64,000 nt of DNA, taken from Octopus vulgaris. Taxonomy: Eukaryota. The stretch is taken from assembly GCA_951406725.2 (NCBI GenBank), contig OX597823.1, positions 26,412,001 to 26,476,000 of the forward strand, written 5' to 3'. Of this stretch, positions 1 to 64,000 are shown in pieces. Each line of letters begins with the position of its first letter. Positions within the stretch are counted from its first letter, which is position 1. Below the pieces are notes generated by a model, which had not been told where the DNA came from, did not search any database, and worked only from the letters and a program-made list of their open reading frames with translations. Made by a program: the position numbers and the translations under genes.

Positions 1-244
1 CACCATTCTCCCAAGCACACCCTGTAAAATTCAAGAAAGGATAAGCTTGATTTCACCAACCCATTAATCTATCCAAATTACAATATGGATTCAGACCACT
101 ACATTCAACCTCATCACTCTATCCACAAACCTAATGCAGAATACATGATGACTTCTACAATAATAATAATAAAAAAAAAAACCCTCCCGCATTCTAATTT
201 CCATCAACAATGCTTTCAACCCCCTATATGAGGAGTAGTGTTGG

Positions 245-400
245 CTAATTTCAAGAAGTGTGGGATTTTTGAAGGATGCAGTGTCCTGCATCACTGTAGT
301 TAGTTTATTCCATGCTTCAACAATTTGGAGCATGAAAAAATATTTTGTGAAAGCCATGGGTATTGCACAGATAGGTGAGTTTATAAGCATGTCTGCAGCT
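245..400 (-). mobile_element. CR1-like LINE 3' remnant
   Basis: FTKYFFMLQIVEAWNKL...DTASFK resembles the CR1 ORF2 C-terminus. Confidence 0.5.
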
Positions 401-742
401 GGTAGAGATGTTGGATTGAAAAGAAGTGGCCATTTTAATGGAGAATTCAGAGTTCTTCTAGAAAGCCACACATTAGGGCCCCTAGGGCTGCAGGTTTCTC
501 ACTCCTGATTTACACCTACAAATATGACAAGCTAATGAAGGGGTCTTAGTATGGTTGTTTGAACATTTAGAAATAGCAGTCAGATCTTCCTCAAACTATT
601 ATCATCATTTACATTTACTTTTCCATGCTGGTAGGTTTTATGAGTGGATGCACCTCGAAGGGTGCTGCTATGTATACACAGACATCCTAGACCACATTCA
701 GAAAAGGGCCACAGACACGCTCCTACCCCTACCTACTGGCGA

Positions 743-1222
743 GGTTACTGTAGCTGTCACTTGTGTCAACTGCAGAGAAAATGAGCAGGAGAAATTGATT
801 TGCTATCATCATCATCATCACCACCACTGCCAACAGTCATCACAACCAGTTATTAATGTCGCCCATCACCCCTACCGTTGTCATTACCATCACTATCACC
901 ATCACCAACATGATCAATATCCCCCACCAAAATCTCTTATTTTTGTATGGTACTATAATGTCCTTTGCTCCTCAGAGCTAGCTGGGGGTCATGCTATCTC
1001 ACTCATATTCTAACCCTATTTGCCTCTTGTCCTCTCCTCTACTCAGGGCCTACATCCAGTTTTACCTTTTTAAAACCTTGACCCTCTGGGATTCCCTCCC
1101 TGTTCATTATTTTCCCCACAGATATTGGCTTGCAATGGTTCAAGTGGAATATTAACAACATCAATATTGCAGGTTATGCAGGGCCTGTGAAGGCCTTGGG
1201 TACTACCCCTTTCTCTGAAACT

Positions 1223-1253
<31 letters not shown>

Positions 1254-1487
1254 CTTTATTCCTCAACTTAAATTGTAATTTAGCCAGGTTACTGTAGCTA
1301 TCACTTGTGTCAACTGCAGAGAAAATGAGCAGGAGAAATTGATTTGCTATCATCATCATCATCATCATCATCACCACCACTGCCAACAGTCATCACAACC
1401 AGTTATTAATGTCGCCCATCACCCCTACCGTTGTCATTACCATCACTATCACCATCACCAACATGATCAATATCCCCCACCAAAATC
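743..1487 (+). repeat. ~195-bp direct duplication (743-934 / 1287-1487) containing (CAT/CAC)n
   Basis: Near-identical blocks that differ by one substitution and in CAT copy number. Confidence 0.9.
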
Positions 1488-1594
1488 ACTTTCATCACCC
1501 CCGTCACCCTTAATTACCACCACCACCACCACCACCATTATCCCTCCCCCTCCTCCTCATCGTCATCATCATCATCATCATCATCATTACATTC

Positions 1595-1715
1595 ACTATC
1601 ACCGGAAGAAAGAGGGGAAAGAGCTCTCTAAATAGCAAAATCCAAAGTTTTGTAGTGAATGTTGGCAGAGTTACGTCCCTTGTCAATCTGTTATCATCAA
1701 TAACAGAAATGGCAG
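1595..1715 (+). promoter_or_regulatory. Putative ELOA housekeeping-type proximal promoter / 5' UTR
   Basis: ETS-like CCGGAAG (~1602-1608) and CRE/ATF-like TTACGTC (~1671-1677) just upstream of the ATG; local CpG enrichment. No TSS data. Confidence 0.35.
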
Positions 1716-1783
1716 ATATTAATGCTCAACAGAAATTGATGAAATGTCGAGCTTATTTAGAAGGCAATCCAACCGACGTTAAG
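1709..1783 (+). CDS. ELOA: ELOA coding exon 1 ([25 protein letters not shown])
   Basis: ATG in GAAATGG context, 25 codons, donor AAG|GTTAAT, phase 0. Resembles the vertebrate ELOA N-terminus (..KLQARLAANPDPKK). Not in the ORF track. Confidence 0.8.
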
Positions 1784-2192
1784 GTTAATATCAATATTAA
1801 TATTTAAAAACAAAATTCATTACGTTACAGTTTATTGTTTTTATAGATTTTTATTTGGATTTAAAAAAATACGTCGTAAGCAAAATTATAGATATTTCTT
1901 TTATTATTTTTACAATTTATAGAATAAGACCTATTCTTCTTTTATCGTGTATATATTCATTTTTCCATTCGATCTTCTAATGATTTTTCTATCACGTTAG
2001 ACTTTTCGTTGATTATTGGACTAATTAATATTGTCCAGGTGTGTATCCAACTCGATTACATGTTTAACTTGTATTCAACAAACACCGATGACTATTATAC
2101 ACACCAAATGCAATATCTGTGTCGTTATATATATTTCTATTTTAATCGCCTCACCCTCTCTTTATAAATATAAGTGTCTTTATATCTATATA

Positions 2193-2233
<41 letters not shown>

Positions 2234-2256
2234 ATGTTATCTACCTGTCTATCACA

Positions 2257-2305
<49 letters not shown>

Positions 2306-5300
2306 GTGTGTGTTTCTGCAATTTAATTTCTTAGTAATTCTAAGTTCGTGTTGTAATACAATACTGAAAATGATAATTGAAGTTCTCTTCAGAGACGAGA
2401 CTTGTTTCTGTTACGATTCCTGCTTCAAACGTTTAACATCTCTTTACGTCACCAGAAAATTTCCCTTATATAATAAATGAAACTACCCACTCTCTCCCCT
2501 TGTCACAGCGTCGTCCTGATCTGGTTACTAGAAAAACTTTTGCACTATAAATCTAACCGGATATGAGCTAACAATGGTTCGAATCCAGTTAGGTCTGTTT
2601 TGATTTTGATGTCAAAATCTTATTCTATCGTTCTCTTTTACCGAACGATATCCCAGGGCCCCAATAATTACCGGTATAAATCTGAACTTGTAATATGGAT
2701 AGAGTAACAGTAGATTTTTCAATAATTCAGCATAGGTATTTTCTTTTTCGCTGATCTTTTAGTTTTATGTTAACATCCGCTGGGCAGCTGATTTCCACAA
2801 CTGTACACAGTTTCTCTTCTCTATCTCAAATCACCATCTCAGTTCTATATCTTTACATTTTACTGAGGTTTTCACTGGGATTCTCCACCAACACTCCTTT
2901 TTATTATGAGTGGCTATGGCTTCTACCATACTGTGGGTTCTTATTTCTTTGGCCTTGGGGTTATCCTTCTGATGGATCTCATTATACAGTGTCCTAGCTA
3001 CAACATCATATTTCATCTGTAGATACTACAGTAGTATGTATGCATGCATGCATCAATCAATCATCGTTGTCGCTTTTATGTCTAGTTTTTCATGCTGTAT
3101 GGGTCAGACAATTTGTTGAGGCAGTTTTTTATGGCCAGATGTCCTTTTTGTCTCCCCCTACTTGTTTCCAAGCAAGGTAATTTTTCCTCATTGCTGAACG
3201 TGTTTTTACAGAAGATTGTAAGCAAAAGACACTGTTTTACAATGTAGTGTCAAAACAAAGAGACACCTCCTCACACAGATATGTGTACATATAAAATACA
3301 ATGGGCTTCTTTCATTTTCCCTCTACTAAATCTACTCACAAAGCTTTGATTGGCCTAGAGTTATAGAAGACCCTAAGCCAATCAAAGCCTTGTGAGTTGT
3401 CCAAGGTATGGCCCAAGGACCCAGACCATGGGACTAAATCCATGAATGAAAAGGCTCTGCACATCTCAATGAAGAATCAATGTAACGAGGCCTTTGATGT
3501 GATGCAGCTGCTGGATGCTATCAAGAGGAAAGTTTAGAGTCAACTGGCACTAAGGTGATGAAGACTACAGTTCACTGGTCCAGAAAAGTAAAAGCTGCAT
3601 GTGGACGGTGAGAACTGCAAGCCAGCTGGAGCCTGATGGAAGAATCTCAGAAGAGATGAAGAAAATGCTAGAGAAAGGGGGAAACTGTGAAGAGGAGCAT
3701 GAAAGATCCACCTGAGTGTTTAGTTCTCTGCAAAGCAATCAAACAACATCTAGAAAATGACTTTGAGAATTATAGATTGAAGAAGATGATACAGGATGCA
3801 GAGGAAAGGACAAGTTTAGAAAGATGCAAGAGAGAGCTGGTGCTCTCTAGGTCAGATGTGATGGCAATTAACAAGGATAGGCTTACAGTGAGAGACAAAG
3901 AGGAATAGAAATATGTGACCTATGACACCAGCCTTTTGAAATCATTAGTGAAGCTTGATCCTCCACCCTTACAAATGTTAGAAGTGCTGCCTATTTTGAG
4001 CAGTAAAATAGAAAATGTTTTCAATCTGATGAAAGCAGTTAAAGCTCCAGGAAGAGATGGCATAACAACAGAGATGTTAAAGTGCTGACATGAAAATCCT
4101 CATTCTACACTTCAGTTACTATCTGAAGGAAGGTAAAATACCTTTTGCTGTGGAAAGAGTTGAGTACCATCTTGCATTGTATGAAGGGTAATAAAGAAGA
4201 TTTAAGAAATTATCACTCCATATGCATCTTCTCTCATCTCTATAAGTTGTTTATGAAGATCATAGTCCCTAGACTATTGAAGCATCTTGACAATCAGCAG
4301 CTGAGATAGAAAACAAGTTTATGCATGAACTACAATACAATAGATCACATATTCAATCTAACACAGCTTATAGAAGGAGTGAAAGAATAGAAGGCTGTCT
4401 CTGTATTGCTTTCATCAGCTACAACAAGGCCTTCGTCACGATAAACACTATGCTGACATCTCAGGAAATGCAAGGTATTGAGCTGCAATTCATCAAACTG
4501 CTCAGGGATGCATACTCTGGAGGTACCACTGATGTATCTTTGCTGTTGCCACAAGTATGAGTTCCAATTGGGAAGGGTATTAAACAAGATAATACCATAT
4601 CTCCTAAACTCTTCGCTGCATGTCTAGAAATGGTCATCTGAGACATTGACTGGACAGGTGGCATAAACATCAATGTTGAGCTGATTTGCAGATGACATTA
4701 TACTCATCAGTGAAACCACAGGTCAGTTGTAGACCATGCTGACTGTGCTAGATACTCATAGCTCAGCAGTAGGCCTTAAAATGAACTATATGAAAACAAA
4801 ATACATGTGATCTGAAAACATAGCACAAGGTTAAGTAGAGGTGGTAAGCAAAGAAATTGCAAAGGTAAAGGAGTATGTCTACTTTAGGTATACAATTGAT
4901 ATACATGGGTGCCAAAATCTGAAGGAGAGTAAGAGTAGGATGGAAGGCATTGACCTAAAACTGCACAAGACTCTATGTGCCAGACTCTTCAACAGCACTA
5001 TCCTACCTCTGCTCTTATATACAAGTAAGATGTGAGCTACTCTGAAGAGGGAAAAACATTGATTGGCTACAATACAAAGGGCAATGGAAATTACATTGCA
5101 AAAACACACCTGGAATAAGATAATTCGAGAATGGTGTAGAGTGAAATACTGATAGCACAAGTTCTAGTGTGCTGGATATGTTGCAAGATTCACAGACAAC
5201 AGGTGGGCTCATGCAATTGCCAAGTGGTATCCATGAGAAGGCTTCCATGATGATTAAGTCAAACAATTTGGGCCAAGATGGGAAAAAAATGGTGCAGTGA

Positions 5301-8300
5301 AGAAAGAATTGGAAACATATTATCATAAAAGACATGTAATAACATCTGATAGTCTGGTAAGACAGTGATCAGTGCAACATGGTCTATGACTACAGAAGAT
5401 TTGTGAAGGCTTGAAAGAAATGAAGCTAGCATGCTCCACTGGATAGGTAATGTCAGTGTGCTCACATGACAGAATGTAAATGATTTAAGAGGAAAACTGG
5501 GTATAAGGGGCATCAGATGTAGGGTTCAAGAGAGAAGACTGTGCTGGTTTGGTCATGTTGATGGGGATAGCTGCTTAAAAAAGGGGTGAGAAAGGATCTT
5601 CCGATGTTGGGCCTCACTGAGGAAATGATAAAGGACTGGGAGTTGTGGTGATTTGCCGTACTTGAGAAGATGCTTCAAGCTAAGTAAAAATTGGGGCCAT
5701 CCATACATACAGGTATGCACCTTTGTAGGTGCTGATGCCATGTAATATGCACTTGTACCAGTGCTATGTAAAATGCACTTGTCCTGGTGCCATGTAAAAT
5801 ACACTTGTGCCACTGCTGCATAAATGCACTCTTACTAGTGTTGTTTAAATGCACCGATGCCAGTGGCATGTAAAAAGCACTCAGCACACTCTGTAAAGTG
5901 GTGGGCGTTAGGAAAGGTATCCAGCTATAGAAACCATGCCAAGACAGACTACTGGAGTCTGTACAGCTCCCTGGATGGCCAACTCCTGTTGAACTATTCA
6001 GCCCATGCAAGCACGGAAAATGGATGTTAAATGATGATGATGATATATATATATATTAATATTAAGGCAATGAGCTGGCAGAAATGTTAGCACACTGGGT
6101 GAAATGCTTAGCAGTATTTCATCAGTCTTTATGTTCTGAGTTCAAATTCCACTGACGTCAACTTTGCCTTTTATCCTTTCAGGTTCAACAAATTAAGTAC
6201 CAGTTATGTAGTGGTGTCGATCTAATCGCCTGCCCCACCCCCTCCTCAAAAATTTTGGGCCTTGTGCCTAGAGTAGAAAAGGATATATATATGTATATGC
6301 ACAAATGGGTGCAGAGATACCTGCACAAATACATACAGACTTACACAGCTACACTCACATACAGACACAAACTCTATCTTATACTTGAGGTACATGCATC
6401 ACACATGCATATGCCCTTACATAGATATGGATATACAGTCAATAAGCAAATATAGGTACAGTCATCCATACACCCAACTGATATGATCAATAAAACAGCT
6501 TGCTCGTGAAATTAACGTGCAAGTGACTGAGCAATCCACAGACACGTGTACCCCAAATGTAGTTCTCAGGGAGATTCAGTGTAACACAGAGTGTAGCAAG
6601 GCTGGCCCTTTGAAATACAGGTACAATTCATTTTTGCCAGCTGAGTAGACTGGAGCAACATGAAATAAAGTGTTTTGCTCAAGGACACAATGCGTCACCG
6701 GGAATTGAACTCATGACCTTACAATCTTGAGTTGAATGCCCTAACCACTAAGCCACGTGCCTTCACACAAACACATGGTGTGGGTTATGGTCTAGTTACC
6801 CATGTTGTTAATCAGGTGGTTCATGAAGGAGTCATACCCAATGACTGGTATAGCAGCACTGTAGTCAACTGCTACAAAGGTAAAGGTGATGCCTTAGAAA
6901 TACTTACAGAGGTATCAAATTGTTGGATCAGGGAATGAAAGTTATGGAGAGCGTCATAGCCCAACTAATGAGGGAGAGAGATGAGATGTAGTTTGATTTT
7001 GTGCCAGGGAGAAGCACCACTGATGCCATATTTCTTGTAAGGCAGCTGCAGGAGAAAGACATAGTCAAAGATAAAAATCTGTACTTGGCCTTTGTTGACT
7101 TAGAGAAAGCCTTTGATAGGGTCTTCTGATCCCTTATCTGGTGGTCAGTGTGGAAACTATGGATAGATGAGTTGTTGGTGAGAGCTGTACAAGTTATGTA
7201 TAGTAAGGTGAGGGTTGGCAATGAGTACAGTAGACCCAAGAAGATGTGATGAAGCATGATCTTCGAACTTTGAGCCTCACAGAAGCAATGACTGGTGACC
7301 GAGACCTTCGGCTATATGCTGTGCTTAAGAAGATCCTTCAAGCCAAGTAAAATCGTAGTCATAGCTGGTGCTGGTATCATGTAACTGGCACTCGTGCCAG
7401 TGGAATGTAAAGAGCACCTTTGGGTCTTATGGAAGCAAAGTGGCTGGGTTCTTTTCAAGCATTGAGCCTCATAGAGGGAATGACTGAGACTTTTGGCATT
7501 ATGTTGTGTTTGAGGAGAAGACCCATCAAGCCAAGCAAAATCGTAGTTGTAGCAGATACTGGTGTCACACAAATGGCACCTGTGCCAGTGGCACGTAAAA
7601 GCACCCATTATACTCTCAGAGTGGTTGGCGTTAGGAGGGACATCCAGCTGTTGAAAACCATGCCAAATCAGACTGGAGTCTGATGCAGCCTTCCAGCTTA
7701 CCAGCCCTGGTCAAACAGTCAAACCCATGCTAGCATGGACAATGGAAGCTAAATAATAATAATAATAATGATGATGATGGTGATATATATGTGTGTATAT
7801 ATATGCAATACCTATACATAAAGGATATATGTATAGGTATTGCTTCAAGATGTGTCATCCAACCCATGTCAACAGAGAAAAGCAGATGTAAAATGATGAG
7901 GATGTTATGTACATATATGTAGATGTATCTTATAAAGATGATTATGCATCAGTGTGTATATACATAACTGAAATAACTTGTCCTTTTATTCACCTCCCTA
8001 AACTTACACCATTTCTAAAGGTAAGCACTTTGTTGAAGTAATGGACTGATTATTTTGCTAGTTCATCTACCAATGTGCCTATTTTTCTTTTCTGTATTAA
8101 ATTGATGTTTATCATAAGTTTATCTTTAAAAAGTGTGTGTTTTGTAGAGCATGAATTAAAAAAAATTATTGATTTCTCATTGCAGTTGCTTTACATTTTT
8201 AACAAATTATTACGGTTCCCAGTGACTATTGATATTTTACAGGTAAGAACATTGATAATTATATTTATTCATTGTGTTATTATTTCTAAGGTGGTAAGCT

Positions 8301-11300
8301 GGCAGAATCATTAGCGTGACTGGCAAAATATTTAGTGGTTTAAACCTTATTACAAGAACTCATTGCTTTATTCTACTTGCTCATAGCACATATTCTGCTT
8401 GATTTTATGCTCCAGCCTTATTTCACAGTTGAATGGTTAAAAATAGGAAGGGTATCGCAAAGTTGAAAAAACAATTGAGCCAATAAGAAAACCGTCTCAT
8501 TTTCTTTGATGGCGTAGGTTGAATAGGTTGCTACAGTCCAAGCCAGTCCTTATTTGGTGAGCTGGGTCTAAGGTTCTTCATTCAAATCATATCCAGAACC
8601 TAGTGCATATCCTGGAAAGTTCTGAACACCTGATGATAATCAGACAGCAAACTATAGCACAGATATATAACAATAATAAATAGTAAATACACACTTTAAA
8701 GATGAGATTAATTGTCTTGTAAATTGTAATGTTAGTAATAACAAACATCTGAGACATTTAGATGAAATGTCTATTGATCCACTTCATTTAACAAAACAAA
8801 ACACAAGTCCTATATCTACTGTGATTAGTATTAGCAAAGGGCATCTATTTTTATTGGTTCCAGTGAAAATGAAATAATTTCACTTATTTTTGGAGGGAAG
8901 GCACCCATAACCATTGCAGGCTGGTGAAGTTGATGATGTTGCTGTCCAGTTTCAGCATCTGCATTTTGATGTCTGTGATTGTGTATTCAGCACTGTTGAT
9001 AATTAATTGGAAAAGATAATTTATCAGAATGGTGAACTAAAGAGCCGTATATTTTCTGTCTTTTTGTTTGTTTTTAACAACTTTACATGGTTACCCCTTT
9101 TGATACCAACTTACTTGAAACAACCTTTAGTTGTACGATACAAATTGTCTGTTTTAAATTGACCTAAATTGAAACTTTCCATTAAAATTTTGTGTCAATT
9201 TATATTCCAGACACAATTTTAATAATGAAAAAGTTATTGTAATAAAGTCTTCATTATTTTCAATATAAAACTGGAAACAAAATTATTGTATTTCAAAGTT
9301 GTTGCTGTAGCAGGATTTTTTCTGAAAGAATTACTTGTAATGAAAGAAGTTTATCTCTCATCTACAGTTTCTTAAAAACTAGATTATTTATCTCAGAAAA
9401 TAGATTTCTTTTGTAAAATTTAGAATTGCAAAGAGAATAAAATAAGAAGAAAGATAATCTAAATTTACTTTGGATTTACCTTCTGTCTGTATAAATTATA
9501 TTTTGTTGTGCTGGCTTCACTGACACAAACTTTTTGCCACAGTCAACTTGGATGAAACCTAAAATTGGTTTTATGGTTAAGACAGATTGGAGTGTGCAAG
9601 TTTATATCCTGAGTTCAAATCCTGCCAATGTTGACTTTGCTTGTCATCCTGCTTGTGTCAATGAATTAATTATTAGTTATATAATTCAATATCTATCTGT
9701 CTGTCTGTCTGTCATCGTTGTCGTTTTACGTCCACTTTCCATGCTGGAATGGGTTGAACAGTTTGACTGAGGACTGGTGAGCCAGAGGCTGCACCAGGCT
9801 CAATCTGATCTGGCAAAGTTTCTACAGCTGGATGCCCTTCCTAACACCAACCACTCGGAGAGTGTAGTGAGTGCTTTTACATGCCACTGGCATGAGGGCC
9901 AGTCAGGCGGGTACTATCAGTATATATTAAATATATATCTAACTATTCACAAATATCAAAATAACAATGAATTGGCAGGGTTATTGCAATGACAGATAGA
10001 ACAGCTCATGGTATTTGTTCCAACTCTGTGAGCTCTGAGTTCAGATCTTGCCCAGGTCAACTTTGCCTTTTATTCTTTTAAGGTCAATAAATACCATGCC
10101 AGTCCATATGGGTGATTTTTGGAATTATTAGAGCATTGGATGAGATGACTTGTGGTATTTGTTCTGTTCATTGTGTTTTGAGTTCAAATTCTACATAAGG
10201 TGCTGATGTGCAGAGCCAATTACTCAACTACAAATGTGCTCTGGTGAACCTGCAATTGGCCAATATTGGTTTATAGACAGGTTGGCTTATAGTTAGAACC
10301 TCCATTGGTTAAAGTTGACCATTTATCTGTACATGTATGTATAGGCTTGGGCAAGATTTTTTGAAGAAGACTGCCAGTTTCCCATGTAAGCATGTCTTCC
10401 CTCTCCATGCCATGTTTATCTAAGGGTAAGGCTGCTGACTTAGGCTGATACAACTTGGCACTGGTCTCGTCACAGATGTTGCTGTCAGAATGTAAAGAGC
10501 CAGAGCAGATACCAATTTTCTAACCCTTGAATTGTACTTTTTGCTATCAATCCTGAAACTATGCAAGACAAAAGCGACCTTTGGCAGGATTTGAATTTAA
10601 AGTACAAAGAGAACAAGTGATGCAAGCTATACTGTCTGATGCTCGAATGACTTCACTGCCTTGCTGAGCTTATAACCACCAAAGTTAAGTTGCTAATGGT
10701 ATGCTGAAGCTATCAGTTAGCAGTAGAACAACACTAATTGAATGGAACGAATGTAGGTAATGTTCTTTCTTATATTATTTATTTTTTTTGTCATTTTGCC
10801 AGTCGACTGGAATTGGAAAAGCTGTCAACTCATTTAGAAAGCGTGAAGGTGAGATTGGGGAGAAAGCACGAGCTGTGGTAACTTTGTGGAAATCTCTAGT
10901 GTCAAAACAAGAAAACAATCTCACAGACAAACGGTCAGTAAGTAGTAGTTCATCTCCATATAATTCCACATCCACGGAACAATCTGGCAAGACTTCATCT
11001 GATGATGAGAAAACCACTCCTTGCCGAACAAAACGTCAGTCTTCTCCTCAATCTTCTCCTCAACCAAGATCTTCCACAAAAGAATGTGATAAAACTTCTG
11101 AAAATATCAAAGAGAGGAAAAAGCACCAGAGCAGCAAAAGCAATTCAGAGACTTCCAGATCACCAGAAAAGAAAAACAAAACTGTCAGTGATTCAAGCAA
11201 AGAACATCATCAGAGTTCAAAGAGTAAAAGTGAGTCTGAGAGCAAAGCAAAAGTAAAGAAATCACAGAATCTCAAAAGGAAGAAAAAATCTGCGGGAGAT

Positions 11301-14300
11301 GGCTTGAGTTTTGAGGACTTTATGAACTATGATGATTCAGCAATGAAGAAAAAGTTTAAGAAAAAGAAACATGACAAAGATGATAGTAGTAAGTCTTCAA
11401 AAGAAAAGAAAGAATTGAACTCTCCTAAAGATAGTAGTAAAAGTCATTCATCCTCCTCCAGTTTACAATTAAGTAAAAAATCCAAAGAGCCTAAAAGTAG
11501 CACATCTCATGTTTTACATGTGCCTTCAGCTTCCAAAGAGGTAAGTCTTAAAATAATTTTGTTATAATTAAAAGCAGTGGATGACGAACAGAACTGATAA
11601 ACACAGTTCTCTATTTAAGAGATAAGGAATTATGTACATTATTTACATTTGACGGATATTTGTCCTCATCTTGTTTATTGTTAACACAACGTTTTGGTTG
11701 ATATACCCTCCAGTGTTCATACCAGGTGTCTTGGGGAAATTTTGAACCTTGGTTCTCATTCTAAAAAAAAAAAAAAGCCTGTGGGCATATGGCATAGGGG
11801 TTAAGAGCATGGGCTACTAATCCCAAGATTCTGAGTTCGATTCCAAGCAGTAACTTGAATAATAATAATAATAATAACATCGCAAAATACCTTAGGAATG
11901 CAAATCCAGTTTTGAAATTTCCCCAAGACACCTGATGAAGGCTGGAGGGTATATCTGCCGAAACGTGTTAACAACAAACAAGATGAGGACTAATATCCAT
12001 CAAATGTAAATAATGTAAATAAGAACTGATAAAGTTCCAGGTGAATGGTCTTGAAGTATTTTATTTCTCTTTTTGTTTTAAGTTGAAATCCTACCGAGAT
12101 TATTAACTTTGTCTTTTATCTTTCTGGGTTGATGAAATAAAGTACCATTCATGTACTGAGGTTCATTTAACCAACTATATTCTTTCACCTGGTATTTTTT
12201 TGTCAGAAACTATTATATTTATATGAAGTTTTTGTCTTTTTAAAACTATTGAATGTAGTTGTTGAGTAGCTGAGTGGAGAAGAGTAGTGGGTCTTGAGGT
12301 TGCAGGGCAAATATTCTGTATTGTTTACTCTTTTACTTGTTTCAGTCATTTGACTGTGGTCATGCTGGAGCACTGTCTTTAGTTGAGCAAATCGACCCCA
12401 GGACTTATTCTTTGTAAGCCTAATACTTATTCTATTGGTCTCTTTTGCCGAACTGCTAAGTTAGGGGGACATAAACACACCAGCATCGGTTGTCAAGCGA
12501 TGTTGGGGGGACAAACACAGACACACAAACACACACACACATATATACATATTCAGATATATATACGACGGGCTTCTTTCAGTTTCTGTCTACCAAATCC
12601 ACTGACAAAGCTTTGGTCGGCCCGAGGCTATAGTAGAAGACACTTGCCCAAGGTGCCATACAGTGGGACTGAACCCAGAACCATGTGGTTGGTAAGCAAG
12701 CTTCTTACCACATAGCTACTCCTGCGCCTAAGGGTACAGATTGGTAATTTGGGGTTGTGGAGTATATTAATGTGTCCTTCTTTTGTCTGAAAACAACCCT
12801 CACTGTGGGTAGACCTCATAATATCTCCAACACCATCTGTTTCTCTCTCTCTCTTGCTCTCACTATCTTTACTCCTTTTTCTCTAACTCTCTTCCACCTA
12901 CCTTCTCCTACCTCGTCCTTCTGGGATAGCTAAGTTTCTCCTCTATAGTAAAATAACTATCTCTGTCCCTCTATCATACTCTAACCTCTCACCTGGCATA
13001 CAACCATTCCCCTTGGTTCCATTCCCTCTCTCAACTAAGCAATCCTTGTCTTGCAAGTTACTTGTGACCCCAATGGTACCACATAAAACAGCACCTGTGC
13101 CAGAGGCATTTGAAAAGCACTTGTACCAGTGCTACACTGCCTATAGCACCCAGTACTCTCTGCACAGTTTGGCATCAGCAGTGACATCTAGCCATAGAAA
13201 CCATGCCAAATTGGAATCTGTACAACTTTCCAGCTGGCCAGCTCTTGTCAAACTGTCCAACCCATGCCAGCATGGAAAATGGACGTTAAATGATAATGGT
13301 GAAGGATCATGAGTCTTTTTTCAGAATAAAAGGGCAAGAGAAAAAGATGTAGAGAATTTATTAATTTATATTATGGTAATGAAGTGTAGAGTGTGTCAAT
13401 TTTTGCCTCAGCATCTTTTCCTTCTTTTTCTTTTGTTCTTCTAGCTAGAAGCATGTATCATAACAGAGAGAGCGAGAGAGAAATGATGTGTGTGTCTGTG
13501 TTTGTGTGTATAAGGAAGAGAGAGGAAAAGAGAGTGAGAGAAATGGGAATAAAAAAAGAGTAAGGGATATGGGAGAAAGAGAGTGATCTGAAGTATTTAT
13601 GTATTGTTATTTTAGGGAAAATGCAAAATACATAAATGTTATTTTAATTAACTAATCTCCTGCTTCTGTTCGTTTACCTTTCATTCTTCCAGCTTCTTCC
13701 TTCTGAATCTGAAATATTGAGTTCTTTACCAGAAACTCAGGCCCATTACCATCCATGGAGACTCAGTGATGGTAACAAAGTAGAACGGAAAGCTGTGACA
13801 AACAGTAAGTAATTTATCAATGAATTGATAAGGTTTTCAATGTAAATTCCTTTCTTATCAAGTCTTTTGTGTGATGATGAAAAGCTTGGTGGGAACAAGG
13901 CCACACTGTGAATGCTCCTGACCCTTCCAATGTAAATGAAACCTAGCACAGGTCTGGCTGCCCTGTTAAGAAGTTTGCTTTGCAACAACGTTGTTTAAGG
14001 TTTGATCTCATAGAGCACTTTGAGCTAATGATTACTACCACAGCTAAAGTTGACCAATGTCACGTGAGTGGATTTTTGTTGATGGAAACCTGATGTGTAT
14101 ATACATACTACATATGCACATACCAAAACACACACACACACATGTGCATGCTGTTTGTGCTTGTTGATAAATTCACCAACTGTAAAAACTCAGTACATTG
14201 GTGAGTTATGAACATTTTATATGCAGTATCTTAAATGGTATCAGACAACAACTTGAGTTTCATATCTGAGGGCAGATATCTGGCTTGGTTTGGGTCAATC

Positions 14301-17300
14301 CATAGTCTCTCCACCTTTTCCAATTCTCAGATTGCCTTGCTTCATTACACAAAATAGCTGGTGGTAATGTGAATGACTGATAAGCAAGGCAGGTTGAAAG
14401 TGCTGAACAACATTTGGTAAATAAAGTGAAGAAAAATATTGCTGAAGCCTTCTTGGCTTGATACAAAGAGGCATTTAATTTTATTTGTCACTGGATATAC
14501 CGTACTTAAGGAAAGCACCTTAATTGCTGCTATTGAAAGTCTCTCAAAGACTAGTTTAACTTTCCTTGAATTTGTGACTGGATGTAGAAAGGTTGTCTTC
14601 AGTATTTTAAATCTTTCAAAAGCAATATGTCACAGTAACAACTGATTTTTCTTTCAGTGATTTTTAATAGTCTGGGCAACAGTTCTTTGCAAATAGTAGT
14701 CCTTTAACCCTTTCGTTACTATATTTCTGACCAAAATACACCCCTTATGTGTTTCAATTAATTTCTAACGTAATCATAAATTTAGTCTGGTTTCATTAAA
14801 CAACTATAACTTTTTTATTTATCAATATATTAACATGAATTTTGGAAGATAATTTAATGAAATGTTCTCAACCAATTCTATACTATAATTTTTGTCACAA
14901 AGTGACTCTAATTGCAGGTAGATACAGGTAAATTCAACAATATATAAAATTATTAAAATTTTGTTCAAACATCGCTATAGAAAATGGGTTATTAGCTAAT
15001 ATTCAATTGGGTATACAACAAAATTTTACGATAGAATTTGTTATTCTGGGTAACTTTCTGATACCCATAATAATATTTATGGCAAAATAGGCCTTAATTT
15101 CATTTAAGGTTGTGGGAAATAACAAACTATCCTTTCTTTCGCTTTGTTAACATTTAGCGTAACGGTTCGTTTCCGCCGTAATGATTTCAAATAGGCTCAT
15201 TCGAAAAAGTAAAAAGAAATAGTTTAAGGCTTTACTCTTCTGGGAAAGTCTGTGGCTTGGTTCAGTTTCTTCAGAAAAATCACCGAAAGAAACAGTTTTT
15301 AAATTTTCCTCCATTCAGGTGCCAATTCATTTTCTTTATCGCTGTCGGAGCTCTCAGATTCACTGTTTTCACTTTCGGAAAATGAAACATCAGATTCATT
15401 ATCAAATACCACATGCTTTTTTTTTCAGTCATAGAGTTAGATTTATGAAGGTCTTCAGTAGAAAATCCTTCGAATTCTGACTCGCTGCTTGATATAATGA
15501 AATTCGTATCCATTTTTTGTCAGAATTACAAATTTTGAAAACACAATAGGAACAAATTTCGGAAAAAAATCTCCCATAATTCACGGAATTAAAATTACAC
15601 TTCGATTTTTGTACAAAACTGTAGTTGAACTGTTTACGAAGTATAATACGTGTTTTCACGAATGTACTAAAGAGATTTACTCTGATATTCTCATTTAAAT
15701 ATGAATAGGTAAATTCGGGCGGTTTGAGGCGGCTTGGTCACATTAACCAAAATTTTTTTCAGGCGGTTTTGGGCGGTTTGGTAACGAATGGGTTAATGTT
15801 GCTTTCACTCTTGGTCTAAGTCACCAAGTGCACTTGAATGACCTGTAGTATTGTCAAACACTCATAAAATGTTAAAATCCAAATTTAGTGACTCGCAGCA
15901 TCTGTTGGCCCTGGGAGAGAAACAATTCTTGAACCATTCTTTAAATACAGATTTTGTAACCAAAGCTGGGAACCATTGTTATGTCAGTTGTAAACATGTC
16001 AATCTTCAATTTTTATCCTCTGCTAGATTTCAATATTCACAAACATACATTTATACACACACACACACATATATATATATTTGAGGTTTCTGTTAATTAC
16101 TGAGATGTCCCTCTCATTTTTTTCTCTTTAGGTGGTGATGATCTCGATTCTGTGCTTATTGGAATTAAATCAAGAACACGAGAATGTGTGTATTCTGGGA
16201 AGAAAGCAACTTTAAAAGGTAACTGGTTTCATTTTATACACTCTACCCTCATTTCACTTATATATATCCTGATCTTGCTTCGTACATACTCTGCACTCAT
16301 TTTACACACACCCTCTTTACTATTGTTTTCTTTGTGCACTGTTATGAAGTAAATAATTCAACCATGACTGAATATATTTTTATAACAAAAATATATTATT
16401 ACGTAGCTTTCAAGTTTTATTCAGCTGTAAGTCCATACATACTTCATCCAGTTCAGGCAACTTGTTTGAACCACTGTAACAGACGTCCCAAATGAGGCAT
16501 GAATGTCTGACCTGGGTTTTAGTCACATTGATCCTATAGGATGCAGTTTCAAGTTGGGCTCAGGACATACGTTTGACACATACAAGTACATTAGAATCAT
16601 CTTAAAAACTACTGTCCAAGGTGCCACGCAGTGGGATTGAATCCAGAACCATGTGGTTGGTAAGCAAGCTACTTTCCACACAGCCACTCCTGTAAAATCA
16701 CTTTTACATTTCAAAGGGTCTTCTCTGAAATATATTTATCAGTTAGCATTGGATGATGTCTATTTATAGTTTGAGATTTAAGCACAAGACCAACAATTTT
16801 GAGGAAAGGGGATTAGTCGACTAATATCCTTCTTGATTGGTACTTTGCTTTATTGACACCCAACCCTTGAAAATGAAAGACAATGCTAACTCTGGTGGGT
16901 GCTGAATTTAGAACGTAAAATACCACAGGGCATTTTGCTCAATGCTCTAACAATTTTGCAGCTTGCTGTTCACATCTTGTCACTATTCACAGTCTACTCT
17001 TTGCTTGGAGAGAGAATCCTTTTGTTGTCAGCAAAGGTAGCAGCACTGTGAAGGCCTCTGGGACTGATGGGAATGAGGAAGAATCTTATCCACAGACCTG
17101 ATCCAAATGTTTATAGCTTCTGTTAAAAGAATCCAATGTTTCTATATTTGCAGTTTTCTTTTTTTGTAAAAGTTAAAAAAATAAGGATGTTGAAATTCAG
17201 TTTATTCAGGACACCAACAGCCTGGGTAGTTGTAAAAAACAATAGAATAAGGCCTTAGTTAACCAGGAAAGAGTCTGAGGATAGACGGCCTTGCTACTGT

Positions 17301-17794
17301 TCTGTTCTGTGAGGATAGATATAAATAAAGGGTTCCAAATTGCAAAGCAGTGTGTTTGCATGAACCAGGATGTCATTGGGGGTGGGGGTATGGGAATGTG
17401 GCTGAAATGACACTGGTACATTTGACCTGAGTGACAATGAAAAGAAACCAGCATAAAAGCCTTCCTTTAAGAGTCATTGTTGACTGAAGAATAATTGAAC
17501 TATTTATTAACATGTGCACAGAGAGGGAGACAAAAAAAATTGATGTGAAATTTTGGCTAGTGGTTTTGCTTCTCAGAGTGTGTGTGTGTGTGTGAGAGAG
17601 AGAGAAAGATGTAATGTTCTATTATTTAACACACTTACACTATATATTTTTTCTATTCCAGAATTACCAACGTTATTTACTGCCTGTATTCAAGTCCTGA
17701 TTGAAAATATCGACAGTAAGAGAGATCTTTCGTTTTGTTAGAAATTGAAAATATTTTATACTTTACTTCCTTTGACCACTTCCATTTATTTAAA

Positions 17795-17833
<39 letters not shown>

Positions 17834-20800
17834 TTACTGAGTTAACCCCCCACTTTTGAATGGAAAAAGTCAAAGATGTTTGCAGATGTGGGTTTGAGTC
17901 CCCTCTCAGCAGCCTTCAACTTTTCCATCTAAGAAGTTTCATCATCATCATCGTTTAACGCCCGCTTTCCATGCTGGCACAGGTTGGACGGTTTGACTGA
18001 GGGCTGGCGAGCCAGAAGGCTGCACCAGGTTCCAATCTGATCTGGCAAAGTTTCTACAGCTGGATGCCCTGCCTAACATTAACCACTCCGAGAGTGTAGT
18101 GGGTGCTTTTTACGTGCCACCGGCATGAGGGCCAGTCAGGTGGTACTGGCAACAACCATGCTCAAATGGTGCTTTTTACTTGCTGCCAGCACAGGAGTTA
18201 GTCAGGCAGCACTGGCAACGACCATGCTCGGATGGTGTTTTTTACATGCAACCGGCACAGGAGCCAGGCTCAAGTGACACTGGCAATGATCACGCTCGAA
18301 TGTTGCTTTTTACGTGTCACTGGCACGAGTGCCAATCAGGCGGTACTATCATTGGCCACGTCAACAATTTCACTTGCCTCAACAGGTCTTTGCAAGCACA
18401 GTTTATTGCCCATTGATTGAAATGTACTCTTAAATGGGCTGGTTATGCTGCACTGGCATAGGCCACAGTTGTGGTCTCACTTGCCTTGCTGGGTCTTCTC
18501 AAACACAGTATATCTCCAAAGGTCTCGGTCACTTGTCATTGCCTCGGTGAGGCCCATTGTTCAAAGGTCATGCTTCAACACCTCATCCCAGGTCTTCCTG
18601 GGTCTACTTCTTTCACAGGTTCTACTGCAAGGGTGTGACACTTTTTCACACAGCTATCCTCATCCATTCGCAACACGTCCATACCAGCGCAGTTGTCTCT
18701 CTTGCACACCACATCTGATGCTTCTTATGTCCAACTTTTCTCTCAGGGCACTTACACTCTGTTGTGTATGCACATTGACATTACACATCCAGCGGAGCGT
18801 ACTGGCTTCATTTCTTTCAAGCTTATGTGTGTCCTCAGCAGTCACAGTCCATGTTTCATTGCCGTGTAGCATGGCTGTTTGCACACATGCATCATACAAT
18901 CTACCTTTCAATCTGAAAGAGAAGCCCTTTATTGCTAACTGAGGTAGGAGCCTTCTGAACTTTGCCCGGGCTATTTTTATTCTAGCATCTACATTTTGAG
19001 AGCATTCACCTCCAGCTACTGACTTGGTCACCTAGGTAACGGAAGCTATCAACTACTTGTAGTTTTTTCCCCTGGAATGTGACGAAAGCTGTTTTCTGCA
19101 CATTTTCAGTGTTTATTGCTCCTGAGCATTTGCCACACACAAAAACTATCTTCCCAGTTAGTCTTCCTTTGATATTGCTGCACCTCTTATGTGCCCAAGC
19201 TTACATCTTATGATGATAATGATTTTATGGAGTTTCTACGTACGCCTTTTCTACAGATTGAGCAGGGCCATCTACCTGAAGGGATTTGTGGTTTGTCTGC
19301 CTTCCTACTTATTAAGACTTTGGTTTTTGCTAGGTTGACTCTAAGGCCCTTCGATTCTAGACCTTGCTTCCGCACCTAAAACTTCTCCTAGTTCTTATAG
19401 TGACTTAGTTATTTATTAACTCAGTATTACACATGCTATAATTTACTGAAAATAATATTGAGAGTCAAAACTATTGAAAAAGTTGCAAGACTCAGTGAAA
19501 ATTTTAGAAAAATAAAAAAGATATAAGTGGAAATTTTTACCGGTGAGTGTATTAAATTATAAGGCACCAAAAGAGAAAGACTCTCCCCAGACACAACAGA
19601 ATATTGAAAATGACTTTCTAAAATTGTTTTTCCTCTTCCTTTAGTGTTTTCTTAAATCTTTTTCTTTTTCTTTTTCCCTTTCTCTGGAGTAACAATAGAG
19701 AAAGATAGAGAATAAGAGGTACACATGAAGAGAAAGAGAGATACATAGATAAAAGGAAGGCAGAGAGAGAGGGAGAGTGCTGCTACTGATGGCTGTGAAT
19801 CATTCACATTAATAATTTGTTGTAAAAATTCTTCTCTTTGACTTAATCCACAAATGAAACCCTGCTGGTTTAAATAATGCCAGATCATTATCATCATCAT
19901 CATCATCGTCGTTTAACGTCTGTTTTCCATGCTGGCATGGGTTGGACGGTTTGACTGAGGGCTGGCAAGCCAGAAGGCTGCACCAGATTCCAATCTGATC
20001 TGGCAAAGGTTCTACAGCTGGATGCCCTTCCTAATGCCAACCACTCCGAGAGTGTAGTGGGTGCTTTTACGTGCCAGTCAGGCGACACTGGTATCAACCA
20101 CGCTCGAATGGTGCTTTTTACATGCCACCAGCATGGGTATCAATCAGACGCTACTGTCATCAGCCACAACAATGACTTCACTTGCCTCAACAGGTCTTCG
20201 CAGGCACAGTTTGTTGCCCAATGGTTGAAGGGTGCTCTTAAATAGGCTGGTTATGCTGCACTGGCATATATACTTGATATACTTGATGATGCAGTGTAGT
20301 ATCTCATATAAGAAACACTTGAGCTGGTTATAGATTGAAGGCCTTTAACAGTAGATTTAGTGTTTCATCAGAACTTGGGATTAAACGACAACTACAAAAT
20401 AATAATAACAACAATGAAACTGTTAAGAGTACAAAATTAAAAGAATCTAAATATAGAATTATCAACAAACAATCTGAATTAGAAACTATGTTTTGAAATA
20501 TAGAACCCCCTTAAATACCCTAATATGTCGATACCAACAATTACTGCTGTCTGTTTTGTTTTCTGAATGTCTTAAAAGCAGTGTCATGTTAATCCTTTCT
20601 ACTATAAGCACAAGGTCTGAAATTCTGGGGCAGGGGACCAGTCGATTACATTGACCCCAGTGTTTCACTTGTACTTAATTTATACACCCCGAAAGGATGA
20701 AAGGCAAAGTTGACCCTGGTGGCATTTGAATTCAGAATGTAAAGACAGGTTGACCCCAGTGTTTCACTGGTACTTAATTTATAGTCCCTCCAAAGGATGA

Positions 20801-23800
20801 AAGGCAAAGTTGACACTTGCAGGATTTGGATTCAGAATGTAAAGACAAGTGAAATATCGCTTAAGCATTTTACCCAATTCTGCCAGCTTGCTGCCTTAGC
20901 AGTATCATGTTAATGGAAGTCCCCTTTTAACAATGAACTCTAAGTTGCTCAAAGTCAGTGATTCCTTACCATCTTCTTCCCCATGGATCCATTTGATTTC
21001 TTTTTTCTTTGGGTGGACCCTCATAACAATTTGATGTTTAAAAAATCTTATTATATATTTTTAGAATTAAATATTATTAAGAATTATATAAAAGATTGTT
21101 GAAATATCTATATATATAAAACTGTAGTTGTGTGAGTGTCTGTCCCCTTCGATTTAGATTCCTAACTACTCCCACATTTTGCGGTGCAGTTTAACCAAAT
21201 TCGGGTATCTTATAGTCGTGATTCATATCGAGCCCGTCTGAGTATTAGCGCGCGTCTACGATGAGTCTACGATTTTAAAAATAATTTAACATCATTTTTT
21301 ATTCCATTTTAATGCATAATTTTTCGTGTGTCGATGGCGGCGGAGTTGGCGTCCATGGTCACACCTGCACCTGTTTGCTTCTCCCCCTTCTTCCCTCCCC
21401 CGTGAAGCTGTGGGGAAGGGAGTGTAAGGAAATCAACGTTGTAAAGCGTTGTCAAGGAGACCAGCGTTCTTTTAGAACAACGACTTCATGGCTTGAAGAC
21501 ATCAAAACAGAAATGGCTAAGAAAGCCCGAATTGGCATCTATAAGGGAAGTAACTCTCTAAAAATGCTTATATAGTTATTTCCCTTACAAACCCGAGCAA
21601 CGCCGGGCGATACTGCTAGTTGCACATAAATTTTAACAACAAAATCTTATATGAATCCCAAGGGTTTTATGGACCCTGGTTGAGAACCACTGCTCTAAAC
21701 TACTTAATATGGGAGATACATGAAAATACATTCTTTAAATCAGATAACAAAGAACCTGCAACAAAGCCTCTACTTGTTATCCAGATCCTATGGACGTAAG
21801 AGCTAAACTTCCTTTATAATAATCTCTATTGGTGTGTGTGTGTCTCCACTAGACATGTGATAGTTGTAAATGAGTTTCACTGTTATGTGTTTCCAATCTT
21901 CTGTGAAAACATGTCCAGCCATGGAGAGATATTATTACCTTCGTTGGAAACAGATGAGGGCTGGTGACAGGAAGAGCATCCAACCATAGAATATCTGCTT
22001 TAACAAATTCCGTCTGGCACTTGCATGTGTAGAAAAGTTGGTGTTAAAACAGATGTGATAATGAGAGAGAAAGAAAGAGAGAGAGTTAGAGAGAGGGAGA
22101 CACACGCACACGCACGCACGCACACACACACACTCTTGTATGTATGAGTGCGTCTGAATCCACGTCTGTTTATATTTACTGGTGTAAACTAGTGTGTCAA
22201 GTTACGTCCCTTTATGTCTTAAATATACACAATTTAACATTCTGATAGGCAGACATAAGTAAAGATGTTGATATAATTGACTAAATTCCTTGAATTCAGT
22301 GCCCCAGCATGGTCATTATCCAATAATTGATAACTGGGAAAGTGTAAACCAGTTTGAGATTTTTTAAAGTTTTAATTTTATTTTTGATTTCTTACTTAAT
22401 TTTTATAATTGCAGGTCTTGAATATGTTGGTGGTATACCATTTCTGATCCTTCAACCAGTTCTGGAGCGCTGTACTGTATCTCAGCTTTATACTTTAGAA
22501 GACTACAATCCGGTAAACACAGCTTCTTCTCTGCCCTCCTCAGTAATTCCTTAGGAATTTCATCAACATCCATCATTATTCTAATGTTATTGATGTTATT
22601 GTTTAGCCCCCAAGTCAACCGTGATCTTGTGTAGCTCTGATCTAAGTCATTCCAGCTGTGACCATCTAGTTTTTTTTATTCAGATATAGCATTCTCTTCC
22701 CTCCTCAGTAATTCCTTAGGAATTTCATCAACATCCATCATTATTCTAATGTTATTGATGTTATTGTTTAGCCCCAAGTCAACCGTGATCTAGTGTAGCT
22801 CTGATCTAAGTCATTCCAGCTGTGACCATCTAGTTTTTTTTATTCAGATATAGCATACCTACGACCATATTATGTTTACAAATGTCTATTTCCATTTGTT
22901 ATGGTGATAGGATAGGCTGAAAGAGACTTAGCTGCTATTACTGGAGTGCTTGCTTCAGTGTTGAGATATTTGGCTCTTTTAACTGAACATTAAATGGAAA
23001 TGATGTTCGCATAAAATACAAGTACGTTTATTCTTACATGCTTCAGTTACTGGTCTGTGGCCATGCTGGGGCACTTCTTCGAGGGGTTTAGTTGAATAAA
23101 TCATCTCCTCTACTTATGCTTTCAGTCTGGAAATTATTCTATTGGTCTGTTTTGCCAAACTGCTATGTTACGGGGATGTAAACAAACCAACAGTCATTGT
23201 CAAGCAGTGGGAGGGCGGACACACAAATGCACACACTCACACACTGTTGTCGTCGTCGTCGTCATCATCATTTAATGTCTGCTTTCCATGCTGGCATGGA
23301 CGGGACAGTTTGACAGGAGCCAGCCAGGTAGAAGCCTGCACCAGACTTCTGTGACTGTTTTGGCAGAATTTTTACAGCCGGGTGCCCATCCTAACATAAC
23401 CCATCCACCCAGCATATTGGACTTAGTGTTTTTTACATGGCACAGGCACAGGCAAGGACAGTTTTGGCAAGCTTTTTACAGCTGGATGTCCTTCTAAATG
23501 CCAACCACTTTACAGTGTGGACTGGATGCTTTTAAAGTGGCACTTGCACTGACAGGGTCACCAAGTAACTTGCAAGACAAAGATCTTTTTGAGAGGGGAG
23601 GGGGCATTTGAAGTAAGACAGAAACAGGTGTCTTGCTGTAGAGGAGGTACAAGATCACCTGGCTACAGAGAGAGAGAGATCAAGAATGAAGACAAAAGCA
23701 GGTATGCTGCCGCAAAGGAAATTCATGTTTGCCCGACCTGATGGAAGTGCAGGAGAAGGAGAGAGAGTGTGGGAGACAGCAGGATACAGATGGTGGCAAG

Positions 23801-26330
23801 TGCCAGGGCATACCCTTGAGGTTCAAACGTCATAATATAAGTGGCAGGATATTATGAAAGAAGTGTGATTAGAGAGTGCGGAGTGGGGGGCAGTGAGTGA
23901 TGAAACCTGGGTATATATAGAGTGGTGGGGCTACTCTATAGCAATGATACAGAGAAACAAGGCCGTGCAGACAGGATTGGGGAATGAGCGATAGGCATAG
24001 TGCATGAAGGAGGAAATGTGAAGAAGAATAGAGATGTAGATTGGTTTATTGGGGTAGGATGTGTGAAAAGTTTTGTTATGTGTGCGTGGAATTCACAGGT
24101 CGGGGGCTAGCAGATATCAATGATGCAGTGAGACAAGGTGTGTGGGTGGAAAACACTGGTCAGGAGCTAGGGGATAGCAATGATACAGTGGCACAGGGCC
24201 AAGAGGACAGGATTGGGGAGTGGGAGGTAAGCATAGAGCATGATGTGGAAATGTGAAGAAAACAAGAGATGTAGAGATGTAGTTTGATTTGTTGTGGTAG
24301 GGTATGTGAGAACTTTTCTTGTTATATGTGGGTGGGACACGCCGTGTTTCTAGAACTCAGTTTCACTGATGTGGTTGGGTCTTCTCAAGAATCTCATATT
24401 ACCAGACATCTTGGTCCATTGTCATTTCCTCCATGAGGCCCAACATCTTGAGATTGGTCCTTAACACTTTCCTGGGTGTCCTTCTTCCATGAGTACTATC
24501 CACTTTCAGCGATTAGTGCTACTTTATGCAGCTCTCCTCCTTCATATGCATCACATGTCCAAAGCAATGTAGTCTTCTCTCTTGCATGCTAAATTTGATT
24601 CCTCTTATGCCCAGCTTTTCTCTCAATACATTTGCACTTTGTTGTGCATGCACATTGATGTTGCACATCCAATGGAGCATACTACCTTCATTTCTCTCCA
24701 CTCTACGCATGTCTTCTGCATTCAGAACCCTTGTCAAACTACTATGTTCACACACAAGCATCATACAGTCTATCTTTCACTTTGAGAGAGAGTCCTTTTG
24801 TTGCCAACAGAGGTAATAGCTCTCTGAACTTCCTCCACCCTATTCTTATTCTAGAAACAATACTGTCATAAACAATACTGAATTCTAGAAACATACTGAA
24901 GTCGGCAAGGTGGCAGAAACGTTAGCACGCCAGGCGAAATACTTAGCGGTATTTTGTCTGCCACTACTTTCTGAGTTCAAATTCCACCGAGGTTGCCTTT
25001 CATCCTTTTGGGGTCGATTAAATAAGTACCAGTTATGCACTGGGGTCGATGTAATCAACTGAATCCGTTTGTCTGTCCTTGTTTGTCCCCTCTGTGTGTA
25101 GCCCCCTGTGGGCAGTAAAGAAATAAGAAACAATACTGTCAGAGCATCCGCCACTATTGCTAATTTGGTCACCTAGGTAACTGAAACTATATACAATCTC
25201 AAGAGAGCCTCTTGGACATTTGAGAGAATCTAAGTCCTGTGTGCTCTTAGTGTTTATTGTTCCTGCACATCTGTCACATACAAAGACGATATTATTTGTT
25301 AATCTACCTGTGATTTTGCTGCACCTCTTATGTATCCATAGTTTACACTGGGTGTAGTGAATGGAATTTCTTCCAACTCCTTTCCTACATAATGAGTAGG
25401 ACCATTTACTTGACGGAAAGAGTTTTATCTTCTTTCTTACTAACAAAAGCTTTGGTCTTTGCTAGGTTAACTTTAAAGCCCTTTGATTCCAGGTTTTGTT
25501 TCCTTACCTGGAATTTCTTCTCCAATTCTGCTATAGATTCTGCAATAAGAGCAAGATCATCAGCATACAACAGTTCCCATGAATATATATATATATATAT
25601 ATAATATATATATTTTTTTACTACCCACAAGGGGTTAAACACAGAGGGGGCAAACAAGGACAGATAAACGGGTTAAGTCGATTACATCCACTCCAGTGCA
25701 TAACTGGTACTTAATTTATCGACCCTGAAAGGATGAAAGGCAAAGTTGACCTTGGCGGAATTTGAACTCAGAACGTAACGGCAGACGAAATATGGCTACG
25801 CATTTCGCCCGGCGTGCTAACGTTTCTGCCAGCTTGCCGCCTTGACCACATATATAATATATAGATTAGAGATAAAACCACTATTATGCAACTCTATATA
25901 TGCGTATGATAAGCTTCCACACAGTTTCCATCTACCATTTAAACATTCTTTTAAATTTGTCTTAAATTCTTATAATCTTTTCTTTATAGAACACTGAATA
26001 GTGATCAAATGCTTTCATAAAACTGCTGCTTCCACTAGTGTTGTCCTCGTTGTCATCATCATCATTTCTTTTTATTCATTAAGATATGTGTCTAATAATT
26101 CCATGTCTCTACTTTCAGCATTTCCTTGAAGACTCAGACAAACTATGGAAAATTCATTGTCAACGGGATTTTCGTGGTTATGAACCAGACGAGATGGAAT
26201 CCTGGAGAGAAATGTATTTAGTAAGAATGATTTGTTCTTAGGTAGTATTAGCTCTCAGAGATTTGTCATAGAATGGTAATGGAATTCAGTAGCATTCATG
26301 CCCACTTCTCTCTCTCTTTCTGTCATTTTC

Positions 26331-26361
<31 letters not shown>

Positions 26362-29300
26362 TGAGGGCATTATCAATGTTATTAATGAAAAAAAAACATT
26401 GATTTTTACCCAGGGAGCCTCTCTCTATTTTAGGGATTTTTTTTATTTATAAGAAAGTGAAGCAATTAGAATGTAAGAGCATGAGAGAAAGAGAGAGAAA
26501 TATTCATATGATATTACATGCATGAATTGACACACTCACACACACACATACACACAGACACACAGACACATGCACAAACACACACAGACACATACAGACA
26601 CACATACCCACACACACATGCATGCACAGACACACAGAGATACATACATGCAATCACACATACAAACACACACAGACACACACTCAGACACACACACAGA
26701 CACACATACGAAGATACAAACACACAGACACACAGACATGCACACAGACATAAACACACACACTAACACAGACACACATGCACACACACAGACCCCCCCC
26801 CCCAAACAAAAAAAAAACAAACAAAACAAAACAAGCAAATATATCAAAGATACATTTCTGCTTGTACAAAAAACAGGCTGACTCTTTATTTCATAGTTGA
26901 TTTAGTTGTAGGAAGCTAAGACATTTTATTGTAATTTTGTTTTTACAGAGAAAGTTTGATGAGCGCGAAGCGAAACTCAAAGTGGTTAAGGCTAGTATTT
27001 CAGCCTCAATGTCCAAGGTTACTCCAGGTAAGTAACTTGGAATTCTTTGAGACTTTTCTTTGCTTTATAAGTTGATGAGAAGAGAAAGTGCAATGTCCAT
27101 TTCATGCCCTATTTCCCAAATTCAATGTCTTCTGATGGCTGACTTGACTTTTCTGTCAGGTTAATGTTCATTTATTTGTTTATTTAATATCAGTTTTTCC
27201 ATGCTAGCATGTGTTGGACAGCCACTATTTGAGACAGCATTTTATGGTTAGATGTCTTTTCTGTTGCCAGTCCTTACCTGTTTTTCAGGTTTTGGATTTT
27301 ATATTCCACTGGTTTTCAAAAGTACAGAGCAGCTGGTCATAATATCAGCAACAATGTCTGCAGGATAAATGTATGCATGGAGGAGAAGTGAAGGTTTGAT
27401 TGGACTATTTGTAACAGAGTGAACCCTTCTACTATATGAATATGAAAATTAGGTGATGGTGTTAAGCTGGTTGATATATTAGGTCTACCGTCCAAACTCT
27501 CAAAAGCATTCACTGACAAGATAGAAGACTGAAATTGGTTGTAGTATTAAGCCTACCACACATTACGGATTGCATCCAAAGCAAAAATCTTTTACACACC
27601 ATCACTACTACTTCTTATCCATTACCATGCTGTATCTTCCTTCTTTCATGTACTATAACTTCAGTGACCTCTCCTCTAAAAAATCTTGCTCTTGTTTCAA
27701 ACCACATAATGTATCCAATCTCTTTCCTTAACCCTTTCTATGTATCAGTCGCTATGTTGATTGATTATATTGTGAGAATATCAAAAAATGCTCATGGTGG
27801 ATACATGTGTGTGTGTGATGAGCTCAAGATGGAATTTGCTATTAAAAACAAATCAGTCCCCTTCACCTCACTCTGTTATCAGATTCTGGATTTATTGACA
27901 AAGTAGATTGAAATGATTGCTGAATTCTGTTTTGGTTTCTTTATATTCCCTGGAAGATTTGAACTCAGTGCTCTAGGTTAAGAAAAGATTCATTGCTACT
28001 TACATCTGTGAGTAGTTTTTTCCTTGTTGTACTTATTTGTAGCCAGGTGGACTTGGCCACTTGACAGTTTAATGTCTTGACTATAGCTACAACACAGTGG
28101 CTATAACATGATATGAACCACTGACTTCTTGCTTTGTTCTGTGGTATTCTATCTCTTCATTTATCCATTCTAAAACACCCACCATAGAGAATCTGCACTA
28201 AAACTTCCGACCAGTTTCTCTTCACAAAAGCTACTTGTAGAAACTCACTTCCTATCTATGTTTTTCCCTGCAGCCTTTCAAACTGAAAATTTGGCAGGTG
28301 AGGAACAGTAACTATGAGGCTAAAATGATGAACTTCTGACCTGATGGTTGTAAGTTCAAACTATAACTCTTCTGCAACCATTGTGTTGTTCACTTTGATA
28401 TATGGCACACAACTCTGGCATATTTCACAGTTGGATGGTCAACAATCAAAAGGTCTCCCAGCTGGAAAAAAGAAATTGTCTCCAACCTGGGTTTATAAGG
28501 TGTAAAATGGCTGTAAAGCATCAAGAAATATTATAACATTTTTTAAAATTCTGTTTTATTTGAAATGAGGGAAAATCAAAAATTAAGATGAAAGCCTTAT
28601 GTTTTGTATCTGATTGGTGTATTTGAACATCTTGGTAACTTTCTTATTAATTAATGATACAACAACTGCAATGCAGTTTCAGATGAAACCTCTTGCCAAA
28701 TTTAAGCAAGAGAGAAATAACCAATTCTTAGATCAAATCTCTAATTGAAAATATACAAGGAGGATTAATAAAACCTCAGATCAAGTTTAACACATAATTT
28801 CAGGTGAAATCCATTACTACAGTAACAGGCATAAAGAAAAAATTTCTGATTAAATTTCTTGCTAAAAGTATATAAAAAAAAAACCTGCAAAAGTTGATAG
28901 ACTTTCAATATTTCAGATTCAAAAAATATTTTCTCATTGATGGTTAGTTTGTTTTCTTTGTTTCTTTGATATTTTTTTAGAGAGAACAGTTAAGATGGCG
29001 TTTGTAGAAGCACCTGCAAAACCTCCACGAGATGTTCGTCGCAAGCAGTTGAAGCATGGAACAGGGACCATCACCAAGGATGCTTTAGGCCCATATCGTA
29101 CATATAAACCGGTTGTCAATAACAAACTTCTGGCTTCCACTGCTGCCTCCCACTCGAGTTCTTCAGGTCCTTCTTCAGCGAGAATACAGGTTTCTCAACA
29201 ACATCGCTGTAAGTTGACCTTTCTGCTTTATCTATTGAGTTGTGCACCTAGCACAGCACCCAGCTTAATACTACCACCTAGTCCTTGGGTTTGTTTAGTG

Positions 29301-32300
29301 AAATTTATCCTGTTGTAAGTATTCAGATAGAGCATGAGTGGCAATGCTTACTAATTCACAGTACTAAGTTCAATATTTCTTCTTGGTGTAACACAGAGAG
29401 GGAGCTTTGTCTGATCAAATCATATTCTATCATCTCGGAAAACAAAATGGCATTTTGGACAGTGTAGTGCAAGACATATTTGGAAAAAGATATGATGGTC
29501 ATGACTGGAATGCCTTAGATCATAAATTTGTTCTGTTAAGACTGATTTGTGGCTGGAGAAAGATGAGTTCTGTCTCTTTTGACCTACACACACTAATTGA
29601 AGACTTATTGATTTAATCCCTAGTGATTTAATGTGGTATGGGGCCTTTCAATTGTTGCTGTTGTCTGTCTGCTTTTCCATTCTTGCATGGAGTGGACAAC
29701 GTTTCTGAAACAGTGTTGTATGACTAAATGCTTTTCCCCTTGATGATCCATTTTATTGCCTGTGACAAGTAACAGGTGTACTTCTACAACTGGTTTACAC
29801 AGTTGCCAGAGGGAAAATTGGTTTGTCTATAAATTTCAGACTTTTGAAGAAATATTTCTCTCCTTTTTAAATATCCAAAGAAATATATTTCCAATTCCGA
29901 AGAAATATATTTTAAGTAAGAGAGATATTTCCTTAACAACAGTTATAATTCATAAGAAAGCTGTTCTGACAATTTAGGAAGTAAACATCACAAGTCAGAG
30001 ATGACAAAAGAAATATATAAACTAAAAATAGCTTTATATTGTTTCTGCTCTTTATTGTGGTGAGCTTTAATCATCTACTGGCAACATACTGACCATTTGC
30101 TTCTTCAGTACATTGGTCTTAGATACAACACTTGTCAGGTAATATCAACTAATATCTTTTTCATTGTCCATCCAACATTCCATTGATTTTATACTTGTTT
30201 CTTTATTGCTTCCAAATCATAACAATTTATGGGGTTTGTTGCTTAACTCCAGTCTGACAGTCATTAACCCTTTCAATACCAACCCGGCTGAAACTGCCTC
30301 TGGCTCTGTAGTACAAATGCCATGTTTACATAAGTTTTGAATTTAAATCTTCCACCAAACCTTAGTCACAATTTATGTTCCTAACACTAGCTTAATGACA
30401 ATGAACTTATTTTATTAAATTCTTTGTTATATTCAAAATAATTGAAAGAAACACAAAGCATCTCAAAATAAATACGGTAACAAAAGGGTTCAGCAATGAA
30501 TGATAAATCACCCTCTGCATGTAACCTTAACCTATCCCAAATATCTTTCCTGCAAGAAGAATTCAACATAGTGCTGCAAGGAATGAATTACTTGTCCATT
30601 TTTTGCAACTGCTGCTAGCAGAGAATTTCATCAACCATGATATCTACACTGCCCATTGATAGAATATCCTTGCAGTTGCTCCACCTGATCTCATACATTG
30701 AAACTGACAGGAGAATCCACTTATATCATCATCATTTAACATCCGTTGTCCATGCTGGCATGGGTTGGATGGTGTGATCAGAGATGGCAGGGGGCAGGGG
30801 GTGGGGCTGCACCAGGCTCCAGTCTGATTTGGTATGGTTTCTATGGCTGGATGCCCTTCCTAATGCCAACCACTTTCTAGAATGTGCTGGATGCTTTTAC
30901 ATGGCCCTGCACGAGTGCTTTTATGTGGCACTGCATGAGCACTTTCACGTGACGCCACATGAGTGCTTTATGTGTCACCGCATGGGCGTTTTTACATTGC
31001 TCTGCACAGGTACTTTTATGTGGCACTACCATGGGTGCTTTACGCACCCAAAAGGATTGGTCTTAACACTTCTGCTGCTGGGTGCAGGTCTTCTTGAGTA
31101 CGGCCAAGCACAAGGTGTCTCAATCCGTTGTCATCTTACTTGAAAGGTTTACCACTCCTGCATATCTGTGTATATGTGTGGTGCATGTATCATCATCATC
31201 ATCATCATCTAGTGTTTTAAATCCGTGTTTTGTCCCCGCTAACACGGGTGGCTGGATTTACCTCAATGCCATAGCAACTGAGGTATGCAGGTGCAGCCCA
31301 CCCCAACATTTGGACTAGCTGGTGCCCATTCTCCTTTGCTATCATGAGGCTTTTTTGGAGCTGGATTTTCTATGGGATGCATGCTCTTGTTTACTTCCAA
31401 CCTCAATTTCTAGACATGAGTGATCCTGAGGCCAAGGCTGCTACTATGATTTTTAAGAAATGTGGTAGAAAACTAGCTCAGGAAGGCAGGGATACTACTC
31501 CCTGAGACCCCTTTTGGGGCTCCCTTTATATACATATATTTTATTATATATATCATCATCATCATCGTTTAATGTCCGCTTGCCATGCTAGCATGGGTTG
31601 GATGATTTGACTGAGGACTGGCAAACCAGATGGCTGCACCAGGCTCTAATTTGATCTGGCAGAGTTTCTACAGCTGGATGCCCTTCCTAACACCAACCAC
31701 TCCGAAAAAGTAGTGGGTGCTTTTACGTGCCACTGACATGAGGGCCAGTCAGGTGGTACTAGCAATGGCCACGCTCAAATGGTGTTTTTTGAGTGCCACC
31801 TGCAAAGGAGCCAGTCCAGCAGCACTGGCAATGGCCTTGCTTGAATGGCTTTTTCACGTGCCACCGGCATTTTTACGTACCACCGGCACAGAAGCCAGTC
31901 CACTGCTATGGCAACGATCACGCTCAGATGGTGCTCTTAGCGCTCCACTGGCATGGGTGCCAGTCATCAAATTTGATTCGATTTCGATTGCCTCAACAGG
32001 TCTTTGCAAGCAGAGTTTAGTGTCCAATGAAGGAAAGGTACGCATAAGTAGGCTGGTTACTCCCCTGGCATAGGCCACGGGTTATGGTCTCATTTGGCTT
32101 GCCGGGTCTTCTCATGCACTGCATATTTCCAAAGGTCTTAGTCACTAGTCATTGCCTCGGTGAGGCCTAATGTTCGAAGGTCGTGCTTCACCACCTCATC
32201 CCAGGTCTTCCTGGGTCTACCTCTTCCACAGGTTCTCTCAACCGCTAGGGTGTGGCGCTTTTACACACAGCTATCCTCATCCATTCTCACCACATGACCA

Positions 32301-33125
32301 TACCAATGCAGTTGTCTCTTTTGCACACCACACCTGATGCTTCTTAGGTCCAACTTTTCTCTATTAATATATATATATATATATATCAAAATTAAGTCAA
32401 ATAGAAAGAAATTGTAGTTGGGAGTCCTGTGCTGGTAGCACATAAAAAGCACCCACTACACTCTCGGAGTTGTTGGCATTAGGAATGACATCCAACTGTA
32501 AAAACACTGCCAGATCAGATTGGGGCCTGGTGCAGCCTCCTGGCTTCCCAGACCCCAGTCGAACTGTCCAACCCATGCCAGCATGGAAAACGGACGTTAA
32601 ATGATGATGATGATGATGATGATGATATATATATATATAGATATATATATGACGGACTCTCCCATCAAAGATGATGTATGAGCTTTCAGCTTTTGCTGAA
32701 TGACCTTCATAAATGATTTGTTTATAGTGATCAAATGTTTTTGCTGCACATTAGGTCACTCTCTCCATCAAATCAACATTGTCTGAACAGGTGCATTGTG
32801 TACCACACCTCAGGTGTCGAGGTGATCACAGAGCAGCGTGAGGTGAAGTGTTTTGCTTAAGAACACAACACACCACTCGGTCTAGGAATTGAAATCACGA
32901 TCTTGCGGTCATGAGTCCAACTCCCTAATCACTATATATATGTGTGTTTGTTTGTGTGTGTGTGTGTTTATTTGTGAATGTTCTTTTTGCTTCTTAACTG
33001 GATATTATTGTTTGTGCGTATTTGACATCTATATCTACATGTTTCTTTTCATTTCAGCCACAAAAGTCATTGCACCAATGATGCAGAAGACTATGAAGAT
33101 GATTAAAAAGATGCAGAGACGATGA
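1709..33125 (+). CDS. ELOA: Elongin A (RNA Pol II elongation factor / Cul5 E3 substrate receptor), full 11-exon gene span, ~565 aa
   Basis: Hand-spliced exons 1709-1783, 8186-8242, 10803-11540, 13693-13804, 16132-16218, 17662-17715, 22415-22512, 26119-26220, 26949-27027, 28981-29208, 33058-33125 give 1698 nt in one frame. Contains a TFIIS N-terminal domain ([25 protein letters not shown]...LWK), a Ser/Lys-rich linker, VYSG, a BC-box ([11 protein letters not shown]), [26 protein letters not shown]...[25 protein letters not shown] and C-terminal [10 protein letters not shown], all matching Elongin A. Confidence 0.96.
3420..5335 (+). mobile_element. Old degenerate RTE-clade LINE
   Basis: Broken motifs [13 protein letters not shown] (~4040-4080), [10 protein letters not shown] (~4185-4212), [18 protein letters not shown] (~4686-4700); many stops and frameshifts. 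Confidence 0.85.
5339..6045 (+). mobile_element. 3' fragment of the dominant RTE LINE family
   Basis: [19 protein letters not shown]; conserved 3' UTR and (GAT)n tail. Confidence 0.85.
6478..6765 (-). mobile_element. tRNA-headed SINE family C
   Basis: Minus strand GGCACGTGGCTTAGTGGTTAG (A-box)..GAGTTCAATTCC (B-box)..GTGTCCTTGAGCAAAACAC; a relative lies at ~61862-62220 (+). Confidence 0.75.
6778..7785 (+). mobile_element. RTE LINE fragment with internal deletion
   Basis: [21 protein letters not shown] and [12 protein letters not shown], then a jump to the 3' end and UTR tail. Confidence 0.85.
8186..8242 (+). CDS. ELOA: ELOA exon 2 ([19 protein letters not shown])
   Basis: Acceptor ttgcag|, donor CAG|GTAAGA; TFIIS-N motif. 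Confidence 0.92.
10803..11540 (+). CDS. ELOA: ELOA exon 3 (end of TFIIS-N domain plus Ser/Lys-rich region)
   Basis: Acceptor ttttgccag|, donor GAG|GTAAGT; [13 protein letters not shown]...WKSLV and [10 protein letters not shown]; 246 codons within ORF 10788-11567. Confidence 0.95.
11602..12021. mobile_element. Fold-back (Penelope-like) element family 1, with hammerhead-like motif and central tRNA-like segment
   Basis: Inverted arms ~11630-11764 and ~11892-12021; 12-bp direct repeat AGAACTGATAAA at 11590-11601 and 12022-12033; GACAC-CTGATGA-aGGCTG...GCC-GAAAC at 11927-11965. Confidence 0.75.
13693..13804 (+). CDS. ELOA: ELOA exon 4 ([24 protein letters not shown]...)
   Basis: Polypyrimidine tract plus ccag|, donor A|GTAAGT, phase 0 to 1; LPxxQxxYxP motif of Elongin A. 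Confidence 0.88.
14708..15792 (-). mobile_element. Internally deleted piggyBac-type DNA transposon
   Basis: TTAA at 14704-14707 and 15793-15796; TIRs CCCTTTCGTTAC / GTAACGAATGGG; minus-strand acidic N-terminal remnant ([15 protein letters not shown]). Confidence 0.85.
16132..16218 (+). CDS. ELOA: ELOA exon 5 (..[18 protein letters not shown])
   Basis: Acceptor tctttag|, donor G|GTAACT; conserved VYSG motif. Confidence 0.92.
17662..17715 (+). CDS. ELOA: ELOA exon 6, BC-box ([18 protein letters not shown])
   Basis: Acceptor ttccag|, donor A|GTAAGA; T-L-x3-C-x3-L BC-box. Confidence 0.94.
17941..19390 (-). mobile_element. 5'-truncated RTE LINE (ELOA intron 6, antisense)
   Basis: Minus-strand ORF 18660-19031 ([40 protein letters not shown]) plus 3' UTR and (GAT)n tail. 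Confidence 0.92.
21107..21619 (+). mobile_element. Non-autonomous Helitron, copy 1 (ELOA intron 6)
   Basis: 5' TCTATATATATAAAA, 3' hairpin CCCGAGCAACGCCGGG followed by CTAG, inserted at A|T with no TSD; near-identical to 62418-62933. Confidence 0.9.
22415..22512 (+). CDS. ELOA: ELOA exon 7 ([33 protein letters not shown])
   Basis: Acceptor ttgcag|, donor CCG|GTAAAC; cullin-box/F-box-like region. Confidence 0.95.
22530..22856 (+). repeat. ~165-bp tandem duplication just after ELOA exon 7
   Basis: CCCTCCTCAGTAATTCC...CAGATATAGCAT occurs twice in tandem. Confidence 0.92.
24350..25582 (-). mobile_element. RTE LINE fragment interrupted by a SINE
   Basis: [13 protein letters not shown], a Cys-rich insert, RLHCFGHV; SINE at ~24898-25127 with repeated flank AGAAACAATACTG. 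Confidence 0.88.
26119..26220 (+). CDS. ELOA: ELOA exon 8 ([34 protein letters not shown])
   Basis: Acceptor tttcag|, donor |GTAAGA; highly conserved Elongin A core. Confidence 0.96.
26528..26792. repeat. Degenerate (CA)n microsatellite
   Basis: Visible in sequence. Confidence 0.95.
26949..27027 (+). CDS. ELOA: ELOA exon 9 ([26 protein letters not shown])
   Basis: Acceptor ttttacag|, donor G|GTAAGT; phase consistent with neighbours. Confidence 0.93.
28981..29208 (+). CDS. ELOA: ELOA exon 10 ([29 protein letters not shown]...)
   Basis: Acceptor tttttag|, donor T|GTAAGT; [14 protein letters not shown] motif. Confidence 0.94.
30268..30488. mobile_element. piggyBac-type MITE (~220 bp)
   Basis: TTAA-CCCTTTCAATACC...GGTAACAAAAGGG-TTCA; a degraded relative lies at ~9095-9295. 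Confidence 0.7.
31553..32630. mobile_element. Two divergent RTE 3' fragments separated by (TA)n
   Basis: Minus-strand copy 31553-32362 and plus-strand copy ~32420-32625, each with the (GAT)n tail. Confidence 0.85.
33058..33125 (+). CDS. ELOA: ELOA last coding exon ([22 protein letters not shown])
   Basis: Acceptor tttcag|, TGA at 33123-33125; matches the conserved IAPMMxKT..RR C-terminus; followed by an AU-rich 3' UTR. Confidence 0.93.
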
Positions 33126-34399
33126 AAAAGATAAAAAACACATTTGAAAAGAATGATTATAACAAAATCGTTTGCCCTTAATGTTTTTCTCAAGTTTTTA
33201 TTTTAATTCTAACTTCACGCCCTCTCTCTTCCTACTCTCTTCAAATCCCTCGTCACATTTTAATTTATCATTTACCTAATTTATATAAGTTTCTATATAA
33301 AATTGTATAATAATATTTTTCTGATTTAAAAAAGAATCAAATTTTTTCTTTCTTTCTGTTTTTTTTTTTTTAACTAGAATTCTTGAAAATGTATTTTATT
33401 TTAATACATTTTCTCCTGTTTTTTTTTGAAATGATTGTAGATATCTTTTAGAGCTCAGTCAATGTTTTATTTAATCTTAACTTGAGACCTTAACTTCTTT
33501 AGCACGAGTTACTTTTGGTGGGCCTACTATAAATTATTATAAATACCATTATTGAGAATGGAACAAAGAAGTGTTAAGCTCCTGGCAAGGCAAGTCAAGT
33601 GGTTTGGTTTCAATTCTTAGCCAAAGCCAGCTTACTTATACCATTAACATCTTTGGGAAATACATTAACATCACCTCCTCCCTTCCTCCAAAAGTTGCAG
33701 CCTCGTGGATAAGTTAATGATCATCATCATCATTGTCATCGTCATTGTCATCATCATAGTCATCATCATTGTTGACATCATCATCATCATCATCACCATC
33801 ATAAGGATGGTGGATAGCAGAGGTCTGTGGAACAGTGGGGAACAAAATGCCATACAGTTATGACCCTTCATGTTCTTAATTCAAATCTCCCTGGGTTTCG
33901 CTTAGCCTTTCTTCCTTTTTAAGAGGTTGATGAAGTAAGCACTAGTCAAACACAGAGGTCAGTGGAATCAACTGTTTCCTTGCTTCCAAATTTCTGGTCA
34001 TGTGCCTATGTTAAAAACCATCTTCCCCTTCCTCATCATCATTCTCGTTGTTATAAAATTTGAAATATGCAAATTACAATAAGAATTATGTAAATATAAT
34101 TTACATCAAAGGCCAGTCTTCAGCTTCTTTACAATAAGCTGTAATACTTTATTAGCTTTGCAACAAGCTAATCACATACTTAGATTCTCAGTCTGAAAGA
34201 AAGACATTCTCCTCTTTTTTCTTATAGTGCCAAAGATCACATGACAGAAATTCTATCAAATTGACTAGTCGACGAGAAGGGGTGTTGGGTGATATAACAT
34301 TCTACGTCAGCGCTTTGTCTTTAGTGAATGGCACTGCAGTCACATTGTCCAGACACAGTCTTGGCATTGAACACATTTGATGGTTGTTTTTTAAAAATT

Positions 34400-36505
34400 C
34401 CTCATGGGGCAATGGATTGGTGGAATCATTAGGAGCATTGGATGAAATTCTTTGCAGTATTTAGTTACGACTTTTTACATTCTGAGTTCAAGTCTTACTA
34501 AGGTTAACTTTGCATTTCATCTTTCTATGGGTTGATAAAAGTAAAGTACCAGTTGCCTTTCTGGTGTGTGACAAAATAACTAAGATTCAGGTATCCCATA
34601 AAATTGTGGCCTTGATCATATGTCAGAAACAACTGGCAAATTGACAGAATTGTTTGTACATCAGGTAAAAATGCTTAGTGACGTTTCTTCTGGTTGTTTA
34701 TGTTTTAAGTTCAAATGCTGCTGAGTTTGATTTGGCCTTTCATCCTTTAAGGCTCAATAAAATAAGTACCAGTTAAAACATTGGGTTGATGTAATTGACC
34801 AATCCTATCCCCCAAATTTCTAATCTTGTTTTTATTTTAGAAACAATTATTATTGTTATCCTGCTTTTGTACACGGACTTTTTCAAACGGAAAAAAACCC
34901 TTTGTAACTTTCGTCCTGTGTTTTGTCCCTTTATGTTTAAATTGATTTTTGTTAGCCCTTGTGGCCAATAAACGAATGAATTATTATTATTATTATTATT
35001 ATTGAGTGAGAGAGCAGTGCATGCCATCAAAGTGACACTGGGGTACAAATATACAAAGCCCAATATATCCATCATGACTAGCCATCTGATAAGGATACAC
35101 CAGGCACATGCATCACAACCATACATGTGACATGCTGATCTAATATCAAGGTAAACAGCGCATGACCTTGCAGGTGGGGGCCCAGTTAGAATTTTCTTCA
35201 GGTTGAGCCTACCCGCTCAAAAGGTCCCTGAATAAGTTTTGTTTAAGGCTGATGAATAAAACGCCTGTGTTTCCAAAGGTGAATTATTTAAACCCCAAAG
35301 AATTCCTCTCAACACATGGCTATGATGCTCTCCCACTACTTCTGCTCATGATCAGAGATGCACATATCGTCAGCCACTAAGGGACATGGTCAACTGATTA
35401 AGGTTAAACAACTGACAAGCAAATCTGTGGTATTGAGCAGAATATTTGTTGTAGCCCATCTTTTATACCAAGACAAAACAATGCACATAATAACACTTCC
35501 AATCAGTTAAGATCAGAAGCCATGAGAGCCACTGCTTGGTGCTGTTGTTGTTGTTGCTGTTGTTATTAAGGTGGTGAGCTGGCAGAATCGTTAGCACACT
35601 GGATGAAATGTTTAGTGATATTTCACCTGTTGCTACCGTCTGAGTTCAAATTCTCCTAAGGTAGACTTTAATCCTTTCAAGGTTGATAAATTAAGTACCA
35701 GTGAAACACTGGGGTCAATGTAATCGACTTACTCCTGCCTTGTGCCTGTAGTATTTCAGGCCTTGTGCCTATAGTAGAAAAGATTATTATTATTATTTTT
35801 AATATTATTATTAAAGTGAATAGCTGGCAGAACCATTAGCATGCTGGACAAAATGCTTAGTGGTATTTCATCCATCTTTATGTTCTGAGTTCAAATTCCA
35901 CCGAGGTTGACTTTGCCTTTCATCCTTTCGGGGCGATAAAATAAGTACCGGCTGAGTATTGGGGTTGATATAATTGACTATCCCCATCCCCCAAAATTTC
36001 AGACCTTGTATCTATAGTAGAAAGAATTATTATTATTATTATTATTATCATCATCATCATCATCATCATCATCAATCATTATTATTAGGGAAGTGAATGA
36101 CAAAATACTTTAGTGGTATTTCAGCTGTCTTCACGTTTTGAGTTCAAATTCTGCCGAGGTTGACTTTGCCTTTCATCCTTCAAGGGCCATTAAAATAAGT
36201 ACCAGATAAGTATTAGCACCATATTATTGATTATGTTATTATGTTTAGCGTATTGGAGGTGGTGAGCTGGCAGAGTCGTTAGCACACTGGAGGAAATGTT
36301 TAGCGGTATTGAGTCCATTGCTATGTTCTGTGTTTAAATTCTGCCGAGGTTGACTTTGCCCTCTTCCCTTTGGGGTCAATAAATTAAGTACCAGTGACCG
36401 GTGTAATTGACTAGTACCCTCCCCCAAAATTTCAGGTCTTGTACCCATAATATAAAAGATTATTATTATTATTGAGTGAGAGAGCAGTTCATGCCATCAA
36501 AGTGA

Positions 36506-36550
<45 letters not shown>

Positions 36551-37358
36551 CATTAGCACATTGGACAAAATGCTTAGTGGCATTTCGTCTGTCTTTATGT
36601 TCTGAGTTCAAATTCTGCCAAGGTCAGCTTTGTCTTTCATCCTTTTGGGGTTGGGCCGGCAGAATTATTAGCACGTCAGGCAAAAATGCTTTGCGGTATT
36701 TCTTCCTGCTCTTTATGTTCTGATTTCAAATTCCGGTGAGGTCGACTTTGCTTTTCATCCTTTTAGGGTTGATAAATTAAGTACCAGTGAAAAACTGGGA
36801 TTGGTGTAATCGACTTACCCCTTTCACACAAGTTTCAGGCCTTGTACCTATAGTACAAAAGATTATTATTTTTAGCATACTGAGGGTGGTGAGCTGACAG
36901 AATCGTTTGCATGCTGGACAAAATGCTTAGCTGTATTTCACTTGTCACTACATTCTTATTTCTTTACTGGCCATAAGAAGCTAGACACAGAGGGGACAAA
37001 CAAGGACAGACAAACAGATTAAGTTGATTATATCAACCCCAGTGCGTAACTGGTACTTATTTAATCGACCCTGAAAGGATGAAAAGCAAAGTCGACCTTG
37101 GTGGAATTTGAATTCAGAACGTAGTGGCAGACAAAATACTACTAAGCATTTCCCCCGGCGTGCTAATGTTTCTGTCAACTTGCCACCTTTCAGTATGCTA
37201 AAAATAATTGTCTCTACATTCTGAGTTCAAATTCTGCTGAGGTCGATTTGCTTTTCATCCTTTCGGGGTCAGTAAATTCATCAGTGAAACACTGGGGTTG
37301 ATGTAATCGAATAGTCCCCTCCCCCAAAATTTCAGGCCTTGTACCTATAGTAGAAAGG

Positions 37359-37398
<40 letters not shown>

Positions 37399-37790
37399 GT
37401 GTATTGAAGGTGGTGAGTTGACAACTGTTAGCATGCTGGGCAAAATGCTTAGCAGCCTTTCTTCCATCCTTCCAAGATTGATAAAATAAATACCAGTTAA
37501 GTACTGGGGTCAATGTAATCAACTTACTCCATCCTGTCAAGATCGGTGGCCTTGTTTGGAAATCTAAAACATTTATTGTTAGTGAATTAGCAGAATTATT
37601 AGAGCTTCAAAAAATATGCTTTATTTTCGTTCCGGCTCTACATTCTGTTTTCAAATCCTGCCAAAGTGGACATTGTCCTTCATCTTTTTGGTGTACATAA
37701 AATAATGGTACCAGTGAAATACTACGGTTAATTTAATCAACTAACCCCACTACATTCAGGTTTGTGGCCCTGTATTTGTGTGAGATGATT
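34400..37790. repeat. Dense cluster (>10 copies) of tRNA-derived SINE family A with (TAT)n tails
   Basis: Repeated GGCGAGCTGGCAGAA..GAGTTCAAATTC..GCCTTTCATCCTTTCGGGGTCGATAAATTAAGTACCAG (B-box plus a Meta/Sauria-like central domain). Confidence 0.9.
34980..35545 (-). repeat. ~550-bp interspersed repeat with (AAT)n tail, copy 1
   Basis: Homologous to 58790-59356; a 35-nt terminal piece with tail also occurs at 36460-36507, which points to a non-LTR retroposon 3' end. Confidence 0.8.
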
Positions 37791-37912
37791 ATTATTACTA
37801 ATATAACTATTATCTTTTTTCTGTACAATAAGGAGAGCAAATTGAATATACTGAGGTAGTGATTAGGATAACTGAAGTTTAGTCTCTGAAAAAGCTCATG
37901 GAATTTCATTTT

Positions 37913-38234
37913 ACAGTTCTATATTTAAGAGATGAGGAATTATATACATTATTTACATTTGATGGATATTTGTCCTCATCTTGTTTGTTGTTAACACAGC
38001 ATTTCGGTTGATATTCTCTCCAGCCTTCATCAGGTGTCTTGGGGAAATTTCAAACGCGGGTTCTCATTCATTCCTAAGGTATTTTTGATGTTATACCTTA
38101 GGAATGAGAACTCAGGTTTGAAATTTCCCCAAGACACCTGATGAAGGCTGGAGAGTATATCAACCGAAATGCTGTGTTAACAACAAACAAAATGAGGACA
38201 GATATCCATCAAATGTAAATAATATAAATAATGT
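37913..38234. mobile_element. Fold-back element family 1, copy 2
   Basis: ~140-bp inverted arms; 12-bp TSD GAATTTCATTTT at 37901-37912 and 38235-38246; CTGATGA...GAAA core on both strands. Confidence 0.8.
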
Positions 38235-38569
38235 GAATTTCATTTTGTTTTCCTTCTGCAACCTGTTTGTTTTTATTACCTTTCTAAGTAAATAATTATT
38301 TCATCAACCTGAATATTTAATCCAGCTTCTTTAAATTTTGTGTTAAAAATCTTAGCTGGGTTAAATTTTCTCCTCCTCTCAAGTTCTTAACCCATAAAGC
38401 ACTGGGATTTGCACTTACATAGCATGGATTGCTAAGCACATTTTATGAAAATGAGACTACCATGCACACATAAAAAACAAAAAAATAGTTAAAATATCTT
38501 CTTAGTATACAATGGCAGCAAGTTTTATGTCAACTGAAAAGTCATTAGTTCAACTATTAGTCCTTATGA

Positions 38570-38892
38570 GAGCTCAAAATCTCTCGTGGAAGCGTCATCC
38601 AACCAAAATACAAATATATGGGAAACTACCACCTGTGTCATCTCTTGTGAAAGGTAGGAGAGTCCAGTTTGCTGGACATTGTTATAGAGCTGAAAACGAG
38701 GCAATTTCTACTCTTCTCCTCTGGAAGCCATCTACTCGCAATACCAGAGGGCGCACACTCTCCTACCCTGGTGTAATCTACAGGGATACAGGCATCCAGC
38801 AACAGGACCTCCGTAATGCTATGATGGACCGTGAAGTCTGGCGTAGCATAGTAAACTCCATCGTCTCGACCACGGTCGAACAGTGATGATGA
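38570..38892 (+). mobile_element. 3' end of a different RTE-clade LINE
   Basis: RRVQFAGHCYRAENE..LLWKP..MMDREVWRSIV*, followed by a TGA repeat tail. Confidence 0.8.
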
Positions 38893-41766
38893 TTAGTCCT
38901 CTTGCATATGGGTGGGGGGTATCAAAGTGTTTGAGTGACATTAGATCCCAACAAACACCCATAAATTAAATGCATCTATATGGGCCACAGTTGTGGCTTG
39001 TCAACCTGTGACGGCCACAATCATGGCCTGTCACACTTTATATGTTAAAGTAGGCACCAGTCATATGCTGGCTTAGTTCCGTCTATGATATTCCACTGAG
39101 GCTGAATACCTTTCAATCCTTTATCTTGTTTTCTATCTTTTGCTTGTTTCTAACATTGGACTGTGGCTGTGCTGGGGCATTACCCCAGTGCTTGATATTT
39201 TATTTTAAATCTGGTACGTACTCTATCGGTCTCATTTGCTGGGACACAAACAAACCAACACCGGTTGTCAAGTGACTTGAGGACAAACACACTCACACAC
39301 ACACACATGCACACACACGTATATATATATATATATATATATGTATACAATGGACTTCCACACAATTTCCATCAACCACATTCTTTTCTACTTTAAGCAC
39401 AAGCCCTGAAATTCTTGGGAAGGAGGCCAGTTGATTAGATCGACTCCAGAATGCAACTGGTACTTAATTTATTGAACCTGAAAGGATGAAAGGCAAGGTC
39501 AACCTCAATGGAATTTGAACTCAGAACGTAAAGACATGAAATACCGCTAAGCATTTTGCCTGTCGTGCTAACGTTTCTGCCAGCTTGCTGCCTTTCCATC
39601 AACCACATTCACTCACAGGGCATTGGTCAGCCTAGTACTATAGTAGAAGACACTTGCCCAAGGTGCTGCACAGTGGGACTGAACCCAAAACATTGTCGTT
39701 TCAAAGTAAGCCTTGTAATTTACACATGCATTCCTTTGTTAAAATTCTGTGATCAAATCTTGCTTTGGCTGACTATTTTTTTTTGAGAAGCATGAAAGCA
39801 ACAAAATCAATTTTAGTGAACTTTGAACATGGAATGTGAAAGGTTTGAACTAGAAATCTGCAGGCTTTAAATCTGGTGCTCAACTGATCTTGTGGGTTTC
39901 TCACTTGAACTGCACAGATGAACTTACAACATAATGACATGGAGTGTAAGGTGTGCTGAGCCACTTACTAGCTCGTAGTTCTTGTTCAAATCCACTGTGA
40001 GCATTTTATTTTGTATTACATCATCGTCATCATCCCCATCATCATCGTCATCATCATCATTGTTTTAATGTTCGCTCTTCCATGTTTGCATGGGCCAAAT
40101 GGAATTCGTTAAGGCAGATTTTCTATGGCCGGATACTTTTCCTGCCATCAAACCTCATCTGTTTCCAAGCAAGATAATATTTCTTCATAGCCATGCATGT
40201 TTCCATGGAAGATTGGAAATTAACAACACTGCTAGTTTAACAGTGATACTTGTCTACAACTATCATGCAATGTCATAGCACAAAACACATGCTCTCACAC
40301 ACATACACATGCATACAGACACATGTATATATATATATATATATAGGACAGGATTCTTTTAATATCCATCTACCAAATTCTCATACAAGGCTTTGGTTAG
40401 CTCTGGGGCTTTATTAGAAGGCATTTGCTGATGGTGCATGCAGTTGGATTGAACCTGAAACTACATGGTTGGGAAGAAAACTTCTTAACCACATAGCCAT
40501 GTCGACACCTAACACATCTCAGCATATAGAATTAGGTAGTAGCATATGTGCCACAGCATGGCCACATTGTCACAAAGTTTACTTGGCAACTGCATAGTTT
40601 CAGGTTCATTACCTCTGCATGTCACCCTAGGCAAGTGACTTTTTCTATAACCTTGTTTTGATCGATGCTTTGTGAGTGAAATTTGGTTGACAGGAACCAT
40701 TTGGTTGACCATCAGGAGGGATTGGTTTTCATCTTGCGTACTGGACTTCATTACTTGGTTGTTGGGTGTCTTCAGTAGAGCATCCATTGCTACAAGTACT
40801 GACAGCCTCTGTATTAGGGGAAGATGGTGTTCTAGAAGATCTTGCTAAAACATAGAATTGAACATTAAGCCTATTTCCCATTGACCTCCATGTTACATGG
40901 ACATCAATAGACATTGAAGCTAATGTTTCATGTAGCAAACTTCTGTACTATGGTAGGATTTTCAGGAAACTATAATAGATGCTTATATTTGGGACAGATC
41001 TCTGGTCCGAGGATAATTTTCTCTTTTGTTTCCACTCATCATGGAGGCCCTGAAGAAAGGTGCCGAACTCTCCCTTTCCTCTTACTAAATCATTAAAAAC
41101 ATCCCCCTCATCTCTTCCTCCCAGATGGACTGGTGTTGTTATCAAGAGGAAGGTTTATCTTATGGATTGTTCAGTGTCACAAAAGCTTGTGTGTCCCAAG
41201 GACTACTTAGGTGTGTTTGTGGGATTCTGTTATGAGAAGAAATGCAGAAATAAAGACGACAATAACAGCTAAATACATAATGTTATTATTGGCTTTCATG
41301 TCACTGAAGACTGGGTCGTTGGAATCTTTTGTACCACATCCCTGGCTATATCATTCATTAATTCTTGCCAGGCCCTCATTTAATAATATTTAGGCTCTTG
41401 TATCATAAAAAAAAGTTTAAAGAAATAGAAGACATTTTTTTTGTCTGAATATGTAGATGGCATTGCAAGTGAGAGGCGTCAAACATTTCAACCAGTCATA
41501 AATAAATAAAAATTCAAGTAAAATAGAAGAAAAAATAGTTTCTTTTTTTTTTCATTTGTATATTTTTTTTATTTATAAATAAAATTTTTGATCTCACCAG
41601 TTTAGGAGTGCTGGTGGAATCTTGCTGAAATGGGTGAGGTCAATTGGTGAGGCCCAAAGCAGCTTCTGACTGTAATTATCGTAATGTATTACAAAATTAG
41701 ACAGGTGTGTATGTTGAAAAATAGATAAAGCAAAGATGAGAGTCAAAGCAACCTCTACTGCTACAA

Positions 41767-41820
<54 letters not shown>

Positions 41821-41918
41821 AAGTGAAGCTGTAAGGTACTGCATGAGTGGAAATATATATGAAAGAAGGTTTGAAAATGTAATTTTAAGCATCTTTAAAA
41901 TTGCATTTTCAAGCCTTC

Positions 41919-41974
<56 letters not shown>

Positions 41975-42731
41975 CTCGACTGGCTTCTGTGCCGGTGGCA
42001 CATAAAAAGCACCATCCGAACGTGGCCGATGCTAGCGCCGCTCCGACTGGCTTCTGTGCCGGTGGCACATAAAAAGCACCATCCGAACGTTGCCAGCGCC
42101 GCCTTGGCTGGCTTCCGTGCCGCTGGCACGTTAAAAGCTCCAACCGATCGTGGCTGATGCCGGACCCCTCCTGGCACCTGTGCAGGTGGCACGTAAAAAG
42201 CACCCACTACACTCGCGGAGTGGTTGGCGTTAGGAAGGGCATCCAGCCGTAGAAACTCTGCCAGATCAGACTGGAGCCTGGAGCAGCCCCTGGCCTCCCA
42301 GACCCCGGTCGAACCGTCCAACCCGTGCTAGCGCGGAAAACGGACGTTAAACGATGATAATGATGATATACATATATATATAGAGAGAGAGCTATTATGA
42401 ACAAGCTGAATTATAGCATGTGACCAAATGAAAAGACAACAAAGCATGATGTAAGATCTCAAGATTTGACTATCATTTCTAGCACGTTGAGTGACTGCAT
42501 AGAAGTTCCATCACTGGGGCTTAAGGAACAATTCCGCCAACAGGGCTCCAGCCTTCTATCTGTCACATCTGGGCACATTATCACATACGATACGAGCCTC
42601 AACATAGTCATTTAACTCTTTTTGAAAGAGCTGCTGTATTTCCTTCAAAAATCACTTTTCATTATCTTTAGAGAAGAAGGGCAATAGATAAGATAGTTCT
42701 GGATGTGTGTGTGTATGTATATATATATGTG

Positions 42732-42794
<63 letters not shown>

Positions 42795-42842
42795 ATGTAT
42801 ATGTATATATATATAAATAATGTAAATAATGTTATATATATT

Positions 42843-43045
42843 ATGCGGAGAAAATCCCTGGAGAAGGACATGCTCCGAATGGTCAGTGGCAAGAGAAGAG
42901 GCCGACCAAGAACCCGCTGGCTTGACACCATCAAGAGTGATACCGGAATGGACATAGCCAATCTGAAAGAAGCGGCCCAGGATAGAACTGACTGGAGGAC
43001 ACTGATCCAACGAGTGACCGAGAGTCGACTTCGACTGAGCGGATA
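42843..43045 (+). mobile_element. 3' end of a BovB-like RTE LINE
   Basis: SLEKDML.MVSGKRRGRPRTRWLDTIK..LKEAAQDRTDWR..RVTESRLRL, flanked by (TA)n. Confidence 0.8.
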
Positions 43046-43099
43046 TATATATATATGATATAGTTCAATGCTGAGAAGTTTCAAGCACTCTCCTAATGG

Positions 43100-43800
43100 C
43101 CCACAAACAGACTACAATCGGAATATACAGGACCAGGATTTGTGCGGTCCCAGTCGGAGTCGATGTGTGACCTGGGAAGCCACACGAGTAAAGATGCATC
43201 ATTCCATGTGTCATATTACCAAGATGACAACACTGGGCAGACGAGCAGCTGAATGGATTCTGAAATCCTTCAAAACCATGAAAAACGATACCATGCTACT
43301 CCAATGGAGAATTTTCGTTCCCAGTCGTCTGGATTATTGCTGCCAACAGTAGTCACTGCAGAGCGTCAAACTGGGAGCGGAACTTGAGGCACTCCAGCGT
43401 CACAAAGAAGGTTGACCACGGTAAAACAGATGAGGTACTGGGAGAGGCTACAAGAACTGAAACTCTATTCCCTCTCCCTTGAGAGATATGAACGATATGC
43501 ATACATGGAAGAACCGGGAAGGTCTAGCTCGAAGCTATAGCAGCCAGTAAACTGGACGGCACTGCATAGTACCAAAGATTCGGCCTTCTCCATCTGGAAT
43601 AAGGACCCAGTACTATAACAGCTTGAGTTCCAAGGGTCCACAGCTTTTCAACATTCTGCTAAACAACCTCAGAGACTTGCGAGATGTAGATGAGGAGGCT
43701 TTCAAAGAGCGTCTGGACAAACTTTAATCTGAGAAACTAGATGAGGCCACGTCGCGGCAGGAGGCATAAAGAAGAGCTGCGCTGTCCAACTCACCAGAAA
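43100..43800 (+). mobile_element. Degenerate CR1/L2-group LINE C-terminal fragment
   Basis: WILKSFKT..SRLDYCCQ..ELEALQR..YWERLQELKLYSL..GPQLFNIL..FKERLDKL with frameshifts. Confidence 0.75.
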
Positions 43801-44008
43801 GAATTTCTGAAAGAGAACTAATCACACTAAACGTAATGCCTCAGCCCCTGCCTGAACAGCTGTGGCTGTGTGGTAAGAAGCTTGCTTCCTAACCACATGG
43901 TTCTGGGTTCAGTCCAACTGCGTGGCATCTTGGGTAAGTGTCTTCTACTATAGTCTCGGACCGACCAAAATCTTGTGAGTGGATTTGGTAGATGGAAACT
44001 AAAAGAAG

Positions 44009-45682
44009 ACGAGTGGTTGGTAAGAGCTGTACAAGTCATGTACAGGTATGCTGTCAGTAAGGTGAGGGTTGGCAACGAGTATAGTGAAGAATTCCGGATA
44101 GAAGTAGAGGTTCACCAAGGATCAATCCTCAGCCCCCCTCTTATTCATCATAGTCCTCCAGGTAATAAAAGAGGAATTCAAGGTAGGTTACCCCTGGGAG
44201 TTTCTCTATGCTGATGACCTTGCTTTAATAGCCAGAACTAGAGACGAAGTTTAGGGCGAAGAAGCAAGGTCTAGAATCGAAGGGCTTTAGGATTAACCTA
44301 GAAAAAAACCAAAGTTTTAGTAAGTAGGAAGGCTGACAAATCATAAGCCCTTTCAGGTAGATCTGTAGAAAAGGCGTGTGTAGAAACTCCATACGATGTA
44401 CCCGGTGCAAGCCATGGAGACAAAAGGTGCAGCAATATCAAAGGAAAGGTAACCGAGAAGATAGTTTTTGTGTGTGGCAGATGCACAGGGGCAATAAACA
44501 CTGAAGTTGTACACAAAACAGATTCCATCACATGCCAGGGGCAAAAACTAGATGTAGTTCATAGCTTGCGCTATATCGGCGACCAAGTCTGTAGTGGGGG
44601 TGGTTGCTCTGAGAGTGTAGCGGCTAGAATAAGAATAGACTGGGTAAAGCTCAGAGAGCTCCTACCTCTGCTGGCAACTAAGAACCTCTCGCTCAGGATG
44701 AAAGGTAGACTGTATGATCCATGTGTGCGAGCTGCCATGCTACACGGCAGTGAAACATGGGCCATGACTGCTGAGGACATGCGTAGGCTTGAAAGAAATG
44801 AAGCTAGTATGATCCGATGGATGTGTAATGTCTGTGTGCATACACGACAGAGTGTAAGTACCCTGAGAGAAAAGTGGGACATAAGAGGCATCAAATGTGG
44901 TGTGCAGGAGACACGACTGCACTGGTATGGTCATGTGTTACGTATAGATGAGGGCAGCTGTGTGAGGAAGTGTCACACCCTAACTGTGGAACGAACCTGT
45001 GGAAGAGGTAGAACCAGGAAGATATGGGATGAGGTAGTGAAGCATGACCTTCGAACGTTGGGTCTTACAGAGGCAATGACAGGAGACCGAGACCTTTGGA
45101 GATATGCTATGATTGAGAAGACCCGGCAAGCCAAGTGAGATCGCATGGCCGATGCCAGTGTTGCATGTCCGACACATTTAAGAGTACCCTTGATGCATCG
45201 GGCGATATGATATGCTCGAGAAGACCTGTTGAGTCAAGTAAAACCAAAATCGTAGCTGTGGCCAGTACCCCTGATTGGCTCCTGTGGCGGTGGTATGTAA
45301 AAAGCACCATCCGAATGTAGTCGATGCCAGGTCCACCTGACTGGCTCCCGTGCCGGTGGCACATAAAAAGTAACATCCGCAGGTGGCCGATGCCAGTACC
45401 CACTGACTGACTCCCGTGCCGGTGGTACGTAAAAAGCACTATCCGAACGTAATCGATGCCAGGCCTACCTGACTGGCTCCTGTGCCGGTGGCACGTAAAA
45501 AGCACCCACTACACTCTCGGAATGGTTGGCGTTAGGGAGGGCATCCAGCTGTAGGAACATTGCCAGATCAGATTGGAGCTTAGTGCAGCCGCTGGCTCTC
45601 CAGACCTCAGTCAAACCATCCAACCCATGCCAGCATGGAAAACGGACGTTAAACGATGATGCTGATGATGATGATGATGATA
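44009..45682 (+). mobile_element. 5'-truncated RTE LINE (best-preserved copy)
   Basis: VHQGSILSP, LYADDL, and ORF 44470-45138 (222 aa of RTE C-terminus); 3' UTR with ~65-bp tandem repeats and (GAT)n tail. Confidence 0.95.
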
Positions 45683-45957
45683 TATATATATATGTGTGTG
45701 CGCGCGCGTTTTGTGCCCCCCCCATCGCTTGACAACCGATGTTGGTGCGTTCATTTCCCCGTAAGTTAGCGGTTCGGCAAAAATGACCGATAGAATAAGT
45801 ACTAGACTTACAAAGAATAAGTCCAGGGGTCGATTTGTTCGACTAAAAGTAAAATAATAAAAGAATAAAAAATATAGTATACTTGGAGAAAAAAAAGATG
45901 TTCATGTTTGGAACATTTTAGAGCATAAGTTTGCTAATTTAGTGATCATTTGAGGCA

Positions 45958-46144
45958 CAACAACAACAACAACAACAACATCATCAACAACAACAACATC
46001 AACATCATCATCAACAACAACAACTACAACAGCAACAACATCAACATCATCAACAACAACAACACCAACATCATCAACAACAAAAACAACAAAAACAACA
46101 ACAACAGAAGCAGCAGCAGCAGCAACTGCAGCAACAACAACAAC
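45958..46144. repeat. (AAC)n/(AGC)n microsatellite
   Basis: Visible in sequence. Confidence 0.95.
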
Positions 46145-48525
46145 CTATTGGAATGAGCAGATGGTACACAGTCACATGGCTAACAGACATCATTAAGAGA
46201 CGAAAGGAAAACTGGGTTACAAATATAATTTAAGGATGCAGCTGTAATGTTATTAAGTAGTTATGAAATAAATATATTTAAGATACGTATTGTTACTTAA
46301 ATTGATCTGATATGTCGAAATTGTAATTCTTGTTTGTTTAGTTTTATTTCTGTTTTTCCGTGTTTGCACAAGTTAGATAAAACTGAGGAAGATTTTTTTT
46401 ATGGCCAGGTGATGTTCTTGTCGTATACTATTCTAGTCGCCAAAACCTACCTGTTTTGCATCTAAGGTATTTCTGTTCATTTCATTGGTCTTCACTTACA
46501 CGAAGATGAAACTATAGGACTTCTGCTTATCAGAGAATATCATGAACAAGGACACCTTTTTCTTTTTCACTCGGTCAGTGTTAATGAGGACACGTGGATA
46601 TCAACAACAACGACTTTCAGTTACCATGAATGAAAGTCTCTCTCATCATGCCCCCCAAATACATTTGTGCCCTCTATTACTCTCCTAACTCCTCGAACCA
46701 CCAGCATCTCTTTAACTATATTTCACCCCCCCACATTAGGGACATATATCTCATTTCACGTCCCTGCTAAGTCAATGCCATCGGTGATTTTAACGTTTAC
46801 AGCTTCTCGTTGCTCCTTCTCCTTCATCCCATGCCGATGCTGTCGATATAGTAACCAAATCTTCTGCAATCTTTAATTCTCTTATTCAACTTGTCTCATC
46901 TTCTGTACGCAATCCAGATCGATACACATACTATACTCCTGTTATGTGTAGTTTCGTTCTCGATGGATGATAGACAACTCAAATGAAGGCATTGTTATTG
47001 TTGTACGTGTTTATTTACTTTACTTGTTACACGAGCTGTCAACATTCAGCGTAGTAATACATATATACTTTAGACACAGTTCGTACTGTTTACTAGCAAA
47101 ATAGTACCAAAAGTGGGGATGTATTCTACACATGTATACCCACGTATACACATAGTTATGAATGTGTAACAACTCCAAACACCTTTGATCTCTTTTTTAA
47201 TCTATTCTAGTTCAGACCACTCTATTGTTGTTTCCACACCTGTCATCTGACCATTACCTACTACTTCCCACACCTCCACATACTACACAATACCGCCTTA
47301 CAATCTGCACCTAGGGTACTTCAAGTCAACCGACTGGTCGGTGCTTCGCTAGTTTTAACTACCCTTGGTATCTGGTATGCTTCAATCGTGACCCATCAGA
47401 AACACCTACGCGGGTGACTGAGGCTGTCTTTCTAGGAATAACTCTCCACATCCCGCACACATCAAAACTCCAGTGTCCCAAACCTCGTAGTGGTTCATTC
47501 GTAGTTGTGGTAAAGTTGTTCAGGGTCTACAAACTCTGGTTAAATCTCCCCCTCCCCAGAAAAAAAAAAAAACTGAGCTGAGTGCAGTTTATCAGCAATG
47601 CAACATCTGTAGAAATGAAGTGGTGTATCGTACAGTTCCCTAGTTACTCTACCTTCCAAACTGCAGCCGATCTTTTCAGTCTCTTGTCGAAAGGATTTCC
47701 ACCAACCTCATAGAATCTCGTCTCCCGCTTCTTCATGCTGTGGCTCTGTGAGCATGGTTTATGGTTCTGTACTGTTGCAGAGAATGCCTCTACTTTCACT
47801 GCCCTTCTTGCAAACATCTCTTCATGCGCAGGTTTGGCAAATCTCCAATCCTGTCTCTTTCCACTCTTTCAAGCTCATCGTCTTGCATTCATATTTCAAT
47901 CACTTCAAATCACCAAGGCCACTCACTGGTTCAAACGTTGACCTATCCATTGCTCTCAAATATTGAACTATAGAACCTGTTTCTGTATTCCGAGATCTAT
48001 CCCGATTTATGAAAACATGTTATAATGTTTCTCAAGGGAGGTAACCTCTCTGATCCTGTCAATTATCACCACATTGTATTTACATCCACTATCGTCAAGG
48101 TAATGGACAACCATTAACAACGGCAGACTCCAACTCCTTGAATTCGTCTCACTCGTTACTAATGACCACCTGCACAATTTCTATGAAACCAGACTCGCCG
48201 GTAACTTACTCTTCTTCGTTACCTCCCCACCACTCACCAGCGAGCTCTTGCCGTAAAGGAATTTGATAAAAGCCAAATTGTTATCCTCGATATCAACTAA
48301 GCTTTCGGCAGTATCTGACATCAAACTACCTATAAAATCTTCCTACCTTTGGTCCCCACCTATCTCGCATCTCTTGGTTCGGTAGCGCTCTTTCAGTTCG
48401 CCCTGTTGTCACATGAGTCGACGGATTTCTCTCTCTCTCCCTCGTTTTCTCAGTTTCTGTATGACCAGGGATTTGGTTTTGTCTCTAATTCTCTTCCTTC
48501 CACATGACTTGCTGTCATATCTAAC

Positions 48526-48830
48526 TGTGGGATGACGTCAGCAGCTGGACGTCAGCAGCTGGACGTCAGCAGCTGGGTGCGATGACCGGAAGCTAGGGCA
48601 ACCGGAAGGGGCAGCCGTCAGGCGTGCGCAGGCAGCGGTGAATTCGGCCTTTCCAACGTGGGTCGTCGAGGTGTCAAGACGTGTGAAGGCGTCGCTAAGG
48701 TTTGGGTGAGCAGCTGCTATCTTTAGTGTTCGGGTCGGGGCTGTGTCGAAGGATTAGTTACCACTGAAGGGTCTCCATCACGAGGAAGAGAAGGTAGGTG
48801 CCTTCATATTCGAATCGCGCACACACCACA
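48526..48830 (+). repeat. 5' LTR
   Basis: TGTGGG...CCACA; near-identical to 51814-52118. Confidence 0.97.
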
Positions 48831-48842
48831 AGCTATTTCGGC
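48831..48842 (+). other. Primer-binding site complementary to nt 1-12 of tRNA-Phe
   Basis: AGCTATTTCGGC abuts the 5' LTR; its reverse complement GCCGAAATAGCT is the 5' terminus of metazoan cytosolic tRNA-Phe(GAA). Confidence 0.8.
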
Positions 48843-48883
48843 AATTCTTAAATATTTACATTTCAACACGATTCGTTGCCACG

Positions 48884-49542
48884 ATGTCTGCAAAAATTAG
48901 GATCGCCAGCGACGTCGTCAGACCCTTTAATGGTGAAGGCGATGTAGTGGCCTGGATTCGCAAAATCAGGCTGGTGGCAAGACTGTAAGGTATAAGCGAT
49001 GTGGCAAGTCTTATGGCGCTGTATTTAGAAGGGAGCGCCTTAACGCTATACCTTGAGATGGACGAAGAGGAACGGCTCAGCGAGGAGAACATAGAGCGAC
49101 GCTTGCGGGATGCCTACACAGAACGCGAATTCACAGCTTTTGCTAAGCTAGGTGCGATCAGATGGACAGGAGGACAAGTGGATGACTATGCAGCAGAAGT
49201 TAGGTTAGCGACTCTGGCTGGGTTTGCGGGAGAAGGGCTGGAGAGAGCAGCCCGGCTGGCGTTTGTGAATGGGTTCCCCGACGATGTAGGGATTCACCTA
49301 CAACGACTGCCCGGGATTAAAAAGATAGCGCTGAGCGAACTTGTGGCTCGCCAGAGAAAGCAGAGCCCCGCGAGGGACTGCGCCGCTTACACCATCGAGG
49401 ACAAAGACTTTCAGGCGGCGTTCGATGGTCAGCGGTGGACGATAGAGTGGCGATGGAAGGACGAGCCCCCGACGCTGGAAAACAGGGTGAGCTGTTACCA
49501 GCATACCCTGAAAGGCCACGCCAGGGTCGAGTTTGAAACGAG
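48884..49542 (+). pseudogene. Gag-like region of the LTR element, disrupted
   Basis: ATG 48884 (MSAKIRIASDVVRPFNGEGDVVAWIRKIRLVARL), in-frame TAA at 48986-48988, then ORF 49001-49594. No zinc knuckle or protease visible; frameshift near 49540. Confidence 0.8.
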
Positions 49543-51846
49543 GTGGAGAGGTGGATCGAGGAAGGGATCCTTGTCCCTTGGAAGAAGGAGGTAGCGGGCG
49601 GAGTGCTACCCCTGATGGCGGTGGTGCAGCCTATGAAGGGAAAAGTCAGACCGGTGCTGGACTTCAGGGAACTAAACCAGCACGTATCGTGTCACACGGG
49701 AGGTGAGGCGACAGACGTTTGTGGCGAGACGTTACGTAAGTGGAGACAGTCGACCGAGGCAGCGACGATTGTCGACTTGAAATCAGCATACTTGCAGCTC
49801 CATGTGAGCGACAAACTGTGGCGATATCAGCTGGTGCGGTACAAGGGCCGGACGTACTGTTTAACCAGGCTGGGTTTCGGGCTGAATTCCGCTCCGAAGA
49901 TCATGGCGGCAGTGCTTAGGTCCGTCCTAGGGAAAGACGGCAAGATTAGAAAGGCCACCAGCTCCTACATTGACGACATTTTGGTGGACGAAACTGTAGT
50001 GCCAGCAGACGAGGTAGTTAGACATCTGGAGAAGTTCGGACTGATTACTAAGCCACCGGAGTCGATTGAAGGGGGAGCCGCGCTGGGACTGAAGCTGCGA
50101 AGAGATGGATCGGGTGAATTGGTGTTCTGGAGAGGAAATGAAATCCCAGAGCTGAGTTCCAGCGTCAGCAGGAGAGAGCTGTTCTCGGTGTGTGGGAAGT
50201 TGGTCGGTCACTACCCGATCGCTGGATGGCTGCGCACGGCGTGTAGTTACACCAAGAGACGAGCAGAAGGGGAGAGTTGGGGCGACAAGGTGGGAGAAGG
50301 GACGGTGGCGATGATGCAGGAAATCCTAGAGAGGACGAGAGAGGAAGACCCGGTCAGGGGGAACTTGTACGTGCCCAAGACGGAATGCGGGACCGTCTGG
50401 TGTGATGCTAGCAGTATAGCGATAGGGGTGGTGTTGGCAATCGAAGGCGCTGCGGTGGAGGACGCGGCCTGGCTTCGGAAAGCAGATGATTTCAACCACA
50501 TCAATGTCGCTGAATTAGACGCGGTGCTGAAAGGGGTGAACTTGGCCTTGAAATGGGGGCTGCGCCCAATTGAAATCCGGACGGATTCGGCCACTGTGCT
50601 TAGCTGGGTAGGATCGGTGATCACCGGTGAAAGGAGAGTGCGGACGAAAGGTGCTGCGGAGATGTTAGTGAAGCGCCGTCTAGGAGTTCTAGGTGAATTG
50701 ATCGCCGAGTTCGGATTGAAGCTGAACGTGATTTTCGTGCCTTCGGAGAAAAACAGGGCGGACGTCCTGACCAGGGTGAAAAGAGCGTGGTTGGAAGAAC
50801 CGGAGGAGGCCCGGAAAGGGATAGCTGCGGCGTGTCGGTTGGATGACTCTGAACTGAAGAAACTGCATGCTATGCATCACTTGGGTGTGGACAGGACCCT
50901 GTATCTGGCGAAGAAAATTGATGCTGACGTCACTAGGAGAAGCATCCGGAAGGTGGTCGGGAGCTGCGACAGGTGTCAGTCCATCAACCCTGCTCCGTGT
51001 GGGCATGAACAGGGAAGCCTTTCCGTGGAGCAGAATTGGAAAAGGCTAGCTGTGGATGTGACACACTACCGTCAGCGAATGTACCTCTCCATGGTCGACT
51101 GCGGGCCGGGCCGGTTGGCCATTTGGAGGGAGTTGAGATCGGGCATTGCTGACGAGATCGCGCAGATCCTGAACGGGATATTTTTAGAGAGAGGTCCCGT
51201 GGAAGAACTACTGATGGACAACGGGGCGGTGTTTCGTTCGGAAGCATTGAGGGTTATGCTTGATCGGTGGTATGTGCGTCGCTGGTTCAGAGCAGCGTAT
51301 AGGCCGAGCGGTAACGGGATCGTGGAGTGGCACCATCGGACAGTCAAGGCCATAGCGGAAAGAGGGCACATTTCGCCGCTTGAAGCAGTTTTTTGGTACA
51401 ACTTGTCTCTCCGATCCGGACAAGCTGAGGAATCTGTGTCGCAGAGAGCTGTGTTCAAATATGAATGGAGGCACCCGAGCAAAGCGTCGGAGGGTCACGA
51501 GGAAGAGAAGGGACCCGTTCGCGTGAAAATAGGGGAGGAAGTCTGGGTCAAGCCACCAAAGGCGCGCTGTACGTCTCAATGGCGCAGAGGAACGGTGACG
51601 GCGGTCAATTCCAGAAACAACGTATCCGTAGATGGAATGCCACGACACGTCTTGGACCTTCGCAGGATTGTCGCTTCGACGGACGACGATTCTGGAGAGG
51701 GGGAGAACGAAGTGCCTAGCTTGAGAAGATCTCGACGCGCAAGGCGCTCTCCCGGTTGGATGGTCGACTACGACATGGAGCGAAAGATTGTGATCTTTAA
51801 GATCAGGGTGGCGTTTGGGATGACGTCAGCAGCTGGACGTCAGTAG
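49543..51846 (+). CDS. Pol polyprotein (RT-RNase H-integrase) of the Gypsy element
   Basis: RT: RPVLDFRELN, DLKSAYLQ, FGLNSAP, YIDD. RNase H: CDAS, AELDAV, TDS, NRADVLTR. Integrase: HxxHH..CDRC zinc finger and D(VTH)..D(NG)..E triad. The ORF runs into the 3' LTR. Confidence 0.93.
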   Translation: MERWIEEGILVPWKKEVAGGVLPLMAVVQPMKGKVRPVLDFRELNQHVSCHTGGEATDVCGETLRKWRQSTEAATIVDLKSAYLQLHVSDKLWRYQLVRYKGRTYCLTRLGFGLNSAPKIMAAVLRSVLGKDGKIRKATSSYIDDILVDETVVPADEVVRHLEKFGLITKPPESIEGGAALGLKLRRDGSGELVFWRGNEIPELSSSVSRRELFSVCGKLVGHYPIAGWLRTACSYTKRRAEGESWGDKVGEGTVAMMQEILERTREEDPVRGNLYVPKTECGTVWCDASSIAIGVVLAIEGAAVEDAAWLRKADDFNHINVAELDAVLKGVNLALKWGLRPIEIRTDSATVLSWVGSVITGERRVRTKGAAEMLVKRRLGVLGELIAEFGLKLNVIFVPSEKNRADVLTRVKRAWLEEPEEARKGIAAACRLDDSELKKLHAMHHLGVDRTLYLAKKIDADVTRRSIRKVVGSCDRCQSINPAPCGHEQGSLSVEQNWKRLAVDVTHYRQRMYLSMVDCGPGRLAIWRELRSGIADEIAQILNGIFLERGPVEELLMDNGAVFRSEALRVMLDRWYVRRWFRAAYRPSGNGIVEWHHRTVKAIAERGHISPLEAVFWYNLSLRSGQAEESVSQRAVFKYEWRHPSKASEGHEEEKGPVRVKIGEEVWVKPPKARCTSQWRRGTVTAVNSRNNVSVDGMPRHVLDLRRIVASTDDDSGEGENEVPSLRRSRRARRSPGWMVDYDMERKIVIFKIRVAFGMTSAAGRQ

Positions 51847-52118
51847 CTGGACGTCAGCAGCTGGGTGCGTTGACCGGAAACTGGGGCAACCGGAAGGGGC
51901 AGCCGTCAGGCGTGCGCAGGCAGCGGTGAATTCGGCCTTTCCAACGTGGGTCGTCGAGGTGTCAAGACGTGTGAAGGCGTCGCTAAGGTTTGGGTGAGCA
52001 GCTGCTATCTTTAGTGTTCGGGTCGGGGCTGTGTCGAAGGATTAGTTACCACTGAAGGGTCTCCATCACGAGGAAGAGAAGGTAGGTGCCTTTATATTCG
52101 AATCGCGCACACACCACA
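51814..52118 (+). repeat. 3' LTR
   Basis: TTTGGG...CCACA (TG to TT change); preceded by a weak purine tract AAGATCAGGGTGGCG. Confidence 0.96.
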
Positions 52119-52794
52119 CTAACAACATCCACCCTTATGCAGATGACACTGTCTTTCAATCCTCCCTAACATGACCAGTCACACCCACCCACTCGCAACT
52201 TAGACAAACGACAAACCCACTCTACGAACAAAGACATTGAAAGCATCCGCCAGTGGGAATTTGCTAATCTTGTCTCTTTTAACAACAAGAAAACACAAGC
52301 ATTGTAGGTGTGGAAGAAATATCATCGCACCACAGCCACCTTAATATAAACAACACTAAACTAGAGCTCTCAGAAGCGCTCATCCCCACTAAAGATCTCT
52401 TCTGGTTAAAGTATATCCTTAACATAACTGGGACAGTACACCTACGAGTGGCTCTTCTCTTTATGACTAGAAGGTACTTTAGTCTCCTTCAGTTATTGAG
52501 ACTTAACAAGAGGTCAAGTGAAGTTTAAATGCTCTAACTTCTTGGGCGGTACTGCTGTTCTACGCACATATATCTAAAATGCAACTAGAAAAGCGTCATT
52601 GACATAAAGTCGCTCACATTCAAGGCACAGCCTCTGATCCTCAGTTTCGCTGATGCCTTTTTCTGCCATTGTTTATCGCTACGTCGGAGTTGGCTGGATT
52701 CATGCCATCTTCACTCAAGCATTCCTATCCTACTCGTTTCTCCTCTCAACAGTATTTGTTGTGTCCGCATATGTACAATATATATAATTATTCT

Positions 52795-53373
52795 AAGGTG
52801 GCGAGCTGATAGAAACGTTAGTACGCCGTGCGAAATGCTTAGCGGTATTTCGTCGGCCGTTACGTTCTGAGTTCAAATTCCGCCGAGGTCGACTTTACCT
52901 TTCATCCTTTCGGGCTCGATTAAATAAGTACCAGTTACGCACTGGGGTCGATATAATCGACTTTATCCGTTTGTCTGCCCTTATTTGTCCTCTCTGTGTT
53001 TAGCCCCTTGTGGGTAGTAAAGAAATAAGTATTTCGTCTGCTGTTATGTTCTGAGTTCAAATTCCGCCGAGGTCGACTTTGCCTTTCATCCTTTCGGGCT
53101 CGATTAAATAAGTACCAGTTACGCACTGGAGTCGATATAATCGACTTAATCCGTTTGTCTGTCCTTGTTTGTCCTTTCTGTGTTTAGCCCCTTGTAGGTA
53201 GTAAAGAAATAGGTATTTCGTGTCTATGTTCTGAGTTCAAATTCTGCTGAGGTCGACTTTGCCTCTCATCCTTTCGAGGTCGATAAATTAAGTACCAGTT
53301 GTGTACTGGAATCGATCTAATCAACTGGTTACCTCCCCCAAAATTTCGGGCCTTGTGCCGAGAGTAGAAAAGA
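52795..53373 (+). mobile_element. Tandem trimer of SINE family A (young)
   Basis: One full head plus two head-truncated units. Similar arrays at 55035-55410 (-), 59417-59820 (+) and 20604-20900 (-); single copies at 6063-6282, 25614-25843 and 39385-39593. Confidence 0.9.
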
Positions 53374-53380
53374 ATATATA

Positions 53381-53499
53381 CACAGTGTTATATTTAAGAT
53401 ATGAGGAATCATGTACATTATTTACATTATTTACATTTGACGGATATTTATCTTCATCAAATGTAAATAATGCAAATAATGTAAATAATGTACATAATA
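53381..53499. mobile_element. Fold-back element family 1, short copy
   Basis: Same left terminus (ACAG..TATATTTAAGA.ATGAGGAAT); folds back at GGATATTT. Confidence 0.7.
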
Positions 53500-53929
53500 T
53501 ATATATATTCTTTTATTTTTTATATGTTTCAGTCATTTGACTGCGGCCATGCGGGAGCATCACCTTAGGGGGTTTTAGTCGAACAACTCGACCGCTTAGT
53601 CACAGGGACTTAAACACATCAACATCGGTTGTAAAGCGATGGCGGGGGAACAAACAGACACAAGCACACAAATATATACATATATATATATATACGACGG
53701 GCTTCCTTCAGTTTTCGTCTGCCAAATCCATTCACAATGCTTTGGTCGGCCCAAGGCTATGTAGTAGAAGACACTTACCCAAGGTGCCACGTAGTGGAAC
53801 TGAACCCGAAACCATGTGATTGGGAAGCAGGCTTCTTCCACACAGCCACGCCTGTGTGTGATGTTTGTGTGTGTGTGTGTGTGTGTGCGTGTGACTGGTA
53901 CTCGATTTTAGCTGTCTGCCTACGAGTTC

Positions 53930-54260
53930 AGTCTGTCTTTTGGATTGGAAGCTCCTCGTTAGATCGCAACATCGTGGTGGGCGCTGATGGAGCGCCCTTT
54001 GATCCACGTTATTAACTCTGGTGTGTCCCAAAGTTCCGTTTTGTCCCCTATACTCTGCCTCTAATACATCAACGATCTAACAACACTTTCTTCTATCACC
54101 TTTCATTCCTTCTTAACCTTCTGCACTCAGTTTTGATTTGCTACCTGGATACCTGGATACCTCATGCCGAATTCTTACTCACTCCACGGTCAGAGATCTC
54201 GAAAACATCATCTAACAGAATCTTATTAATCTCATTTCCTTCAAAAGCACAAAAAACACT
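53930..54260 (+). mobile_element. Second CR1/Jockey-like RT fragment
   Basis: INSGVSQSSVLSPIL...INDL, a degenerate GVPQGSVLSP motif. Confidence 0.55.
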
Positions 54261-55705
54261 ATGACAATAAGTCTTTCTACTATAGACACTAAGCCCGGAA
54301 TTTAGTGGGTGGGGGTAGTCGATTACGTTGACCCCAATGTTCGACTGGTATTTATTTTATTGGCCCTGAAAGGTCAGAAGGGGAAAATGACACCAGCAGA
54401 ATTTGAACTCAGAAAGCTAAACCGGTGATAATGCTATTAAGGATTTTATTTGACGTGCTAACAGTTCTGCCGGTTTGCCAGCTTAATACAACCAGAAAAT
54501 AATAAATATAAGCAATACAACAAAAGCCTCAAGCGCTACAAATAATAGACTTTACCATCACTGAAGAGTCTGTTCAGGTGAACACACATTCCCAGCATAA
54601 CAAAGACTGTATTATAAAGGTCAGGCCTTCCTTTACAGGGTCAGAAAGTACTTGAGGCGTCAAGTACTAATCTTCAACAGAGTTCCAGTGAAAACTACAA
54701 TTGGAATACTGCTTATTGTTTCCACAACTGAGAGTGTGTTGTTCAATACATAGATATTTAAGTGTATCTGTCATACTGAGAAAGGGTATCTGACTAAATG
54801 ACGTAAAGTAACTTCCCAAAACACTGCAACCTCTCGTGTGACCACACATAAGCTTGCTATCTTTTCATTCTCACTTTTCTGCCGTCATCCTCTCAATGGA
54901 TCCGTCATGATTTTTGCCACCCCATTTCGAGTGCTCCTCATTCATTCGACTCTCCTATATTGGCTATCTTTCGAATTTTGTACGTAAAAGATGACGTACA
55001 AGTGAAACAAACTTAAATAGCTTTGTTTCTTTTCTTCTCTAGGCACAAGGCCCGAAATTTTTGGGGAGGGGGCCAGTCGATTAGATCGACTCCAGAGCGC
55101 AACTGGTACTTAATTTATCGACCTCGAAAGGATGAAAGGCAAAGTCAACCTCGGCGGAATTTGAACTCAGAACGTAAAGACAGACGAAATGCCTATTTCT
55201 TACCCACATGGGGCTAAACATAGAGGGGACAAACAAGGACAGACACACGGATTAAGTCGATTACATCGACCCCAGTGCATAACTGGTACATATTTAATCG
55301 ACCTCGAAAAGATGAAAGGCAAAGTCGACCTCGGCGGAATTTGAACTCACAACATAACGGCCGACGAAATACGGCTACGCATTTCGCCCGGCGCGCTAAT
55401 GTTTCTGCCTTAACTACACTTAAATAATCCTTAATAACCGGTAACAAGCGGCAATAAATGTAGAAGAAAATTTCTACCAGGTACCAGTTAATAACAAATC
55501 GTTTACCAGAAGGCATCAGGCATTGCTATCATCTATAATTATTAGATTTTAGTTTACTAATTTGAAATAGATCAAAATAAATCAAACGCATCTTCCAACA
55601 AAATCAGATTTTGTAATAATTACAAATTATTGCTAATTGTTGTTTACTTTTTACTTGGAGTGGGAGCAGTTTGTTTCTCTTGGTTGGCCAACTCATATGT
55701 ATAAA

Positions 55706-56426
55706 CAGGGCCGGCTCAAGATACCGGCAACTCGGACAGTCGCCCGGGGCGTAATGTACTAGGAGGCGTCAAGGAGGGCGTGACAAAGACAAGGATATTT
55801 CCACGATCGTCAGCTTGTACACACCAAAGTTCAGCTTGCCCGGAGCGCCAGCAATCCTAGGGCCGGCCCGCGAAATTTTTTTCCCAACGAGAGTTCCGGA
55901 CCCCAGCAATGAACTCATTTGCATATAGCCAATCAGAGCTCACCTTGACCTTGTTGTCAAGTTAACAAACACACCCTACCAAGTAAACTTCCAGACGAAG
56001 AACGGTGTTGTAAGTCGACCGATCGCTGAGTTATGCCTAAAGCAATTAGATAGATTTGCATTTATACCTATTATCGGATTTTGTTAGGGCCCCATATGGT
56101 AAAGTTGTGGATGCGAAAAATGTGGGCAAAGGGTGATGTGCTAGCAGCCCTCACCCCTTACTGTTTTAGAAAGTAAGCAACAATACAAATAACTACGCAA
56201 GAGGCAGCCATGGTTGAAACAAGAACAAGAGCAAGAACAACAAGCATTATTAAAAGAGAAAAGAAGCATGATCATTCCTTACCCAAGTGGCCTTATCTTA
56301 TCACCCATCACTTGTTATGCGCTCATAAATCAGTTTGATATTTGAACTCTGGTTGGCTGTATGCAATCGAGTTCATAACTGGGGTCCGGAACTCAGGTGG
56401 GGAAAAAAATTTCGCGTCCGGCCCTG
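55706..56426. mobile_element. Composite hAT-type element (165-bp MITE fused to a long-TIR element)
   Basis: CAGGGCCGG...CCGGCCCTG; 8-bp TSD TGTATAAA / TGTACAAA; internal ~85-bp inverted repeats at 55859-55943 and 56342-56426. Confidence 0.8.
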
Positions 56427-56669
56427 TGTACAAAGTTGGAAAGACCGACCCTATAGTGCATAAATTCCTGGCCCCACACTCGCTAAATACATTGGTCAGT
56501 TTTTTTGTCCTCAAAGTGTCATTTTACTGGCATTCCTTCCACGCCAATGTCTTCTTGTTTGTTTTTGATATTAGGTTTCGACTAGTAATTGTTTAGAAGA
56601 ATATTAACGAACGTTGCACTCAGCTGTGTTGGAGGACAAATTCTTTTATCCAGACAAGAAAAAAAATGC

Positions 56670-56672
56670 ACG

Positions 56673-56739
<67 letters not shown>

Positions 56740-56746
56740 ACACACG

Positions 56747-56779
<33 letters not shown>

Positions 56780-56921
56780 ACACGCACACACACACAAAGA
56801 AAAATGGACGAAAATTAAGTGAAACAAATCAACATAGAATCGAACCAGTTTCACAGGTTCGCACTTAGATCACAATACATAGCTACTTGAAAACAAACAC
56901 ACACAAGCACGCACGCACGCA

Positions 56922-56964
<43 letters not shown>

Positions 56965-57100
56965 ATACACACACACACACACACTCACACACACACACAC
57001 ACACCTTTCTTTTCTTTTTCCTTCCTCTTTCGTTCTTTATTTTTCCTTTGTCGTTCTTTCCCGCGCTCTGTGTCTGTCTGTCTCTTTGTCTCTCTTTCTT

Positions 57101-57138
<38 letters not shown>

Positions 57139-57333
57139 ATACATACACATGCGTTATTTCTTTTCCTGTCTCTCTGTCTCTCTGTTAGTCCATCACTATC
57201 TGTCTGTGGGTCCATCACTATCTGTCTGTCTGTCTGTCACTCAGGAGCCCGTATAGACGCGTATATTTTCTGTTTTTGTTTTTTCAAGTATCCTCGTTTG
57301 TTTATTTACTCTCCATCACTTCAAACGCACACT

Positions 57334-57365
<32 letters not shown>

Positions 57366-57592
57366 CGCACACACACAAACACACACACGCGCACGCACAA
57401 CTCATATCTCCACACTTGCACTTGGTTGTTCGTCTCAAGTAGGATGTTAAAACATTACAAAACAATACACTTTAATAATAAAAAAAAGTAGTCTTAAAAA
57501 CAGCAAAAAAAAAAAAAGAACATACACAATAAAACAAGCCTCTCTCTGTTCATATAAGTATTTAATCTAGTGCCATCATCATTCGTCCTCCT

Positions 57593-57685
<93 letters not shown>

Positions 57686-57737
57686 ACTATCCGATGATAC
57701 TCAATCCATACTTTAATACCATTACATAGGAGTAAAG

Positions 57738-57775
<38 letters not shown>

Positions 57776-57780
57776 CCAGC
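56670..57780. repeat. Compound (CA)n/(CACG)n/(CT)n/(TA)n microsatellite field
   Basis: Visible in sequence; source of many spurious ORFs. Confidence 0.95.
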
Positions 57781-58180
57781 CAGCACAAATTTAAGGTGAC
57801 TGTTTTCTTAGGTTTTTTTTTTTTTTTTTGCTTGGTTGATTGCACAAGTATCCATTCTTTTGATCTCAAAAACAATGTCCAGCCTTTTATGTGGTAGAAA
57901 TGACAGTCAAATATCTCTGCTGGAGATATCATGTGCTAGAAATGGCAGTCTCTGAAATCACACTCTACTTTCCGTCTTAAAAATATGAAGGATACATTAA
58001 AATTAGTGATTTAGAAAATGACAAATACCAGTTCTCGGCTTCTCACAAGCTATCTGAGATGTTTTTTTTTAAACCAGTTTTCGTAATTTACAAAAGATAA
58101 AAGACAAAATAGAGAGTTTTGTTGTGTCCCTACAATTTTTCTTTCTTCGCCTTGTTGTTGGGTAAACCCTGTCCGTCAGA

Positions 58181-58286
58181 ACATTTCTATATTTAAGAGA
58201 TGAGGAATTATGTACATCATTTACATTATTTACATTTGATAAATATCCGTCAAATGTAAATAATGCAAATAATGTAAATAATGTAC
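58181..58286. mobile_element. Fold-back element family 1, short copy
   Basis: Same terminus; flanking direct repeat GTCCGTCA at 58171-58178 and 58289-58296. Confidence 0.7.
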
Positions 58287-58789
58287 TCGTCCGTCACTAT
58301 TTAAGCTAGGTATATCAGGACCAAATATCCTATCTGCTTTAGGATCAAATAGGCCAGATCCAACCTCTCACACATACCCTACTATGATTAAAAAAAAAAA
58401 AATCAGTCACACCATTGAAATCTCGAAGCTACACGATAATAAATGGTAGATTCAAATCAAATAACTTTAATAATTAAGGAAAATGTTAAAAAAAAAAGTT
58501 TTCTTTTCTTTGTTTTTTGCGTTTGAAATTTTGCACAGCTTTTTTTGTGTTGCATGAATCACATCCGTTATAATTCACCACAGCAAAACGATGAGCTGAA
58601 AGAAACGTTAACACATCGGGCAAAATGCTTTGTGGTATTTCTTCCAGCTCTTTACATTCTGATTTGAAATCCCGCCAAGGTTAATGTTGCATTTTATCCT
58701 TCCGGGGCCGACAAAATAAGCACCAGTCAAGAACTGGGGTTGAGGTAATCAAAGAAAATTGGTGGCTTTGTACCAAAATTTGAAACTAT

Positions 58790-59356
58790 TATTATTATTA
58801 TTGAGTAAGAGAGCAGAGCATGCCATCAAAGTGACACTGGGGTAAAATATACGAAGCCCAGTATACCCATCATGACTACCTATCTGATAAGGGTACACTA
58901 GGCACATGCATCACAACCATATGTGCGTGACATGGTGATCTCATATCAAGATAAACAGCGCATGACCTTGCAGATGGGGCCCAGTTAGAATTTACATCAG
59001 GTCGAGTAGCCCATCCCGCTCAAAAGGGCTCTGAATAAGGATTGTTTAAGGATGTTGAACGAAACACCGATGTTTCCAGAGATGAATTATTCAAATCCCA
59101 AAGAATCCCTCTCAACACATGGATATGATGTTCCCCCAATACTTCTGCTCATGATCAGAGATGCACATATCGTCAGCTACTAAGGGACATGCTTAACTGG
59201 TTAAGGTCAAACAACTGACAAGCAAATCTGTGGTATTGAGCAGAATATTTTCTGTAGCCCATCTTTTATACCAAGACAAAACAATGTACATGATAACACT
59301 TCCAATCAGTTAAGATCAGAAGCCACGAGGGCCACTGCCTGGTACTGCATCAGGTC
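58790..59356 (-). repeat. ~550-bp interspersed repeat with (AAT)n tail, copy 2
   Basis: Aligns end to end with 35003-35545. Confidence 0.8.
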
Positions 59357-59363
59357 AGTATTA

Positions 59364-59404
<41 letters not shown>

Positions 59405-59852
59405 AAATTTTTTTTATTAAGGCGGCGAGCTGGCAGAAACGTTAGCACGCCGATGGAAATGCGTAGCCGTATTTCGTCTGCCGTTACGTTCTGAGTTCAA
59501 ATTCCGCCGAGGTCGACTTTGCCTTTCATCCTTTCGGGGTTGATTAAATAAGTACCAGTTACACACTGGGGTCGATATAATCGACTTAATCCGTTTGTCT
59601 GTCCTTATTTGTCCTCTCTGTGTTTAGCCCCTTGTGGGTAGTAAAGAAATAGGTATTTCGCCCGTCGCTACGTTCTGAATTCAAATTCCGCCGAGGTCGA
59701 CTTAGTCGTTCATGCTTTCGGGATCGATAAATTAAGTACCAGTGAAGTACTGGGGTCGATGCAATCGACTAGTCCCCTCCCCACAAATTTGAGGCCTTGT
59801 GCCTCTAGTAGAAAGGATTATCATTTACCACATTATCTGGGTAAGCCATGGA

Positions 59853-60017
59853 CAGGGCCAGCTCAAAATACCAGCAACACGGGCAGTCGCCCGGGGTGCC
59901 ATGTGGTAGGGGCGCCAAGCGGGGCGTGACAAAGACAAGGAAATTTCCACGACTGTCAGCTTGTACACACCGAAGTTCAGCTTGCCCGGGGCGCCAGCAA
60001 CCCTAGGGCCGGTCCTG
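59853..60017. mobile_element. hAT-type MITE (165 bp)
   Basis: TIR CAGGGCCAG / CCGGTCCTG; 8-bp TSD GCCATGGA / ACCATGGA; homologous to 55706-55869. Confidence 0.85.
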
Positions 60018-60159
60018 ACCATGGATTATACAAAATATGATAGAGATACACACGCACACACACACACACACAAATAAGAATATTTGTAACAATAAGTTTC
60101 GCTCCGACACCGATGACTGTAATAACGTTTAGTAGTGCAAAATAGATCCAAATGCTAAG

Positions 60160-60320
60160 CACAGGAGTGGCTGTATGGTAAGTAGCTTGCTTACTAACAA
60201 CATGGTTCCGGGTTCATTCCCACTACGTGGCACCTTGGACAAGTGTCTTCTACTATAGCCTCAGGCCAACCAAAGCCTTGTGAATGGATTTGGTAGACGG
60301 AAACTGAAAGAAGCCCGTCG

Positions 60321-60352
<32 letters not shown>

Positions 60353-60535
60353 TGTGTATATGTTTGTGTGTCTGTGTTTGCCCCCCCAACATCGCTTGAT
60401 AACCGATGGTGGTGTGTTTACGACCCCGTAACTTAGCGGTTCGATAAAAGAGACCGATAGAATAAGTACTAGGCTTCCAAAGAATAAGTCCAGCATGGCT
60501 GCATCAAATGACTGAAACAAGTAAAAGGGTAAAAA
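60160..60535 (+). mobile_element. tRNA-headed SINE family B (CORE-like domain, internal microsatellite)
   Basis: GGAGTGGCTGT.TGGTAAG..GGTTCA.TCCC..CACCTTGG.CAAGTGTCTT. Other copies at 12327-12727 (-), 53510-53853 (-), 43860-44008 (+), 40345-40505 (-). Confidence 0.88.
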
Positions 60536-60543
60536 AGAGTATA

Positions 60544-60661
60544 CAGTAGAACCTCGGTTTACGAACGCCTCTGGTCACGAAGAAACCGTGCTTTATATCT
60601 ATGTATGTATAAAGCACGGTTTATTTGCGATCAGAGTTGTTCGAAAACCGAGGTACTACTG
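60544..60661. mobile_element. Tc1/pogo-type MITE (118-bp hairpin)
   Basis: TA-CAGTAGAACCTCGGTTT...AAACCGAGGTACTACTG-TA; almost fully palindromic. Confidence 0.85.
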
Positions 60662-60876
60662 TACTTGTTTCCTTCATCAGACTGTGGCCTTGCTGGGACA
60701 CAGCGCTGAAGAGCTTAGTAGAACAAATCAACCTCAGTACGGATTTTTCTTATTTCAGGTACTTATTTTATCGATCTGTTTTACCGAATCGCTAAGCTAC
60801 AGAGACGAAAAGAAACCAGCACCGTTTGTCAAGCGGTGGGGTGGGGGAGTAACACAAACACACAAAAAACACACAC

Positions 60877-60908
<32 letters not shown>

Positions 60909-60909
60909 C

Positions 60910-61299
60910 GGTTTAAGTAATTGAGATCCAAGTGAATTCTAATGAATTCACATGAATATGGTCCTTAACTAGGATGCACCGGAAATCTATATGGTGTTAA
61001 CCATACGACAAGTGGGGTGATTACAAATAGGAAAAAAGCAACAAGAATGGATTAAAATCTCGGTACAATTGTTTCGTACGAGGACATCTTTAATAAGCTA
61101 CAAAAAATGCAGTAAATATAGATGGCTCGTACTCGTCGGCCGAAAAAACATCAGAGATGTTTGGGAATCTCTGATGTTTTTTCGGCTGACGAGTACGAGC
61201 CATCTATATTTACTGCATTTTTTTGTAGCTTATTAAAGATGTCCTCGTACGAAACAATTGTACCGAGATTTTAATCCATTCTTGTTGCTTTTTTCCTAT
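60910..61299. mobile_element. Fold-back (Penelope-like) element family 2, inside a (TA)n microsatellite
   Basis: ~132-bp near-perfect inverted arms at 61027-61158 and 61167-61299 with an 8-nt loop; (TA)n on both flanks; contains a hammerhead ribozyme. Confidence 0.75.
61182..61266 (+). ncRNA. Type I hammerhead ribozyme (intact core)
   Basis: Stem I UCGG/CCGA; CUGACGA (61186-61192); stem II GUACGAG/CUCGUAC; GAAA (61251-61254); palindromic stem III CAAUUG; cleavage triplet GUA (cut after 61262). Confidence 0.85.
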
Positions 61300-61576
61300 A
61301 TATATATATATATATATATATAGTAGAAATATGTTACGAAAAGAAAATATAAAATACACGTGGAAATGTAAGGGTAAAATATGAAAAATCAACGAAAATG
61401 CACATTGCAAATAAAAAAAGGCTATTTATGACAGGTAACGACAAATATATACATTTAGATTGACTGAGGTAGTAATAGTCATAAAAGTCATTATTATGAG
61501 ATGATTATAAGATGATAATAAAGTAAGAGAACAAAACGGACCATGGTTTTACGCAAAGCTATTCATCGTTTGAACA

Positions 61577-61633
<57 letters not shown>

Positions 61634-62417
61634 GCTTCCATATAGTTTCCGCTTCACAAATTCATTCACAAGGTACGGGGCTATAGTAGAAGACAGTTGC
61701 TCAAGGTACCATGCCGTGAAACTGAACCCCAAACGACTTGGCTGTAAAGTGATCCCCTTAACCTCATGACTATATTCACGCCTATATAAAGATAGTTCTT
61801 GCTTCGTATTAACTGGTGAACATTTTGGTCAACATTAGGTCCATTATTTCTTCTTTTTATGAAGGTGCGTAGCCTAGTGGTTAGAGATGTTTAGCTTATG
61901 ACTAGAAGATCGTAGGTTCAATCTTGGATTGAGCAGCGCATTATGTTCTTGAGTAAGGCATTTCATTTCAGTTTACTCAGGTGTAATAACTATCAGCCAG
62001 GTGTTGGTGGCAGCCCACTTTCTCTTCAAATGACACGAACTGGATGTTCTGCTGGATCAGGGGTGAGTGGGCAGAGAGGTCGTTTCTTTTTGCCCACAAC
62101 TAGATTTACACATAAAACAATTAATAAAAGCATGCTATATTTTACCACATAATACCCACTCGCCCGTGACGGCTGGTTGCATTTATCTCGTTCGATTACA
62201 TTACGGAATGAGAAGGGCTGTAGAGCGAGAGTCGCTTATTTGTGACAAGTTGTTGTTTAACCCTACACAGGTCAGCTCTGACTAAGCAAATTTATCTTCA
62301 AAGTTGTTCCCACTCTGAAAATCTGCTCTTTTTATTCACGCATAGTGTTTCTAGTTCTATACCACCCAATCAGTTCTTCTTTTTGTACGATGATAGGGTG
62401 GGATTTATATTGATAAA

Positions 62418-62933
62418 TCTCTATATATAAAACTGTAGTTGTGTGAGTGTCTGTCTCCTACGATTTAGATTCCTAACTCCTCCCACATTTTGCGGTGCAG
62501 TTTAACCAAATTCGGGTATCTTATAGTCGTGATTAATATCAAGCCCGTCTGGCTATTAGCGCGCGTCTACGATGAGTCTACGATTTTAAAAATAATTTAA
62601 CATCATTTTTTATTCCATTTTAATGCATAATTTTTCGTGTGTCGATGGCGGCGGAGTTGGCGTCCACGCTCAAACACCTGCACCTGTGTTTGCTTCTCCC
62701 CTTCTTCCCTCCCTCGTGAAGCTGTGGGGAAGGGAGTGTAAGGAAATCAATGTCGTAATGCGTTGTCAAGGAGACCAGCGTTCTTTTAGAACAACGACTT
62801 CATGGCTTGAAGACACCAAAACAGAAATGGCTAAGAAAGCCCGAATTGGCATCTATAAAGGAAGTAACTCTCTAAAAATGCTTATATAGTTATTTCCCTT
62901 ACAAACCCGAGCAACGCCGGGCGATACTGCTAG
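62418..62933 (+). mobile_element. Non-autonomous Helitron, copy 2
   Basis: 5' TC, same 3' hairpin and CTAG, inserted at A|T. Confidence 0.9.
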
Positions 62934-64000
62934 TCAATTTACTGTATTTAGTCTCATCTCTGAACTTTATCAGTTCAAGCCATTCCAAAGTTCATTTAGC
63001 ATTTCCTCATAATTACATTGATCAACTACAGTATGGTCCAACATATGTAATACACTAAGTGAGAAATTTCGATTAACTGAGATTATCCAAACAATTAGTA
63101 GGTAAAGTACTCCCTCTAGGTGTTTTAAAATACACAGCTAGCAAGGGAAATAAGTCCAGTATGATTAGTCAATCGCTAATTTTTAGACAATATAACCAAT
63201 GCATATATGGGAATAGATCTGGTCTTTTAAGATCATTTAACGGCGAGATCCACTTAAATTTCCATTGTCTGTGTTGTCTTCAAAATTCGTTCATTTATCT
63301 TATTGCTTTTCTTGGAGATTTTCAACAACTCTCGGCGGAAAGATTTTATTTGTTAATTGCTTGAATAATCTCAGACGGTTGAAAAATTTAAACTCCTTGG
63401 ATTACATATGCGAAACCTTACTGTCAAACCAGAACCACAAGTGTTAGGCACTCAAATTTGAACTCGCTCAAGGAGAGAAAGAAAACTAGCTGGGGTACCA
63501 GTCCCCCCTCCAAATGACATTAGTGTTTCATGCAAGAATAAGAACACTCTTATAAAGACAAAGCATACTACATTCAGGGCAACAATAACGACGAGTTCGA
63601 TATGAACCATAATAGAATTGATTTAGTAATAAATCCAAAATAATAATTCTAAGTAAAGACTATCAGAAAAAGTTAAAGCCGACATAAGGAAGTTTAGAAG
63701 GTGTCAGGAAAGACTGTGTATCAGACATAGAAATAGGAACGTTTTCAGAATTCCTGGAATAATTAATGGCAAGAAGTTTTAGTTTTTGTAGAGGCGAATG
63801 CAATTAACAACTGAACTACCTTATCGGTCGTTATTTTCACTTGATTAGATAAATCAGACTTTTCATTCAAGGAACAATACGCACGTATATATTCTTACAT
63901 ATTTCACATACGTACCAGCACATACAGACGCACGTTCGTATGTGAGTGTGTGTATGCATATTTATACATGCATATAGATATATACATAAACGCACACAGA

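Follow-up and report, generated by a model that had tools for sequence, protein, structure and literature searches.

Minus-strand DNA synthesis by an LTR retrotransposon must begin at the U5 end, and the primers known for this step are the 3′ end of a tRNA, a tRNA half that stops close to the anticodon, or the element's own RNA. Ty3/Gypsy elements and the retroviruses with a TGG primer-binding site (PBS) share with the octopus lineage described here TG...CA LTRs, a 5-bp target site duplication (TSD), a polypurine tract (PPT), a gag with CCHC knuckles and the order protease, reverse transcriptase, RNase H, integrase (PR-RT-RH-IN). The octopus lineage, however, has neither a TGG nor pairing with a tRNA 3′ end, and its polymerase carries DUF7047. 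In the half-tRNA priming of Drosophila copia, yeast Ty5 and fungal Copia/Helenus elements, as treated in the relevant part of PMC10886601, a 5′ portion of the tRNA is likewise used with a new internal 3′ end, and the tRNA type has switched in evolution. By the same account those sites belong to Copia elements and pair with the anticodon loop region, whereas the octopus site faces nt 1–12 of the tRNA (the 5′ strand of the acceptor and the D stem) in an element of PR-RT-RH-IN order. The self-priming elements Tf1, Tf2 and Tj1, in the passages of PMC4600332 on priming, obtain a short primer by cutting it off an RNA at the 5′ end and are the model for the RNase H cleavage proposed below. Unlike in those elements, the partner in the octopus lineage would be a host tRNA acting in trans, and the LTR has no self-complement. 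Troyka, in the available portion of PMC12440569, is also a divergent LTR lineage of aquatic animals with PR-RT-RH-IN order, but its ends are CG...CG, its TSDs 3 bp and its single knuckle long-spaced, where the octopus element has TG...CA ends and 5-bp TSDs; identity with Troyka was rejected on its termini and TSD length. The pyrimidine tract of Skipper, as far as PMC5006619 presents it, was also rejected as the system at the octopus site.

The window is the whole stretch of Octopus vulgaris DNA that was analysed, 64,000 nucleotides long. The retrotransposon copy that it contains is set out in Table 1.

Table 1. Features of the LTR retrotransposon copy in the window (positions are those of the window)
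Feature	Position	Strand	Basis or remark
LTR retrotransposon copy	48526-52118	+	LTR pair, TSD, PPT, pol; copy defective
5′ TSD CTAAC	48521..48525	+	sequence
5′ LTR, 305 bp, TG...CA, terminus ...CCACA	48526..48830	+	repeat family D9 and LTR alignment
Primer-binding site AGCTATTTCGGC	48831..48842	+	exact complement of host tRNA-Phe(GAA) nt 1–12; abuts LTR end
Putative plus-strand transfer junction, two positions	48843..48844	+	excess variation among close copies
gag remnant	48884..49344	+	ATG at 48884; in-frame stop 48986-48988; ends at internal deletion
Deletion junction, ~660 nt missing relative to copy L111	49344..49345	+	blastn; zinc knuckles and protease absent
pol, open frame, 769 aa	49537..51846	+	RT (YIDD), DUF7047, RNase H, HHCC zinc finger, DDE integrase
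Short hairpin, G-rich polypurine tract and 2-nt spacer	51791..51813	+	immediately upstream of 3′ LTR
3′ LTR, 98% identity with 5′ LTR	51814..52118	+	second base unlike 5′ LTR
3′ TSD CTAAC	52119..52123	+	sequence

The two LTRs differ at 6 of 305 aligned positions, and the boundary of the 5′ LTR at 48830 is fixed by the match to the 3′ LTR together with the 5-bp TSD. The domains missing from the window copy were found by Pfam in a full-length copy. Full copies in the octopus genome measure 4.20–4.26 kb, and some copies have LTRs up to 100% identical and unbroken pol frames. The 5-bp TSDs and TG...CA LTR ends of the octopus copies are those of an LTR retrotransposon (TSD 4–6 bp). In four of four copies (L113, L114, L115, L119) pol overlaps gag in the −1 frame, and a single heptamer of the slippery type lies close to the end of gag.

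Several further features of these elements were recorded. A hairpin of 5–6 bp, whose letters vary, directly precedes the short G-tract PPT, a variable 2-nt spacer and the TG of the LTR, both in the window copy and in ten other elements (L044, L049, L051, L053, L054, L058, L070, L075, L080, L084); its folding reached significance (p ≤ 0.05) in no more than two of the 19 sequences folded, two of the 19 junctions having been mis-picked. A motif resembling a 5′ splice site (GTAAG or GTAGGT) lies about 35–75 nt upstream of the LTR end in the window (48794-48799) and in the LTRs of L272, L274, L317, L323, L347 and L349. This motif is common to different LTR types in the octopus genome and often has a pyrimidine tract 3′ of it. 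At L316 (G000:C3:26790418-26791230) an LTR end, the site and a few bases are followed by an inverted LTR, a tail-to-tail arrangement that may be an aberrant cDNA or a rearrangement, and in L291, L315 and L347 an LTR, the site and a short leader are fused to a sequence like an LTR end, as internally deleted copies. Elsewhere in the window there are copies of short interspersed repeats (41977-42367, 45268-45669, 52794-53377 and 59418-59821; families D7, D8, D10, D12 and D13) with units of 60–66 nt or 180–184 nt, and open frames at 10761-11567 (268 aa) and 44347-45138 (263 aa).

The preliminary description of this DNA had placed AGCTATTTCGGC directly 3′ of the LTR terminus, with zero spacer and no TGG, and had taken it for the 12/12 reverse complement of the 5′ end of tRNA-Phe(GAA). 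The position was borne out, and the tRNA-Phe genes of the octopus itself start with the exact complement. The first 15 nt of tRNA-Phe had 94 matches in the genome, compared with none for the reversed control, and ARAGORN called a tRNA-Phe at each of 12 loci examined, always beginning at the first matched base. About 45 of the matches form a tandem array with 200-bp spacing (G000:C18:30147732-30157146). Pairing is limited to tRNA nt 1–12, because nt 13–14 are unable to pair with the LTR end, and the 12-bp duplex is worth −18.8 kcal/mol. A canonical TGG site pairing with the tRNA 3′ CCA end was found at none of 47 octopus junctions and none of the 39 sites of distant relatives. The further claim that the LTR holds no self-complement also stood: allowing up to two mismatches, no complement of the site occurs within the element (48528-52118). 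An antisense Pol III A box was rejected as an explanation of the match, which ends at nt 12 and includes nt 1–7, not needed by an A box.

Conservation of the site was then measured in the octopus genome. The dinucleotide CA followed by the 12-mer occurs 287 times, compared with 14 for the reversed control, and gag lies within 300 nt downstream in 70 of 80 newly examined matches, taken from the first 100 listed, of which 16 had been analysed before and four were left out. A sample blind to the site was obtained by choosing copies by RT only, which gave 52 RT matches on contigs C1–C4 among 150 listed. Five of these had lost the LTR-gag junction. All 47 that keep it have the site, 41 exactly and six with one or two substitutions, and none has a TGG, so that the expected conservation of the 12-mer across the family holds. 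RT families with 96% and 80% identity to the window copy share the site, as do different LTR types. A second search of the octopus genome, with a distant RT (L084), largely recovered loci that the first had given, with no further family evident.

Distant relatives were collected by scanning metagenomes with a pol alignment, which gave 68 loci, 40 of them with a gag N-terminus and upstream DNA. Their RT-RNase H regions are 43–62% identical. The 12-nt site lies flush with the LTR end in 39 of the 40, of which 38 were found by a pattern drawn up after inspecting those regions and one (L064, where the site is preceded by GA, not CA) was added by eye; L093 has no site, and L086, whose gag match begins later, contributes a 40th. 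The distance from site to LTR end is always zero, and that from site to gag ranges from about 0 to 260 nt. Information content, calculated from 38 elements after two near-duplicates were dropped, is 1.3–2.0 bits at 11 of the 12 site positions and drops from 1.53 bits at letter 12 to 0.22 at letter 13. On both strands of the relatives' loci (448 kb) the frame pattern occurs 39 times: at 32 assigned sites, at four other LTR-gag junctions and at one homologous position in pol (three times). The site is thus confirmed as real and lineage-wide. Homologues with a named organism come from Argonauta, Aplysia, Oratosquilla, Petrolisthes, Macrosteles and Hydra, the closest being an Argonauta protein; a search with L052 gave matches in four metagenome runs, and no relative was found among viral contigs. 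A quick tree of 54 rows was restricted to clade members, with no outgroup and with segments shorter than 220 aa left out.

Variation among the relatives' sites follows the starts of tRNAs. Twenty-one of the 40 sites are the exact complement of a tRNA start that was checked. The host-type complement of tRNA-Phe is present in six. The L080 site matches tRNA-Lys(CTT), those of L061 and L088 a second tRNA-Lys start (L268), and that of L091 elongator tRNA-Met, where the change in the first letter follows tRNA nt 12. AGCTATCGCGGC, found in 11 sites, is the complement of nt 1–12 of planarian tRNA-Phe(GAA), as excerpted from PMC7962491. A further ten sites read AGCTATCACGGC, one transition away from the planarian type; these and nine singletons matched no eukaryotic tRNA start checked, with 0 matches in a Schistosoma supplement. 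A tRNA-Phe start of the AGCTATCACGGC type is presumably present in other invertebrates. The octopus genome contains no tRNA start of the planarian type, and neither variant site was found there before a gag-like leader (planarian-type, three matches compared with one for the control; Lys-type, one compared with four). Matches of the commonest variant starts on viral contigs were set aside as phage-type tRNAs (Thr, Phe and others) that are not evidence on hosts, 96 of the 124 being without a tRNA call. The octopus elongator tRNA-Met genes (L263, L267) have an intron of about 21 nt. All 38 elements have a T opposite tRNA nt 9, and therefore all partner tRNAs have A9; a G9 in tRNA is methylated, which blocks pairing. 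The covariation of site and tRNA start that the preliminary description asked to test is seen at the level of tRNA type (Phe, Lys, elongator Met), the comparison covering types of tRNA and not individual hosts, and tRNA-Phe as the primer holds for the octopus copies but not as a general rule, given the Lys and elongator Met variants in relatives.

The label 'Gypsy', which the element had been given, is supported by its gene order and not by its polymerase, which is divergent (DUF7047, no PF17917 match). In a full copy (L120), Pfam places a CCHC knuckle in gag and then PR-RT-RH-IN, the Ty3/Gypsy-type order, which is common to BEL/Pao and retroviruses. The usual Gypsy RNase H and thumb domains, PF17917 and PF17919, are absent at E ≤ 1 from the pol of L120 and L051 and at E ≤ 0.1 from that of the window copy, although their presence is not a formal family criterion. 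Structure and fold matches in the PDB were weak, scattered among retroviruses and one caulimovirus, with weak sequence similarity to retroviral enzymes and no Ty3 chain among the PDB matches listed. The predicted fold (pLDDT 91.7) is that of a normal RT-RNase H, matching such folds broadly in a way that does not place the clade. Protein-cluster look-ups returned DUF7047 clusters, commonest in Arthropoda, and generic RT clusters; rows from Euglenozoa are leads only. Cigr-1, of Ciona, is about 4.2 kb long; it has two ORFs, and its annotated primer site is for tRNA-Lys. This length and site resemble the full-length octopus copies and the Lys-type variants, and we take Cigr-1 to be the best guess at a clade name; the lineage may be the already named Cigr-1 clade, a likeness of description and not of sequence. 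Cigr-1 has been found in an octopus: the portion of a mollusc survey available to us lists the Cigr-1, CsRN1, Mag and MolGy clades for Octopus bimaculoides and Cigr-1 also for Biomphalaria glabrata, and makes no mention of a PBS or a tRNA (PMC6238403). The accessible text of PMC8220671 adds nothing on priming, and that of PMC2774666 contained no passage on Cigr. For Saci2-like elements of tapeworms, Leu, Gly and Lys primers are reported in the corresponding part of PMC12471100, the supplement to which, in the part available, does not contain the present sites.

The preliminary description proposed that the lineage may prime from a 5′ tRNA fragment of about 12 nt. Conservation of the site and its tRNA-matched variants support this strongly at the level of sequence, and from them we infer the priming itself. 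A 5′ tRNA fragment, whatever its origin, very probably primes minus-strand synthesis. We hold with about even confidence that this primer would be a 12-nt fragment ending at nt 12, cut by the element's own RNase H. The only tRNA-complementary segment at the U5 end puts nt 12 beside the terminal CA, so the tRNA would need a new 3′ end at nt 12 or slightly before it. The key steps would be as follows. The site, as seen in the sequence, pairs with nt 1–12 only and flush with the LTR end. The zinc knuckles of Gag would anneal it to a mature tRNA, whose acceptor and D stems would be opened. The RNase H of RT would then cut the tRNA behind nt 12, in the way that Tf1 RT cuts in cis, and so provide a 3′-OH beside the terminal CA; this is the least certain step. 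The element's RNase H is favoured as the cutter because its acidic residues are conserved (in a 22-row alignment), because the cut would fall within the D stem, and because Tf1-type elements release their primer from an RNA duplex, as the relevant part of PMC4600332 describes. Plus-strand strong-stop DNA would copy the fragment and run off its 5′ end, rebuilding a site that ends exactly at tRNA nt 1, and a mis-annealed Lys or Met tRNA could be copied into a new site in the same way; copying of a 12-nt primer to its 5′ end would account both for the abrupt end of the site at nt 1 and for the Lys and Met switches. Run-off at this end might also raise the error rate at the two positions that follow. 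Among 30 non-overlapping pairs of closely related copies, 12 of 60 cells differ at the two positions after the site, compared with 22 of 660 nearby and with 2.8 mismatches expected from CpG-aware rates; transversions account for 3 of 60 (p = 0.038). The excess is mostly of CpG type, and non-CpG cells alone are not significant (p = 0.15–0.23). Addition of non-templated bases by Tf1 RT is described in the available part of PMC3185545. The variability after the site fits an error-prone transfer junction and is suggestive only, as a plain lack of constraint could also yield it. A point against cleavage of a mature tRNA by the element's RNase H is that the duplex of site and tRNA must displace two tRNA stems.

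The cut need not be the element's own. Host nucleases might make a 5′ tRNA fragment or half that anneals to the site and is trimmed to the duplex edge at nt 12; this fits all the sequence evidence equally well, follows the precedent of copia and Ty5, which prime with a 3′-truncated tRNA (PMC10886601, in the part on these elements), and needs no melting of a folded tRNA. We consider such an origin rather unlikely, as three tRNA types and distant lineages all use one 12-nt window ending inside the D stem. Common host 5′ tRNA fragments end in the D loop or the anticodon loop, often with a 2′,3′-cyclic phosphate, and given these ends both trimming and end repair would be needed. It is also conceivable, and in our judgement improbable, that the duplex covers nt 1–12 while the primer stops at nt 10; integrase would then remove the first two site letters, copied as DNA. 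The variable 2 nt that separate the G-tract from the 3′ LTR in octopus copies and relatives would be in keeping with this, since integrase may trim 2 nt at U5 too; yet the first two site letters are near-invariant (37/38 and 38/38) while the PPT spacer varies freely, and the sole change in the first letter is the one that follows nt 12 of tRNA-Met.

The remaining alternatives deny the 12-mer a role in tRNA-fragment priming. The site might merely anchor a tRNA (for packaging, as a dimer link or as half of a bipartite site), with priming by the freed 3′ CCA end or by another primer elsewhere. The Ty3 primer site is bipartite, and pairing of the 5′ strand would free the tRNA 3′ strand. However, none of the 12 elements searched contains 7 nt exactly complementary to the tRNA 3′ end, matches with two mismatches fall within coding regions and two elements have none, no other segment of tRNA-Phe is complementary in all 12, and the site occupies the sole place that allows the U5 end to be copied, leaving an anchoring function a slim prospect. 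Self-priming of the Tf1 type, with an incidental tRNA match, is very improbable. It would share the zero spacer and a length similar to that of the Tf1/Tj1 self-primer (as given in part of PMC4600332), but the best duplex between site and upstream LTR beats shuffled sequences (p ≤ 0.05) in only one of 38 elements, that of the window reaches −10.8 kcal/mol (p = 0.43) compared with about −18.7 for a perfect partner, and the site variants track tRNA starts. The defective state of the window copy would suit a chance match or an ordinary site mutated in one dead copy; this has a negligible probability and is ruled out by the 47/47 and 39/40 conserved junctions and by the genome count against its control.

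Taken as a whole, the proposal is of a deep lineage, reaching from cnidarians to molluscs and arthropods, in which the RNase H of RT would cut a mature tRNA in trans after nt 12 and use the 5′ stub as primer by a route not described before; we put this forward tentatively, at somewhat less than an even chance. A literature search, with Repbase, GyDB, most subscription papers, figures and bioRxiv supplements outside its scope, turned up no publication that describes a site pairing with tRNA nt 1–12. The five 12-mers occur in the text of 31 papers, and among the 25 of these that were listed none has a title that concerns PBS annotation of this kind in retrotransposons. The idea is testable, because the octopus genome has copies with intact pol frames and LTR pairs reaching 100% identity and because there are named Hydra homologues. 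If it is true, priming from nt 1–12 of a tRNA would constitute a further route, one that joins half-tRNA priming with RNase H cutting of the Tf1 type, and 5′ tRNA fragments would gain a direct role as primers. Annotation tools that seek TGG sites would miss the lineage, and the lineage itself would escape silencing by 3′ tRNA fragments.
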